Source of the DNA: Lysobacterales bacterium
Lineage (GTDB): Bacteria > Pseudomonadota > Gammaproteobacteria > Xanthomonadales > Xanthomonadaceae
DNA length: 64,000 nucleotides
Reading direction: 5' to 3'
NCBI GenBank assembly: GCA_017302135.1
Contig: JAFLDZ010000005.1
Span: 84,159-148,158, forward strand
A model generated the notes under the pieces. The model was not told the origin of the DNA and did no database searches. It worked only from the letters and a program-made list of their open reading frames with translations. Positions 1-64,000 of this stretch are shown piece after piece; within the stretch, counting starts at the first letter, position 1; each line of letters starts with the position of its first letter. Made by a program: the position numbers and the translations under genes.

Positions 1-1830
1 CACGCGCACGGCCCAGGCATCACCACCCAGCGGTTCGCCCAGCGCAACGAACAGGTCGCGGCTGACGCCCGGGCGGATCGCCGCTTCGGTCATCACCTGG
101 CCGCCGCTGGCGTATTCGCGCTTTTCCGGATGCAGCGTGATCACTTGCCGGTCGTCGCGGAACACGGTCACGGTGCCGCGACTGGCGGCGTAGTTCGGTC
201 CCTGCAACCGCTCGACGCCGTCGAAGCGGAAACTGTCGCGGCCGAGGGTGAGCGTCTGTCCCGGCTTCATCGCGATCTCGCGCTGCTGCACCTGCGCTTC
301 GACCAGCAGCGCCCCGATCAGGAACACCGCGATGCCGCTGTGCGCCAGCACCATGCCGAGCATTTCCGGGGTGAGCGGACTGCTGTGCGTGCGCAGGCGC
401 TGCCAGACGAAGCGCGCGGTGCCGGATGCGATCCACACCGAACCGGCGACGCCGGCTGCGGTTTTCCAGGGGCCATTCGGCGCCTGGAAGTAGGCGATCG
501 CCCCGGCCACCAGCGCCAGCACCGCCCACGGCAGCAGCAGACGCAGGGGGCGCGCGAGTTCGTCGCGCTGCCAGCGGATCAGCGGGCCCAACGGCAGCAA
601 CAGGATGATCGGCGCCATCAACACGATGAACAGCAGCGAGAAATACGGCGGACCGACCGAAATCTTGCCGAGTTCCAGCGCATCGGCGAGCAGCGGATAG
701 AGGGTGCCGATCAGCACCATCGCGCAGGCGGCGGTGAGGAAAACGTTGTTGAGCAGCAGCAGCGCCTCGCGCGATGCGCCGGTGAACGGTTTGCCGCCGT
801 CGACGTCCGCTGCGCGCAGCGCATACAGCACCAGCGAACCGCCGACGACCAGCCCGAGGAAGATCAGGATGAACAGGCCGCGTCCGGGATCGGAGGCGAA
901 CGCATGCACGCTGGTCAGCACGCCCGAACGCACCAGGAAAGTACCGAGCAGCGACAGCGAGAACGTGGCAATCGCGAGCAGCAGCGTCCAACTGCGGAAA
1001 CTGCCGCGCTTCTCGGTGATCGCCTGCGAATGCAACAGTGCGGCGCCGGCCAGCCACGGCATGAAGCTGGCGTTCTCGACCGGATCCCAGAACCACCAGC
1101 CGCCCCAGCCCAGTTCGTAGTACGCCCACCAGCTGCCCAGCGCGATACCGATGGTGAGAAAGCCCCACGCGACATTGGTCCACGGCCGTGTCCAGCGCAG
1201 CCAGCGCGCGACTTCTTCAGGCCGCGAGGCGTTGCGGTCGAGCAGCGCGGCGATCGCGAATGCGAACGGCACCGCGAAGCCGACGTAGCCCATGTAGAGC
1301 ATCGGCGGATGCACGATCAGGCCGAAATCCTGCAGCAGCGGGTTGAGATCGCGACCTTCGGCGGCGCCGGGCAGGATCCGTTCGAACGGATTGCTGGTGA
1401 AGATCAGGAAGGCCAGAAAACCGAGGTTGATGATGCCCATCACCCCAAGCACGCGGGCGACCACCCGTTCCGGCAGCGATTTCGAAAACAGCGCGACCGC
1501 TGCGGTCCACAGCGAGAGGATCAGCGCCCACAGCAGCAGCGAACCTTCGTGCGCGCCCCACACGGCGGAATAGCGGTAGACCATCGGCAGCAGCGAATTG
1601 GAATTGGTGGCGACGTAGCGCAGCGAGAAATCCTGCACAACGAACGCCCAGGTCAGGATCGCGAAGGCGGTGCCGACCAGCACCAGTTGCGCCCATGCCG
1701 TGGGTCGCGCGATCGCCATCCACGGTGCCAGCCCGCGCTGTGCGCCGAGCAGCGGCAGGATCGCCTGCAGCGACGCGACCAACAGCGCCAGGATCAGCGC
1801 GATCTGGCCGAACTCCGGAAGCAGATGCAT
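1..1830 (-). CDS. ccmF: Cytochrome c-type biogenesis heme lyase CcmF, N-terminal 610 codons; the 3' end lies beyond the window start
   Basis: Absent from the ORF track because there is no stop in the window. My own minus-strand translation from ATG 1830-1828 gives MHLLPEFGQIALILALLVASLQAILPLLGAQRG...VQDFSLRYVATNSNSLLPMVYRYSAVWGAHEGSLLLWALILSLW, a typical CcmF N-terminus. I translated roughly the first 110 codons; the track lists no ORF in this frame, consistent with it staying open to nt 1. It lies 6 nt downstream of ccmE, in canonical ccm order. Confidence 0.9.
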   Translation of the reverse strand, partial: MHLLPEFGQIALILALLVASLQAILPLLGAQRGLAPWMAIARPTAWAQLVLVGTAFAILTWAFVVQDFSLRYVATNSNSLLPMVYRYSAVWGAHEGSLLLWALILSLWTAAVALFSKSLPERVVARVLGVMGIINLGFLAFLIFTSNPFERILPGAAEGRDLNPLLQDFGLIVHPPMLYMGYVGFAVPFAFAIAALLDRNASRPEEVARWLRWTRPWTNVAWGFLTIGIALGSWWAYYELGWGGWWFWDPVENASFMPWLAGAALLHSQAITEKRGSFRSWTLLLAIATFSLSLLGTFLVRSGVLTSVHAFASDPGRGLFILIFLGLVVGGSLVLYALRAADVDGGKPFTGASREALLLLNNVFLTAACAMVLIGTLYPLLADALELGKISVGPPYFSLLFIVLMAPIILLLPLGPLIRWQRDELARPLRLLLPWAVLALVAGAIAYFQAPNGPWKTAAGVAGSVWIASGTARFVWQRLRTHSSPLTPEMLGMVLAHSGIAVFLIGALLVEAQVQQREIAMKPGQTLTLGRDSFRFDGVERLQGPNYAASRGTVTVFRDDRQVITLHPEKREYASGGQVMTEAAIRPGVSRDLFVALGEPLGGDAWAVRV

Positions 1831-1836
1831 GCCCGC

Positions 1837-2352
1837 TCAGCGCTCCGGCATCGGTGCTGTGGCCGGAGGCGTTTGCGCAGTCCCGGCCTCTGTCGCTTCG
1901 GGCACGTTGTGCTTCTTGTGCGCCAGGCCCATCTTGTCGGCCACTTCCTTCGGCACGTAGGTCTCGTCGTGCTTGGCCAGCACCTGTTCGGCAATGAAGA
2001 TCTGGCCGTCCATCCGCCCGGTCGCCACCACCGCCTGCTTCTCGCGGAACAGATCCGGAAGAATGCCGGTGTAGCGCACTTCCAGTTCGCCGTCGCCGTC
2101 GGTCACTTTGAACCGGGCTTCCATCGAGCCTTCGGCGCGCTGCAGCGAATCGGCCGCGACCATGCCGCCGAGGCGGAACACCGCATCGCCGGTCTTGACC
2201 TTCGCACCCGCCTCGTCGGCGAGGATTTCGCTCGGCGTGTAGAGATAGGCGACATTGCGCTGCAGCGCCAGCGTCACCAGCGCGGTCGCAGCGACGGCGG
2301 CGGCCAGCAGCAACAGCACCAGCACGAGGCGGCGTTTCCGGGTGGGGTTCAT
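1837..2352 (-). CDS. ccmE: Cytochrome c maturation heme chaperone CcmE
   Basis: Track ORF 1837..2529 trimmed to the internal ATG at 2352 ([20 protein letters not shown] membrane anchor). The heme-binding region [14 protein letters not shown] is present. The start overlaps the ccmD stop (ATGA). Confidence 0.95.
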
Positions 2353-2522
2353 CGTTGCAGCTCCGTGGGAATGGGCGCGTTCTGTGGGGTGGATGCGCGC
2401 CTCGCACGCAGGGAGACGTTGCGCAGGATACGGCGGATGCGCAGCAGCGGTGCGATCAGATCCCACAGCAGGACGACGACGAAGATCGCGTAGGCCGCGA
2501 CCACATAGACCAGATAGGTCAT
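2349..2522 (-). CDS. ccmD: Heme exporter protein CcmD
   Basis: Track ORF 2349..2741 trimmed to the ATG at 2522: [36 protein letters not shown], a single TM helix. It has 4-nt overlaps with ccmC and ccmE and sits in the expected position. Confidence 0.85.
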
Positions 2523-3286
2523 GGCGCACGCTCCGCCGCAGTGTCGATCCCCGCGCGCTGACGCACCCAATCCTTGCCCGCTTCGCGTTCCAGATTGTCC
2601 GCGCGCGCGCGCAACAGCAGCGAACCGAGGAACCACAGCTTGGTGCCCAGCACGATCGCCACCAGCGGCGGAATCATGCTGGCGTCCATGCTCGATTCGC
2701 CGAACATGCGGATGGTCTGTCCCTGGTGCAGCGAGTTCCACCAGGTCACCGAATAACGGATCACCGGCAGCAGCGCGACCCCGACGATCGCCAGCAGTCC
2801 GGCGGCGCGTGCGGCGTTGCGGCGGTCGTCGATGGCCTGGTACAGGCCGATCACGCCCAGATACAGGAACAGCAGGATCAATTCACTGGTCAGCCGCGGG
2901 TCCCATTCCCACCACGTGCCCCACATCGGCTTGCCCCAGATCGAGCCGGTGGCCAGGGTGATGACGGTGAAGGCCGCGCCGATCGGCGCGCAGGCCATGG
3001 CCAGGATCTCGCACAGCTTGATCCGCCAGATCAGCGCGATCGCCGAATAGAACGCCATCAACGCGAAGATGAACATGCTCATCCACGCCGAGGGCACGTG
3101 GATGTAGAGAATGCGGAAGCTGTCGCCCTGCTGGTAATCGGCCGGAACGACGAACAGTCCCTGCCATCCGCCCCAGAGCATCACCAGCACGCCCAGGCCG
3201 AAGCACCACGGCGCCCAGCGCGCCGCGAAGCGGTCGAAGTACGGAGGAGAACCGAGTTGGTGGAACCAGCGGACGACGAGATTCAT
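2519..3286 (-). CDS. ccmC: Heme exporter protein CcmC
   Basis: 255-aa ORF with the Trp-rich motif [19 protein letters not shown] and multiple TM segments. Confidence 0.95.
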
Positions 3287-3423
3287 GTCGAGATGGAGCC
3301 TGTCATCGATCGATTAAGTGGGACTGAAGGCGCGCAATGCGGGCGTATTGTCGTGGGGGCTTCCGATAGAGGCATTGACCTGCCTCAAGCGGAATCGTTC
3401 ATGTCGCAGGGTCCGATCACCGC

Positions 3424-4136
3424 TCAGTTCACCGCAATGCGGATCGCCGCCGCTGCGGTCAGCGGCGCCAGCACCATCGCGACGATCAGTCCGGCGCCCA
3501 GCAACAGCAGCGCGCCGACCGGATCCAGGCCCTGCGCGCTGGCGGCGACGCTACCCGCGCCGAACACCAGCACCGGCACGTACAGCGGCAATGCGAGCAA
3601 GCCCACTAGGATACCGGAGCGGCGCATGCCGACGGTCAATGCCGCAATCACCGCGCCGATCAGACTCAGCAGCGGTGTGCCCAGCGCCAGTCCCATCATC
3701 AGAACCGGCAACTGCGCGCGCGGCAGGTGCATCAGTTCGGCCAGAAACGGTGTCGCCAACAGCAGCGGCCATGCGGTGGTGGCCCAGTGGATGAATGTGC
3801 GCACCGCAACCAGCCAGGCCAGTGGCACCGGCGCCAGCATCCACTGTTCGAGCGAACCGTCCTCGGCATCGCCCCGGAACAGGGTGTCCAGCGCGAGCAG
3901 TCCGGCCAGCAGCGCCGCGACCCAGAGCACGCCCGCAGCGACTTTGGCCTGGAGCTGCGGGTCGTTGCCCAGCGCCAGCGCGAACAGCACCACCACCATC
4001 AATGCGAACAGCGCCGGCTGCAGCGCGTCCCCGCGCCGCCGCCAGAGCAGGCGCAGATCGCGGGTGAGCAGGGCACGGGCGGCGTCCAGCAGGGAGGGTG
4101 CACTGCCGGCGAGGCCCATGCGTGGCGGAGACGCGT

Positions 4137-4140
<4 letters not shown>
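3424..4140 (-). CDS. ccmB: Heme exporter permease CcmB
   Basis: C-terminal 238 aa of track ORF 3424..5016 ([15 protein letters not shown]...[28 protein letters not shown]...), a polytopic membrane protein. The ATG at 4140 overlaps the ccmA stop (ATGA). Confidence 0.9.
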
Positions 4141-4781
<641 letters not shown>

Positions 4782-4831
4782 CGACAGGCATCGGCCGGAT
4801 CGCGGCTGCGTTCCAGCCTGAGCCGGCGATT

Positions 4832-5377
4832 TTACGTGTTGAGTGTCGGGATTGCTTCGGCCTGCGTCGTTCGGGGGCAAAAGCCATCTCCAAGCCAGTC
4901 GATATGCGGGTGATCGGCGAGCGTGTCGGGCCGTGTCGCACGCATCCGCAGCCGCACCGGCGTCTCGCGCAGCCATAGCAGCGCGCCGGTCTGACCGAAC
5001 CGGCGGGCCAGCGCATCGAATGTCGATTCTCCGGGCTCGATGACCAGCCAGTTCTGCGCGCGCCAACTGCGATTGCGGCCGATGACGAAACCCGGTCGGT
5101 AACGCAAGCCGAGCTGATCCAGTGCCTGTTGCAGTTCGCGGTCTGCGGCCCGGTTATCCGCGTCGCTGCGTGCCACGTTGCCGGGATTGGACGCGCTGAG
5201 CATGCCGAAGCGTGTCGCGTCCGGGAATGTGGCGTCGAGCTCGCCAGCCTGCTTGCCGATCCGGATCGGCCACCATCGGCCGTCGATCTCCCACTTGAAC
5301 TCGGCTGCCGTATAGATGGCAGCCAGCGTGGCGAGATGGGAGATGGGCAGCGCTTCCTTTACGTCCTGATCCAACAA
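4832..5377 (-). CDS. DUF3293-like hypothetical protein (paralog A)
   Basis: 181-aa ORF with core [17 protein letters not shown]...[12 protein letters not shown]...[13 protein letters not shown]...[14 protein letters not shown]. This fits my memory of the DUF3293 pattern (xTAxNP ... N ... W.E.S.lv ... fgQ.A). The first codon is TTG and there is no upstream ATG, so the start is uncertain. Confidence 0.7.
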
Positions 5378-5469
5378 CTTGATTCACCGGGGTTATGGCT
5401 GGGCCCGGAATGGTAGGTGGGTGATATTGGAGCCACGGCTCGGATCGCGCTCCAGGGCTCGGCGTTCGT

Positions 5470-5958
5470 TCAGCCTCGCAGCCAGTCGATATCGGCGTGG
5501 TGCGCGAACGCGCGCGGTCGGGTCGCGTCCACCCTGAGCCTGACCGCCTCCCGTGCCGTCCAATGCAGCGTCGCCAGTTGCCCATAGCGGCGCGAAAGCG
5601 CGTCGAACTCGACCGGCGGCAGATCGATCACCAGCCAGCTGGGTTCGCGCCACGAGCGATTCACCGCCGACGAAAACGCGGGCTGGAATCTCCTCCCGCT
5701 GTCGATCAGGTCCCGCTGCAGCGCCTCGTCCGCAGCGCGATTGGCCGCTTCGGGGCGCTCGACGGAGTGGGGGTTCCAGGCGGACATCAGGCCGAACCGT
5801 GTGGCTTCGGGAAACCTGCGGGCAGCTTCGGGGACTCGTTCGCCGATGCGCAGATTCAACCAGTCGCCGTCCATCTCCCAGCGGTATTCCGCAGCGAGAT
5901 AGGCGCGCACCAGTTCGGCGATCCGGGCTTCGCCGGTGTACGGTGTGGACGATGGCAT
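5470..5958 (-). CDS. DUF3293-like hypothetical protein (paralog B)
   Basis: 162-aa ORF with an ATG start. It is collinear with paralog A: YLAAEYRWEMDGDWLNLRIGE...FPEATRFGLMSAWNPHS...NRAADEALQ...RSWREPSWLVIDL...LSRRYGQLATLHW. Confidence 0.8.
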   Translation of the reverse strand: MPSSTPYTGEARIAELVRAYLAAEYRWEMDGDWLNLRIGERVPEAARRFPEATRFGLMSAWNPHSVERPEAANRAADEALQRDLIDSGRRFQPAFSSAVNRSWREPSWLVIDLPPVEFDALSRRYGQLATLHWTAREAVRLRVDATRPRAFAHHADIDWLRG

Positions 5959-6067
5959 GGGTCAAGGTTTAACCCGGATGCGCGGCCCCGTAAACTCTGG
6001 CGCCCGCATGCGTCGCTGTGCTACACGCCATCGCGAACGACCTCGATCGACTTTCCCGGACCCCAGC

Positions 6068-7213
6068 ATGCCGCAGACCAAATTGCCCAAGGTGGGCACC
6101 ACCATCTTCACCGTGATGTCGCAATTGGCGGCCGAACACGGCGCCATCAATCTCGGCCAGGGGTTCCCCGACTTCCCTGTGCCGCAGCGGCTGGTCGATG
6201 AGCTGGACAAGGCGATGCGCGCCGGGCACAACCAGTATTCGATGATGACCGGCATCCCCGCGCTGCGTCGGGCCATCGCCGAGAAGACCGCGCGCGTCTA
6301 CGGCGTACTGCCCGATGCCGACCGCGAAATCACCGTCACCAGCGGCGCCACCGAGGCGATCTTCAACGCGATACACGCGGTGGTGAGCGCCGGCGAGGAA
6401 GTCATCGTCCTCGATCCCTGCTACGACTGCTACGAACCGGCGATCGATCTGGCCGGCGCGCGCGCGGTGCATATCCCGCTCGACCCGCAGACCTTCGCGC
6501 CCGACTGGCAGCGCGTGCGCGAGGCCATCGGTCCGAAGACGCGGATGCTGATGATCAACAGTCCGCACAATCCGTCCGGCGCGATGTTGACCGCCGACGA
6601 CATGGCGATCGTCGCCGAGCTGCTGCGCGACACCGGCATCTGGCTGCTGTCGGACGAGGTCTACGAGCACATCGTCTTCGATGGTGCGCGGCACGAGTCC
6701 GCGCTGCGTTACCCGGAACTGCGCGAACGTGCGTTCGTGATTTCCAGTTTCGGCAAGACCTATCACTGCACCGGTTGGAAAGTCGGCTACTGCATCGCGC
6801 CGCCCGCGTTGAGCGCGGAATTCCGCAAAGTGCATCAGTACAACGTGTTCTGCACTTTCCATCCGGCGCAGCACGCATTCGCGGCGATGATCGATGCCGA
6901 GCCCGAACACTACGAACAGTTGGGCGCGTTCTACCAGTCCAAGCGCGACCGTTTCCGCGAGCAGTTGCTGACGACGAAGCTCAAGCCGCTGCCGGTGCCG
7001 GGCGGCTATTTCCAACTGGTCGATTATTCGGCGATCAGCGACCTCGACGATGCCGCATTCTGCCGCTGGTTGACCGTCGAAAAAGGCGTCGCCGCGATTC
7101 CGCTGTCGCCGTTCTACGAAACGCCACCGGAAGGGCAGCGCCTCGCCCGGCTGTGCTTCGCGAAGAACGACAGCACGCTCGATGGTGCGATCGAACGTCT
7201 GCAGAGGCTTTGA
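6068..7213 (+). CDS. ybdL: PLP-dependent methionine/glutamine aminotransferase, YbdL-like
   Basis: Track ORF 5936..7213 trimmed to MPQTKLPKVGTTIFTVMSQLA (ATG 6068). It is collinear with E. coli YbdL as I remember it: INLGQGFPDF, NQYSMMTG, NSPHNPSG, PLP-lysine region SSFGKTYHCTGWKVGYC, and RLCFAK at the end. Confidence 0.9.
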   Translation: MPQTKLPKVGTTIFTVMSQLAAEHGAINLGQGFPDFPVPQRLVDELDKAMRAGHNQYSMMTGIPALRRAIAEKTARVYGVLPDADREITVTSGATEAIFNAIHAVVSAGEEVIVLDPCYDCYEPAIDLAGARAVHIPLDPQTFAPDWQRVREAIGPKTRMLMINSPHNPSGAMLTADDMAIVAELLRDTGIWLLSDEVYEHIVFDGARHESALRYPELRERAFVISSFGKTYHCTGWKVGYCIAPPALSAEFRKVHQYNVFCTFHPAQHAFAAMIDAEPEHYEQLGAFYQSKRDRFREQLLTTKLKPLPVPGGYFQLVDYSAISDLDDAAFCRWLTVEKGVAAIPLSPFYETPPEGQRLARLCFAKNDSTLDGAIERLQRL

Positions 7214-7214
7214 C

Positions 7215-8012
7215 ATGGACGACCTTCGCATCACCCTCGTCCAGGGCGCCACCCGTTGGCACGATCCCGCCGCCAATCGCGAGTACTACGGGCATCTGAT
7301 CGCGCCGCTGCACGATCGCACCGATCTGGTATTGCTGCCCGAAACCTTCACCAGCGGATTCTCCAACGATGCCATCGCCCAAGCCGAAACCATGGACGAC
7401 CCGACCGTCGCCTGGGTGCGCGAACAGGCGCGCGCATTGAACGCCGCAGTCTGCGGCAGCGTGCAACTGCGCGATGGCGATGCGGTCTACAACCGCTTGC
7501 TGTTCGCCACGCCGGACGGCGAGTTGCAGACTTACGACAAGCGCCACCTGTTCCGTTTCGGCCGCGAGCACGAACGCTACGCCGCGGGTCGCGACCGGCT
7601 GACGCTCGAATGGCGCGGTTGGCGCATCTGCCCGATGGTCTGCTACGACCTGCGCTTCCCGGTGTTCTCGCGCAACCGTTACGACGTCGAGCGTCGCGGC
7701 CAACTCGATTACGACCTGCTGCTCTACGTCGCCAACTGGCCGTCGGCCCGCGCCTATCCGTGGAAGACGCTGCTGCGCGCCCGCGCCATCGAAAATCTCT
7801 GCTACGTCGCCGGTCTCAACCGTGTCGGCACCGACGGCAACCAACTGCATTATTCCGGCGACAGTGCGGTGATCGATTTTCTCGGTCACCCGGTGAGCGA
7901 GTGCATGGATGAGGAAGTCGTCGTCACCACGACGCTGCAGGCGAAAGAACTCGCTGCGCATCGCGAGCGGTTTCCGGCGATGCTGGATGGGGACGCGTTC
8001 GAGTTGCGTTAG
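7215..8012 (+). CDS. yafV: Omega-amidase (2-oxoglutaramate amidase), nitrilase superfamily, YafV-like
   Basis: Track ORF 7182..8012 trimmed to MDDLRITLVQ (ATG 7215, 1 nt after the ybdL stop). Matches to remembered E. coli YafV: LPETFTSGF, YDKRHLFRFG, EWRGWRICPMVCYDLRFPVFSRN (catalytic Cys), YVANWPSAR, ARAIEN. Confidence 0.9.
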   Translation: MDDLRITLVQGATRWHDPAANREYYGHLIAPLHDRTDLVLLPETFTSGFSNDAIAQAETMDDPTVAWVREQARALNAAVCGSVQLRDGDAVYNRLLFATPDGELQTYDKRHLFRFGREHERYAAGRDRLTLEWRGWRICPMVCYDLRFPVFSRNRYDVERRGQLDYDLLLYVANWPSARAYPWKTLLRARAIENLCYVAGLNRVGTDGNQLHYSGDSAVIDFLGHPVSECMDEEVVVTTTLQAKELAAHRERFPAMLDGDAFELR

Positions 8013-8611
8013 CCATCCGATCGGGACAGCGCCGCAGCGCAGTGTCGTGGCAGCGTGACGATGCCAGCCCAGTCGGGCGCAGGTTCGAATCGCAGGTTTC
8101 GATAGCTCCACAGCCATGCCTGGCCATCGCGGATGGCCCATGCATGCGACAGGCGGAAGCCATCGCGCGAAAGCTTCCTTTCGATCGATTCGAACAGATC
8201 CACGCTGCCACTGCAGCCTTTCGGCGCCGTATCCAGAACGGGTTTCATCAGCAACCATCGAACCCCTTCACCGGCGAGCACGGGCATCCACATCGCTATT
8301 GCGATTCCGAGCAGGGCCCGCGCGCCCCATTCGAACCCTGTTCTCGATGGCCCGGGGATGCTGCACAGCAAACGCAGCGACATCACCGGCAACGACAGGC
8401 AAAGCAAGGCGAACAGCGGTGCCGAACCGACCAGGGTCGCGGCGGTTGTCGGCAGGGATATCGGGAAAACGACGTAAAGCATCGCTTCCCAAGGGTCGAG
8501 GATCATCCAGACCTGCCAGGCAACGAAGAGATGCGCGATCAACAGCGTCTTGCCGCCGATGGTGCGATCCACCGTTGCGCACCTGTTTTCGTCGATGGCG
8601 ACAGTGCTCAA
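8009..8611 (-). CDS. Hypothetical membrane protein (about 3 N-terminal TM helices plus a soluble C-terminal domain)
   Basis: 200-aa ORF. The ATG at 8611 overlaps the stop of the upstream oxidoreductase gene (4-nt overlap, suggesting translational coupling). Hydrophobic stretches LLIAHLFVAWQVWMIL, APLFALLCLSLPVMSL, ALLGIAIAMWMPVLA. I recognise no family. Confidence 0.6.
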   Translation of the reverse strand: MSTVAIDENRCATVDRTIGGKTLLIAHLFVAWQVWMILDPWEAMLYVVFPISLPTTAATLVGSAPLFALLCLSLPVMSLRLLCSIPGPSRTGFEWGARALLGIAIAMWMPVLAGEGVRWLLMKPVLDTAPKGCSGSVDLFESIERKLSRDGFRLSHAWAIRDGQAWLWSYRNLRFEPAPDWAGIVTLPRHCAAALSRSDG

Positions 8612-9717
8612 GGCGATCTTCTCCCGAAGTACACATGCGAGGCCGCCCAGCGCATCGGCGCTGAGCCCAGCATCAGGTCGAACGGCCAGTCCGTCTGGCA
8701 GTGATCGAAGGCCCAGCGCAGCGCGCGTTTGATGCGGTAGCGCGGCGCGGCGCGTTCGGCTTCGAGTTCCGGCGACGGGCCGCCGTCGCGTTCGTGACGT
8801 GCGACCGCTTCACCGACCGCCCAGCCGTGCTGCCAGGCCGAATGGATGCCGCCGGCGGTGACCGGCGACACGATGCCCGCAGCATCGCCGGTGAGAATCA
8901 CCCCGGGACGTGCGATCGGCGTGACCGGGCCGCCGCAGGGGATCAGGCCGGCGCGGATCGCAGAAGGGCTGAGGTCGTCGGGGATCCCGATGCGATGACC
9001 GACGCGGGCGCGCAGTGCGTCGATGTCAGGCGTCCCGGTGCGCGAAGCGCGATGGCGGAATGCCAGTCCGAACTGCACGCCGGTGGGATTCTGCGTCGCC
9101 CAGCCGATGTAGCCCGGCGCGAACTGCTTGCTGACGAAACAGTGCAGCGCATCGGGTTCGCGCAGCTCAAGGCCCGCGAATTCGTATTCGACGCCATACA
9201 GGAAATGCTCGACGCGGCCGAGGTCGAAACGCTGCGCCACCCGCGATTTCGCGCCGTCGGCGCCGACCAGCCAGCGCGTGCGGCCGATGCCCGGAACATG
9301 CCAGCGGCCGAGATGCGCCAATGGTTCGCGCGAGGCACCGGTGAACGATTGCGCGAGCCGCAGATCGACGCCCTGATCGCGCATTTCGTCGGCCAACCAG
9401 CGCATCAGATTCGGCGTGTCGGTGGTGAGGAAGTAGTAGTCCGGCACCTGCAGCGCGACATCGCGCAGATTGGGCGCGTAAAGGCGCACGCGCTCGACCC
9501 TGCGTACAAGATCCTGCGGCACCTTATTGAGCCAGGTCTTTTCCGCCGCTTCCTTGACGATGATCCCGGTGGTGTGGAGCTTCAGCCCGGGGTCGCGCTT
9601 GCGTTCCAGCACGCAGACCCGCAGCCCGTACTGCGCTGCGGCAATCGCGCACGCCGCGCCAGCGAAACTGGCGCCGACGATGACAAGGTCGTAATCGCGT
9701 TCGGGTTGCGCGGCCAT
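8608..9717 (-). CDS. FAD-dependent oxidoreductase, geranylgeranyl-reductase-like
   Basis: 369-aa ORF. N-terminal dinucleotide fold YDLVIVGASFAGAACAIAAA...LERK; second FAD motif VILTGDAAGIVSPVTAGGI. Confidence 0.85.
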   Translation of the reverse strand: MAAQPERDYDLVIVGASFAGAACAIAAAQYGLRVCVLERKRDPGLKLHTTGIIVKEAAEKTWLNKVPQDLVRRVERVRLYAPNLRDVALQVPDYYFLTTDTPNLMRWLADEMRDQGVDLRLAQSFTGASREPLAHLGRWHVPGIGRTRWLVGADGAKSRVAQRFDLGRVEHFLYGVEYEFAGLELREPDALHCFVSKQFAPGYIGWATQNPTGVQFGLAFRHRASRTGTPDIDALRARVGHRIGIPDDLSPSAIRAGLIPCGGPVTPIARPGVILTGDAAGIVSPVTAGGIHSAWQHGWAVGEAVARHERDGGPSPELEAERAAPRYRIKRALRWAFDHCQTDWPFDLMLGSAPMRWAASHVYFGRRSP

Positions 9718-9720
9718 GGC

Positions 9721-9744
9721 GGCTCCGTCGTGGAAGACGGAGCC
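9721..9744 (-). promoter_or_regulatory. 9-bp GC-rich hairpin in the 5' leader that encloses the Shine-Dalgarno of the oxidoreductase gene
   Basis: Plus strand ggctccgtc-gtggaa-gacggagcc. On the mRNA this reads GGCUCCGUC UUCCAC GACGGAGCC GCC AUG, so the GGAG that sits 5 nt before the AUG is inside the stem. Confidence 0.45.
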
Positions 9745-9815
9745 AGTGTCGACAACGGGCGAGGGCGGGAGATGGCGGTCGTGTGAAGCGGAACTTCACA
9801 CAGCGCCTACGATCC

Positions 9816-9837
9816 GTAGGTCGGGCCCTGGCCCGAC
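9816..9837. repeat. REP/SMAG-like palindromic element (GTAG + GTCGGGCC-CT-GGCCCGAC)
   Basis: GTAG tetranucleotide followed by a perfect 8-bp stem. This resembles the GTAG-headed REPs described for Stenotrophomonas. It is intergenic, between the oxidoreductase gene and rluB. Confidence 0.5.
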
Positions 9838-9917
9838 ATTGCGTCATCGCAGCTTGCGACGAGCGTATGGCGGAGCAGTTCAGATACGTCGATGCCTAAC
9901 CGACGATCCGTGAAGAC

Positions 9918-11723
9918 TTACCGATCCCCACCCGCAAACCCACCCCCGCGCGGACCACGATTGCCGCCGGGTTTCGGACCACCGGGACGCGGGCCTCCGG
10001 GACGTGGACCGTTCGGACGCGGGCCGCTGGGACGCGCGCCGGCCGGACGCGGGCCACGCGGGCGATCGAAGGCGTTGAAGCTGCTGGGATTGGCGTGGTC
10101 CGAGGGGAAGCTCGGCGCATTGCCGGGATGGCCGTACGGTTTGCCCGCGCGTGCGGGCTTCGGGCCTTGGCCGGGACCGCGCGGGCCACGGTCGTCGTTG
10201 AAACCCGAGCCGGCCGGACGATCGCCGTACGGACGCTTCGGACGCGCGCCGCCGGGGCCACCCGGGCCGCGGTTTTCGCCCGCGAAACCGGCACCTGCCG
10301 GACGGTCGCCGTAGGGGCGTTTCGGGCGTGCGCCTGGGCCACCCGGGCCGCCGGGACCACGCTGCTCGCCGGCACCCGCCGGACGGTCGCCATACGGACG
10401 CTTCGGACGCGGACCACCGGGGCCACGATTTTCGCCTGCATAACCGGCGGCCGGACGATCGCCGTACGGACGGTTGCCTGCCGGGCGCGGGCCGCCGGGC
10501 TTGTTGCCGTAAGGCTTGCGCGGAGCACCAGGATCGGCGTTGCGATGGCCGGTCGGGCCGGTGCTGACGCCTTCGGGCACGAACCAACTGCGGAACGCGG
10601 CGGGATTGCCCTCGGGCAACGGCTTCGGGCCGTTGTCGCGACGCTGTTTGAACGGCTTGTTCTGCGATTGACGGGCGGCGGATTCGCCGCTGACGGTCAG
10701 ATCGCCGCGCTTCTTCTTGTTGCCGAAACGGCCGCGATCTTCGCGGACATTGTCGAAGCGGCGCAGTTCGCGGCCTTCATCGGCGGTGTTGTGGCCGTTG
10801 ACGTAGGCCTGGCTGCTGCGGCCTTCGCGGCCGACGTGTACGGTCGACTTCGCGGCTTTGCGCTGGCCGATCACCGGCTGCAGCGTGAGCGCCGGCGGCG
10901 GACCTTCTTCCAGATTGAGTTTCTTGCGCAGCGTGTCGACCTGGGCGGCGGGCAGTTCCTGGCTCTGGCTGCGCAGCAACTGCTGCGGCAGCGAGACATC
11001 GCCATAACGCACGCGCTTCAAGCGGCTGACCTGGCAGCCCTGCGATTCCCACAGCCGGCGCACTTCGCGGTTGCGGCCTTCGCTGAGGCTGACCTGGAAC
11101 CATTCGTTGGAATCGGTGCCGCCGATGCGTTCGATCTTGTCGAATTTCGCCGGGCCGTCTTCCAGTGCCACGCCGCGACGCAGGCGGTCGACGAGCTTGT
11201 CGGAGACCGTGTCTTCGCCTTCGGGCGCGCGCACGCGGCAGACGTATTCGCGTTCTATCTCGAACGACGGATGCATCATCGCGTTGGCCAGTTCGCCGTC
11301 GGTGGTGAGCAGCAGCAGGCCGGTGGTGTTGATGTCGAGGCGGCCGATCGCGATCCAGCGCGCGCCCTTGAGCACCGGCAGCGCTTCGAAGATGGTCGGA
11401 CGGCCTTCGGGGTCTTCGCGGGTGGTCACTTCGCCTTCGGGCTTGTTGTACATCAGCACGCGCGCCGGTTCGGTCAGCGCGCTGGCGACGAAGGTCTTGC
11501 CGTCGATCTCGATGCGATCGCCGCCCTTGACGCTCATGCCGGTCTGGGCGACTTCGCCGTTGACCTTGACCATGCCTTCGGCGATGCGCTGCTCCAGCGC
11601 GCGGCGCGAGCCGAGCCCGGCCTGGGCCAGGACCTTGTGCAGGCGTTCTTCGAGGCGCGGGGCTTCGGCGGGGGCGTCCTTCTCGCGTTTGAGCGAAAGG
11701 GTCGAGGGGCGTTTTTCTGTCAT
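9918..11723 (-). CDS. rluB: 23S rRNA pseudouridine synthase RluB with a long Gly/Pro/Arg-rich C-terminal tail
   Basis: Track ORF 9918..11996 trimmed to MTEKRPSTLSLKREK (ATG 11723, 1 nt after the scpB stop). S4 domain ERLHKVLAQAGLGSRRALEQRIAEGMVKVNG; catalytic region IAIGRLDINTTGLLLLTTDGELA; REYVCRV. Confidence 0.9.
   Translation of the reverse strand: MTEKRPSTLSLKREKDAPAEAPRLEERLHKVLAQAGLGSRRALEQRIAEGMVKVNGEVAQTGMSVKGGDRIEIDGKTFVASALTEPARVLMYNKPEGEVTTREDPEGRPTIFEALPVLKGARWIAIGRLDINTTGLLLLTTDGELANAMMHPSFEIEREYVCRVRAPEGEDTVSDKLVDRLRRGVALEDGPAKFDKIERIGGTDSNEWFQVSLSEGRNREVRRLWESQGCQVSRLKRVRYGDVSLPQQLLRSQSQELPAAQVDTLRKKLNLEEGPPPALTLQPVIGQRKAAKSTVHVGREGRSSQAYVNGHNTADEGRELRRFDNVREDRGRFGNKKKRGDLTVSGESAARQSQNKPFKQRRDNGPKPLPEGNPAAFRSWFVPEGVSTGPTGHRNADPGAPRKPYGNKPGGPRPAGNRPYGDRPAAGYAGENRGPGGPRPKRPYGDRPAGAGEQRGPGGPGGPGARPKRPYGDRPAGAGFAGENRGPGGPGGARPKRPYGDRPAGSGFNDDRGPRGPGQGPKPARAGKPYGHPGNAPSFPSDHANPSSFNAFDRPRGPRPAGARPSGPRPNGPRPGGPRPGGPKPGGNRGPRGGGFAGGDR
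10200..10480 (-). repeat. Intragenic tandem repeats in the rluB tail (4 copies of (R)PYGDRPAG..GENRGPGGPGG)
   Basis: The nucleotide unit ccggacg(a/g)tcgcc(g/a)ta(c/g)gg(a/g)cg recurs near 10213, 10293, 10379 and 10451. The protein reads NRPYGDRPAAGYAGENRGPGGP / RPKRPYGDRPAGAGEQRGPGGPGG / RPKRPYGDRPAGAGFAGENRGPGGPGG / RPKRPYGDRPAGSGF. Confidence 0.85.
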
Positions 11724-11724
11724 G

Positions 11725-12558
11725 TCAGGCTCCGGTGCTGTCGTCGTCGTCGACGAGGGCGGTATGGGTGTCGTCGGACGCCGGTATGGCGTCGTCGTTT
11801 CGGGGTTCGTGGGCGATGGCGGTGTCGTTGCCATCATCGGGAGTGTCTTGATCGTTGTTGTCTTGATTGCCGTCTTCGTTGCTTGCTTCAGTGCTGTCTT
11901 CGGTGCTGTGCGGATCGGCGTCGTCTTCGTCGCTCGCAGCGTCGTGTTCGGCGTCATCGCTGATGCCGGCGACGATGGGAGCGGGCTTCGGCGCATCCGG
12001 GTCGACGAACGACAGCTGCGGGTCGAGTTCGCCGAAATCCTTGAGTTCCGACAGCGGCGGCAGTTGGTCGAGGCTCTTCAGGCCGAAGTAGTCCAGGAAG
12101 CCACGGGTGGTGCCCAGCAGTTCGGGCCGTCCCGGCACGTCGCGATGGCCGATGACCCGGATCCACTCGCGTTCTTCCAGCGCTTTGATGATGTTGCTGC
12201 TCACCGCCACGCCGCGGACCTGTTCGATCTCGCCGCGGGTGATCGGCTGGCGGTAGGCGATGATCGCCAGCGTTTCCAGGGTGGCGCGGGTGTATTTGGT
12301 CTGGCGCTCGGTCCACAGCCGGGCGACCCAGGCGTGGACGTCGGCCTGCACCTGGAAGCGGTAGCCGGACGCGGTTTCGGCCAGTTCGATGCCGCGGCCT
12401 TCGCAGGCGGCGCGCAGATCGGTCAGCGCCTGTTCGATGCTGCCTTCCGGCGCGGGCTCGTCGAGGGTGAACAGGCCGCGCATCTGGACGATGGTCAGCG
12501 GCTGGTTGGCCGCGAGCAGGGCGGCTTCGACGATGCGGGTGATGAAGAATTGATCCAT
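11725..12558 (-). CDS. scpB: Segregation and condensation protein B (ScpB) with a roughly 90-aa acidic C-terminal tail
   Basis: 277-aa ORF: IVEAALLAANQPLTIVQM..., ETLAIIAYRQPITRGEIEQVRGV, GHRDVPGRPELLGTT..FLDYFGL. The tail is rich in D/E/N (SDEDDADPHSTEDSTEASNEDGNQDNNDQD...). Confidence 0.9.
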   Translation of the reverse strand: MDQFFITRIVEAALLAANQPLTIVQMRGLFTLDEPAPEGSIEQALTDLRAACEGRGIELAETASGYRFQVQADVHAWVARLWTERQTKYTRATLETLAIIAYRQPITRGEIEQVRGVAVSSNIIKALEEREWIRVIGHRDVPGRPELLGTTRGFLDYFGLKSLDQLPPLSELKDFGELDPQLSFVDPDAPKPAPIVAGISDDAEHDAASDEDDADPHSTEDSTEASNEDGNQDNNDQDTPDDGNDTAIAHEPRNDDAIPASDDTHTALVDDDDSTGA

Positions 12559-12633
12559 GGGTACCGGGTCGTGATCGGTCGGTTTACCGTCAATGCCGAT
12601 GACGCAGGCAAGACGGGCAGAGTCGGGTGCGGG

Positions 12634-13623
12634 TCATGCTGGGGTCTCGTCGTTCGTGGCAGACGGCGCTGCGGGTTCGATGCTGTCGTCGTCGAACTCG
12701 CTGCTGAACTCGGCGACGAGCGCGTCGCTGCCTGCGCCAACCGCCAGCGACTTCAGGTAGATCGGCGCGAGCGCTCCTTCCTGGACGATATCGAGCAGTT
12801 GTTCCTTCGCCAGTTCGAGGATCGACAGGAAGGTCACCACCACACCCAGCTTGCCCTCGCGCGGCTCGAACAGCGACTCGAAGCGGTGGAAGCTGCCGTC
12901 ACCGAGACGGGTCAGCACGTCGGTCATGCGCTGGCGCACGCTCAGCGCTTCGCGTTTGATCGAATGCCCGGTAAACAGCTCCGCGCGCTTGAGCACATCG
13001 TGCAGGGCCAGCAGCATTTCCTTCAGCTGCACCGGCGGAGGCAGTTTGACGCTGGCGCGTTCGGGAAGGAAAGCGGCGGCCGGTGAAGTGTCGCGCTCCA
13101 TCCGCGGCAGGGCGTCGATGTCTTCGGCCGCCTGTTTGAAGCGTTCGTAATCCTGCAGCCGGCGGACCAGGTCGGCGCGCGGGTCGTGCTCGTCGCCTTC
13201 TTCGCTGGGCGGGCGCGGCAGCAGCATCCGCGATTTGATTTCAGCCAGAATTGCGGCCATGACCAGATATTCGGCGGCCAGTTCGAAGCGCATCTGATGC
13301 ATGGCGCCGATGTACTCGACGTACTGTTTGGTGATCTCGGCGACCGGAATATCGAGGATGTCGAGGTTCTGGCGGCGGATCAGGTAGAGCAGCAGATCGA
13401 GCGGGCCTTCGAAGGCTTCGAGGATGACTTCCAGCGCGTCGGGTGGAATGTAGAGGTCTTGCGGGATCTGCAGCACCGGTTGCCCCAGCACGGTCGCCAG
13501 GCGCATCTCATGCTGTTGCGGGGCATGCGATTGGGAGGCATGCGGCTGCGAAGCATCCGGCGACGCAGGCGCGACGGCCGTATCGACCGGAACGGTCGCG
13601 TCGGGCGCGGTTTCAGTGCTCAT
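12634..13623 (-). CDS. scpA: Segregation and condensation protein A (ScpA)
   Basis: 329-aa ORF: FEGPLDLLLYLIRRQNLDILDIPVAEITKQY..., LAAEYLVMAAILAEIKSRMLLP. The real start may be the internal Met at MRLATVLGQP, so the first roughly 39 aa are uncertain. Confidence 0.9.
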   Translation of the reverse strand: MSTETAPDATVPVDTAVAPASPDASQPHASQSHAPQQHEMRLATVLGQPVLQIPQDLYIPPDALEVILEAFEGPLDLLLYLIRRQNLDILDIPVAEITKQYVEYIGAMHQMRFELAAEYLVMAAILAEIKSRMLLPRPPSEEGDEHDPRADLVRRLQDYERFKQAAEDIDALPRMERDTSPAAAFLPERASVKLPPPVQLKEMLLALHDVLKRAELFTGHSIKREALSVRQRMTDVLTRLGDGSFHRFESLFEPREGKLGVVVTFLSILELAKEQLLDIVQEGALAPIYLKSLAVGAGSDALVAEFSSEFDDDSIEPAAPSATNDETPA

Positions 13624-14190
13624 GCAGCGACAGGGTCATGACAACGTGGGCATTCGGGGCAACGGAGGCGGTCGACGGCGGGTGCGGCGGTCGGAGGGTG
13701 GCGTGCCCCGGCCGGTCTCTGTGGACCGATCCGGGCGTCACGTCGCCGGAGGTACCCAGGGGAGCGGCGGACCGCGGGCCGGGTGAGCAACGGCTCAGAT
13801 GGAACGATCAAACATGCATGGCCCGTTTGGACGGGCGCGGACCATGCCGGGCGGAACACGCTGGACAGAACATGCGAGGCGGAGCATGCGAGGTCAACTC
13901 AAGGCAACGACAACATCGTCGAATTCATCCCATGCCAATGGCCGGATGATGCGAGTGGAGAGTCCTTGGGTCAGGGCCGGGTGGGGGCGGCGGGTCGAAC
14001 GCGGATGCTGTCTCTGCAGATCCTGCGCGGATTCGACGGGTCGCCGCAGCCGGCCTCGAAACGATGCGGTGCCAAGAGTACGGGCTGGGCGCGCCGCTGT
14101 CCAGCCGAGCGGCGCGAGGGCAGGGACCGCAGCGATCCACTATCCTTCATCGGCTGCAGCATGACCGATCCGGACGGGAGAGACTCACAC

Positions 14191-14490
14191 ATGTGGTACG
14201 CCATCGAGGGCTACGACGCCCCGCAGTCGCTGGAACAGCGGGTCCAGGCCCGCCCTGCCCATCTGGCCCGCCTCGTCGCGTTGAAGGACGCCGGCCGCCT
14301 GCTGCTGGCCGGTCCTTGCCCGGCGATCGATGCCGAAGACCCGGGTCCTGCCGGATTCAGCGGCAGCATCGTGATCGCCGAATTCGACTCGCTCGCCGCC
14401 GCCCGCGCCTGGGCCGATGCCGACCCTTATGTCGATGCCGGCGTTTATCTCCGTGTCGAAGTCAGGCCGTTCCGGGCGGTACTGCCGTGA
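14191..14490 (+). CDS. YciI family protein
   Basis: C-terminal 99 aa of track ORF 13783..14490, starting at [28 protein letters not shown]...[33 protein letters not shown] lies 8-14 nt upstream of ATG 14191. GC3 of the upstream extension is visibly lower. Confidence 0.85.
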
Positions 14491-14792
14491 GCACGATCCC
14501 CGGGCAATTGCCGCGCGAACAGCGGGTGGAAGCGATCCGCAGCCGATTGCAGGCTGCGTTCACGCCGACCGAACTCGAAGTCATCGACGACAGTCACCGC
14601 CATGTCGGTCACGAAGGCGCAAAAGATGGTCGTGGCCACTACCGCGTGCGGGTAGTCAGCGCAATCTTCGCCGGGATGACCCCGGTCGCGCGGCACCGGG
14701 CGGTTTACGCGGCGCTGGACGACCTGATGCAGACGGACATCCATGCGCTGTCGATTCAAGCACTGCCTGAAACCCTTCAAGCCGCTCGCTGA
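14487..14792 (+). CDS. BolA family protein
   Basis: The GTG at 14487 overlaps the yciI TGA (GTGA). Sequence [43 protein letters not shown]...[35 protein letters not shown] is a typical BolA fold signature. Confidence 0.85.
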
Positions 14793-14835
14793 CGCACTGT
14801 CGATCGCACAGCCTCAGCGCGATCGATGAGCCGGT

Positions 14836-15330
14836 TCAGGGCGCCTGATCGTCGGGCATCATCAGCACCAGTGATGTGCAGCCTTTGGCCGCACATCCCC
14901 AACTGCGGGTCTTGTCGCCCGATTCCCAGGTGGCGGTCGCCGCCGCATTGATCCGGAACACCCAGTTCAGCCCCTCCGCCTGCAACTGGCCTTCGATCGT
15001 GCAGGGCAGGTCGTAGAACTGCGCATAGCGCTGCGGCGCTTCCTGCTCGGTGTATTCGCGACTGAGGGCGAAGAAGCGGGCGACCTGGGTCTTATCGAGT
15101 TTCCAATCGGTGCAGGCTTGCCTCAGGCTGACGTCCTCGCGTCGTCCGTCGGTGGGCGGCTCGTAGCGTGCTGCGCCGACCCGGGTCACGACGATGCCTG
15201 CTTCGGGCCTAACGCTGGTGTGGGGCGGGCTGCACGCTTGGAGCATCCACGACAGGAGCAGGAGGCTGCCACAGGCCACCACCTTCGCCGGGCGTCTTGT
15301 AGGAAATCTTGTCGTGCTGGTAGACATCAT
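14836..15330 (-). CDS. Cys-rich putative lipoprotein of unknown family (candidate immunity protein)
   Basis: Track ORF 14836..15363. The likely start is the ATG-ATG at 15330/15327, giving MMSTSTTRFPTRRPAKVVACGSLLLLSWMLQAC: a positive n-region, a hydrophobic core and an L-Q-A-C lipobox. The mature part has 5 further Cys. The start is uncertain; GTG at 15282 is an alternative. It overlaps the 3' end of the amidase gene. Confidence 0.6.
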   Translation of the reverse strand: MMSTSTTRFPTRRPAKVVACGSLLLLSWMLQACSPPHTSVRPEAGIVVTRVGAARYEPPTDGRREDVSLRQACTDWKLDKTQVARFFALSREYTEQEAPQRYAQFYDLPCTIEGQLQAEGLNWVFRINAAATATWESGDKTRSWGCAAKGCTSLVLMMPDDQAP

Positions 15331-16132
15331 TGTTTTCGAGCCCGTAAGTGGTTTGGAGCACACCGACCAGTTTGGCGATGGAGGCCTGCTGCTCCGGCGT
15401 GGGGGCGTCCCAGGTCTTGGTCGCTTCGTTGTAGCGGCCGACCACTTCGATGCCGACGCTGTCCTTGTTCATCGGAAAACGATCGGGGTAGTCCTTGGCT
15501 GCCTCGTGCTCATGCAGTTTCCCCGGCGCCCAACCCATGTCCTTGATGGTCTTGGCCTCTTCCGGCGTGCAGGTGCCTTCCTCCATGCAACGCGATTTGA
15601 TCTTGCCGACGTGCTGGGTCTTTTCGTCGAGGCTGGCGGTCTGATAGATCGTGCCGTCCTTGTCGATCAGGAAATGCGTGCCGGTTCCGCTCTTGAAGGC
15701 ATCGAGCGCGCTTTGCGCACTGGCACCCTCGGTGCGGTGCAGCACGACCGCATTGATCTGCGCGAGTTCGCCTTTTTCCAGCGCCGAGATCGTGTTCCGG
15801 GTGATCGCCGGATCGGTCAGGTAGCCGTCCTTGTCGACCGCCGGTGTCGGCGGCGGTACCGGCGTATCGCGCACCGTACTCTCGACATGCTTGGAGAACA
15901 TCGGCTCCTGGTCGCTGTTGGGCTTGTAGATCGCGAAGATCCTGGCGTCGTCGGCAGCCTGACCGGTGACGACGACCTGATCGACCCGTTTCATGACCGG
16001 ATCGTTGCTGACTTCCTTGAACAGGTGGTCGGCGATGTTCTTGCTCTGCTCGGGCGTCCAGCGCCCAGCGTCCTGAACGCCTTGCATGATCGCGGTATAT
16101 CGGGGGTCCTGCTGATCGGTGGGGTCGCCCAT
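15209..16132 (-). CDS. N-acetylmuramoyl-L-alanine amidase (Amidase_2/PGRP fold) with an N-terminal XVIPCD-like module and no signal peptide
   Basis: 307-aa ORF with AAGGA 8 nt upstream of ATG 16132. Amidase_2 pattern: INAVVLHRTEG...SALDAF...THFLIDKDGTIYQTASLDEKTQHVG...SVGIEVVG...PTPEQQASIAKLVGVLQTTYGL..VYQHDKISYKTPGEG. N-terminal residues about 9-95 (DPRYTAIMQGVQDAGRWTPEQSKNIADHLF...MKRVDQVVVTG...ARIFAIYKP...FSKHVESTVRDTP) resemble the XVIPCD consensus as I recall it. Confidence 0.8.
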   Translation of the reverse strand: MGDPTDQQDPRYTAIMQGVQDAGRWTPEQSKNIADHLFKEVSNDPVMKRVDQVVVTGQAADDARIFAIYKPNSDQEPMFSKHVESTVRDTPVPPPTPAVDKDGYLTDPAITRNTISALEKGELAQINAVVLHRTEGASAQSALDAFKSGTGTHFLIDKDGTIYQTASLDEKTQHVGKIKSRCMEEGTCTPEEAKTIKDMGWAPGKLHEHEAAKDYPDRFPMNKDSVGIEVVGRYNEATKTWDAPTPEQQASIAKLVGVLQTTYGLENNDVYQHDKISYKTPGEGGGLWQPPAPVVDAPSVQPAPHQR

Positions 16133-16508
16133 GGGTAGCTTTCCTTACTCGTCATCATGACGTTGAAGAGTGAAGTAACACGCGGGCCCTGCTGTTACAA
16201 GATTCGAGCGATGCGGCATCGGTGTGCCGGGATGCCTGCCCCACTCGTGGCCGGATCAATCCCGGGGTGTGATGCCGCAATGATTGCGAGAGCAAACGGT
16301 CGCTCTGCGCGCGGTGACTTTTTTGCGGTTGCCGATGCGCATCGGGTTGTACGACGACTTCCAGACGAGCAACCGGATTGCTGCGGCGCAGCATGATCCA
16401 GGCCGTTGAGGCGCTTTCTCGACCTGGATTATTTGTTTGAATTTCAATCGGTTGAGCGAGCTTTCGGGTCTGAAGCAGGATTCGTCACAAAACCTTTACA
16501 TCTTTTTC

Positions 16509-16522
16509 TGAAAACGGTTACA
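16509..16522. promoter_or_regulatory. LacI-type operator copy 1 (TGAAAACGGTTACA), upstream of the LacI-family gene
   Basis: 14-bp imperfect palindrome 55 nt upstream of ATG 16577. Near-identical copies lie at 17654 and 30089. Confidence 0.6.
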
Positions 16523-16576
16523 TTGCCCCGGCGCGATCCGTTCCCCCACCTGATTCAAGGCGATGGCTCCGAGGCG

Positions 16577-17620
16577 ATGGCATTGAGTGTGACGATCAAA
16601 GACGTGGCGCGTGTGGCGAAGGTCTCGGTGGCCACCGTTTCGCGTGCGCTCAACGGTCACGACAACGTCGCCGAAGCGGTTCGCAGCCGCGTGCTCGCGG
16701 TCGCGCACGAACTGCGCTACAGCCCGCATCACGCCGCGCGCAGTCTCAGCAGTCGTCGCACCCACACCATCGGTGTGGTGCTGCCCGATCTCTACGGCGA
16801 ATTCTTTTCCGAACTGATCCGCGGCATCGATCTCGTCGCGCGCGAATGCGGCCTGCATCTGCTGGTGTCGAGCTACCACGGACATCCCGAAGAACAGGCC
16901 TCTGCGCTGCGCGCGATGCGCGGCCGGGTCGATGGCCTGCTGGTGATGTCCCCGCACGCGGGCAATATCGATTTCCTGAGCGAGAATCTGGCGGCGCTGC
17001 CGGCGGTGCTGATCAATTCGCAGCCGACCGAATCGCAGCACGTCGCGTTCGGCATCGACAATTACGGCGGCGCGCGGACGATGATGGAACATCTGTTGGC
17101 TGCCGGGCATCGCCGGATCGCGTTCATCGCCGGTCCACCGAACAACTTCGACGCCTTCGAGCGTCTGCGCGGCTATCGCGATGCGCTGCTCGCGGCGGAC
17201 GCCAGCGCCACGCCCTGGGTGCTGCCGGGAGATTTCAGCGAGGCTTCCGGACATCGCGCCGGGCAGATGCTGCTGGAAGACAGCGATCGTCCGGATGCGG
17301 TCTTCGCCGCCAACGACATGATGGCGCTCGGTTGCCTGTTCGCGCTGAATCAGGGCGGCGCCCGCGTGCCGGACCAGATCGCGTTGGCCGGTTTCGACGA
17401 TATTCCGATCGCGCGCTATGTGGCGCCCTCGCTGACCACCATGCGCGTGAATATTCCAGAGCTGGGCGCGCACGCGATGCGTCTGTTGCTCGATCTGCAG
17501 AACGATGAAAGCGTCGACGCAGAGCGGCTTACCCCGCTGGTGCCGGAATTGATCGTGCGCGAATCCAGTCGTTCCGCCGGCACTGTCCGCCCGGCGACCC
17601 TGTCAGATGGAGGCCCATGA
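16577..17620 (+). CDS. LacI family transcriptional regulator
   Basis: Track ORF 16406..17620 trimmed to MALSVTIKDVARVAKVSVATVSRALNG (helix-turn-helix), followed by a periplasmic-binding-protein-like sugar-binding core (IGVVLPDL...FFSELIRGI, AANDMMALG, ALAGFDDIP). Confidence 0.9.
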   Translation: MALSVTIKDVARVAKVSVATVSRALNGHDNVAEAVRSRVLAVAHELRYSPHHAARSLSSRRTHTIGVVLPDLYGEFFSELIRGIDLVARECGLHLLVSSYHGHPEEQASALRAMRGRVDGLLVMSPHAGNIDFLSENLAALPAVLINSQPTESQHVAFGIDNYGGARTMMEHLLAAGHRRIAFIAGPPNNFDAFERLRGYRDALLAADASATPWVLPGDFSEASGHRAGQMLLEDSDRPDAVFAANDMMALGCLFALNQGGARVPDQIALAGFDDIPIARYVAPSLTTMRVNIPELGAHAMRLLLDLQNDESVDAERLTPLVPELIVRESSRSAGTVRPATLSDGGP

Positions 17621-17653
17621 GCAGATCCGCAGGCCCCTTTTTTTGAGTTTGGA

Positions 17654-17667
17654 TGTAATCGTTTACA
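17654..17667. promoter_or_regulatory. LacI-type operator copy 2 (TGTAATCGTTTACA), upstream of the TonB-dependent receptor gene
   Basis: 14-bp imperfect palindrome 46 nt upstream of ATG 17713. Confidence 0.6.
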
Positions 17668-17712
17668 GCTTTCGAAACCACAAGCATCAACGCCCTCGGG
17701 AGGGGTGAAGCC

Positions 17713-20700
17713 ATGAATCAACAACATCGTTCGACTGGTCGACAGACCACACTTCCTCAGCACCGGCGCCGGTTCGAGCGCAGCCTGCTGAGCTGCGCTC
17801 TGGTGAGCGCCCTGTTCTTTGCAGCGCCTGCGGCGTTCGCACAGTCGACCGGCGCCACCGTGCGCGGCCAGGTCGCCGCGGACGCCAGAGTGACTGCGAC
17901 CAATGTCGAAACCGGCTTCAGCCGAAGCGTCGAAGCCGGCGACAGCGGCAGTTATTCGCTGGTGGGCCTGCCGCCGGGCACCTATCGCGTCAGCGTGGAA
18001 GCCGGTGGCCAGACCACGGCCCGCGATGTGGTCCTGCGCGTCGGTGAAACCGTCACCCTCGACGGCGATGCGGTCACGCAGGCGCCCGAAAACGAACTCG
18101 ATACCGTCGTGATCACCGGCTCGGTGTTGACCGAGACCAAGACTTCGGAAGTCGGCGGCTATGTGAGCAAGCGTCAGATCGAATCGTTGCCGCAGAACTC
18201 GCGGAATTTTCTCGCGTTCGCCGACATCGTCCCCGGTGTCGTCTTCAATACCGGCGGCGATGGCTCCACCTCAGTTCGTAGCGGTGCGCAGTTGTCCAGC
18301 GGCATCAACGTTTTCATCGACGGTGTCGGGCAGAAAGACTACATCCTCAAAGGCGGCGTCACCGGCCAGGACTCAAGCCGCGGCAATCCGTTTCCGCAGC
18401 TCGGCATCGCCGAGTACAAAGTCATCACCTCGAACTACAAAGCGGAATACGACCAGCTGAGCAGCGCCGCGATTACGGCGGTCACCCAATCGGGCACCAA
18501 TGAATTCAAGGGCAGTTTCTTCTGGGACAGCGTGAGCGGCGGCGCGATCGCCAGAACCATCCGCGAAGACAAGGGCCTGGATAAAAAGCCCGACAGCAAG
18601 GATCTGCAATACGGCGTGTCGTTCGGCGGGCCGATCATCCAGGATCGGATGCATTTCTTCATCACTTACGAAGCGAAAGACCGCGACGATGCGCGGCAGA
18701 TCGATCCGGGCAGGAATCTCGAAATCGAAAATCTACCCGCGCAGTTCCGGGAAGAGGCTCGTAACACCACCAACGCACCGTTCCGGGAAGACCTGTACTT
18801 CGGCAAGATCGACTGGACGCCTGCGGACGACCATCTGATCGAATTGACGGTCAAGCGTCGCGAAGAGGACGAGTTGACCAACATCGGTGGCCAGAATCTG
18901 TCTTCCAGCGGCACGTTGAAGTTCGGTGAGGAAACACGCATAGATCTGCGTCATCAATACAGCGCCGCGAATTGGCTCAACGATGCGCACATCACGTTCG
19001 AAGACACCACCTTTGCGCCACGCACCGCATCGAACGAAAACGGCTATCTGTTGTTCATCCCGCGCGCTGGCGAAGAAGCCAACAACAATCCGGGCATGGA
19101 CCAGATCATCCGCAGGGGCGGCGGCGGCGATTATCAGGACAAAGGGCAAAAAGGCTACTCCCTGCAGAACGATTTTTCGTTCTACGGCTGGGAAGGTCAC
19201 ACGGTCAAAGCCGGCATCAAGTACAAGCTCATCGATATCAGCGCCTTCGAGCAGAGTCCGTATTCTCCGCAGTTCCGCTACGACGGCCTGCGCAGTCTCA
19301 CGGTGCCGTACTTCGTGCAGTTCTCGGCTTCCGGAAACGGCTATCCGACGTCCGTCGAGTCGAGCAGCAAGCAGTTCGGCATCTATCTGCAGGACGATTG
19401 GGCGATTACCGATCGTTTGACGCTCAATATGGGGCTTCGCTGGGATTACGAAAGCACGCCGAGTTACGAGGATCACGTCACTCCCGCGGGTTTGGTGAGC
19501 GCGCTGCAGGCATGGCCCAACATCAACAACGCCAATGTCGACTACGATTACAACGACTACATCAGCAATGGCAATAATCGCAGTGCATTCGAGGGCGCCT
19601 GGCAGCCGCGGCTGGGTTTCTCCTACGATCTCACCGGCGACGAACGTCATGTGATCTTCGGCGGCGCGGGCCGTTCCTACAATCGCAACCAGTTCGACTA
19701 CCTGTCGTACGAGAAGTACCGTCTCGCGTTCCAGCGCTACGAATTGAACTTCAATACGCCCGGTCACACCTGTGTCGTTGGACCGACCTGCTTCAACTGG
19801 GATCCAAGCTATGCCGATCCGGATAATCTGGCGGCGCTTGTTGCGGGCACGTCCAACGGCGCCGAAGTGTTTCTGATCAACAACGACCTGAAGACACCGT
19901 ATTCCGACCAGTTCAGTATCGGCATGCGCAATGCTTTCGAGTTGTTCGGCCACGATTGGAATTCATCGGTCACGCTGATGCATGTGCGCAGCCACGATGG
20001 GATTCTGTTCACGATGGGAAATCGCTATCCCAACGGTGAGTTCCGCAACAATCCGGCACTGGATTGGGGTGGTCAGCCATGGGGCGAATCGCTGCCGGGA
20101 TGGGGCCGTTTCTTCCTCGGCGACAATGCGGTCGAAACCCGCTTGAATTCCCTGCTGCTGTCGTTGGACAAGCCCTACACGCGCGAATCTCACTGGGGCG
20201 TGAGCTTGGCTTACACGTACAGCGATGCGGAAGAAAATCGCAGCAATTCCGATCAATTCTCCTTCGACTACCCGAACCTGGATGGGGTTGCGTTCACGGA
20301 TGCGCTGGGCGTCTCGAAGCATCGCCTGGTGGCGACCGGCATCGCCGATTTCTGGGGAATGACCGCCTCGGCAAAGCTCACCTTGACCAGCCCAAGATCC
20401 GTCGAAGCGATCAACTGTTACGAGGTGACTGCTCCGGGCAACTGCTATTTCGATCCGTTCCGCCCGGATGGCACGCTCGCCTACAAACAACTCGATCTTT
20501 CCCTGCAAAAAGAGTGGGATACCGGAACCAATATCAAGTTCCGCGTTCGCGGCGATCTCATCAATGCGTTCAATTGGCGCAATTACGGCGCTGGTGAATA
20601 TTCCAACTGGCGCGGTTGGGACGGTGGCGCCGACCCGAACTTCGGCCGACGCACGGGCGATGGCATCGAGCGTCCGACGCGGACCTTCAAGTTGTCGGTC

Positions 20701-20715
20701 GGTTTCATCTGGTAA
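17713..20715 (+). CDS. TonB-dependent outer-membrane receptor (carbohydrate-type, with an N-terminal carboxypeptidase-regulatory-like domain)
   Basis: 1000-aa ORF with GGGAGGGG upstream. Signal peptide ...LFFAAPAAFAQS; STGATVRGQV...GSYSLVGLPPGTYRVSV; plug region; beta-barrel ending in the aromatic residue ...FKLSVGFIW. Confidence 0.9.
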   Translation: MNQQHRSTGRQTTLPQHRRRFERSLLSCALVSALFFAAPAAFAQSTGATVRGQVAADARVTATNVETGFSRSVEAGDSGSYSLVGLPPGTYRVSVEAGGQTTARDVVLRVGETVTLDGDAVTQAPENELDTVVITGSVLTETKTSEVGGYVSKRQIESLPQNSRNFLAFADIVPGVVFNTGGDGSTSVRSGAQLSSGINVFIDGVGQKDYILKGGVTGQDSSRGNPFPQLGIAEYKVITSNYKAEYDQLSSAAITAVTQSGTNEFKGSFFWDSVSGGAIARTIREDKGLDKKPDSKDLQYGVSFGGPIIQDRMHFFITYEAKDRDDARQIDPGRNLEIENLPAQFREEARNTTNAPFREDLYFGKIDWTPADDHLIELTVKRREEDELTNIGGQNLSSSGTLKFGEETRIDLRHQYSAANWLNDAHITFEDTTFAPRTASNENGYLLFIPRAGEEANNNPGMDQIIRRGGGGDYQDKGQKGYSLQNDFSFYGWEGHTVKAGIKYKLIDISAFEQSPYSPQFRYDGLRSLTVPYFVQFSASGNGYPTSVESSSKQFGIYLQDDWAITDRLTLNMGLRWDYESTPSYEDHVTPAGLVSALQAWPNINNANVDYDYNDYISNGNNRSAFEGAWQPRLGFSYDLTGDERHVIFGGAGRSYNRNQFDYLSYEKYRLAFQRYELNFNTPGHTCVVGPTCFNWDPSYADPDNLAALVAGTSNGAEVFLINNDLKTPYSDQFSIGMRNAFELFGHDWNSSVTLMHVRSHDGILFTMGNRYPNGEFRNNPALDWGGQPWGESLPGWGRFFLGDNAVETRLNSLLLSLDKPYTRESHWGVSLAYTYSDAEENRSNSDQFSFDYPNLDGVAFTDALGVSKHRLVATGIADFWGMTASAKLTLTSPRSVEAINCYEVTAPGNCYFDPFRPDGTLAYKQLDLSLQKEWDTGTNIKFRVRGDLINAFNWRNYGAGEYSNWRGWDGGADPNFGRRTGDGIERPTRTFKLSVGFIW

Positions 20716-20766
20716 CAGTGTCGTGCGGCTGCCCGAGGCAATCGGGCGGCCGCTGTCTTCCCATCG

Positions 20767-22293
20767 ATGCAGGAGTTCCGTTTGAGCCATCCGATATTCC
20801 GTATCGCCACGATGGCGGCGCTGTCGCTCTCCCTCGCATTACTCGCCGCTTGCCGCGATTCCCCCGAAGCGGCGGTGGTGAAGCCGGAAATCGATCCGCC
20901 GTCCACACCCGTGGCTGGCGCGCCGCTGCCACCGCTGTTCGACGACATCGAACGGCGGACGTTCGATTTCTTCTGGGAAACCACCAACGAGGAGAATGGT
21001 CTCGCGCCGGATCGTCATCCGTCGCGGCCGTTTTCCAGCATCGCCGCGGTTGGTTTTGCGCTCACGGCCTATCCGATCGGCGTCGAGCGCGACTGGATCA
21101 CCCGCGAGCAGGCGGCGACGCGGACGCTGACGACGCTGCGTTTCCTGCGCGATGCGCCGACCGGTCCTGAAGCGAAAGGCCGCTCCGGCTATCGCGGGTT
21201 CTACTACCATTTCCTCGATATGCGCAGCGGCCAGCGCTTCGATTCCTGGGTGGAACTGTCGAGCGTGGACACCGGCCTGCTGATGATGGGCGTGCTGTTC
21301 GCGCAGAGTTTCTACGACGCCGACAACGACGCCGAGCGCGAGATCCGTGCGATCGCCGAGGATTTGTATCGCCGCGTCGAATGGAGCTGGATGCAGGCCC
21401 GTCCGCCGTTGATTTCGATGGGTTGGATGCCGGAGAAGCAGTCTTTCATCACCCACGATTGGAAGGGTTACAACGAAGCCATGCTGGTGTATGTGCTGGC
21501 GCTGGGTTCGCCCACGCATCCGGTCGGGCCGGAGGCCTGGCAGGCGTGGACGCGCACCTACGACCGCAATTGGGGAGAATTCCAGGGGCAGACGCATCTG
21601 CGCTTCGCGCCGCAGTTCGGCCATCAGTACAGTCATGTCTGGATCGACTTTCGCGGTATCCACGATGCATACATGCGCGATAAACGCCCGCGTGACGAGG
21701 GTCTGGATTATTTCGAGAACAGTCGCCGCGCCACGCTCGCGCAGCACGCCTACGCGGTCGCCAATCCGATGGGCTGGAAAGGTTACGACGACAAGGTCTG
21801 GGGCTTGACCGCCAGCGACGGGCCGCAGACCACGAAGCAGGTTTATCGCGGCGAACAGCGCGAATTCCGCAACTACAGTGCGCGCGGCCCGGGGCCGATC
21901 GACGGCTTCGATGACGGCACGTTGGCGCCGACCGCAGCGTTGGCGTCGCTGCCATTCGCACCCGAACTGGTGGTGCCGACGGCGGAAGCGATGCGTGCGC
22001 GGTATGGCGATGATCTCTACGGACGTTACGGCTTTATCGACGCGTTCAATCCGAGTTTCGAATATCCGGTGCCGCTGGTGACCGGCAAGGTCGTACCGGG
22101 TAAAGGCTGGTTCGCCAGCGACTATCTGGGGATCGATCAGGGGCCGATTCTCGCAATGATCGCGAATCACCGCGATGGCTTCGTCTGGAACGTGATGAAG
22201 CGCAATCCGCATATCCGTCGCGGGCTCGAGCGCGCGGGGTTCGAGGGCGGATGGCTCGCTACACCATCGCCACCACCCGCAGCGACGCGGTAA
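20767..22293 (+). CDS. Glucoamylase-like (alpha/alpha)6 protein, GH144-like putative endo-beta-1,2-glucanase; predicted lipoprotein
   Basis: 508-aa ORF with lipobox LALLAAC. Motifs I associate with the PF10091/GH144 family: FDFFWETTNEENGLAPDR, VGFALTAYPIGVERDWITR, YRGFYYHFLDM, SSVDTGLLMMGVLF, GYNEAMLVYVLALGSPTHP, QYSHVWIDFRGI, YFENSRRATLAQ, WGLTASDGP, YGFIDAFNP, DYLGIDQGPILAMI. Confidence 0.8.
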   Translation: MQEFRLSHPIFRIATMAALSLSLALLAACRDSPEAAVVKPEIDPPSTPVAGAPLPPLFDDIERRTFDFFWETTNEENGLAPDRHPSRPFSSIAAVGFALTAYPIGVERDWITREQAATRTLTTLRFLRDAPTGPEAKGRSGYRGFYYHFLDMRSGQRFDSWVELSSVDTGLLMMGVLFAQSFYDADNDAEREIRAIAEDLYRRVEWSWMQARPPLISMGWMPEKQSFITHDWKGYNEAMLVYVLALGSPTHPVGPEAWQAWTRTYDRNWGEFQGQTHLRFAPQFGHQYSHVWIDFRGIHDAYMRDKRPRDEGLDYFENSRRATLAQHAYAVANPMGWKGYDDKVWGLTASDGPQTTKQVYRGEQREFRNYSARGPGPIDGFDDGTLAPTAALASLPFAPELVVPTAEAMRARYGDDLYGRYGFIDAFNPSFEYPVPLVTGKVVPGKGWFASDYLGIDQGPILAMIANHRDGFVWNVMKRNPHIRRGLERAGFEGGWLATPSPPPAATR

Positions 22294-22302
22294 GGTCGGC
22301 GC

Positions 22303-23574
22303 ATGCGTGCGATCGCGGTCCTGCTCTGTGTCCTGCTCGGGCTGACGGCTTGCCGTCGGACCGACGACCGCGTGGTCATCCGGTTCTGGGCGATGGGGCG
22401 CGAGGCCGAAGTGGTCGGCGCGCTGATCCCGCAGTTCGAGCGCGAGCATCCCGGTCTGCGCGTCGAGCTGCAGCAGATTCCGTGGACTGCGGCGCACGAG
22501 AAATTGCTGACCGCCTACGCTGCGGACGCATTGCCCGATATCTGCCAGCTCGGCAACACCTGGGTGCCGGAGTTCGCCGAACTGCATGCGCTCGAACCAT
22601 TGCAGCCATACGTCGATGCCTCGCCTGTCGTTGCGCAGAAGGACTATTTCGCCGGGATCTGGGACACCAATGTCGTCGATGGCCAGGTCTACGGCGTGCC
22701 CTGGTATGTCGATACGCGGCTGTTGTTCTATCGCAAGGATCTGCTCGCCGCCGCCGGTTACGACCAGCCGCCGCAGACCTGGGAAGAATGGCGTGCGGCG
22801 ATGGCGGCGATCAAACAACAGCGCGGCAAGGATCGCTACGCGATCCTGTTGCCGCTGAACGAGTTCGAACAACTGCTGTCGCTGGCGCTGCAGCAGGACG
22901 ATCCGCTGCTCGATGGCGGTCGCAGCAATCTCGACAGCGCCGGGTTCCGGCGCGCGCTCGGTTTCTATGCGGACATGTTCAAGGAGGGATTCGCGCCGCA
23001 GATGTCGGAGACGCAGATCTCCAATGTCTGGGACGAATTCTTCAACGGCATGTTCGTGTTCTACGTGTCGGGCCCTTGGAATATCCGCGAATTCCGCAAG
23101 CGCGCGCCGCCGGGTCTCGAGGATGCGTGGGGCACCGCGCCGCTGCCGGGCCCGGATGGATTGGGCGCCGGCATCGCTGGCGGCACCAGTCTCGTGCTGT
23201 TCCGCAATTCACCGCGCAAAAAAGCGGCGTGGACGTTCGTCGAATTCCTCTCGCGCCCGGAGATACAGGAGACATTCCACGCCGACATCGGCGACCTGCC
23301 GCCGCGTCGCAGTACATGGGAGCGACCCGCGTTGCGCAGCGATCCCTACGCCGCCGCGTTCCGCGATCAGCTCGAACGCGTGAAGCCGACGCCGAAGGTG
23401 CTGGAGTGGGAGCGGATCGTCCAGGAGATGCGCCTGACCAGCGAACGCGTAGTGCGCGGAGGCCAGTCGCAGGACGCGGCCGTGCGTCAGCTCGACGCCC
23501 GCGTCGATGCGCTGCTCGAAAAGCGCCGCTGGGTGGAAGCGCGACGCACGGTATCGACGGAGGCTGCGCCATGA
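22303..23574 (+). CDS. ABC transporter sugar-binding protein (family 1 solute-binding), lipoprotein-type signal
   Basis: 423-aa ORF: MRAIAVLLCVLLGLTAC lipobox, IRFWAMG, typical SBP_bac_1 layout. The stop overlaps the next gene's start (ATGA). Confidence 0.85.
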   Translation: MRAIAVLLCVLLGLTACRRTDDRVVIRFWAMGREAEVVGALIPQFEREHPGLRVELQQIPWTAAHEKLLTAYAADALPDICQLGNTWVPEFAELHALEPLQPYVDASPVVAQKDYFAGIWDTNVVDGQVYGVPWYVDTRLLFYRKDLLAAAGYDQPPQTWEEWRAAMAAIKQQRGKDRYAILLPLNEFEQLLSLALQQDDPLLDGGRSNLDSAGFRRALGFYADMFKEGFAPQMSETQISNVWDEFFNGMFVFYVSGPWNIREFRKRAPPGLEDAWGTAPLPGPDGLGAGIAGGTSLVLFRNSPRKKAAWTFVEFLSRPEIQETFHADIGDLPPRRSTWERPALRSDPYAAAFRDQLERVKPTPKVLEWERIVQEMRLTSERVVRGGQSQDAAVRQLDARVDALLEKRRWVEARRTVSTEAAP

Positions 23575-24449
23575 AGCCGACACTGGCCGCATGGGTCTTC
23601 GTCGCCCCGGCCTTGATCGTGCTGTTGGTGTTCTTCGGCCTGCCGGTGTTTTCGGCGCTGCTGCTGAGCCTGACCGATTTCGATCTGTACGCGCTCGCGG
23701 ACTGGCGCAATCTGCGCTTCGTCGGTCTGGGCAACTACAGCGAACTGCTGCAGATGCCGATCTTCTGGAAATCGCTCGGCAACACGTTCTATTTCGTGAT
23801 CGTCGGCGTGCCGCTGTCGATCTCGGTATCGCTGGGCGCGGCGCTGTTGCTCAACGCGCCGGCCACCCGCTTCCGGGCATTCTTCCGCACCGCGCTGTTC
23901 GCGCCTGTGGTAACGACGCTGGTCGCCGTCGCGGTGATCTGGCGTTATCTGTTCCATACCAGCTATGGATTGGTGAACTGGGCGCTGGGCTATCTGGGCA
24001 TTCCTGCGGTCGACTGGCTGGGCGATCCGCACTGGGCGATGCCGACCATCATCCTGCTCGCGGTGTGGAAGAACTTCGGCTACAACATGGTGATCTTCCT
24101 CGCTGGCCTGCAGGCGATTCCGCAGGATCTGTACGAGGCCGCGCGCATCGATGGCGCATCGCGCCGCCGGCAGTTCCTGCACATCACCCTGCCGATGCTC
24201 GGGCCGGTGCTGATGGTGGTCGGCGTGATCACCGTCGCCGGTTACTTCCAACTGTTCGCTGAACCCTATGTGATGACACGCGGCGATCCGCTGCAGAGCA
24301 CGGTCAGCGTGCTGTACTTCATGTTCGAGGAAGGCTTCCGCTGGTGGAATCTCGGCCGCGCTTCGGCGGTGGCGTTCCTGCTGTTCCTGATCATCCTTGC
24401 GGTGACCGCCGCGATGATGCGCTTCGGCCGCAGGAAGGGCATGGTATGA
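23571..24449 (+). CDS. ABC transporter permease (MalF/UgpA-like)
   Basis: C-terminal 292 aa of the artefactually long track ORF 22251..24449, starting MKPTLAAWVFVAPALIVLLVFF. EAA loop YEAARIDGASRRRQFLHITLPMLGP. Confidence 0.9.
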   Translation: MKPTLAAWVFVAPALIVLLVFFGLPVFSALLLSLTDFDLYALADWRNLRFVGLGNYSELLQMPIFWKSLGNTFYFVIVGVPLSISVSLGAALLLNAPATRFRAFFRTALFAPVVTTLVAVAVIWRYLFHTSYGLVNWALGYLGIPAVDWLGDPHWAMPTIILLAVWKNFGYNMVIFLAGLQAIPQDLYEAARIDGASRRRQFLHITLPMLGPVLMVVGVITVAGYFQLFAEPYVMTRGDPLQSTVSVLYFMFEEGFRWWNLGRASAVAFLLFLIILAVTAAMMRFGRRKGMV

Positions 24450-25318
24450 GCGCGACTGTCGGACAACAGGCCGGACAACAGGCCGCACAACCAGTCGGCG
24501 ATTCGCGCGGCCACGCGCTGCTGGTGCACATCGGCCTGTTCGCGCTGACCGCGCTCAGCCTCGCGCCGCTGCTGTGGATGCTGTCGGTTTCGTTCATGCC
24601 CGCAGGCGGCGCCAGCCGCTTTCCGCCGCCGCTGCTGCCGTCGTCGGCGACGCTGGACAACTACCGCGCGCTGTTCGAGCGGATCGGCATGGGCGGCTAT
24701 TTCGCCAACAGCGTGCTGGTCGCCATCGCGATCACCGCGCTGTCGCTGCTGATCAACACCATGGCCGGCTATGCGTTCGCGAAACTGCGCTTCGCCGGCC
24801 GCGAACGCATCTTCAAGCTGCTGCTCGCCGCGCTGGTGATCCCGTCGCAGGTCGCGATGCTGCCGCTGTTCCTGATGCTGAAACAGATGGGCCTGGTGAA
24901 CAGCTACGCCGGCGTGATCGTGCCGGGGCTTGCATCGATTTTCGGCATTTTCCTGGTGCGCCAGTACGCGCGATCCATTCCCGATGAGCTGATCGAAGCC
25001 GCGCGCATCGACGGTGCGGGCGAGTGGCTGATCTTCTTCCGGATCGTGCTGCCGATGCTCAAGCCGGTGCTGGTGACGCTGGCGATCTTCACCTTCATGG
25101 GCAGCTGGAACGATTTCATGTGGCCGCTGATCGTCCTGACCGACCAGGCCAACTACACCTTGCCCGTCGCATTGGCGTCGCTGTCGCGCGAACACATCCA
25201 GGATGTGGAAATGATGATGGCCGGCGCCGTGCTCACGGTGCTGCCGGTGCTGCTGCTGTTCGTGATGCTGCAGCGGTATTACATCCAAGGGCTGCTGTTG
25301 GGCAGCGTGAAAGGCTGA
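24446..25318 (+). CDS. ABC transporter permease (MalG/UgpE-like)
   Basis: Track ORF 24344..25318 trimmed to MSATVGQQAG (ATG 24446 overlaps the upstream TGA). EAA loop IEAARIDGAGEWLIFFRIVLPMLKP. Confidence 0.9.
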   Translation: MSATVGQQAGQQAAQPVGDSRGHALLVHIGLFALTALSLAPLLWMLSVSFMPAGGASRFPPPLLPSSATLDNYRALFERIGMGGYFANSVLVAIAITALSLLINTMAGYAFAKLRFAGRERIFKLLLAALVIPSQVAMLPLFLMLKQMGLVNSYAGVIVPGLASIFGIFLVRQYARSIPDELIEAARIDGAGEWLIFFRIVLPMLKPVLVTLAIFTFMGSWNDFMWPLIVLTDQANYTLPVALASLSREHIQDVEMMMAGAVLTVLPVLLLFVMLQRYYIQGLLLGSVKG

Positions 25319-25372
25319 AAGCCAAGCGGCTCGTCGGTTCTCCAGATAGTCGATTTTAGAGGTGCTTCAAAC

Positions 25373-28300
25373 ATGATCCTGATTCGCCGCTGCATGATGG
25401 TGAGCCTGTTGATGGTGGTCGGCAGTGCCCAGGCAAAAGACGCGGCGCTCATGCTCGACACCTTCGACGATCCCGCGCAATGGCGCGTGATCGCCTCGAC
25501 CCAAGTCAGCGGCACGATTCGCAAGGACGACGGCGCGCTGTGTCTCGATTACGATTTCAACGGCGTCTCCGGCTATGTCGGCATGCAGCGCGATATCGCC
25601 ATCGCGTACCCGGACAACTATCGTTTCGACTTCCAACTGCGCGGCGAATCGCCCGCCAACGACCTCCAGTTCAAACTCATCGACGCCAGCGGCGACAACG
25701 TCTGGTGGGTCAATCGACCGAAATACGCATTCCCGCGCGAGTGGACGCCGGTGCGCTACAAACGCCGGCATATCGGCAAGGCGTGGGGGCCGGGCGCCGA
25801 CCCGGTGTTGCGCGACAGCGCGAAGCTGGAGTTCACGCTCAACAACAGCGTTGGCGGGAAAGGCGCCGTATGTTTCGACGATCTGCGCTTCACTGCGCTG
25901 CCGCCCGATGCCATGGAACCGCGGATCGAATCCGTGTGCGCCACCACGGCTGTGCGCGAGGCCAGCAAGATATTCGATGGCGATGCGTCCACGGTCTGGC
26001 GTGCAGGCTCCGGCGCGCAGCGGCTGACGATCGATCTTGGCGCGTCGACAGAATTCGGCGGGCTGCGTATCGATTGGGCCGAGGACGCCCATCCCGCTGC
26101 GTATACCGTCCTGTCTTCCGACGATGGTCGCGCTTGGCGCACGCTGCGCGAAGTGGTCGGCAGCGACGGCGGACGCGACTGGATCGCGCTGCCCGAATCC
26201 GAAGCGCAGCATGTCGCGATACAGATTCCTGATGCTGGAATGAGGCCTGTGGCTGTCGCCGAAGTGCGCGTCGAGCCCTTGGCGTTCGCGGCGATACCGA
26301 ACGATTTCGTCGCATCGGTGGCGAAAGATCAGCCGCGCGGCAGGTTCCCGCGCGGATTCAGCGGCGAGCAGGCCTACTGGACCATCCTCGGCATCGACGG
26401 CGGCACCGAGCAGGGGCTGATCGGCGAAGACGGCGCGATCGAAGTCGGGAAGGGCGGTTTCAGCATCGAACCGTTCGTGATCGTCGACGGACGATCGCTG
26501 AGCTGGGCCGACGTCGAAAGCGTGCAGTCGCTGCAGGACGGCTATCTGCCGATCCCGAGCGTCGATTGGTCGCATCCCGATGCGCATCTGCGCACGACCG
26601 CTTTCGTCGACAGCGATTCATTGACAAGCCCGTCGTTGCGTTCGCAGATCGTTGCGCGCTACGTACTGCGCAATCCAAGCGCGACCGCACGCGACTACAC
26701 GCTGGCGCTCGCGGTGCAGCCGTTCCAAGTGAATCCGCCCAGCCAGTTTCTCAATACCACCGGCGGCGTCAGTCGCATCGCATCGCTGGCCTTCACCAAC
26801 GATGGCGTCGCCAGCGTGGATGGCCACGTGCGCGTCTTTCCGCAGCGCAGGCCCGACGCCGCGTTCGCGACACCGTTCGATGCAGGCATGGCCGCAGCGC
26901 ATCTTGCGACAGGCGCATTGCCGTCGGCGACTGCGGTGGACGATCCGACCGGACTGGCATCCGGCGCGCTGCTGTATCGCTGGCGGCTCGCGCCGGGAGA
27001 GTCGCGCGAGATCGCGTTGGTGATCCCGGTGTCCGGCATGCCGTTCTGCGAGGGCAGAACCTGCTCGCCTGAACAGCAACAGGCGATCGCTGCCGAACAA
27101 TGGCGCGGCAAACTCGACGGCGTGCGCTTCGTCGTGCCCGCCGAAGGCCAGCCGCTGGTCGACACCCTGCGCACCGCGCTCGCGCATCAGCTGATCTCGC
27201 GCATCGGCCCGCGTCTGCAGCCGGGCACGCGCTCGTACGCGCGCAGTTGGATCCGCGACGGCGCGATGATCGCCGAAGGTCTGCTGCGCATGGGGCGCGA
27301 GGATGCGGTCCGCGAATATCTCGACTGGTATGCGCCGTACCAGTTCGACAACGGCAAGGTGCCGTGCTGCGTCGACGATCGCGGCAGCGACCCGGTGCCG
27401 GAGAACGACAGTCACGGCGAACTGATCTTCGCGATCGCCGATTACGCGCGGCACACCGGCGACGATGCGTTTCTGGCGACGATGTGGCCGCACGTGCGCG
27501 GCGCCTTCGATTACATGGAAACGCTCAGCGCCAGCGAGCGCACCGACGCCAATCGCGCGCTCGACCCCGCGTTCTACGGGATGATGCCGGTGTCGATCAG
27601 TCACGAGGGCTATTCGGCGAAACCGATGCATTCGTACTGGGACAATTTCTGGGCGCTGCGCGGCTACAAGGATGCCGCGTGGATTGCGGCGCGTCTGGGC
27701 AAGCGTGAGGATGCGCTGCGCATGGCGGCGGCGCGCGACCGGTTCCGCGCCGATCTCGGCGCCTCGCTGCGCGCGGCGACTTCGCGACACGGCATCGATT
27801 ATCTGCCGGGCGCCGCCGAGCTTGGCGACTTCGATCCCACCTCGACCACCATCGCGCTCGCGCCCGGCGGCGAACAGGCGGGGCTTGCGGACAGCATCCT
27901 GCCGGAGGATCTGCTGCACAACACCTTCGAGCGCTACTGGCGCGAATTCGAGCAGCGCCGCGACAGCAAGCGCGAATGGAAAGACTACACGCCCTACGAA
28001 TGGCGCAACGTCGGCGCGTTCGTGCGTCTGGGCTGGCGCGAGCGCGCATGGGATGCGGTGAAATTCTTTTTCGACGACCGCGCGCCGCGCGGCTGGAACC
28101 AGTGGGGCGAAGTGGTCTCGCGCACGCCGCGCAAACCGTTTTTCCTCGGCGATCTGCCGCATGCATGGGTCGCGTCGGATTTCATGCGCTCGGCGCTGGA
28201 CATGTTCGCTTACTCCCGCGAAGCCGACGACAGTCTCGTGCTCGCGGCAGGGATTCCCGCGCGCTGGCTCGACGGCGACGGCATTGCGGTCGATGGTTTG

Positions 28301-28528
28301 CGCACGCCGCAGGGTCGACTCGGCTATACGCTGCGGCGCGAGCCGAAACGGCTGGTGCTGCGGTTCGCGGAAGGAACGCGCCTCCCGCCCGGTGGCGCGG
28401 TGCTGCCGTGGCCGCTGGCGGACGCGCAGCCGGGCCGCACGCGGATCGACGGCAGGCCCGCGCAATGGCGCGATGGCGAACTGCGCATCGCAGCGCCAGC
28501 GGTCGAGGTGAGCGTGGAATTGCGCTGA
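25373..28528 (+). CDS. Secreted 1051-aa multidomain protein: N-terminal CBM-like beta-sandwich, F5/8 type C (discoidin) domain, and a large six-hairpin glycosidase-like C-terminal region; function unknown
   Basis: Signal peptide MILIRRCMMVSLLMVVGSAQA-KD. Discoidin-like FDGDASTVWRAGSGAQRLTIDLG...LRIDWAEDAHPAAYTVLSSDDGRAWRTL. C-terminal part with a GH15-like SWIRDGAMIAEGLLRMG...ENDSHGELIFAIADYARHTGD...YWDNFWALRGY. Confidence 0.75.
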   Translation: MILIRRCMMVSLLMVVGSAQAKDAALMLDTFDDPAQWRVIASTQVSGTIRKDDGALCLDYDFNGVSGYVGMQRDIAIAYPDNYRFDFQLRGESPANDLQFKLIDASGDNVWWVNRPKYAFPREWTPVRYKRRHIGKAWGPGADPVLRDSAKLEFTLNNSVGGKGAVCFDDLRFTALPPDAMEPRIESVCATTAVREASKIFDGDASTVWRAGSGAQRLTIDLGASTEFGGLRIDWAEDAHPAAYTVLSSDDGRAWRTLREVVGSDGGRDWIALPESEAQHVAIQIPDAGMRPVAVAEVRVEPLAFAAIPNDFVASVAKDQPRGRFPRGFSGEQAYWTILGIDGGTEQGLIGEDGAIEVGKGGFSIEPFVIVDGRSLSWADVESVQSLQDGYLPIPSVDWSHPDAHLRTTAFVDSDSLTSPSLRSQIVARYVLRNPSATARDYTLALAVQPFQVNPPSQFLNTTGGVSRIASLAFTNDGVASVDGHVRVFPQRRPDAAFATPFDAGMAAAHLATGALPSATAVDDPTGLASGALLYRWRLAPGESREIALVIPVSGMPFCEGRTCSPEQQQAIAAEQWRGKLDGVRFVVPAEGQPLVDTLRTALAHQLISRIGPRLQPGTRSYARSWIRDGAMIAEGLLRMGREDAVREYLDWYAPYQFDNGKVPCCVDDRGSDPVPENDSHGELIFAIADYARHTGDDAFLATMWPHVRGAFDYMETLSASERTDANRALDPAFYGMMPVSISHEGYSAKPMHSYWDNFWALRGYKDAAWIAARLGKREDALRMAAARDRFRADLGASLRAATSRHGIDYLPGAAELGDFDPTSTTIALAPGGEQAGLADSILPEDLLHNTFERYWREFEQRRDSKREWKDYTPYEWRNVGAFVRLGWRERAWDAVKFFFDDRAPRGWNQWGEVVSRTPRKPFFLGDLPHAWVASDFMRSALDMFAYSREADDSLVLAAGIPARWLDGDGIAVDGLRTPQGRLGYTLRREPKRLVLRFAEGTRLPPGGAVLPWPLADAQPGRTRIDGRPAQWRDGELRIAAPAVEVSVELR

Positions 28529-28562
28529 GCGCGGGAGTATCGGTGCAGCACCGAAAAAAAGC

Positions 28563-28603
28563 CCCGACGACCGGGGGATCGATGTCGTCGGGGCGCACCA
28601 GCC
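28563..28603 (-). terminator. Rho-independent terminator of the GH1 gene (possibly bidirectional)
   Basis: Perfect 11-bp stem gccccgacgac/gtcgtcggggc (28570-28580 / 28593-28603), preceded on the plus strand by A7 (28563-28569), which gives a U7 tract after the hairpin on the minus-strand transcript. Confidence 0.8.
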
Positions 28604-28666
28604 CGTGGGCGGGGAGAGAAACCGGGAGTGCAGTAATCGGTAGTGCAGCAATCGATAAGGCAGGAA

Positions 28667-30073
28667 TCAGTAAGGTGACGGCTCGTCCAGTTTGCTGCCG
28701 TGACTGGCGATGACTTCCGAATACCAGAGCGCGCTGTCTTTCGGCGTGCGCTGCTGCGTGCCGTAGTTCACATGGACGATGCCGAAGCGCTTGGAATAAC
28801 CGAGCGACCATTCGAGGTTGTCGAGCAGCGACCACACCATGTAGCCGCGGATGTCCACGCCGGCGGCGATGGCATCGTGGATCGCGCGCAGGTGCTTGTG
28901 CAGGTAGTTGATGCGCAGCGGATCGCAGATGCGGTCGTTCTCCGCCACCGGCGGGTCGAAGAACGCGGCGCCGTTTTCGGTGATGTACACCGGCAGATCG
29001 CCGTAGGTCTGCTTGAACCACAGCAGCAGATCGGTGAGGCCCTGCGGGAAGACTTCCCAGCCGGTTTCGCTGTAGGTGCCCAGCGGCTGGCGCACTGCGC
29101 CGGCCTTCAACGGGTAGCTGTCGTTCGCCTGGGTCACGCTGCGGGTGTAGTAGTTGATGCCGACGAAATCCAGCGGCTGTGCGATCAGCTTGAAGTCTTC
29201 GGGATCGAAGTCCGGCCACGCGTCGCCGAAGATTTCTTTCAGCTCCGGCGGATAGCGGCCGAGCAGGGCGGGATGCAGGTACTGCTCGTTCATGTAGGCG
29301 TGCGCGCGCTGCGTCGCTGCGGCATCCGCAGCGCTGTCGCTGGCGGGATATTTCGGTTCGATGTTCACCACCAGGCCGATCTCGTGTTTGCCCTCGGCGC
29401 GATACGCCTGCACGGCGGCGCCGTGCGCGCGCATCAGGTTGTGCGAGGCGATCGGCGCTTCGTACCTGCTGCGGTGACCGGGAGCGAGTGCGCCGTGCAG
29501 ATAACCGCCATCGGTGATCACCCATGGCTCGTTGAGCGTGACCCACTTCTTCACCCGGCCGTCGAGCGCGCGGTACAGCACGCTGCCGTATTCGGCGAAC
29601 CAGTCAGCGCAGTCGCGGTTGAGCCAGCCGCCCTTGTCGTCCAGCGCTGCGGGCAGATCCCAGTGGTAGAGCGTGAGCAGCGGTTCGATGCCGTTGGCCA
29701 GCAGCTCGTCGACCAGGCGCGAATAGAAATCGAGCCCGGCCTGATTCACCCGGCCGGTGCCATCGGGCAGGATCCGCGACCACGACACGCTGAAGCGGTA
29801 GGCCTGCAGGCCGAGGTCGCGCATCAGCTTCACGTCGTCTTTCCAGCGCCGGTAGTGGTCGCATGCCACGTCGCCGTTGTCGCCGTTGAGCGTCATGCCC
29901 GGGGTATGCGCGAAGCGGGTCCAGATGCTCGGGCCGGCGCCATCGGCCATCGGCGAGCCCTCGATCTGGTGTGCAGCAGTGGCGGCGCCCCAGAGAAAGC
30001 CGGGAGGAAACGGATACGTCTTGTCGGGGCTGTTCGGCACGGCGGGGTTCCTCGGACGCGGCTTCGATGGCAT
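28667..30073 (-). CDS. GH1 beta-glucosidase
   Basis: 468-aa ORF: FLWGAATAAHQIEG, acid/base motif TLNEP, nucleophile motif YITENGAA, WSLLDNLEW. Confidence 0.95.
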   Translation of the reverse strand: MPSKPRPRNPAVPNSPDKTYPFPPGFLWGAATAAHQIEGSPMADGAGPSIWTRFAHTPGMTLNGDNGDVACDHYRRWKDDVKLMRDLGLQAYRFSVSWSRILPDGTGRVNQAGLDFYSRLVDELLANGIEPLLTLYHWDLPAALDDKGGWLNRDCADWFAEYGSVLYRALDGRVKKWVTLNEPWVITDGGYLHGALAPGHRSRYEAPIASHNLMRAHGAAVQAYRAEGKHEIGLVVNIEPKYPASDSAADAAATQRAHAYMNEQYLHPALLGRYPPELKEIFGDAWPDFDPEDFKLIAQPLDFVGINYYTRSVTQANDSYPLKAGAVRQPLGTYSETGWEVFPQGLTDLLLWFKQTYGDLPVYITENGAAFFDPPVAENDRICDPLRINYLHKHLRAIHDAIAAGVDIRGYMVWSLLDNLEWSLGYSKRFGIVHVNYGTQQRTPKDSALWYSEVIASHGSKLDEPSPY

Positions 30074-30088
30074 GATGCGGGAGCGGTA

Positions 30089-30102
30089 TGTAAACGGTTA
30101 CA
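30089..30102. promoter_or_regulatory. LacI-type operator copy 3 (TGTAAACGGTTACA) in the divergent GH1 / ABC-ATPase promoter region
   Basis: 14-bp imperfect palindrome, 16 nt from the GH1 ATG (30073) and 116 nt from the ATPase ATG (30218). Confidence 0.6.
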
Positions 30103-30217
30103 TCAAGACTACATCAAGGTCTTCGCTCTGTAACCCCTCACGCATTCCGACATCGTCGATGTCGCGAAGCGCGGCGAACGACAACACGAACGACACGACC
30201 CCGGACGAGGAAGGAAC

Positions 30218-31315
30218 ATGGCGACAGTGGTGCTCGATCGGCTTCGCAAGGTCTACCCGGACGGGCACGTCGCCGTGGCCGGCGCCAGCTTCGAAGTGGC
30301 CGATGGCGAACTGCTGGTGCTGGTCGGGCCTTCGGGCTGCGGCAAATCCACGCTCCTGCGGATGATCGCGGGGCTGGAGGCGATCAGCGACGGCACCCTC
30401 GCCATCGACGGGCGCACCGTCAATGACGTAGCGCCCAAGGATCGCGACATCGCGATGGTGTTCCAGAGCTACGCGCTGTATCCGCACATGACCGTGGCCG
30501 AGAACCTGGCCTTCGGCCTGAAACTGCGGGGCCATCCGAAGGCCGAGATCGCGCAGCGCATCCAGGCGGCGGCGGACACGCTTGAACTCGGCGCCCTGCT
30601 CGAACGCCGTCCGGCGGCACTGTCCGGTGGCCAGCGCCAGCGGGTCGCGCTGGGCCGCGCGCTGGTGCGGCAGCCGAAGGTGTTCCTGCTCGACGAGCCG
30701 CTGTCGAATCTCGACGCCAAGCTGCGCATGTCGATGCGGACCGAAATCGCGCGCCTGCATCGCAGTCTCGGGACGACCATGGTCTATGTCACCCACGACC
30801 AGATCGAGGCGATGACCCTCGGCCAGCGGATCGTGGTGATGAAGGACGGCGAGATCCAGCAGATCGATACGCCGATGGCGCTGTACCGCCGGCCGGCCAA
30901 TCTGTTCGTGGCCACCTTCCTCGGCAGCCCGGCGATGAACATCCTGCGCGGGCGTCTGGTCGTCGAGGGCGGGACCTTGGGATTGGCGCTGGCCGAAGGT
31001 CTGGTGCTGTCGTTGCCGGGGCTGGAGATCGATCCGCAGTGGCTCGGCCGCGAGGTCGATCTCGGCCTGCGCCCGGAGCACCTGCTGCGCTGTGCGGCCG
31101 ACGACAGCCCGCATTTCGGGGCCGAGCTCGAAGTGATCGAGCCCGTCGGCAGCGAGGCCTTCGCCTATCTGCGCTACGGCCCGCATGCGCTGGTCGCCCG
31201 GTTCGCGCCCGAAGACCTGCCCGAGCCCGGGCAGACCCTGCCGCTGCGCGCGGCGCCGGGGCAGTGGCATGCCTTCGATCCGGCGACCGGTTTGAGGCTG
31301 CCGCCCGCCGGGTGA
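30218..31315 (+). CDS. Sugar ABC transporter ATP-binding protein (MalK/UgpC/MsiK-like)
   Basis: 365-aa ORF with GAGGAAGGA upstream. Walker A GPSGCGKST, signature LSGGQRQRVALGRAL, Walker B FLLDEPLSNLD, and a C-terminal TOBE-like regulatory domain. Confidence 0.95.
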   Translation: MATVVLDRLRKVYPDGHVAVAGASFEVADGELLVLVGPSGCGKSTLLRMIAGLEAISDGTLAIDGRTVNDVAPKDRDIAMVFQSYALYPHMTVAENLAFGLKLRGHPKAEIAQRIQAAADTLELGALLERRPAALSGGQRQRVALGRALVRQPKVFLLDEPLSNLDAKLRMSMRTEIARLHRSLGTTMVYVTHDQIEAMTLGQRIVVMKDGEIQQIDTPMALYRRPANLFVATFLGSPAMNILRGRLVVEGGTLGLALAEGLVLSLPGLEIDPQWLGREVDLGLRPEHLLRCAADDSPHFGAELEVIEPVGSEAFAYLRYGPHALVARFAPEDLPEPGQTLPLRAAPGQWHAFDPATGLRLPPAG

Positions 31316-31478
31316 GTTTCGCGGGCCGCAACGTTCTATATACTGCGGAGACGATGCGGCGGACAGGCCGGATTGTCGCCAGCGGAATCAATCGCTTGGC
31401 GCTGGATTCTCAACTACTTTCCTACCTGCGCCGGCGCCGGTTTTCTCCGGTCGGGCCGGCGGAGCACCCGATCAGCGC

Positions 31479-34400
31479 ATGCGTCTTTCCACGATCAAGC
31501 TATCCGGCTTCAAATCCTTCGTCGATCCGACCACCCTGCACCTGCCGACCAATATGACCGGCGTGGTCGGGCCGAACGGTTGCGGCAAGTCGAACATCAT
31601 CGACGCGATCCGCTGGGTGATGGGCGAAAGCGCCGCCAGCCGCCTGCGCGGCGACTCGCTGACCGATGTGATCTTCTCCGGCAGCTCGGCGCGCAAGCCG
31701 GTGGCCCAGGCCACGGTCGAGCTGGTGTTCGACAACGCCGACCACACCATCGCGGGCGAGTACGCGGCCTTCAACGAAATCTCGGTCAAGCGCCAGGTCA
31801 GCCGCGACGGCCAGAGCAACTACTACCTCAACGGCACCAAGTGCCGCCGCCGCGACATCACCGATCTGTTCCTCGGCACCGGTCTCGGCCCGCGCAGCTA
31901 CTCGATCATCGAGCAGGGCATGATCTCGCAGGTCATCGAGGCCAAGCCCGAGGAACTGCGCGTCTATCTCGAAGAAGCCGCCGGCATCTCCAAATACAAG
32001 GAGCGCCGCAAGGAAACCGAGACCCGCATCCGCCACACCCGCGAGAATCTCGACCGCCTCGGCGACCTGCGCGAAGAAGTCGGCAAACAGCTGCAGCATC
32101 TCGCGCGGCAGGCCAAACAGGCCGAGCAGTACCAGACCATCCAGGCCGAACGCCGGATCAAGGACGCGGAGTGGAAAGCGCTGGAGTTCCGGCTGCTCGA
32201 CCGCCAACTGCAGGCGCTGCGCGAAGGCCTGTCGCAGGAAGAGACCCGGCTGCAGCAGATCATCGCCGAGCAGCGCGAGGCCGAACGCGAGATCGAACTG
32301 GGCCGCGCCCGCCGCGAAGCCGCCGCCGAAGCGCTGAACAAGGCGCAGGCCGAAGGCTACGAAGTCGGCGGCACGCTCGCCCGTATCGAACAGCAGATCG
32401 CCCATCAGCGCGACCTCGGCCAGCGTCTGCAGCGCGCCCGCGACGAAGCCCAGCAGGCGCTGTCGGAAATCGGCTTGCATATCGAAACCGACCAGAGCCG
32501 TCTCGACGCACTGCGCGCGGAAATCGCCGATGCCGAGCCGCGTCTGGACACCCTCAAGGACGCCGATGCCGACCGCCAGCAGGCGCTGCAAGACGCCGAA
32601 TCCAGGCTCGCCGACTGGCAGCAGCGCTGGGATGCGCACAGCCGCGCGCAGAGCGAAGCGGCGCGGGCCGGCGATGTCGAACGCACCAAGGTCGACTACC
32701 TCGATCGCCAGTCGCTGGACGCCGAGCGTCGTCGCGAACAATTGATCGGCGAGCGCGGCGCGCTCGACGTGACTGCGCTGGCCGAGGCGTTCGCCGCTCT
32801 GCAGGATCGCCACGACACCCAGAAATACGGGCTCGACGGGCTCAACGAGGATCTCGAAATCCGCAAGCAGGCCGTCGTCGGTCTGCAGGATCAGGTCCGC
32901 AACGCACAGGCCGAGCTGGCCGACGTCCGCAAGCAGACGCAGGCGTCGCGCGGCCGGCTGTCCTCGCTCGAAGCGCTGCAGCACGCGGCGCTTGGTCAGG
33001 AGCAGGGCGCGGCGGTGGCGTGGCTGAAACAGCGCGGCCTGGACTCCGCAGCCCGCGTCGGCGAAGTGTTGAAAGTCGAATCCGGCTGGGAAAACGCGGT
33101 CGAAGGCGCGCTCGGCCAACTGATCGAAGGTGTGCTGGTCGAATCGCCGGAAACCTTGGTCGATGCGCTTGGCGAACTCGGCGAAGGACGCATCGCGCTG
33201 GTATCGGAAGCAGATGGCGACGCGACTTTCGCGCCGACCTCGCTGGCGGCGAAAGTGCAGGGCCCGCTCGCGATCCGGCGCATGCTCTCGAAACTGCATG
33301 TCGCCGAAACCCTCGGCGATGCGCGCCAACTGCTCGCCGCACTCGGCGACGGCGAATCGGTCATCACCCGCCAGGGCGAACGCATCGGCGCCGGCTGGGT
33401 GCGCGTGGTGCGTTCCGGCGCGGCCAAGCAGGGCGCGCTGCTGCGCGAACGCGAAATCCATTCGCTGCGCGCCGACATCGAAACCCTGCAACAGCGTGAG
33501 GCCGGACTCGACCGCAGCATCGCCAGCTTGCGCGATCAGATGCTCGCCGCCGAGCAGCAGCGCGAAGACGCGCAGCGCACGCTGTATCTGGCCCATCGCA
33601 GCGTCTCCGAACTCGCCGGCCAGTTGCAGAGCCAGCAGGGACGCCTCGATTCGGCGCGCACCCGGATCGAAAAGATCGACGCCGATGTTTCGCAACTGAT
33701 CGAAACCCTCGACAACAGCGCGCAGCAGGCGCGCGAGGCGCGTTCGCGGCTCGAAGACGCGATGTCGCGGATGGGCGAACTCGAAGGCACCCGGCAGACG
33801 CTGGAAGCCGAACGCCGCGCGCTGGCCGAAGCCCGCGACGCCGCGCGTCAGGCCGCGCGCGAATCGCGCGACGCCGCGCACGCGCTGGCGCTGAATCTCG
33901 AATCGCAGCGCGCGCAGATCGTGGCGCTGGCGCAGGCGCTGGATCGTATGGGCGGCCAGCGTGGACAGCTCGACGCCCGCCTTGGTGAACTCGCCTCGCA
34001 GCTGTCGGAAGGCGATGCCCCGGTGGTCTCGCTCGAACGCGAGCGTCAGGCCGCGCTCGAACAGCGCGTGCTCGCCGAAAAGAATCTCGCCGCCGCGCGC
34101 GCCGCGCTGGAGGGCGTGGACAACGAACTGCGCGGTTTCGAACAGACTCGCCACCAGCGCGATGAGCAATCGGTCGGCCAGCGCGAAGCGATCTCGCAGC
34201 GCAAACTCGATCAACAGGCGCTGGCGCTCAAGGCCGGGCAACTGTCGGAAGCGGTGGTCGCGGGCGGTTTCGTGCTCGACGAAGTCGTCGCCGCGCTGGA
34301 CGCCGAAGCCGACCCGCGCGCCTGGGAAAAGGTCGTCACCGATTTCGACGCCAAGCTGCGCCGCCTGGAGCCGGTCAATCTGGCCGCGATCCAGGAACAC

Positions 34401-34982
34401 GCCGAAGCCGCGCAGCGCAAGGAATACCTCGACGCGCAGGATCTCGACCTCACCACCGCGCTGGATACGCTGGAAGAAGCGATCCGCAAGATCGACCGCG
34501 AAACCCGCGGCCGCTTCAAGGACACCTTCGATCGCGTCAACACCGGCGTGCAGGAACTCTATCCGCGCCTGTTCGGCGGCGGTCATGCGTATCTGGAACT
34601 CACCGGCGAAGACCTGCTCGATACCGGCGTGGCGATCATGGCGCGTCCGCCGGGCAAGCGCGTCTCGAACATCTCGCTGCTCTCGGGCGGCGAGAAAGCG
34701 ATGACCGCTGTCGCGCTGGTGTTCGCGATCTTCCAGCTGAATCCCGCGCCGTTCTGTCTGCTGGACGAAGTCGACGCGCCGCTGGACGAAGCCAACGTCG
34801 GCCGCTTCACGGCGATGGTCAAGGAAATGAGCGAACACGTGCAGTTCCTGTTCGTCACCCACAACAAAGCGACCATGGAAGCCGCGCAGCAGCTCAGCGG
34901 CGTGACCATGCGCGAGCCGGGCGTCAGCCGTCTGGTATCGGTCGATCTGGCCGAGGCCGCGCGCCTCGCCGGCGCGGCTTAA
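31479..34982 (+). CDS. smc: Chromosome segregation protein SMC
   Basis: 1167-aa ORF: N-terminal Walker A GPNGCGKSNIIDAIRWVMGE, long coiled-coil arms, hinge, C-terminal LSGGEKAMTAVALVFAIFQLNPAPFCLLDEVDAPLD. Confidence 0.97.
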   Translation: MRLSTIKLSGFKSFVDPTTLHLPTNMTGVVGPNGCGKSNIIDAIRWVMGESAASRLRGDSLTDVIFSGSSARKPVAQATVELVFDNADHTIAGEYAAFNEISVKRQVSRDGQSNYYLNGTKCRRRDITDLFLGTGLGPRSYSIIEQGMISQVIEAKPEELRVYLEEAAGISKYKERRKETETRIRHTRENLDRLGDLREEVGKQLQHLARQAKQAEQYQTIQAERRIKDAEWKALEFRLLDRQLQALREGLSQEETRLQQIIAEQREAEREIELGRARREAAAEALNKAQAEGYEVGGTLARIEQQIAHQRDLGQRLQRARDEAQQALSEIGLHIETDQSRLDALRAEIADAEPRLDTLKDADADRQQALQDAESRLADWQQRWDAHSRAQSEAARAGDVERTKVDYLDRQSLDAERRREQLIGERGALDVTALAEAFAALQDRHDTQKYGLDGLNEDLEIRKQAVVGLQDQVRNAQAELADVRKQTQASRGRLSSLEALQHAALGQEQGAAVAWLKQRGLDSAARVGEVLKVESGWENAVEGALGQLIEGVLVESPETLVDALGELGEGRIALVSEADGDATFAPTSLAAKVQGPLAIRRMLSKLHVAETLGDARQLLAALGDGESVITRQGERIGAGWVRVVRSGAAKQGALLREREIHSLRADIETLQQREAGLDRSIASLRDQMLAAEQQREDAQRTLYLAHRSVSELAGQLQSQQGRLDSARTRIEKIDADVSQLIETLDNSAQQAREARSRLEDAMSRMGELEGTRQTLEAERRALAEARDAARQAARESRDAAHALALNLESQRAQIVALAQALDRMGGQRGQLDARLGELASQLSEGDAPVVSLERERQAALEQRVLAEKNLAAARAALEGVDNELRGFEQTRHQRDEQSVGQREAISQRKLDQQALALKAGQLSEAVVAGGFVLDEVVAALDAEADPRAWEKVVTDFDAKLRRLEPVNLAAIQEHAEAAQRKEYLDAQDLDLTTALDTLEEAIRKIDRETRGRFKDTFDRVNTGVQELYPRLFGGGHAYLELTGEDLLDTGVAIMARPPGKRVSNISLLSGGEKAMTAVALVFAIFQLNPAPFCLLDEVDAPLDEANVGRFTAMVKEMSEHVQFLFVTHNKATMEAAQQLSGVTMREPGVSRLVSVDLAEAARLAGAA

Positions 34983-35003
34983 CTCAAACACGAGGTCAAC
35001 GCG

Positions 35004-35717
35004 ATGTCGGATATCTGGTGGTTGCGTATCGGGATCGTGGCTGCGGGCGCGCTGCTGCTCGTCGCGATCTATTTCTTCGGACGGCCGCGCAAGCCGAGCC
35101 AGGGCCGCAAGCGCCGCGACGAGCCGGCCGAACGTTCGTCGCCGCGATCGGAGCCCCATGTCGCTGCCGATGCGCGCGGCGATGTCGCCTTCGGCCAGAA
35201 CGAAATACCACAGGACACCGCGCCGCCCCCGTCCGGCCCGGAAGTGGGCAAGCGCGACCGCGAAGACTTCGACAAGATCGTCACGCTGTACGTCGCCGCG
35301 CGTTCCGGACAGGTGCTGCGCGGCCCGGATATCCTGGTCGCGGCCGAAAAAGCAGGACTGAGCTACGGCTACATGAACATTTTCCACCGGCTGGTCGACG
35401 GCCGCGCCGACAGCGCGCCGATCTTCAGCGTCGCCAACATCAAGAAACCCGGCAGCTTCGAGATGGCCGAGATCCAGTCGCTGGAAACCCCGGCGATCGC
35501 ATTCTTCCTGACCTTGCCGGCGCCGATCGCCGCGCTGGATGCCTGGGAAAAATTGCTGCCCACCGCGCAGCGCATGGCCGAACTGCTCGAAGGCGTGGTG
35601 CTGGACGAATCCCGCAACGCGCTCGGCCGCCAGCGCATCGCCCACATCCGCGACGAGCTGCGCGCCTACGACCGCCAGCACGAAGCGCCGCCGATTTCCA
35701 AGAACACCCGCTGGTAA
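35004..35717 (+). CDS. zipA: Cell division protein ZipA
   Basis: 237-aa ORF: N-terminal TM WWLRIGIVAAGALLLVAIYFF, charged/Pro linker, C-terminal FtsZ-binding-domain pattern (IVTLYVAA...GYMNIFHR...PIFSVANIKKPGSF). Conserved smc-zipA-ligA synteny. Confidence 0.85.
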   Translation: MSDIWWLRIGIVAAGALLLVAIYFFGRPRKPSQGRKRRDEPAERSSPRSEPHVAADARGDVAFGQNEIPQDTAPPPSGPEVGKRDREDFDKIVTLYVAARSGQVLRGPDILVAAEKAGLSYGYMNIFHRLVDGRADSAPIFSVANIKKPGSFEMAEIQSLETPAIAFFLTLPAPIAALDAWEKLLPTAQRMAELLEGVVLDESRNALGRQRIAHIRDELRAYDRQHEAPPISKNTRW

Positions 35718-38902
<3,185 letters not shown>

Positions 38903-39037
38903 GCCGGTTCGCGGGATTCCTGAACGGACTTCCGCCGGCTCCGCGCCGGGCCGGAAAATTCGCCGGCCGTTCATGCGTGCGGGCCGACGCTAGGCCCACG
39001 CAAACACTGGCGTCATACAACTCGGGGGTTGGAAACA

Positions 39038-40165
39038 ATGCGCAACACACTCTTCCTCATCGCGTCCGTCACGGCAGCCGGATTCACCAGCGCGCCAGCT
39101 CAGGCGCAATGGTCGAGCGGCGGCTACGACGATGACCTGATCCGCTGCGAATCGCGCGATGGCCGCACCGAGCGCTGCGAAACGTATGGCGGCAATGCCC
39201 AGTTCGTGCGTCAACTCTCCAACACGCCTTGCGTACGCGGTCGCAGTTGGGGCACCGATTCGCGGGGTGTTTGGGTCAGTTCCGGATGCCGCGCCGAATT
39301 CCGTGTCGACAGCGGCTATGGCTACGACAACGGCTACGACGACAACAGCTATGGTTACGGCAGCAACAACAACTACGGCAACAGCGGCGGTGCTTTCCGC
39401 TGCGAATCCCGCGATGGCCGCACCGAACGCTGCAACAGCTACGGCGGTCGCGCCCAGTTCGTCCGTCAATTGTCGAATACGCCCTGCGTACGGGGTCGGA
39501 GTTGGGGCAGCGACTCGCGCGGCGTCTGGGTGAGCAACGGCTGCCGTGCGCTGTTCACTACGAACGCCGGCTACGGAAATAATTACGGGAACAACTACGG
39601 CAGCGATCTCGTCCGCTGCGAGTCGCGCGACAATCGCAGCCACAGTTGCACGATCTCCTCCGGCCGTAATGGCAATATCCGTTTGCTGCGCCAACTGTCG
39701 GACAAGCCCTGCATCGAGAATCAGACATGGGGCCGTTCGCGCACCGGCGTATGGGTGACCCAAGGCTGTCGCGCTGAATTCGTGACCGGTCGCGGGAACA
39801 ACAACAGCGGCGGTGGTTACCAGCGTCCGCCCGGCGATCTGGGCGGCGCGCCGGGCGGCAAGCGTTCGACGACCTATCAGGACACTTCCGGAGGCCGCGA
39901 GCCCGGCGATCTCGGCGGTGCGACCTCTGCACCGGCGAATCAGCGTCCGCCTTCTGAGGTGGTGATCGGGCGCCCGGGCAGCGTCGAGAGGGCGGATCGT
40001 CAAATCCGACCGGTCGAGGAAGCGCCGGGCCGGCTTGAAATCCAGACGGTCGAAGAAGCGCCCGGTCAGGTCTCGCGCCGCAACACGGGCGGTACGGCAG
40101 AGGTCGATACGCTGCAACCTGCCCCCCGCGAACGGGTTGTCGAGCGCGCCGAGCGCCCACGTTGA
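39038..40165 (+). CDS. Secreted DUF3011-like protein with three Cys-patterned repeats and a disordered C-terminal tail
   Basis: Track ORF 39029 (TTG) trimmed to ATG 39038: MRNTLFLIASVTAAGFTSAPAQA signal. There are three copies of RCESRDGR.ERC....G.AQFVRQLSNTPCVRGRSWG.DSRGVWVS.GCRA.F. Confidence 0.8.
   Translation: MRNTLFLIASVTAAGFTSAPAQAQWSSGGYDDDLIRCESRDGRTERCETYGGNAQFVRQLSNTPCVRGRSWGTDSRGVWVSSGCRAEFRVDSGYGYDNGYDDNSYGYGSNNNYGNSGGAFRCESRDGRTERCNSYGGRAQFVRQLSNTPCVRGRSWGSDSRGVWVSNGCRALFTTNAGYGNNYGNNYGSDLVRCESRDNRSHSCTISSGRNGNIRLLRQLSDKPCIENQTWGRSRTGVWVTQGCRAEFVTGRGNNNSGGGYQRPPGDLGGAPGGKRSTTYQDTSGGREPGDLGGATSAPANQRPPSEVVIGRPGSVERADRQIRPVEEAPGRLEIQTVEEAPGQVSRRNTGGTAEVDTLQPAPRERVVERAERPR
39137..39781 (+). 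repeat. Three intragenic repeats (39137-39301, 39392-39556, 39608-39781) encoding the DUF3011-like module
   Basis: Repeats 1 and 2 are near-identical at protein level and clearly similar at DNA level; repeat 3 is diverged. Linkers are Gly/Tyr/Asn-rich (GYGYDNGYDDNSYGYGSNNNYGN). Confidence 0.85.
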
Positions 40166-40208
40166 GAAATGTCGTCTCTGGCTGTGTTCCGTGAACTGTT
40201 TCGCCCGC

Positions 40209-40240
40209 ACGACCCGGCTTCGGCCGGGTCGTTTCGTTTG
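40209..40240 (+). terminator. Rho-independent terminator after the DUF3011-like gene
   Basis: Perfect 10-bp stem acgacccggc-ttcg-gccgggtcgt followed by ttcgtttg. Confidence 0.7.
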
Positions 40241-40260
40241 CGGACCGGTAGAATGCACGG

Positions 40261-41334
40261 ATGAAGGAAGAAATCGATTACGCGCGCTACGACCGCATTC
40301 GCCCGATCCGCTGGACCGGCGACATGCTGGAACTGCTGGATCAGCGCAAACTGCCGTTCACTGTCGAATACGTCGCTTGCCGCACTGCCAGCGCGGTTGC
40401 AGTCGCGATCCATGCCCTGATCGTGCGCGGTGCGCCGGCGATCGGCATCGCCGCCGCCTGGGGCGTGGTCCTCGCTGCGCGCGAACTCGACGCGACCGCC
40501 GGAGCGATCGAAACCGCAGCGGAGGCTGCGGAACGGCTGGAGCCGGTCATGCAACAGCTCAATGCAGCGCGACCGACTGCAGTCAATCTGGCTTGGGCGT
40601 TGGCGCGCATGCGTCGTGCACTGGCCAATGCGGGTGATGATTGGCGCACCCTGCTGTTCCGCGAAGCGCAGGCGATCGCCAGCGAAGACCTCGCCGCGAA
40701 TCACAAGATGGGCAAGCTCGGTGCGCAGCTGATCGCCAAGGGCAGCGGTGTGCTCACCCACTGCAATACCGGCTCGCTGGCGACTGCGGGCTTCGGCACC
40801 GCACTCGGCGTGATTCGCGCGGGTGTCGCCCAGGGTCGTATCGACCGCGTGTTCGCCGGCGAAACCCGGCCCTGGTTGCAGGGTGCGCGCTTGACGGTGT
40901 GGGAACTGCAGCAGGACGGCATCGATGCGACGCTGATCGCCGATTCGGCCGCATCGCATCTGATGAAAACCGGACAGGTGCAGTGGGTGATCGTCGGCGC
41001 GGACCGGATCTGCGCCAACGGCGATGTCGCCAACAAGATCGGCACCTACCAGCTCGCCATCGCGGCGCGCTACCACGGCGTGAAGTTCATGGTGGTGGCG
41101 CCTTCGTCGACGGTCGATATGGCCACCCCCAGCGGCGGAAAGATCGAGATCGAAGAACGCGACCCCGGTGAACTGTTCGGCGTCGGCGGCGTGCGCACCG
41201 TGCCCGAAGGCGTCAAGGCATGGAACCCGGTGTTCGATGTCGCGCCTTCGGAACTCATCGATGCCATCGTCACCGAGCGCGGCGTCGTCGAACGCCCGAA
41301 CCGGGTATCGATGCAGACTTTCTTCGGCCACTGA
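40261..41334 (+). CDS. mtnA: S-methyl-5-thioribose-1-phosphate isomerase MtnA
   Basis: 357-aa ORF: [72 protein letters not shown]. Confidence 0.92.
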
Positions 41335-41451
41335 GCGAGCGGATTCCGCCCGATTTCCGCGAGCCGTCGTCGAGCCTGGTCGGGCGCTCGCAAGTCGCTG
41401 TTTCTGCATGGGAAAAAGGCGCCGCACAGCGGGGCGTCGAAGGCCTCCGCG

Positions 41452-41460
41452 TGCTACAAT
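41452..41460 (+). promoter_or_regulatory. Candidate extended -10 promoter element (TGCTACAAT) for gyrA
   Basis: Matches TGnTAtAAT about 140 nt upstream of the gyrA ATG. There is no convincing -35. Confidence 0.35.
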
Positions 41461-41599
41461 TCCGGCTTCGCGCATGGACCCGCGCGCGCCCTCCGGAGCG
41501 ACTCCCAGACAGCCCCCGACGTAGCAGGGGCGATCTTGCGTGTTGGCCCCACAGTGGCGCCCGCGTCGTCGTGCCGTCACTCCTGCCCAAGAAGTCGTA

Positions 41600-44326
41600 A
41601 TGACCGATCTCGCGAAAGAAATCATTCCCGTCAATCTCGAAGACGAGATGCGCCGCAGCTATCTCGACTACGCCATGAGCGTGATCGTGGGCCGCGCGCT
41701 CCCGGACGTGAGGGACGGCCTGAAGCCGGTGCATCGCCGCGTGCTGTTCGCGATGAACGAGCTGGGCGCGCACAGCAACAAGCCCTACTACAAGTCCGCG
41801 CGTATCGTCGGTGACGTCATCGGCAAATATCATCCGCACGGCGACCAGTCGGTGTACGACACGCTGGTACGCATGGCGCAGCCGTTCTCGCTGCGTTACC
41901 TGCTGGTGGACGGGCAGGGCAACTTCGGTTCGGTCGACGGCGACAACGCTGCGGCGATGCGCTACACCGAAGCGCGCATGGCCAAGCTCACCCACGAGCT
42001 GATGGCCGACATCGACAAGGACACCGTCGATTTCCAGCCCAACTACGACGAAAAAGAGCTGGAACCCACGGTGATGCCGTCGCGGTTCCCGAACCTGCTG
42101 GTGAACGGCTCGGCCGGCATCGCGGTCGGCATGGCCACCAACATCCCGCCGCACAATCTGTCGGAAGTCATCGACGCCACCGTCGCGCTGCTCGACGATC
42201 CCGAGATCGATATCGACGGCCTGATGCAGTTCATCCCCGGCCCGGATTTCCCGACGGCGGGCATCATCAACGGCGTCGGCGGGATCCACATCGCCTACCG
42301 CACCGGCCGTGGCCGTGTGCGCATGCGCGCGCGCGCCGAGGTCGAAGTCGCCGACAACGGCCGTGAAGCGATCATCGTCACCGAGATTCCGTATCAGGTG
42401 AACAAGGCCCGGTTGATCGAGAAGATCGCCGAGCTGGTGAAGGAAAAGAAGCTCGAAGGCATCAGCGAACTGCGCGACGAGTCCGACAAGGACGGCATGC
42501 GCATCTTCATCGAGGTCAAGCGCGGCGATTCCGCCGAAGTGGTGCTCAACAACCTCTATCAGCAGACCCAGATGGAGTCGGTGTTCGGCATCAACATGGT
42601 CGCGCTGGTCGACGGCCGCCCGCAGTTGCTGAATCTCAAGCAGATCCTCGAAGCCTTCGTGCGCCATCGCCGCGAAGTCGTCACCCGCCGCACCATCTTC
42701 GAGCTGCGCAAGGCCCGCGCCCGCGCGCACATCCTCGAAGGTCTGACGGTCGCGCTGGCGAACATCGACGAGATGATCGAACTGATCAAGACCTCGGCCA
42801 ATCCCAACGAAGCGCGCGAACGCTTGCTCGCGAAAACGTGGGATGCCGGCCTGGTTGCATCGCTGCTCGCCGCCGCCGGCAGCGACGCTTCGAAGCCGGA
42901 AGATCTGCCGGCCGGTGTCGGCCTGATCGATGGCCGGGACGGACAGCGTTACTACCAGCTGACCGAAATCCAGGCCAAGGAAATCCTCGAAATGCGCCTG
43001 CACCGCCTGACCGGGCTGGAGCAGGACAGGCTGACCGAGGAATACAAGAATCTGCTGGGCGTCATTCGCGGCCTGATCGAGATTCTCGAAAACCCCGATC
43101 GTCTGCGCGAAGTGATCCGCGACGAACTGCGCGAAGTGAAGGAAGCGTTCGGCGACGAGCGCCGCAGCGAAATCCGCGCCAGCGAAGAAGATCTGGACAT
43201 CCTGGATCTGATCGCGCCGGAAGACGTGGTGGTCACGCTGTCGCATTCGGGCTACGCCAAACGCCAGCCGGTCACCGCCTATCGCGCGCAGAAGCGCGGC
43301 GGGCGGGGTCGGAACGCGGCAGCGACCAAGGACGAGGATTTCATCGACCAGCTGTGGCTGGTGAACACCCACGACACGCTGTTGACGTTCACCAGCAGCG
43401 GCCGCGTGTTCTGGCTGTCGGTGCATCAGCTGCCCGATGCCGGTCCGAACGCGCGCGGCCGCCCGATCATCAACTGGTTGGCGCTCGAACCGGGCGAACA
43501 GGTGCAGGCGGTGCTGCCGGTGCGCAGTTACGACGACGAGCATTTCGTGTTCTTCGCCACCCGCAACGGCACCGTCAAGAAAACGCCGCTGACCGAATTC
43601 GCCTACCGGCTCGCGCGCGGCAAGATCGCGATCAATCTCGATGAGGGCGATGCCCTGATCGGCGTGGCGCTGACCGATGGCCATCGCGACATCATGCTGT
43701 TCGCCAGCAACGGCAAGACCGTGCGCTTCGATGAAGCTGCGGTGCGCGCCGTCGGCCGTACCGCGACCGGCGTGCGCGGCATGAAATTGGCTGCAGGCGA
43801 GAAGGTGGTCAGCCTGATCGTCGCCGAGTCGGCGGGCGACCAGCCCGAGGTCGAGGACGATACGGCCGATGACGTCGTGGAGACGGCGGTTGAAGACGCC
43901 GTCATCGAGACGCCGCTCAATGTCGACGATGCCTCTGTCGCCTACATCCTGACCGCGACCGAAAACGGCTACGGCAAACGCACGCCGCTGGCCGATTACC
44001 CGCGCAAGGGCCGCGGCACCCAGGGCGTGATCGGCATCCAGACGACGGCGCGCAACGGCAAGCTGGTGGCTGCGGTGTTGTTGAGCAGCCGCGATGAAGT
44101 GTTGCTGATTTCCGACGGCGGCACGCTGGTGCGCACCCGCGCTGCAGAGATCTCCCAGGTCGGCCGCAACACCCAGGGCGTCACCTTGATGCGCTTGGCC
44201 CAGGACGAGACGCTGCAGGCGCTGGAGCGTCTGGATGCTTCGCTGGACGAGGATGAGACTGAGGTGCCGGTGGTCGGTGCGGTCACTCCGGGCGATACCG
44301 AGTCGACACCCGCACCAGAGGCCTGA
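41600..44326 (+). CDS. gyrA: DNA gyrase subunit A
   Basis: Track ORF 41540..44326 trimmed to [62 protein letters not shown]; active-site [10 protein letters not shown]; beta-pinwheel CTD with an acidic insertion and an acidic tail. Confidence 0.97.
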
Positions 44327-44519
44327 CGTGTACCGGTCGATTGCACAATCACGAAGCTGCCGAAAGGCGGCTTCGTGCGTTATCGACACAGGGTTTCGCG
44401 CAGATACATCCCCGGACGTGCCTGCGGTCGACGTCGCAATGTTCGAGACCGGATCGAATCGCGGGCATCCCAAAAGAGCAGCGAAACGTGCTTTCGTGTC
44501 AAGACCGGCCATCCGGGAA

Positions 44520-44629
44520 TCAAATTCAGGCTTTTGGATTAAGTTAAAAAAAAGTCAAAAAAATGTTCAAGAAAAGTAATTTTTTGGTCTGAAGCTTGCC
44601 TATACTCGCCACCACATCCAGGAGGCCAT
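44520..44629 (+). promoter_or_regulatory. AT-rich, A-tract-containing promoter region of the alpha-2-macroglobulin gene (-10-like TATACT 44601-44606; SD AGGAGG 44620-44625)
   Basis: A8 at 44546-44553, A7 at 44557-44563, A4 at 44572-44575, T6 at 44580-44585. TATACT lies 24 nt and AGGAGG 4 nt before ATG 44630. Confidence 0.5.
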
Positions 44630-47600
44630 ATGTGTCGCACGTCGCGGTTTGAGGTGGTGGGTCGGGTTCGGAATTCGGTTCGGGAATGGGGTTCGGGAGT
44701 CGGGTTGGCGCTGGTGTTGGCCGCACTGACGATGCTTCCGGGCTGCGGCAACAAGGAGACCGGGCAACTGCCCGAGGTCAGCGGCGAGGCGATCAAGGCC
44801 AAGCCCAACGAAATCAAAGGCTTCGCGCTGGTCCGGGCCTATCCCGACCAGGACGGCGACACGCTCGCGATCGCTCTGGAGTTCTCCCGGCCACTGGTCG
44901 GCACGCAGGACTTCGACAAGCTCATCACCTTCGCCACGTCGGTCAACGACAAGAGCAGTTGGAAGCTCGACGACAGCGGCAAGATCCTGCGCTTCCCGTT
45001 CGTGACCGCGAACACCGAATACACCCTCACCGTTTCCGCCAAGCTGGCCGCCGCCGACGGCAGCGTGCTCGGCCACGATGTCGAACAGAAGGTCTACACC
45101 GGCGAACTCGATCCCGCCGTGGGCTTCGCTTCGCAGGGCAGCGTACTCCCGGCGCGCGACAGTCGCGGCCTGCCGGTGGTCTCGGTCAACGTGCCCGAGG
45201 TCGACGTGGAATTCCTGCGCGTGCGCGAGAAATCGCTGCCGCAGTTCTTCGCCGAATACCAGCGCGGCGGCCGCCGCAGCGGCTGGGAGCTGGACAACGA
45301 TTACGGCGACGGCACGCCGCTGGCCAAGCTGGCCGAGCCGGTCTACACCAATCGTTTCGTGCTCGGCGGCAAGCGCAACGAACGCGCGGTCACCTATCTG
45401 CCGATCCAGGACATCGAAGAACTGCAGGAACCGGGTCTGTATTTCGCGGTGATGAAGCGCAGCGGCCAGTTCCGCGAGCAGTTCGAAACCACCTTCTTCA
45501 CGGTCAGCGACATCGGCCTGCACGTGCGTGCGTACAAGGACAAATTGTTCGTCCATACCGCATCGCTGCAGGACGGTTCCGGCATCAACAGCGTCGATCT
45601 GCAGATCATCAATGCTGCAGGCGAAACCACGCTCAAGAGCCAGACCGACCGCAACGGCAACGCGATGCTGCCGTACAAACTCGACGCCGCGCACGTGCTG
45701 ATCGCCCGTCGCAGCAGCGATATCTCGATGCTGCCGTTCAACCAGCCGGCGCTGGATCTGTCCGAATTCGCGGTCAGCGGACGCGAGCCGGCGTGGTTCG
45801 ACGTGTTCGCATGGGCCGGTCGCGATCTCTATCGTCCGGGCGAAGTGGTGCGCATCTCCGCGCTGCTGCGCGACAACGACGGCAAGCCGGTGCCGATGAA
45901 AGGCAAGAAGGCGCAGCCGCTGTTCGTGCGCCTGAAACAGCCGGATGGCAAACCCTTCATCGAAAGCCGGATCGAAGCCGGCGCGCAGGGCTATTACAGC
46001 TTCGAAAAGTTGATCCCCGCCGAAGCCCCGACCGGCCGCTGGCAGGTGGAATTCCGCACCGATCCGGCCAGCAGCGAGGCGGTGCAGGGCATGAGCCTGC
46101 GGATCGAGGAATTCCTGCCCGAGCGCATGAAACTCGATCTCGCCACCGCCGACGCGGTGCTGAAGCCGGGCAAGCCGCTGAAGCTCGAAGCCACCGGCGC
46201 CTATCTGTACGGCGCACCCGCAGCGGGCAACCGTTTCACCGCGAAACTCGCGGTCGCGGTCGAACAGCATCCTGTCGAATCGATGCCGGGCTATTTCTTC
46301 GGCGATCCCACGCTGACCCTGCCGAAGGACGCCAACGACGTCGTCGACACCACGCTCGACGCCCAAGGCAAGCTGTCGCAGGACATCGTCCTGCCCGAGG
46401 AAGCGAAACCGGCATCGCCGATCGCGGCCATCGTTTCCGGCAGCCTGTTCGAGACCGGCGGGCGCAGCGTCAACCGTTCGATCAAGCGCGTGCTGTGGCC
46501 GGCGGATGCGCTGGTCGGCGTGCGCCCGATGTTCGACGACAAGGAAGGCCCGGACAGCAACAGCAACGCCGGCTTCCAGCTGATGCGCGTGGACAGCGCC
46601 GGCAAGCCGCGTCCGGCCAAGGGCCTGAAGGTCACGCTGGTGCGCGAGCATCGCGATTACCACTGGAACTACGACAACGACGAAGGTTGGGATTTCGATT
46701 TCACCTCGCGCTTCGACAATGTCGAGACGCGCACCGTCGATGCCGGTGCGACCGCGATCAAGTTCGATTTCCCGGTCGAATGGGGAACGTATCGCGTCGA
46801 TGTGCTCGACCCGGCGACGGGTCTGACCACGCGCTATCCGTTCGAGGCGGGTTGGGGTTGGGGCGATGAGAACCGCGGCCTCGATGCGCGTCCCGACAAG
46901 GTCAAGGTCGCGCTCGACAAGACCGCCTACAACACCGGCGATACGGTGAAGGTGACGCTCACGCCGCCGCATGACGGCAAAGGCCTGCTGATGGTCGAAG
47001 GCGGCGACCGCATGCTCTATGTGCTGGACGTCGACGTGAAGCGCGGCAGCAGCTTCGAGATTCCGGTGACCAAGGATTGGGAACGCCACGACATCTACAT
47101 CACCGCGCTGGTGTTCCGTGGCGGCAGCGCTTCGGACAAGGTCACGCCGGCACGCGCCGTGGGGATCGCGTATGTGCCGATGGATCGCGCCTCGCGCCGT
47201 GTCGAAGTCGGGCTGTCGCTGCCGAAGCAGATGCGTCCGGAGCAGACGCTCACGACCACGGTCGCGGTGCCGAAGCTGGCCGGGCAGGAGGCTTACGTGA
47301 CGGTCTCGGCGGTCGATGTCGGCATCCTCAACATCACCCAGTTCCCGGTGCCCGACGCCAACAAGCATTTCTTCGCCCAGCGCAGGCTCGGCGTGGATGC
47401 CTACGATGTCTACGGCCGCATCATCGAGAGCCTGGAAGGCGACATCGGCAGGATCCGTTTCGGCGGCGACATGGCGCTGCAGCCGCTGGCGCAGGCGCGC
47501 AGGCCGACATCGAAAGTGCAGACCGTCGATCTGTTCTCCGGCCCGGTGAAACTCGATGCCAAGGGCAACGCGAAGATCGCGCTGAAGGTGCCCGATTTCA

Positions 47601-49588
47601 ACGGCACGCTGCGCGTATCCGCGCTGGCGTATTCGGCCGAACGCTACGGCAACGGCGACGCCGAGATCGTGGTCCGCGCGCCGATCGTGGCCGAAGCCAG
47701 CTATCCGCGCGTGCTCGCGCCCGGCGACCGCAGCAATGTCACCCTCGATCTCACCAATTTCACCGGCAAGGCCGGCGATTTCGACGTGAAGGTCGAAGGG
47801 CTGGGCCCGCTGACGGTGGCGCAGGGTGCGCGCAGCGCCAAGCTCGCCGTCGGCGGCAAGACCACGCTGACCTTCCCGCTGTCGGCGGGCGAGGGCTACA
47901 CCACCGCGAAGATCCGCGTGCAGGTCAACGGCAACGGCTTCAAGGTCGATCGCCGCTTCGATGTGCCGGTGCGTCCGGCCTGGCCGAGCGTGCTGCGCAC
48001 GAAGACCCAGACCTTGAACGCACTCGCCACGATCGCGATGGACGCCGGTTTCGCCGATGGCCTGATGCCCGGTTCGGTCACCGCACAGATGACCGTCAGC
48101 GCATTGCCGCCGATCCCGTTCGCCAGCGCGCTGAAGGATGTGCTGGAGTATCCCTACGGCTGCGCCGAGCAGACCACCAGCAAAGGCTACGCAGCGCTGG
48201 TGATGGATGCCGACACCGCGAAGATGCTCGATGCCAAGGGCCTCGATGCGGCGGCGCGCAAGGCGCGCATGGACGGCGCGTTCGGGCGCTTGGCCTCGAT
48301 GCAGATGTCGAACGGCCACTTCTCGATGTGGGGCGACGACAGCTACGTCAATCCCGCATTGACGCCATACATCGTCGAATTCCTGCTCGACGCGCGCGAA
48401 GCCGGCTTCGCGGTGCCCGAGGCGATGCTGCAGAAAGCCCTGCAGCGGCTCAGCGAGGATCTGCTGGCCGGCGGCAACGAGTTCTACGGCCAGACCCATC
48501 GCGATCACCTGAAGTTCGCGTATCAGGCGCATGCTGGCTACGTGCTCGCGCGCGTCAACCGTGCACCGCTCGGCACGCTGCGCGCGCTCTACGACAACGA
48601 ACGCGCCAAGGCCAAGAACGGGCTGTCGATGGTGCATCTCGGCCTGGCGCTGTCGCTGCAGGGCGACAAGAACCGCGGCAACAAGGCGATCGCTGCGGGC
48701 TTCGCGTTCAAGAGCAGCTACGAGTACCTCGGCGACTACAGCAGCCCGCTGCGCGACAGTGCGCTGATGATCGCGTTGACCCACGAGCGTGGCCTCGGCA
48801 AGCCGGAGTACGACGCCAAGGTCGTCGCGCTGGGCAAGGAACTCGATGTCCGCCGCAGCGATCGCTGGTTCTACCTCAGCACCCAGGAACAGGTCGCGCT
48901 GGCCCGCGTCGGCAAGGCGCTGCTGGCGGACCAGAAGAAACTGGTCTCCGGCGTGTGGCGTCTGGGCGATGTCAGCGATCCGGTCGCGGAACGCCGCATG
49001 CAGGGACGCCGCGTGGACTACACGGCGCTCGCGCGTGGCTTCAAGTTCGAGCCGCAGGGCGCGGTGCCGCTGTACGCCAGCCTTGAAGTCGCGGGCGTGC
49101 CGCGCATCGCGCCGGCCGAGGACAAATCGGTGATCGGGATCGAGCGCAAGTGGTACACCACCGACGGCAAGCCATGGAAACCCGGCCCGCTGACCGAAGG
49201 CGAAGCGCTGATCGTCGCGCTCAGCATCACCGCCGATCAGGGCATGCCCGATGCGCTGTTGACCGATCTGTTGCCGGCCGGTCTGGAAATCGAGAACTTC
49301 AATCTCGGTGACGGCAAGCAGTGGGCCGACGTGGTGGTGGACGGGATCGAGATCAACGATCGCAGCAGCGCGGCTGACGTGCGGCATGAGGAGTATCGCG
49401 ACGATCGTTTCGTCGCCGCGATCAAGCTCGATCGCGGCCAGACCGCACGGGTGTTCTATCTCGTGCGCGCGGTGACGCCGGGCACCTATACCGTGCCGCC
49501 GTCGCTGGTCGAAGACATGTATCGCCCGCAGCTGCGCGGCGTGGGCAAGTCGACGCTGGTCACGATCACGGTGGTACAGCCGAAGTAA
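44630..49588 (+). CDS. Bacterial alpha-2-macroglobulin family lipoprotein (YfhM-like)
   Basis: 1652-aa ORF with lipobox LTMLPGC. Thioester motif YPYGCAEQTTSKG (Cys-Ala-Glu-Gln at 48161-48172). A pbpC gene lies immediately downstream, as in the known A2M-PbpC pairing. Confidence 0.92.
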   Translation: MCRTSRFEVVGRVRNSVREWGSGVGLALVLAALTMLPGCGNKETGQLPEVSGEAIKAKPNEIKGFALVRAYPDQDGDTLAIALEFSRPLVGTQDFDKLITFATSVNDKSSWKLDDSGKILRFPFVTANTEYTLTVSAKLAAADGSVLGHDVEQKVYTGELDPAVGFASQGSVLPARDSRGLPVVSVNVPEVDVEFLRVREKSLPQFFAEYQRGGRRSGWELDNDYGDGTPLAKLAEPVYTNRFVLGGKRNERAVTYLPIQDIEELQEPGLYFAVMKRSGQFREQFETTFFTVSDIGLHVRAYKDKLFVHTASLQDGSGINSVDLQIINAAGETTLKSQTDRNGNAMLPYKLDAAHVLIARRSSDISMLPFNQPALDLSEFAVSGREPAWFDVFAWAGRDLYRPGEVVRISALLRDNDGKPVPMKGKKAQPLFVRLKQPDGKPFIESRIEAGAQGYYSFEKLIPAEAPTGRWQVEFRTDPASSEAVQGMSLRIEEFLPERMKLDLATADAVLKPGKPLKLEATGAYLYGAPAAGNRFTAKLAVAVEQHPVESMPGYFFGDPTLTLPKDANDVVDTTLDAQGKLSQDIVLPEEAKPASPIAAIVSGSLFETGGRSVNRSIKRVLWPADALVGVRPMFDDKEGPDSNSNAGFQLMRVDSAGKPRPAKGLKVTLVREHRDYHWNYDNDEGWDFDFTSRFDNVETRTVDAGATAIKFDFPVEWGTYRVDVLDPATGLTTRYPFEAGWGWGDENRGLDARPDKVKVALDKTAYNTGDTVKVTLTPPHDGKGLLMVEGGDRMLYVLDVDVKRGSSFEIPVTKDWERHDIYITALVFRGGSASDKVTPARAVGIAYVPMDRASRRVEVGLSLPKQMRPEQTLTTTVAVPKLAGQEAYVTVSAVDVGILNITQFPVPDANKHFFAQRRLGVDAYDVYGRIIESLEGDIGRIRFGGDMALQPLAQARRPTSKVQTVDLFSGPVKLDAKGNAKIALKVPDFNGTLRVSALAYSAERYGNGDAEIVVRAPIVAEASYPRVLAPGDRSNVTLDLTNFTGKAGDFDVKVEGLGPLTVAQGARSAKLAVGGKTTLTFPLSAGEGYTTAKIRVQVNGNGFKVDRRFDVPVRPAWPSVLRTKTQTLNALATIAMDAGFADGLMPGSVTAQMTVSALPPIPFASALKDVLEYPYGCAEQTTSKGYAALVMDADTAKMLDAKGLDAAARKARMDGAFGRLASMQMSNGHFSMWGDDSYVNPALTPYIVEFLLDAREAGFAVPEAMLQKALQRLSEDLLAGGNEFYGQTHRDHLKFAYQAHAGYVLARVNRAPLGTLRALYDNERAKAKNGLSMVHLGLALSLQGDKNRGNKAIAAGFAFKSSYEYLGDYSSPLRDSALMIALTHERGLGKPEYDAKVVALGKELDVRRSDRWFYLSTQEQVALARVGKALLADQKKLVSGVWRLGDVSDPVAERRMQGRRVDYTALARGFKFEPQGAVPLYASLEVAGVPRIAPAEDKSVIGIERKWYTTDGKPWKPGPLTEGEALIVALSITADQGMPDALLTDLLPAGLEIENFNLGDGKQWADVVVDGIEINDRSSAADVRHEEYRDDRFVAAIKLDRGQTARVFYLVRAVTPGTYTVPPSLVEDMYRPQLRGVGKSTLVTITVVQPK

Positions 49589-49622
49589 AAGCGGCCTTTT
49601 GTAACTCGGTGCGCGCGCGCTT

Positions 49623-49700
49623 CCCTCTTCCCGCATTGCGGGGAGAGGGTGCCCGACAGAGCCTGCCCCGGACTCGATCCGGGGGCGGGTGAGGGGCGCT
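49623..49700. repeat. Intergenic REP-like double hairpin (ccctcttcccgc-att-gcggggagaggg; gccccgga-ctcga-tccgggggc)
   Basis: Two GC-rich imperfect palindromes (49623-49649 and 49665-49686) followed by gggtgaggggc. This is a type of element common in proteobacterial intergenic regions, and may also terminate the A2M transcript. Confidence 0.5.
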
Positions 49701-49767
49701 AGCCGCCGCAGTGTTCCTTCCCGCAGCCACATCTCCTCGCGACACGACGAATTCCGATCGCGCATCC

Positions 49768-52149
49768 ATGTCGCAATCTCTTACGCCCTCCCTGCGAATC
49801 CGCATCCGCCGTCTTTTGCCTTGGCTCCGCTGGGGCACCGTCGCGCTGCTGTCGTCGCTGCTGCTGTTCGATCTGATCTTCCCGCCGCAGTTGCCCAAAG
49901 CCCGCGACATCAGCACGCTGGTGGTCGCGCGAGACGGCACGCCGCTGCGCGCGTTCGCCGATGCCGATGGCGTCTGGCGTTACCCGGCGACGCCCGAGAC
50001 GGTATCGCCGCTGTATCTCGAAGCGCTGCTCAATTACGAAGACCGCTGGTTCTGGAAGCATCCCGGCGTGAATCCGCTGGCGCTGCTGCGCGCGGGCGGG
50101 CAGATGATGGGCAGCGGCGAAGTGGTGTCCGGCGGTTCCACGCTGACGATGCAGGTCGCGCGCATCCTTGATGCCAAGCGCACCCGGCATACGCGCACGC
50201 CGTTCCGCAAGCTGCGGCAGATCCTGCGCGCGCTGCAGCTCGAAGCGCATCTGTCGAAGCGCGAAATCCTGATCCTGTATCTCGAGCGCGCACCGTTCGG
50301 CGGCACCATCGAGGGCGTCGAGGCCGCCAGTTGGGCGTACCTGGGCAAACCCGCGTCGCGCTTGTCGAGAGCGGAGGCGGCATTGCTCGCGGTGCTGCCG
50401 CAATCGCCGAGCCGGCGGCGTCCGGACCGTCATCCGGAGATCGCCCAGGTGGCGCGCGACAAAGTGCTGGATCGCATGGCGACGCTGGGCGTGTGGAGCC
50501 AGGCCGAGGTCGACGACGCGCGGATCGAAGCGGTCGTTTCGCGGCAACTGCAGCCGCCGCTCAGCGCCGCATTGCTGGCGCAGCGGCTGCGCGTTGCCCA
50601 TCCGAAATCCGCGCGCATCACTTCGACCATCGACGCCAATCTGCAGCGCACGCTGGAAGAGCGCGTGACCTCGTATTTCTCGAACCTGCCGGAGCGCACG
50701 TCGGCCGCGCTGCTGGTGGTCGACAACGAGACCATGGAAGCGCGCGCCTATGTCGGCTCGCTGCATTTCGGCGACAAACAGCGTCTTGGTCACGTCGATA
50801 TGGTCCGCGCCTGGCGTTCGCCCGGTTCGACCCTGAAGCCGTTTCTCTACGGCATGGCGATCGACGACGGCATGATCCATTCCGAAAGCCTGCTGATCGA
50901 TGCGCCGCAGACGTTCGGCGATTATCGTCCCGGCAATTTCGGCGAATCCTTCAATGGTCCGATCGGCGTCGCCCAAGCGCTGCGGCTGTCATTGAACGTG
51001 CCGGCGGTCGACTTGCTCGATCGCGTCGGCCCGCAGCGTTTCGCCGCGCGCATCGACCATGCCGGCATCGCGTTGAAATTCCCGCAGGACAGCAAGCCGA
51101 ATCTCGCATTGATTCTCGGCGGCACTGGCGCGCGGCTCGAAGACCTGGTCGGCACGCATGCGGCGTTCAATCGCAACGGTATCTCCGGTCGCGTGCGCTA
51201 CACACCCACCGATCCGAAGATCGACCGGCGCGCGCTGTCGCCGGGTGCGGCGTGGATCGTGCGCGAGATTCTCGAATCCAATCCGCGTCCGGGCGAACTG
51301 GAACAGTACGATCGCGGCACGCGTCCGCGCGTGGCCTGGAAGACCGGTACCAGCTACGGATTCCGCGACGCATGGGCGGTCGGCGGTACGCGCCACTACA
51401 CGGTCGGTGTGTGGGTGGGGCGCCCCGACGGCACCCCGCTGCCCGGTCAGTACGGCGCGCTCACCGCGCTGCCGCTGCTGTTCGAAGTGGTGGATTCGCT
51501 GCCGGGCAATGCGCGCGATTCGCTGCCGCTGCCGCCGCCATCGAACGTTGCCGAGATCGAGGTCTGCTGGCCGCTCGGTATCGCCGCCGACAGCGTGCCC
51601 GCATCGCTGTGTCAGCGCCGGATGAAGGCGTGGATACTCGACGGCGCGGTGCCGCCGACGTTCGCCGAGCGCGGCGCGCGACTGTGGAATGCCGGCCGCG
51701 AACGTTTCGAGATCGATGCGGACAGCGGCAAGCGCGTGTCGGCGGTGTGTTCGCTGCCGCATCGCACTGAAACGGTCGAAATCGCGCGCTGGCCGGCGCT
51801 GGCATCGCCCTGGCTGTCGGCGGAGACGCGTCGCGCATCGACGCTGCCCGTGCTGGCCGACGACTGCATGCTGGATGGTCGCGATGCCAGCGAGGAGCTG
51901 CGGATCGAAGGACTCAATGACGGCGCCACGCTCGCGCGTGCGCCGGGCAGCGAGCATGCGGTACGGTTGTCGCTGCGTGCGCTCGGTACCGATCGCAACG
52001 TGCAGTGGTTGCTCGATGGCCGCTGGATCGCCGAGACCGCAGGCCGGCAGTCGCTGGTGCGCGACTTCGGCGAATCGGGCGAGCATGTGTTGACGGCGCT
52101 CGCGGACAGCGGCGCGTGGACAAGGATCCGCTTCCGCGTGCTGGAATGA
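49768..52149 (+). CDS. pbpC: Penicillin-binding protein 1C (bifunctional glycosyltransferase/transpeptidase family)
   Basis: Track ORF 49711..52149 trimmed to MSQSLTPSLRIRIRR (ATG 49768). GT51 motifs EDRWFWKHPGVNP, GGSTLTMQVAR, RKLRQ, ILYLERAPFGG. Transpeptidase WRSPGSTLKPF (SxxK). C-terminal PBP1C-specific domain. Confidence 0.92.
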   Translation: MSQSLTPSLRIRIRRLLPWLRWGTVALLSSLLLFDLIFPPQLPKARDISTLVVARDGTPLRAFADADGVWRYPATPETVSPLYLEALLNYEDRWFWKHPGVNPLALLRAGGQMMGSGEVVSGGSTLTMQVARILDAKRTRHTRTPFRKLRQILRALQLEAHLSKREILILYLERAPFGGTIEGVEAASWAYLGKPASRLSRAEAALLAVLPQSPSRRRPDRHPEIAQVARDKVLDRMATLGVWSQAEVDDARIEAVVSRQLQPPLSAALLAQRLRVAHPKSARITSTIDANLQRTLEERVTSYFSNLPERTSAALLVVDNETMEARAYVGSLHFGDKQRLGHVDMVRAWRSPGSTLKPFLYGMAIDDGMIHSESLLIDAPQTFGDYRPGNFGESFNGPIGVAQALRLSLNVPAVDLLDRVGPQRFAARIDHAGIALKFPQDSKPNLALILGGTGARLEDLVGTHAAFNRNGISGRVRYTPTDPKIDRRALSPGAAWIVREILESNPRPGELEQYDRGTRPRVAWKTGTSYGFRDAWAVGGTRHYTVGVWVGRPDGTPLPGQYGALTALPLLFEVVDSLPGNARDSLPLPPPSNVAEIEVCWPLGIAADSVPASLCQRRMKAWILDGAVPPTFAERGARLWNAGRERFEIDADSGKRVSAVCSLPHRTETVEIARWPALASPWLSAETRRASTLPVLADDCMLDGRDASEELRIEGLNDGATLARAPGSEHAVRLSLRALGTDRNVQWLLDGRWIAETAGRQSLVRDFGESGEHVLTALADSGAWTRIRFRVLE

Positions 52150-52170
52150 GCGCGAACGGGTATGGCCGGG

Positions 52171-52674
52171 TCAGTTCCGGAAGATCGCCTTGAATCCTTG
52201 GGTCAACAGTACGAGCACAAGAGGAAGGACGATGAACCACAGCAGCAGCATGATGATGGCGAAACGGTAGAAACGCAGCTTGTCCATCCAGGTGTCTTTC
52301 GCCGCGCCTTCCTCGATCGACGACCGCGACAGCCGTTCCTCGAGGAATGCGGAGAAACTCGGATGCCGTTCCAGCATGGCTCTGGACAGATTGCCCTTGT
52401 CGCTTCTGCAGAATTCGCCGGTCACGCAATCGACAAGATATGGGCAGGCATCCGCTTCGTCGCCTGCGTAGACGTATTGTTGCGGCCAAGGCGGCAAGCC
52501 CTCGAAACCCTTTCGATAGGCTTGCGTGAGATCGACGATCGCATCGGGGTCGTCGAGCACCGAGGTTTCGTCGATGCGATCGTCGCTGCGTTCGGATAAA
52601 AGAAACCCGCGATAATCCTTCGGAAGCGTCACGCCGAGTGCGGACTCGATCCTCGCGATATCGCGGGTTTTCAT
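52171..52674 (-). CDS. SMI1/KNR4 (SUKH-1) family protein with a C-terminal transmembrane anchor
   Basis: C-terminal 167 aa of track ORF 52171..53208, starting MKTRDIARIESALGVTLPKDYRGFLLS (the classic SMI1_KNR4 opening), then YVYAGDEADACPYLVDCVTGEF, ending in the TM segment FYRFAIIMLLLWFIVLPLVLVLL. A spot count gives 32/60 GC at 52201-52260. Confidence 0.75.
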   Translation of the reverse strand: MKTRDIARIESALGVTLPKDYRGFLLSERSDDRIDETSVLDDPDAIVDLTQAYRKGFEGLPPWPQQYVYAGDEADACPYLVDCVTGEFCRSDKGNLSRAMLERHPSFSAFLEERLSRSSIEEGAAKDTWMDKLRFYRFAIIMLLLWFIVLPLVLVLLTQGFKAIFRN

Positions 52675-52685
52675 GGTGCGTGCGA

Positions 52686-53165
52686 TCAGCCCAGCAGAGA
52701 CAGCATGTGTTCCGCAGACGAAACCCGGAACTCGCCCGGCGCTTCCACTTCGAGGAATTTCACCACGCCGTCTTCGAGATACAGCGCGAAGCGTTTGCTG
52801 CGGATGCCCATGCCGTAGGCGCTCGCATCCATTTCCAGGCCGAGCGCTTTGGCGAAGTCGCCGTTGCCGTCGGCGAGGATGTCCATGTCGGCGGGGGCGT
52901 TCTGGCTCGCGGCCCAGGCTTTCATCACGAACGGGTCGTTGACCGACATGCAGGCGACGCCGACGCCTTTGTTGCGGAACGCTTCGAAGTGTTCGATGAA
53001 ACCGGGCAGATGCTTTTCCGAGCAGGTCGGCGTGAAGGCGCCGGGGACGGAGAACAGCACCATTTTCTTGCCTTCGAAGAAGGTGTGCGTATCGATGGTG
53101 TCGATGCCGCCGTTGATGCGTTTGATATTGACTTCGGGGATGCGATCGCCGATCTGGATGGTCAT
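52686..53165 (-). CDS. Peroxiredoxin, Prx5/PrxD-like
   Basis: Track ORF 52686..53219 trimmed to MTIQIGDRIPEV (ATG 53165). Peroxidatic Cys motif FSVPGAFTPTCS. Confidence 0.9.
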   Translation of the reverse strand: MTIQIGDRIPEVNIKRINGGIDTIDTHTFFEGKKMVLFSVPGAFTPTCSEKHLPGFIEHFEAFRNKGVGVACMSVNDPFVMKAWAASQNAPADMDILADGNGDFAKALGLEMDASAYGMGIRSKRFALYLEDGVVKFLEVEAPGEFRVSSAEHMLSLLG

Positions 53166-53242
53166 GGCAGGGGTCCTGTCCGGGGTTGGGTGGACAGTGT
53201 AGAGGCAATGCAGAGGCAATCCTGAACGCGCGCGAATGGCCT

Positions 53243-53271
53243 CTTGAAAACGCCGGGTCCGGGCCTACTTT
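53243..53271 (+). promoter_or_regulatory. Candidate sigma-32 (RpoH) heat-shock promoter for hsp20
   Basis: CTTGAAA (53243-53249), then 14 nt, then CCTACTTT (53264-53271). Compare the consensus CTTGAAA-N13-15-CCCCATnT. Located 43 nt upstream of the hsp20 ATG. Confidence 0.4.
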
Positions 53272-53313
53272 TCCGGTATGGCGGCATGGTGCCGCCGTTC
53301 AACGGAGAATCCC

Positions 53314-53781
53314 ATGAGCCTCATGCGCTACCCGCAGGCGTGGCCGGCACAGGCCCGCGTCCACGACGATCTGAAGCAGATCTTCGACCGTTTCCTCAAC
53401 AATGCCGACAACCCCGACGAATCCGCCGTGGTCACCAGCCAATGGGTGCCGCGCGTCGATATCAAGGAAGAAGCCGATCGTTTCGTGATCCTGGCCGATC
53501 TGCCGGGCGTCGATCCCCAGCAGGTGGAAGTGCTGATGGACAAGGGCATCCTCAGCATCAAGGGCGAACGCAGCAGCGAGGCGATCGAGCAGTCCGAGCG
53601 ATTCTCGCGGATCGAACGCCGCTACGGCAGCTTCCATCGCCGCTTCGCGCTGCCCGATACCGCGGATGCCGAAGGCATCGTCGCGACCGGCCATAACGGC
53701 GTGCTCGAAGTCGTCATTCCCAAGCGCGCCGAATCCACGCCGCGCCGTATCCAGGTCGGCAGCCCGACCGCGAAAGCCTGA
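53314..53781 (+). CDS. Small heat shock protein, Hsp20/alpha-crystallin family
   Basis: Track ORF 53278..53781 trimmed to MSLMRYPQAW (ATG 53314, with GGAGA upstream). Alpha-crystallin core WVPRVDIKEEADRFVILADLPGV...SFHRRFALPD...GVLEVVIPK. Confidence 0.9.
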   Translation: MSLMRYPQAWPAQARVHDDLKQIFDRFLNNADNPDESAVVTSQWVPRVDIKEEADRFVILADLPGVDPQQVEVLMDKGILSIKGERSSEAIEQSERFSRIERRYGSFHRRFALPDTADAEGIVATGHNGVLEVVIPKRAESTPRRIQVGSPTAKA

Positions 53782-53884
53782 GTCCCGCAGGCAGCCACGC
53801 ACGGTCCGCAGCCCGGGCCGTGCGTGGACTGCGATGGCATCGGTATAGTGGATCGCATCGTCACGACATTTTCGGATTCGCAGC

Positions 53885-54805
53885 ATGCGCTTCAAGGATT
53901 ACTACGACGTGCTCGGGGTCGAACCCGGCGCAGGCGAGGCGGAAATCAAGACCGCCTACCGTCGGCTTGCGCGGAAATTCCATCCCGATGTGAGCAAGGA
54001 AGAAGGCGCCGAAGAGAAATTCAAGGCCGTCAACGAAGCCTATGAGGCGTTGCGCGACCCTGAAAAGCGCACCGCCTACGATCAGTTGCGCGCGCGCGGC
54101 TATCGTCCCGGCGATGAAGTACAGCCGCCCCCCGGTGGTTTTGGCGGCGGCCACGGCGGCGTCGACTTCGAGGAAATCTTCGCGGGCGGCGGCAACGGCG
54201 GTTTCAGCGATTTCTTCCAGGAACTGTTCGGCCGCCGTCGCGCCGGGGGTTTCCCGGGCGGGCCCGGCGGTGCTCCCGGCGGCGGCGCCCGAGCGCGCGG
54301 CGACGGGATCACCCGAGCCAAGTTCGCAGTGCCGCTGGAATCCCTCTACCGCACCGATCCGGTCCGGGTTTCGGTGGCCGGCAGATCGCTGGAGGTCCGC
54401 ATCCCCAAGGGCATCAAGCCCGGGCAGGCGATCCGGCTCGCGGGGCAGGGCACGGGCGGCGGCGATCTGCTGCTGGAAATCGAATACGCCGCGCATCCGC
54501 AGTTCGAAGTGGACGGCCGCAATGTCATCCACGTGCTGTCGGTGGCGCCTTGGGAAGCGGCGTTGGGCGCATCGATCAGCGTGCCCACGCTGGGTGGGCC
54601 GGTGGAGTTGAAGATTCCTGCGGATTCCGAAGCGGGGCGCAAATTGCGCCTGCGCGGTCGCGGGCTTCCGGGGGCCGGAAGCGCGGCTGCCGGCGATCAG
54701 ATCGTGGAGTTGGAAGTGCTGGCGCCGAAGGCCAATACCGACGAAGAGCGCGAAGCCTACCAGCGGCTGCGCGATGTCTTCGGGGACGATTGGCGTCGGG
54801 CTTAG
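53885..54805 (+). CDS. cbpA: Curved-DNA-binding protein CbpA (DnaJ-class co-chaperone lacking the Zn finger)
   Basis: 306-aa ORF: J domain KDYYDVLGVEPGAGEAEIKTAYRRLARKFHPD, G/F-rich linker, and C-terminal substrate-binding domains with no CxxCxGxG repeats. Confidence 0.85.
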   Translation: MRFKDYYDVLGVEPGAGEAEIKTAYRRLARKFHPDVSKEEGAEEKFKAVNEAYEALRDPEKRTAYDQLRARGYRPGDEVQPPPGGFGGGHGGVDFEEIFAGGGNGGFSDFFQELFGRRRAGGFPGGPGGAPGGGARARGDGITRAKFAVPLESLYRTDPVRVSVAGRSLEVRIPKGIKPGQAIRLAGQGTGGGDLLLEIEYAAHPQFEVDGRNVIHVLSVAPWEAALGASISVPTLGGPVELKIPADSEAGRKLRLRGRGLPGAGSAAAGDQIVELEVLAPKANTDEEREAYQRLRDVFGDDWRRA

Positions 54806-54920
54806 CAGGCTGTGAAAACAGCCTGCTGCGCGGTCATGGATGGACGCGGCGACGAGGCAAGCGCGTCAGCGATTGCTTCGTCGGGAGCGAGTCCGGGCAT
54901 GTGCCGGACTCGTGACTTGA

Positions 54921-54950
54921 GAAATGCACACGAAAGAAATGCACACGAAG
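54921..54950. repeat. Tandem 15-nt duplication (gaaatgcacacgaaa / gaaatgcacacgaag)
   Basis: Two adjacent copies identical in 14 of 15 nt. Intergenic, about 20 nt downstream of the response-regulator stop. Confidence 0.8.
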
Positions 54951-54969
54951 TGCGTTTTTCAACACACGA

Positions 54970-55338
54970 TCAGAGCCCGACGACGTACTTGGTGATGGTG
55001 TCCGACAGCTCGGTTTCGCTGAAAGGCTTGGTCAGATAGGCCTTGGCGCCTTGGCGCATGCCCCACATGCGATCGGTGTCCTGGTCCTTGGTGGTGACCA
55101 GGATGATCGGGATGTGCTTGGTGGTCGGTTCGCGGCAGATGGTCCGTGTCGCCTGGAAGCCGTTGAGGTTCGGCATCACCACGTCCATCAGGATCAGGTC
55201 GGGGATCTCGCGCTTGGCCACTTCGACCCCAGCGGCGCCGTCCTCGGCGGTCAGCGCTTCATGCCCCAGTTTTTCGACGATGCGGCGAATGCCCATCAAC
55301 TGCGACGGCGAGTCGTCGACGATCAGGATGCGTGCCAT
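54970..55338 (-). CDS. Single-domain CheY/PilH-like response regulator
   Basis: 122-aa ORF: ILIVDDS, phospho-acceptor LILMDVVMP, IPIILVTTK, YLTKPF. Confidence 0.9.
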   Translation of the reverse strand: MARILIVDDSPSQLMGIRRIVEKLGHEALTAEDGAAGVEVAKREIPDLILMDVVMPNLNGFQATRTICREPTTKHIPIILVTTKDQDTDRMWGMRQGAKAYLTKPFSETELSDTITKYVVGL

Positions 55339-55457
55339 GTGGAACCCCAGATAAGACTTCGATCAGTGTAGTCGCCCGGACCCCGGCCCGGAAGCGGGGC
55401 GATGTGATTTGTTGATGTGGTGCACAACCCGTTCGCCGCGCCGGCACAGGCCTTGGC

Positions 55458-56453
55458 TCACTCCACGCGCACCAGCGTCCGTCCGAACGAACCGCCGGCC
55501 AGCATCCCCGCGAACACCTCCGGCAGCCCTTGCAGCTCGATCTCCCGGGTGCAGATCGTTTCGAGATGGGCCGGTTTCCATTCCGAAGCCAGCCGCTTCC
55601 AGACTTCATCACGCAAATCACGGGCGGTTCCGGCCGAGGCGACCCCGATCAGCGACACGCCGCGGATGATGAAAGGCATGACCGTGGTCGGGAGGTCGCC
55701 CGACGCGGCCAGGCCGGCGCTGGCGACATTGCCGTAAGGGCGGGTGCGGGCGAGCAGGCTGGCCAGCATCGGCCCGCCGACGTTGTCCAGACCGCCCCCG
55801 AAACGTGCGGCTTCCAGCGGCTTGGCTTCGCCGAGCACGTCGCGACCGAGTACCTGGGCGGCGCCGAGCGACTTCAGGTAATCGGCGTGTTCGGGCTTGC
55901 CGCTGATCGCATGCACCTCGTAGCCGGCGCGACTGAAGATATCCACCGCCAGCGAGCCCACGCCGCCGGTGGCGCCGGTCACCGCCAGCGGCCCCTGGGC
56001 CGGCGTCTGCCGGTTGTCCTGCATCCGCAGCAGCGCCAGCGCCGCCGTAAAACCTGCAGTGCCGAGGATCATGCTTTCGCGCAGGCTCAGGCCGGCGGGC
56101 AAGGGGATCGCCCATTTCGCTTCGATCCGCGCGAATTGCCCATAGCCACCATCGCGGACTTCGCTGAGCCCCGAGCCGGTGACCAGCACCGCGTCGCCTT
56201 CCTTGAACTTCGGGTCGGTGGACGACACCACGTGGCCGGCGACATCGATGCCGCCGACCAGCGGAAAGAACCGCAGGATCTTGCCCTCTCCGGTGCCGGC
56301 CAGCGCGTCCTTGTAGTTGACCGACGAGTAGGCGGTCTTGATCACGATCTCGCCGGGCGCGAGGTCATCGATCGATACATCCTCGATACCGCTGCGGTAG
56401 CCGGCGCTGTCGCTGCGGATGCGGAAGGCCTGGAAGGTCGCGGGCATGCTCAT
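55458..56453 (-). CDS. YhdH/AcuI-like NADPH:quinone / acrylyl-CoA reductase (MDR superfamily)
   Basis: Track ORF 55458..56594 trimmed to MSMPATFQAFR (ATG 56453): SSVNYKDALA, GGIDVAGHVV, VTGATGGVGSLAV. Confidence 0.85.
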   Translation of the reverse strand: MSMPATFQAFRIRSDSAGYRSGIEDVSIDDLAPGEIVIKTAYSSVNYKDALAGTGEGKILRFFPLVGGIDVAGHVVSSTDPKFKEGDAVLVTGSGLSEVRDGGYGQFARIEAKWAIPLPAGLSLRESMILGTAGFTAALALLRMQDNRQTPAQGPLAVTGATGGVGSLAVDIFSRAGYEVHAISGKPEHADYLKSLGAAQVLGRDVLGEAKPLEAARFGGGLDNVGGPMLASLLARTRPYGNVASAGLAASGDLPTTVMPFIIRGVSLIGVASAGTARDLRDEVWKRLASEWKPAHLETICTREIELQGLPEVFAGMLAGGSFGRTLVRVE

Positions 56454-56481
56454 GGTGTGTCTCGTGCGAACGAAATCCAGA

Positions 56482-57075
56482 TTACCGCAACTCCCGCCGC
56501 TTCTTCTCGTCCAGCCACTTGTCGGCCTGCGCGGGCGTGTAGTCGCGCATCCATGCGAACAGCGTGTCGATGTCTTCGCCGTGCCACAGATCAAGACGCT
56601 GTTCGGCGTGCAGGAAGCGCTCTTCGACCATGCGGTCGATCATGCCCATCAGCGGCGCGTAGAAGCCGTCGACATCGAGAAAGGCGCAGGGCTTCTTGCC
56701 GAGGCCGAGCTGGCGCCAGGTCAGCATTTCGAACATCTCGTCTAGGGTGCCGAAACCGCCGGGCAGGGCGACGAAGGCGTCGGAGAGGTCGAACATCCGC
56801 GCCTTGCGTTCGTGCATATTGGCGACCACTTCCAGCCGGGTCACGCCCTTGTGCGCGACTTCCCACTGCACGAGCTGTTCCGGGATCACCCCGACTACTT
56901 CGCCGCCCTTGGCGAGCACGGCATCGGCGACGATGCCCATCAGCCCGACGTTGCCGCCGCCGTAGACAAGCTGCAGGCCTTCGGACGCGATGCGTGCGCC
57001 CAGCGCTTGCGCGCGTTCGGCGTAGACGGGTTTGTTGCCGGCGTTGGAGCCGCAGTAGACGCAGATCGATTTCAT
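56482..57075 (-). CDS. LOG family protein (TIGR00730; cytokinin riboside 5'-monophosphate phosphoribohydrolase-like)
   Basis: Track ORF 56482..57225 trimmed to MKSICVYCGSNAG (ATG 57075). Motifs VYGGGNVGLMG and PGGFGTLDE. Confidence 0.9.
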   Translation of the reverse strand: MKSICVYCGSNAGNKPVYAERAQALGARIASEGLQLVYGGGNVGLMGIVADAVLAKGGEVVGVIPEQLVQWEVAHKGVTRLEVVANMHERKARMFDLSDAFVALPGGFGTLDEMFEMLTWRQLGLGKKPCAFLDVDGFYAPLMGMIDRMVEERFLHAEQRLDLWHGEDIDTLFAWMRDYTPAQADKWLDEKKRRELR

Positions 57076-57090
57076 CGAGGATTCCAGGGA

Positions 57091-57131
57091 AATTCCAGAA
57101 AGCAGAACGGCGCACCGGAGTGCGCCGTTCT
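57091..57131 (-). terminator. Rho-independent terminator after lpdA
   Basis: Perfect 12-bp stem agaacggcgcac-cgga-gtgcgccgttct (57104-57131). On the minus-strand transcript it is followed by GCUUUCUGG. Confidence 0.6.
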
Positions 57132-57145
57132 CGAAAGGCAGCCGG

Positions 57146-58666
<1,521 letters not shown>

Positions 58667-59872
58667 TTACATGCCCAGCAGCATGCGGTGCGGGTTTTCC
58701 AGCTGGTTCTTGATGTCGACCAGGAACAGCACCGCGTCCTTGCCGTCGATGATGCGGTGGTCGTAGCTGATCGCGATGTACATCATCGGCGCGGCGACCA
58801 CCACGCCGTTCTCGACGATGGCGCGCTCCTTGATGGCGTGCATGCCGAGGATCGCGGACTGCGGCGGATTGACGATCGGCGTGGACATCAGCGAACCGAA
58901 GGTGCCGCCGTTGGTGATGGTGAAGGTGCCGCCCTGCAGGTCTTCGAGTTTCAGTCCGCCTTCGCGCGCGGCCTTGGCATAACCGGCGATGGCGCCTTCG
59001 ATCTCGGCGAAGCCCATGCGTTCGACGTTGCGCAGCACCGGCGTGACCAGGCCTTTCTCGGTGGCGACCGCGATGCTGATGTCGGCATAGCCGTGATAGA
59101 TCACATCGTTGCCGTCGACCGAAGCGTTGACGATGGGATGGCGCTGCAGCGCATTCGCGGCGGCCTTGGCGAAGAAGCTCATGAAGCCGAGCTTGATGCC
59201 GTTGGCCTTCTCGAACTGTTCGCCCAGCTCCTTGCGCATCTGCATGACCTTCGCGAGGTTCACTTCGTTGAACGAGGTGAGCATGGCGATGGAGTTCTTC
59301 GACTGCATCAGGCGTTCGGCGATGCGGGTGCGCATGCGCGTCATCGGCACGCGTTCTTCCGGACGTGCGCCGCCGCCAACGCCTGCAGTCTTGCCGCTGG
59401 CGTAGTTGACGATGTCTTCTTTCGTGACCGCGCCGCGACGGCCGGTACCGGCCACGTCGGCGGGATTCACGCCGCTGGTGGCGGCGGTGAAGCGCGCGCC
59501 CGGCGGCAGCTCGGTCGCTCCTGCGACCGGAGACGGTGTGGTGCTGGCCGGCGCGGCGGTGTTGGCTTTCGCCGCTTCCGCCTTCGGCTGGACTTCCTGC
59601 GCGCCTGCGGCGGGAGGCGTTGCAGCAGCTGCGGCGCCTTCCTCGATCACCGCGATGACCTGCTGGCTGAGCACGGTCGCGCCTTCGGCGAACTTCAGTT
59701 CCTTGATCACGCCATCGACGGTCGAAGGCACTTCCAGCACGACCTTGTCGGTTTCGAGGTCGACGATGTTCTCGTCGCGCTTGACCGCATCGCCGGCCTT
59801 CTTGTGCCAGGTGGCGATGACGGCGTCGGAAACGGATTCGGGAAGAACGGGGACCTTGATTTCGATGGCCAT
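58667..59872 (-). CDS. sucB: 2-oxoglutarate dehydrogenase E2, dihydrolipoyllysine-residue succinyltransferase
   Basis: C-terminal 401 aa of track ORF 58667..60661, starting [17 protein letters not shown]. Lipoyl-lysine motif ETDKVVLEV; catalytic SYDHRIIDG. Confidence 0.97.
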
Positions 59873-59958
59873 GATTGGCGTCCTGACAGCGTGGATTTCA
59901 ATGGGTGAGTAAATATGAGTCATAGCCGGCGCAGGGATGCATGCGCCGGTGGCAAGCG

Positions 59959-62790
59959 TCATTCGTCGGCGTGCTCGCCGTTGAGTGGGTTGATCAGCGC
60001 ATCCGCGATCAGCTTCAGCTGCTCTTCGACGTGGTCGTTGAAATGACCGGCGGCGGGCGAGGGCGAACGGCTGCGGCCGGTGTAGCTGAGCTGCTGCTTG
60101 TCCTGCAGGCAGGCGAGCAGGTGGTGCTGGATCTGGTACCACGCGCCCTGGTTCTGCGGTTCTTCCTGGCACCACACCACCTGGGTCGCTTTTGCGTAAC
60201 GCTTGAGCTGGGCAGTGAGTTCGGCGCGCGGGAACGGATACAGCTGTTCGATGCGCACGATCGCCACGTCGGTCTGCCCGCGCTTCTGCGCGTCTTCCAG
60301 CAGGTCGTAATAGACCTTGCCGCCGCAGACCACGACGCGCTTGACCGACTTCGGATCGGCGCCGGCATCGGGGATCAGGTGCTGGAACCCGCCGTTCGCC
60401 AGTTCGTCCAGCGTCGACACCGCCAGCTTGTGGCGCAGCAGCGACTTCGGTGTCATCACCACCAGCGGTTTGCGCGTCTTCATGCGCATCTGCCGGCGGA
60501 TCATGTGATACGCCTGCGCCGGTGTGGTCGGGGTGCAGACGATCATGTTCTGCAGCGCGCACAGTTGCAGGAAGCGCTCCAGACGCGCCGAGCTGTGCTC
60601 GGGCCCTTGGCCTTCGTAGCCGTGCGGCAGGAACAGCGCGAGGCCGCAGATCCGGCCCCACTTCGCTTCGCCCGAGGACAGGAACTGGTCGATCACCACC
60701 TGGGCGCCGTTGGCGAAATCGCCGAACTGGGCTTCCCAGATGTCGAGGGTCATGGGATCGGCGGTGGCGTAGCCGTATTCGAACGCCATCACCGCTTCCT
60801 CGCTGAGCAGCGAATCGATGATGGTCGCGTCTTCCGGATTCTTCACCAGTTGCCGCAGCGGCATGTGGTCGACGTCGGTTTTCTGGTCGTGCAGGATCGC
60901 GTGGCGGTGGAAGAACGTGCCGCGACCGCAGTCCTGGCCGACCAGACGCAGCTTGTAGCCTTCGTCGAGCAGCGTGGCGTAGGCGAGATTCTCGGCGAAG
61001 CCCCAGTCGCCCGGCAGCTCGCCGGCGCCCATTTTGCGGCGGTCTTCGTAGATCTTGGCGACGCGCGCATGCAGGCTGGCGTCTTCCGGAAGCGTATTGA
61101 TGATCGTCGCCAGCGCATCGAGCTTCGCGCGCGGCACCTTGGTGTCGACCGGATCGGACAGTTTGCCTTCCAGCAGCGGGCGCCAGTCGATCGCGTAAGC
61201 ATCGGGATTCGCCGGTGCCAGCTCGGTGGTGACCACGCCGGCATCGAGCTTGTCGCGATGACCGTCGACCAGCGCCTTCGCGTCGTCGGCAGAAAGCGTG
61301 CCCTTGGCGGCGAGACGTTCCGCGTACAGCTCGCGCGTGGTCTTGCGCTTGCGGATGTTCTGGTACATCAGCGGCTGGGTCGCTGCCGGTTCGTCGGCTT
61401 CGTTGTGGCCGTGACGGCGATAGCAGACCAGATCGATGACCACGTCCTTGGCGAATTTCTGGCGGAAATCGAAGGCCAGTTCGGCGCAGAACGCGACCGC
61501 TTCCGGATCGTCGCCGTTCACGTGCAGCACCGGCGCGCCGACCATCTTCGCGACATCGGTGCAGTACAGCGTCGACCGGGCGTCCTGACGTTCGCTCGTG
61601 GTGAAGCCGACCTGGTTGTTGATGACGATATGCAGGGTGCCGCCGACCGCGAAACCGCGGGCCTGGGACATCTGGAACAGTTCCATCACCACGCCCTGAC
61701 CGGCGAACGCCGCGTCGCCGTGGATGATGATCGGCACCACTTGTTTACGGGCCTTGTCGCCACGGCGCTCCTGGCGCGAGCGCACGCTGCCGGCGACCAC
61801 CGGGTCGACGATTTCCAGATGCGAGGGGTTGAAGGCGAGGGCCAGATGCACCGGGCCGCCCGGCGTCGCGATATCGGCGCTGAAGCCCATGTGGTATTTG
61901 ACGTCGCCGGCGTGGGCGTGTTCGTCGTGGTCGAACTTGCCCTCGAATTCGTCGAACAGTTTGCGCGGCGGCTTGCCGAGCGTATTGATCAGCACGTTGA
62001 GGCGGCCGCGATGGGCCATGCCCAGCACCACGTCTTTCACACCGTCGCTGCCGGCGCGGCGGATCGTCACGTCGAGCAGCGGAATGAGCGAATCGCCGCC
62101 TTCCAGCGAGAAGCGCTTCTGGCCGACGTATTTGGTATGCAGGTAGCGTTCGAGGCCCTCGGCGGCGGTAAGGCGTTCGAGGATGCGGCGCTTGTCGTCG
62201 TCGGTGCGCTTGAAGTCGCCGCCGGCGGCTTCGAGGCGTTCGTACACCCAGCGACGCTGTTCGACGTCGGTGATGTGCATGAATTCGGCGCCGATGCTGC
62301 CGGTGTAGGTCGCCTTGAGCAGCGAGACCAGATCGCGCAGCTTCATCTGCGCCTGACCGCCGGCGCCGCCGCTGGAGAAGGTGGTGTCGAGATCGTTGCT
62401 GGACAGGCCGTGGAAGCCGATGTCCAGATCCGGGGCTTCGCTCTTTTCCCACATGCCCAGCGGGTCGAGTTCGGCGGCGAGATGGCCGCGCGAGCGGTAG
62501 GCGACGATCAGTTTGCTGACCGCGAATTCGCGGCTGTCGCTGACGGCATTGCCGCTGGCGGCCACGACAACGCCGCGCGCGGCCTGGCGACCGGCTTCGG
62601 CGATCGCGGCGATGACCGCAGAGTGCGGCACATCGGCGCCGTCGCGGCCCTTGATCCCGTCGAAATAGGTTTTCCACTTCGGCCCGACGCTGTCGGGGGC
62701 GACCAGATACTGTTCGTAGAGGTCCTCGATGTAGGCGGCGTTGGCGCCGAGCTGGGAGGACTGGGCAAACTGCTTCAGGAGACTGTCCAC
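59959..62790 (-). CDS. sucA: 2-oxoglutarate dehydrogenase E1 component
   Basis: Track ORF 59959..62967 trimmed to the GTG at 62790, giving (M)[28 protein letters not shown]. This aligns with the E. coli SucA N-terminus (SYLSGANQSWIEQLYEDFL). ThDP-dependent E1 domains follow. Confidence 0.93.
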
Positions 62791-63078
62791 TCTGGGATCA
62801 CACTCGGAATGTCGGGAAGCGCGGAGGAGAATACGGTAACCGCTTGATCCGCCGGGAAATCCAAGGGCGGCAAGGCAGGCGGGCGAAAGGACCGGAATTA
62901 TACCCGGAGGCTTCGCCGCAGCGCACCACTCGGCGGCGCCGGACACCGCTCTCGCGGCTTCGACCATCGTCGTAACCGGATAGTCCGACAGACGCGTCTG
63001 GCGATACTTGCCATCCGTGTTCTCGCGATCGGGGCCACCCTGTTACGTTTGCCGACGAAAACCACAGGGGGCTGTCGG

Positions 63079-63999
63079 ATGTCGAATCTGTTGCGGATCG
63101 GTGCGATCGGGTCGGTGCTGGCGCTGGCCGGTTGCGGTGGCGGAGCGGGTGATGCAAACCGGGCGGACAAGGTCGCACTGCAGGTGGATCAGGTCGGCTG
63201 TCCCGACCTCAGCGGCGCGTATGCGTTCAATATGCCCGGCGAGCGCGGCGTCTCCTACCGGGGTTCGATGTTGCTGGAATTTCCCGTCGAGGACGGCAAC
63301 CGCGTGCCGGCGGCGCAGATTTCCGGCCTGATCGTGCAGCGCAAGGCGCACGGTCTCTACGATTGGCGTTTCCTGATCGACGAAGCGCGGGTGATGCAGC
63401 AGCTCGAGGTGATCCGCGAGTTCGACAAGCCGCGCTATCGCGAGTGGTATCACCTGCTGAATGACCCCGGGCGTGCGGCCTATGTCGCGCGAAACGGCAA
63501 GGCCGCTCATGCCAGACGCGTGGCCGAGCTTGGGCCGCGCAGCGAGATCGTGCGGACGCTGCGTGCGGGTAGCGAGATGGTGTGTCGGGACGGTTGGCTG
63601 GAGCTGCCGCGCGAGTACGCCGGCCCGATCCGGCTCACGCGCGGCGAAGATGGATCGATCATCGGCGAGTCGCACGAGATCAGCACCGTCGGCGTCACGG
63701 TCTGGTGTGGCGATGGCTGCAGGGACCTGCCCATTCCCACCGGCAAATTTACCGGCAGACTGCAATGGCCGCGCAGCCATGGCCTGCAGGCATGGAAACC
63801 CGACGACATGCGCGGGCGGTATGTCTTCCAGCGGCCGATCGACGAGATCGAAGCGGAGACTGCGGCCCTGAAGGCGGGCCAGGCGCGGTCCGACGCGTTG
63901 CGCTATGCCTCGGCCGGGACGATCCGTACCCGGATCGAAGCGCTGGCGCCGGCCGGGACGGTGGTGGACGAAGTGGCGGTGCGCGATGGCAAGGTCCAC
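63079..63999 (+). CDS. Hypothetical lipoprotein, N-terminal 307 codons; runs off the window end
   Basis: Absent from the track because there is no stop. My translation from ATG 63079 (AGGGGG 8 nt upstream) gives MSNLLRIGAIGSVLALAGCGGGAGDANRADKVALQVDQVGCPDLSGAYAFNMPGERG... It is open to nt 63999 with G/C-rich third positions and an LALAGC lipobox. I recognise no family. Confidence 0.7.
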   Translation, partial: MSNLLRIGAIGSVLALAGCGGGAGDANRADKVALQVDQVGCPDLSGAYAFNMPGERGVSYRGSMLLEFPVEDGNRVPAAQISGLIVQRKAHGLYDWRFLIDEARVMQQLEVIREFDKPRYREWYHLLNDPGRAAYVARNGKAAHARRVAELGPRSEIVRTLRAGSEMVCRDGWLELPREYAGPIRLTRGEDGSIIGESHEISTVGVTVWCGDGCRDLPIPTGKFTGRLQWPRSHGLQAWKPDDMRGRYVFQRPIDEIEAETAALKAGQARSDALRYASAGTIRTRIEALAPAGTVVDEVAVRDGKVH

Positions 64000-64000
64000 G

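Follow-up and report, generated by a model that had tools for sequence, protein, structure and literature searches.

A candidate cell-wall amidase effector with an N-terminal XVIPCD core and an overlapping lipoprotein gene in a Lysobacterales bacterium

Results

The amidase gene and its partner

The DNA analysed here (the window, a 64,000-nucleotide stretch of one contig) carries on its minus strand a gene for a 307-aa protein in which an N-terminal XVIPCD core and a Pro-rich linker precede an Amidase_2 domain and a C-terminal tail, and a second gene, for a candidate lipoprotein, which overlaps the 3' end of the first out of frame. The features assigned to the pair are as follows, in window coordinates.

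16142..16146 (-), Shine-Dalgarno-like AAGGA, 9 nt 5' of the amidase ATG (putative, from sequence reading)
15209..16132 (-), effector (amidase) gene, stop codon 15209-15211 (ORF list, Pfam, AF2)
15863..16123 (-), XVIPCD core, residues ~4-90 (C-terminal-XVIPCD profile, Foldseek, PF20410 in homologs)
15305..15763 (-), Amidase_2/PGRP-type zinc amidase domain (Pfam, residues 124-276)
15212..15280 (-), C-terminal tail of the amidase, residues 285-307 (GGLWQPPAPVVDAPSVQPAPHQR), disordered, possibly the other half of the secretion signal
15209..15330 (-), out-of-frame overlap of effector 3' end and immunity 5' end, 122 nt if the start is ATGATG at 15330/15327
14836..15330 (-), candidate immunity gene, 164 aa in its full lipoprotein form, putative ATGATG start, stop codon 14836-14838
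15235..15330 (-), immunity signal peptide, n-region MMSTSTTRFPTRRPAK, h-region VVACGSLLLLSWM running into the lipobox L-Q-A
15232..15234 (-), codon of lipobox Cys33 (L-Q-A-C), ~8 codons before the amidase stop
14839..15231 (-), mature immunity domain (alignments; mixed α/β fold predicted by AF2)

The start of the amidase gene is unambiguous, with a stop codon four codons upstream and AAGGA 9 nt before the ATG. The Amidase_2/PGRP motifs quoted in an earlier note on this DNA (VVLHRTEG, THFLIDKDGTIYQ, GIEVVG and YQHDKISYKTPGEG) are all present in the 307-aa ORF, and a Pfam search placed PF01510 (Amidase_2) at residues 124-276 with an E value of 2.4e-19 (70.4 bits, cutoff 26). The same note described the protein as being without a Sec, Tat or lipoprotein signal, which agrees with direct reading of the sequence, since no hydrophobic segment occurs in the hydrophilic N-terminus, MGDPTDQQDPRYTAIMQGVQDAGRW…. 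A total of 304 amidase homologs was found. The window protein is 98% identical to the representative (P0001) of a 23-member cluster, and its exact sequence was found again on contigs from several different samples. When 70 homologs were aligned, the invariant residues of the Amidase_2 domain included H132, H153, E210, E229, H273 and K279, with D274 and E283 nearly invariant; the roles of these residues as zinc ligands or in catalysis we take by analogy with T7 lysozyme and AmpD. The AF2 model of the protein (pLDDT 91) folds like AmpD, LysCS, PGRP and T7 lysozyme (Foldseek, prob 1.0). T7 lysozyme was also the best PDB profile match (E 8e-5), and a phmmer search of the whole amidase against PDB gave no significant match. 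An assignment as AmpD was rejected, as the NCBIfam equivalog NF008758 scored 25.6 bits against a cutoff of 143. A simple scan of positions 14600-16500 returned no promoter-like site on either strand and just two terminator-like sites, both on the + strand and so opposite to the operon.

The candidate immunity gene is encoded partly within the amidase gene

The downstream ORF (14836..15363, -) reads …RRPAKVVACGSLLLLSWMLQAC and continues into a Cys-containing domain. The earlier note had called this the next gene; it is not simply downstream, however, as the amidase ORF contains, in a different frame, the codons for the lipoprotein's signal peptide and lipobox Cys (15232-15234). Candidate starts are the ATGATG at 15330/15327 and an alternative GTG at 15282, with which the overlap is at least 74 nt. 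Because the signal peptide is encoded within the amidase ORF, annotators truncate the gene, and gene callers start it at GTG 15189 to give a 117-aa product without signal peptide. The out-of-frame overlap is conserved across orders, with a length of 114-141 nt in Xanthomonadales loci and less in Enterobacterales, and in every one of the 23 scoreable loci with an N-terminal XVIPCD (N-XVIPCD loci) the lipobox Cys precedes the amidase stop by 7-10 codons. In a codon-choice test an ATG was present in the overlapping frame in 24/24 high-GC loci where 17.9 were expected. The amidase motif itself readily yields ATG, so this excess is weak as proof of a selected immunity ATG, and the start codon stays putative.

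Segments equivalent to the n-region, h-region and lipobox of the window occur at other loci, and C33 is nearly invariant in an alignment of 57 sequences; the Gln at position -2 of the lipobox is atypical. The mature domain has conserved cysteines at C73, C110, C146 and C151 and the motif LPCTIxGQLxAEG…INAAATATW…GC…C…LVLMMPD, and its AF2 model has a pLDDT >90 over residues 50-160. The description of a lipoprotein-type signal followed by a Cys domain outside any family was upheld by the L-Q-A-C lipobox and by searches of Pfam and NCBIfam, neither of which gave a match. None of 136 clusters of immunity homologs has a Pfam family, and a comparison with PDB returned neither a relative by sequence nor, at E<=0.001, a Foldseek match. 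The two traits used to recognize X-Tfi immunity proteins, adjacency to an effector gene and a signal peptide with lipobox, are both present here, and the product would be a periplasmic lipoprotein and a candidate immunity protein, as judged from its sequence.

Distribution of the gene pair

The proposed effector-immunity pairing gained support from the downstream gene co-occurring with the amidase in Xanthomonadales, Enterobacterales and Myxococcota. Of the 81 sequences in the initial comparison (the window plus 80 genome loci), 51 have an immunity homolog directly 3' of the amidase, and in 28/29 N-XVIPCD loci one adjoins it; in one relative (L002) the immunity gene has been lost. Amidases with an N-terminal XVIPCD were found in Xanthomonadales only (Lysobacter, Stenotrophomonas, Pseudoxanthomonas, Luteimonas and Dyella), and many amidase homologs carry other short N-termini. 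The distribution of the pair is patchy and island-like. Some strains have an IS element inserted beside the two genes. The amidase-immunity cassette also occurs in Salmonella, where it follows VgrG within a T6SS cluster; a Salmonella SPI-6 effector survey, considered as a source of identity for this VgrG-linked Amidase_2 gene, gave no confident match.

The N-terminal domain is related to XVIPCDs

The resemblance of the N-terminus to the XVIPCD had been proposed in the earlier note, which named the lack of a significant PF20410 hit as grounds for giving the idea up. Pfam indeed returned no PF20410 match for the window protein, even at E<=10. Full-length homologs with 45%-55% identity to it do carry PF20410 at residues ~9-114, ahead of Amidase_2, with 30-40 bits against a cutoff of 24.9, and 34/70 aligned members of the amidase family match PF20410. 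A profile built from 119 C-terminal XVIPCDs alone, which had been gathered with the N-terminal profile of the amidase family and are therefore biased towards similar subtypes, matches window residues 4-90 with 80.7 bits (E 1.8e-24), while the runner-up ORF of the window reached E 0.76. The profile of the family's N-terminal region in turn matches the C-terminal region of PDB 9p3h (E 6.6e-8). The AF2 model of the domain has an ααβββ fold (H10-22, H27-42, E52-56, E64-69, E79-84) and resembles 7MU9, the XVIPCD of XAC2609 (Foldseek E 8.3e-3, prob 1.0), and 7R6S (E 1.8e-3), in which the TfcB XVIPCD is the C-terminal domain, residues 210-316. Following these profile and structure tests we do not take the Pfam miss as a refutation, as PF20410 is insensitive to the window clade, and the proposed resemblance is supported.

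The window clade is without the HPD motif and has VDQVV in place of VDHVV. The core keeps the VDQVV (D51), IFAI (F66, I68) and SDQEP (D74, P77) positions, and D51, F66, I68, D74 and P77 correspond to XAC2609 D363, F375, V377, D383 and P384 in a by-eye mapping through alignments that included 9p3h. These XAC2609 residues are reported to matter for VirD4 binding (PMC8740702).

The architecture had been singled out as unusual, and among the 1.84 billion representative proteins of a census an N-terminal XVIPCD joined to a toxin was seen in this amidase family only; the XVIPCD lies ~31 residues from the C-terminus in 119/148 census representatives. The literature we found treats the XVIPCD as a C-terminal signal throughout, including in the definition used for listing X-T4SS species. 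In our literature search the phrase 'N-terminal XVIPCD' was not found and the XVIPCD papers inspected describe no such architecture; nor did these papers contain a characterised Amidase_2 X-Tfe, or the search an experiment on a family member. A figure legend of a 2019 review includes 'Amidase (PF01510)' among X-Tfe domains.

An Arg-terminated tail accompanies the N-terminal core

[quoted passage not shown] The tail was described there as disordered, Arg-bearing, free of acidic residues and rich in Pro/Ala/Gly/Ser (PMC8740702). The tail of the window amidase fits this description: it ends …QPAPHQR, with Arg as the last residue and no acid among the last six, and residues 296-303 have a pLDDT <50 in the AF2 model. 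It is poorer in Gln (9% vs 28%) and is without the long Gln-rich stretch seen in classical XVIPCDs. A tail ending in Arg and free of Asp and Glu over its six final residues (…GPxR) was found in 48/49 N-XVIPCD amidases and in none of 58 full-length homologs which do not have the N-terminal domain, so that the signal looks split around the toxin. Among classical XVIPCD proteins the last six residues are acid-free in 115/119, and GPR/GPK motifs were recurrent among the tails inspected. The Ala/Pro/Val-rich middle of the window tail is probably a by-product of the Leu-rich immunity h-region in the other frame. The tail is co-encoded with the immunity signal peptide, which leaves only its last ~8 residues available for a signal.

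Genome context

No virB/virD4 T4SS gene and no other XVIPCD protein were found within the 64-kb window, where the pair has housekeeping neighbours (ScpA/B, BolA, YciI). X-Tfe genes are usually scattered far from the vir locus (PMC6536674). Lysobacter sp. cf310 and L. enzymogenes, which both carry the family, are given as X-T4SS species in Table 1 of the same paper, and at the P. winnipegensis locus a second PF20410 protein is encoded 8 kb away. Neither the characterised neighbours in the window nor the genes called near the P. winnipegensis homolog include Hcp, VgrG or PAAR.

Discussion

Proposed mechanism

We think it likely that the locus encodes a T4SS-delivered cell-wall amidase with an N-terminal XVIPCD and a terminal tail, paired with a lipoprotein immunity protein. 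Against this reading stand the Pfam miss on the window protein, the missing HPD and altered VDHVV motifs of the window clade, the co-encoding of the tail with the immunity signal peptide, its lack of a Gln-rich stretch, and the absence of virB/virD4 genes and other XVIPCD proteins from the 64 kb. The effector, without an export signal, would stay in the cytoplasm of the producer, where the all-alpha domain of VirD4, the coupling ATPase, may serve as the docking site of its ααβββ core, with the disordered tail (…QPAPHQR) supplying a positively charged, acid-free terminal signal. Once in the periplasm of the target cell it would act as a zinc N-acetylmuramoyl-L-alanine amidase and strip peptide stems from the peptidoglycan. 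Amidase reaching the periplasm of the producer itself would be bound and blocked by the lipoprotein, which is predicted to be disulfide-bonded. In classical effectors the terminal signal directly follows the XVIPCD core, whereas here the two would be split around the cargo. We are evenly divided on the further proposal that the XVIPCD signal is naturally split, with a VirD4-docking core at the N-terminus, the terminal Arg tail ~200 residues away and the folded toxin between them, and that overprinting forced this arrangement; as the amidase 3' end overlaps the region coding for the immunity signal peptide, a delivery domain could presumably be added only at the 5' end of the cassette.

Other explanations were considered. 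The pair may be a stranded relic of a former X-T4SS module, its amidase undelivered in a lineage that lost its secretion system, and kept mainly for the immunity gene or through addiction. The lack of a T4SS gene or second XVIPCD protein within 64 kb would suit such a history, as would an XVIPCD that has diverged below Pfam detection in the window clade and the loss of the immunity gene in L002. We nevertheless judge it unlikely: both ORFs are intact, the catalytic residues, XVIPCD contact positions and GPxR-type tail are all kept, the amidase is 98% identical to P0001 within a cluster of 23 and its exact sequence was recovered from several samples, and the 64-kb absence is little informative given how far from the vir locus X-Tfe genes normally lie (PMC6536674).

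Delivery by another machine, such as the T6SS as in Enterobacterales, with the N-terminal domain serving as an adaptor or anchor and not as a VirD4 signal, is suggested by the VgrG-adjacent cassette of Salmonella and by the short other N-termini on many homologs. It is very unlikely in our estimation, as both sequence and structure mark the domain as a homolog of the XVIPCD, for which VirD4 binding is the sole known role (PMC8740702), as it strictly co-occurs with the T4SS-type Arg-terminated tail, and as the neighbourhoods that we surveyed held no Hcp, VgrG or PAAR. Hardly probable at all is a function in the cell's own wall metabolism, in which the amidase would act as an autolysin or in AmpD-like recycling, together with a lipoprotein regulator, and have no part in interbacterial attack. 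AmpD is among the best fold matches, the NCBIfam AmpD model does score weakly and the neighbours are housekeeping genes, but that score is far under the equivalog cutoff, and a cytoplasmic recycling enzyme would need no overlap-encoded, Cys-rich periplasmic lipoprotein as partner. The patchy, island-like distribution, the IS element beside the pair in some strains, the T6SS linkage elsewhere and the XVIPCD itself also argue against it.

If the signal is indeed split, VirD4 docking would be independent of position while the tail signal must be terminal. The family sets core and tail at opposite ends of the cargo and would therefore be a natural test system for how the XVIPCD is read, in which the independence of docking and translocation signals, the effect of docking-domain position and the orientation in which the substrate enters the channel could be tested. 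Screens based on a C-terminal XVIPCD or on PF20410 will miss N-XVIPCD effectors, and the immunity gene, systematically truncated by gene callers, is annotated as a signal-less hypothetical protein. The occurrence of one toxin-immunity cassette with a T6SS in Enterobacterales and apparently with a T4SS in Xanthomonadales is a clear case of cassette exchange between secretion systems.

Comparison with known systems

Among the closest known systems are the X-Tfe/X-Tfi pairs, such as XAC2609/XAC2610 of X. citri and TfcB of S. maltophilia (PDB 7R6S). Shared with these are a signal-less peptidoglycan hydrolase with an ααβββ XVIPCD, a C-terminus that is disordered, bears Arg and is free of acids, pairing in one bicistronic unit with a lipoprotein that would confer immunity in the periplasm, and restriction to Xanthomonadales. 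An X-Tfe is defined by a C-terminal XVIPCD, whereas the window amidase has its core at the N-terminus, separated from the terminal tail by a toxin of ~200 residues. The toxin is an Amidase_2 domain in place of a GH19 or lysozyme-like one, the long Gln-rich stretch is absent, the immunity fold, for which PDB gave no match, bears no relation to that of XAC2610, and the two genes overlap by ~120 nt, unlike those of X-Tfe/X-Tfi pairs.

With the Amidase_2/PGRP amidases (AmpD, AmpDh2, T7 lysozyme, the endolysins LysCS and PlyL, and animal PGRPs) the window protein shares its fold, the His/His/Lys/acid residues and the predicted reaction, cleavage of the MurNAc-L-Ala amide bond. It is distant in sequence from all solved members, from which it also differs by an insertion of ~45 residues with a conserved CxxxxxC pair, and it differs further in carrying a secretion domain by fusion and in having a candidate inhibitor as partner.

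The VgrG-linked cargo of Salmonella enterica (P0105), homologs of which are also found in E. coli, Xenorhabdus, Budvicia and Intestinirhabdus, has an orthologous toxin domain (44%-53% identity in the catalytic region) and an orthologous immunity protein, and there too the immunity 5' end overlaps the toxin 3' end out of frame. This toxin differs in that its short N-terminus is of unrelated sequence and in lacking both the XVIPCD and the Arg-terminated tail; the Salmonella locus is T6SS-associated, and in Xenorhabdus, Budvicia and Intestinirhabdus the overlapping ORF has an N-terminal hydrophobic signal-like segment without the lipobox Cys. The T6SS Tae1-4/Tsi pairs follow the same logic, with a peptidoglycan amidase active in the periplasm and immunity provided there by a partner protein. 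Tae families consist of cysteine peptidases of the NlpC/P60 or CHAP type which cut within the peptide stem, and Tae1-4 differ from the window amidase in fold, chemistry and secretion system. The kind of system, a cell-wall toxin with its immunity protein, is ordinary, but here an XVIPCD stands at the front end with a candidate tail signal at the far end.

A probable effector-immunity gene pair

Two overlapping ORFs make up the pair:
15209..16132, minus strand: amidase ORF, 307 aa, carrying all motifs quoted in the earlier note
14836..15363, minus strand: immunity ORF, with an n-region, an h-region and an L-Q-A-C signal, and a Cys-containing domain

We consider it probable that they encode an effector and immunity protein of the X-Tfe/X-Tfi type, with an Amidase_2 toxin, an N-terminal core of XVIPCD (the VirD4-recognised domain of X-T4SS effectors) and a tail signal at the far C-terminus. 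That amidase and lipoprotein are a toxin-immunity pair can be said with greater confidence.

The Amidase_2 pattern proposed from the sequence was confirmed by Pfam at residues 124-276 of the 307-aa protein (E 2.4e-19, 70.4 bits vs a cutoff of 26), while NCBIfam returned only an AmpD match far below threshold (25.6 vs 143). The amidase N-terminus is hydrophilic and no signal peptide was found on it, in agreement with the earlier claim that it lacks an export signal. AAGGA lies 9 nt 5' of the ATG and a stop codon four codons upstream of it. Compared with solved Amidase_2 structures the clade has an insertion of ~45 residues (residues ~176-222 of the window protein, nt ~15467-15607), bearing a conserved SRCxEEGTC Cys pair, with SRGEVEGT instead in some relatives; the two Cys might become disulfide-bonded once in the periplasm of a target cell.

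The lipoprotein-type signal of the immunity protein also stood, as did its unplaceable Cys domain, for which no Pfam or NCBIfam family was found. Its homologs formed 136 clusters, none with a Pfam family; the named ones were all "hypothetical protein", with one UniRef entry "Lipoprotein". Four Cys (C73, C110, C146, C151) are conserved, and the lipobox Cys hardly varies. AF2 modelled the mature domain with confidence (pLDDT above 90), but comparison of its fold and its sequence with the PDB gave no match.

Homologs of the two genes co-occur as had been predicted. A first tblastn comparison covered 81 sequences, namely the window and 80 genome loci, and placed the immunity gene directly 3' of the amidase in 51 of them; it was present at 28/29 loci where the XVIPCD precedes Amidase_2 (N-XVIPCD loci), having been lost at the exception, L002. 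Pairing extends to Xenorhabdus, Budvicia, Intestinirhabdus, Gilliamella and Archangium, the amidases of which have no XVIPCD. The Salmonella homolog P0105 is encoded immediately after VgrG within a T6SS cluster and overlaps a 143-aa gene downstream of it. A single kind of toxin-immunity cassette therefore goes with two different contact-dependent weapons, which supports an antibacterial reading.

At L002 (5142-6816; a MAG relative, 69% identity) the N-XVIPCD amidase has no immunity gene, the signal-peptide frame survives as a remnant only (TSTTRFPTRPPVKVQACG…), and the opposite strand holds an ORF with the motif DPIGLGGGLSTYGYANANASPMAYSDPEGL, which may resemble an Rhs-type repeat; either an effector left without its partner or a chimeric assembly could account for this. 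Four other loci (L025, L034, L048, L076) have two or three tandem immunity matches (tblastn) 3' of a single amidase gene, and the matches suggest arrays of putative immunity paralogs.

Gene overlap and the immunity start

The immunity gene had been described simply as the next gene. Its adjacency held, but it is not simply downstream: there is an out-of-frame overlap (122 nt counted from ATGATG at 15330), and the amidase ORF contains the codons for both the signal peptide and the lipobox Cys (15232-15234) of the immunity protein. In all 23 scorable N-XVIPCD loci the lipobox Cys precedes the amidase stop by 7-10 codons, and 22 of these 23 have an identifiable upstream ATG giving an overlap of 114-141 nt. 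The n-region M[ST]T[NS]TTRFPT[RK]..AK is the other-frame reading of a conserved amidase motif, D[VI]YxHDxISYKTxGEG. A functional immunity signal peptide must start inside the amidase ORF; a codon-resampling test for selection of an ATG was only weakly positive (24/24 observed vs 17.9 expected), so the exact start codon is one that we infer. Gene callers avoid the overlap, and the immunity protein is annotated at 117 aa, elsewhere at 110-150 aa, without a signal peptide. A GTG at 15189 (window 15187-15201), with an AGG-containing stretch ~7 nt 5', would give the 117-aa signal-less form as annotated. The 2019 review speculated that X-Tfis are possibly made as a lipoprotein and a cytosolic isoform (PMC6536674). 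Because the overlap would lock the amidase 3' end, a delivery domain may have been added at the 5' end instead.

Identity of the N-terminal domain

The earlier note had named the lack of a PF20410 (Pfam XVIPCD model) match first among findings that would count against it, and PF20410 did not match the window amidase even at E<=10. This miss is overturned by four more sensitive tests, which bear out the XVIPCD-like N-terminal module. Among 304 amidase homologs, PF20410 precedes Amidase_2 (residues ~9-114; 30-40 bits vs a cutoff of 24.9) in full-length proteins of 45-55% identity, which come from L. enzymogenes, Pseudoxanthomonas winnipegensis and metagenomes, and the model matched 34/70 aligned family members. 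The family N-terminal profile matched PDB chain 9p3h_A (444 aa) at residues 307-412 (E 6.6e-8). An independent profile of C-terminal XVIPCDs only, built from 119 proteins that were fetched with the amidase-family profile and hence lean to similar subtypes, was searched against all 515 six-frame window ORFs and matched amidase residues 4-90 (80.7 bits, E 1.8e-24), the second-best ORF having an E of 0.76. Finally, the AlphaFold2 model (pLDDT 91) has an ααβββ domain at the N-terminus, and besides Amidase_2 structures the only confident Foldseek matches were 7r6s (TfcB, of which the XVIPCD is the C-terminal domain) and 7mu9 (NMR structure of the XAC2609 XVIPCD). VirD4 binding and killing reportedly depend on D363, F375/V377 and D383/P384 (PMC8740702); by manual mapping their counterparts in the window amidase are D51, F66/I68 and D74…P77. 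The HPD motif is gone in the window clade.

A possible C-terminal tail signal

The XVIPCD has two parts, a folded core binding VirD4 and a disordered tail, the last six residues of which include Arg and no acidics and are rich in Pro, Ala, Gly, Ser, Met and Leu; loss of the last 20 residues abolishes killing and leaves VirD4 binding unaffected (PMC8740702). The C-termini of the amidase homologs were therefore examined. A tail of 21-28 residues, with Arg last and no Asp/Glu in the last six, was found in 48/49 amidases with the N-terminal domain, usually ending …[QS]PxGPxR (…QPAPHQR in the window), and in 0/58 full-length homologs without it; two apparent exceptions were N-terminally truncated fragments of the same family. 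Classical XVIPCD proteins have tails of like chemistry: acidic residues are absent from the last six in 115/119 cases, and GPR or GPK motifs recur in the tails inspected. The amidase tail is predicted to be disordered in the AlphaFold2 model.

Part of this tail is constrained by the immunity gene: its Ala/Pro/Val-rich middle is the other-frame reading of the Leu-rich h-region, and only about the last eight residues share their codons with the lipoprotein tether, which is unconstrained. In Xanthomonadales, homologs of equal overlap geometry without the N-terminal domain end otherwise (e.g., …MPWQRGTHP, …RFPPPFF), so the GPxR ending goes with the XVIPCD rather than with the overlap. Whether this split signal, with core at the N-terminus and tail at the far C-terminus, is functional we regard as an even question.

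Genomic context and distribution

On one side of the pair are YciI/BolA/ScpA/ScpB; the opposite flank carries a LacI regulator, a TonB-dependent receptor and genes for sugar uptake. Immediately 5' of the pair, some strains carry an IS element together with small genes. At L087 (2667-5852) and L091 (35-2253), which have an identical amidase, the stretch separating amidase and LacI gene holds a DDE transposase, an HTH protein, a SHOCT protein and small ORFs, so the upstream side of the pair varies. GC drops to 0.57-0.60 at window 18001-21000 (~0.65 elsewhere), covering the TonB-dependent receptor gene (17713-20715) adjoining the LacI regulator. The best species-representative match was a Lysobacteraceae MAG (89% identity).

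No T4SS genes or further XVIPCD proteins were found within the 64-kb window, which is uninformative because X-Tfe genes are normally dispersed (PMC6536674). N-XVIPCD amidases were found in Xanthomonadales only, and among their carriers Lysobacter sp. cf310 and L. enzymogenes have been listed in print as X-T4SS species (PMC6536674). In Pseudoxanthomonas winnipegensis a second PF20410 protein (308 aa; L084/L085, 18180-19525) is encoded at a distance of 8 kb from the N-XVIPCD amidase. A DUF6393 protein precedes it, and these two probably form a further effector-immunity pair; a SIR2_2/ParA-like pair and an Mrr_cat gene occupy the interval. One Luteimonas terricola scaffold holds two separate N-XVIPCD pairs ~36 kb apart (L040, L043), so the family can duplicate within a genome.

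Comparison with known XVIPCD proteins

A search of 1.84 billion representative proteins with the N-domain profile gave 172 matches at E<=1e-3, and 148 of the matches listed were re-scored for domain position. The unusual domain order pointed out earlier was upheld: 119/148 had the classical X-Tfe layout, the median distance from domain to C-terminus being 31 residues, and the amidases have it N-terminally. Another 20/148 were short, hardly more than an XVIPCD alone, and four fell outside all position classes, among which proteins of 972 and 1386 aa look spurious. The Pfam-scanned N-terminal class comprised four Amidase_2 proteins and P0366, a 433-aa protein of the representative library with three tandem XVIPCDs (PF20410 120 bits, three matched stretches) and no recognisable toxin domain; the amidase-family members P0046 and P0013 likewise bear the domain N-terminally.

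What makes the family interesting is that it allows a mechanistic test and reveals blind spots in annotation. The phrase "N-terminal XVIPCD" was not found in the searchable literature, nor was such an architecture described in the XVIPCD papers inspected. The papers found describe the XVIPCD as C-terminal (PMC8740702, PMC6536674), and the 2019 review used that position to decide which species to list as X-T4SS carriers (PMC6536674).
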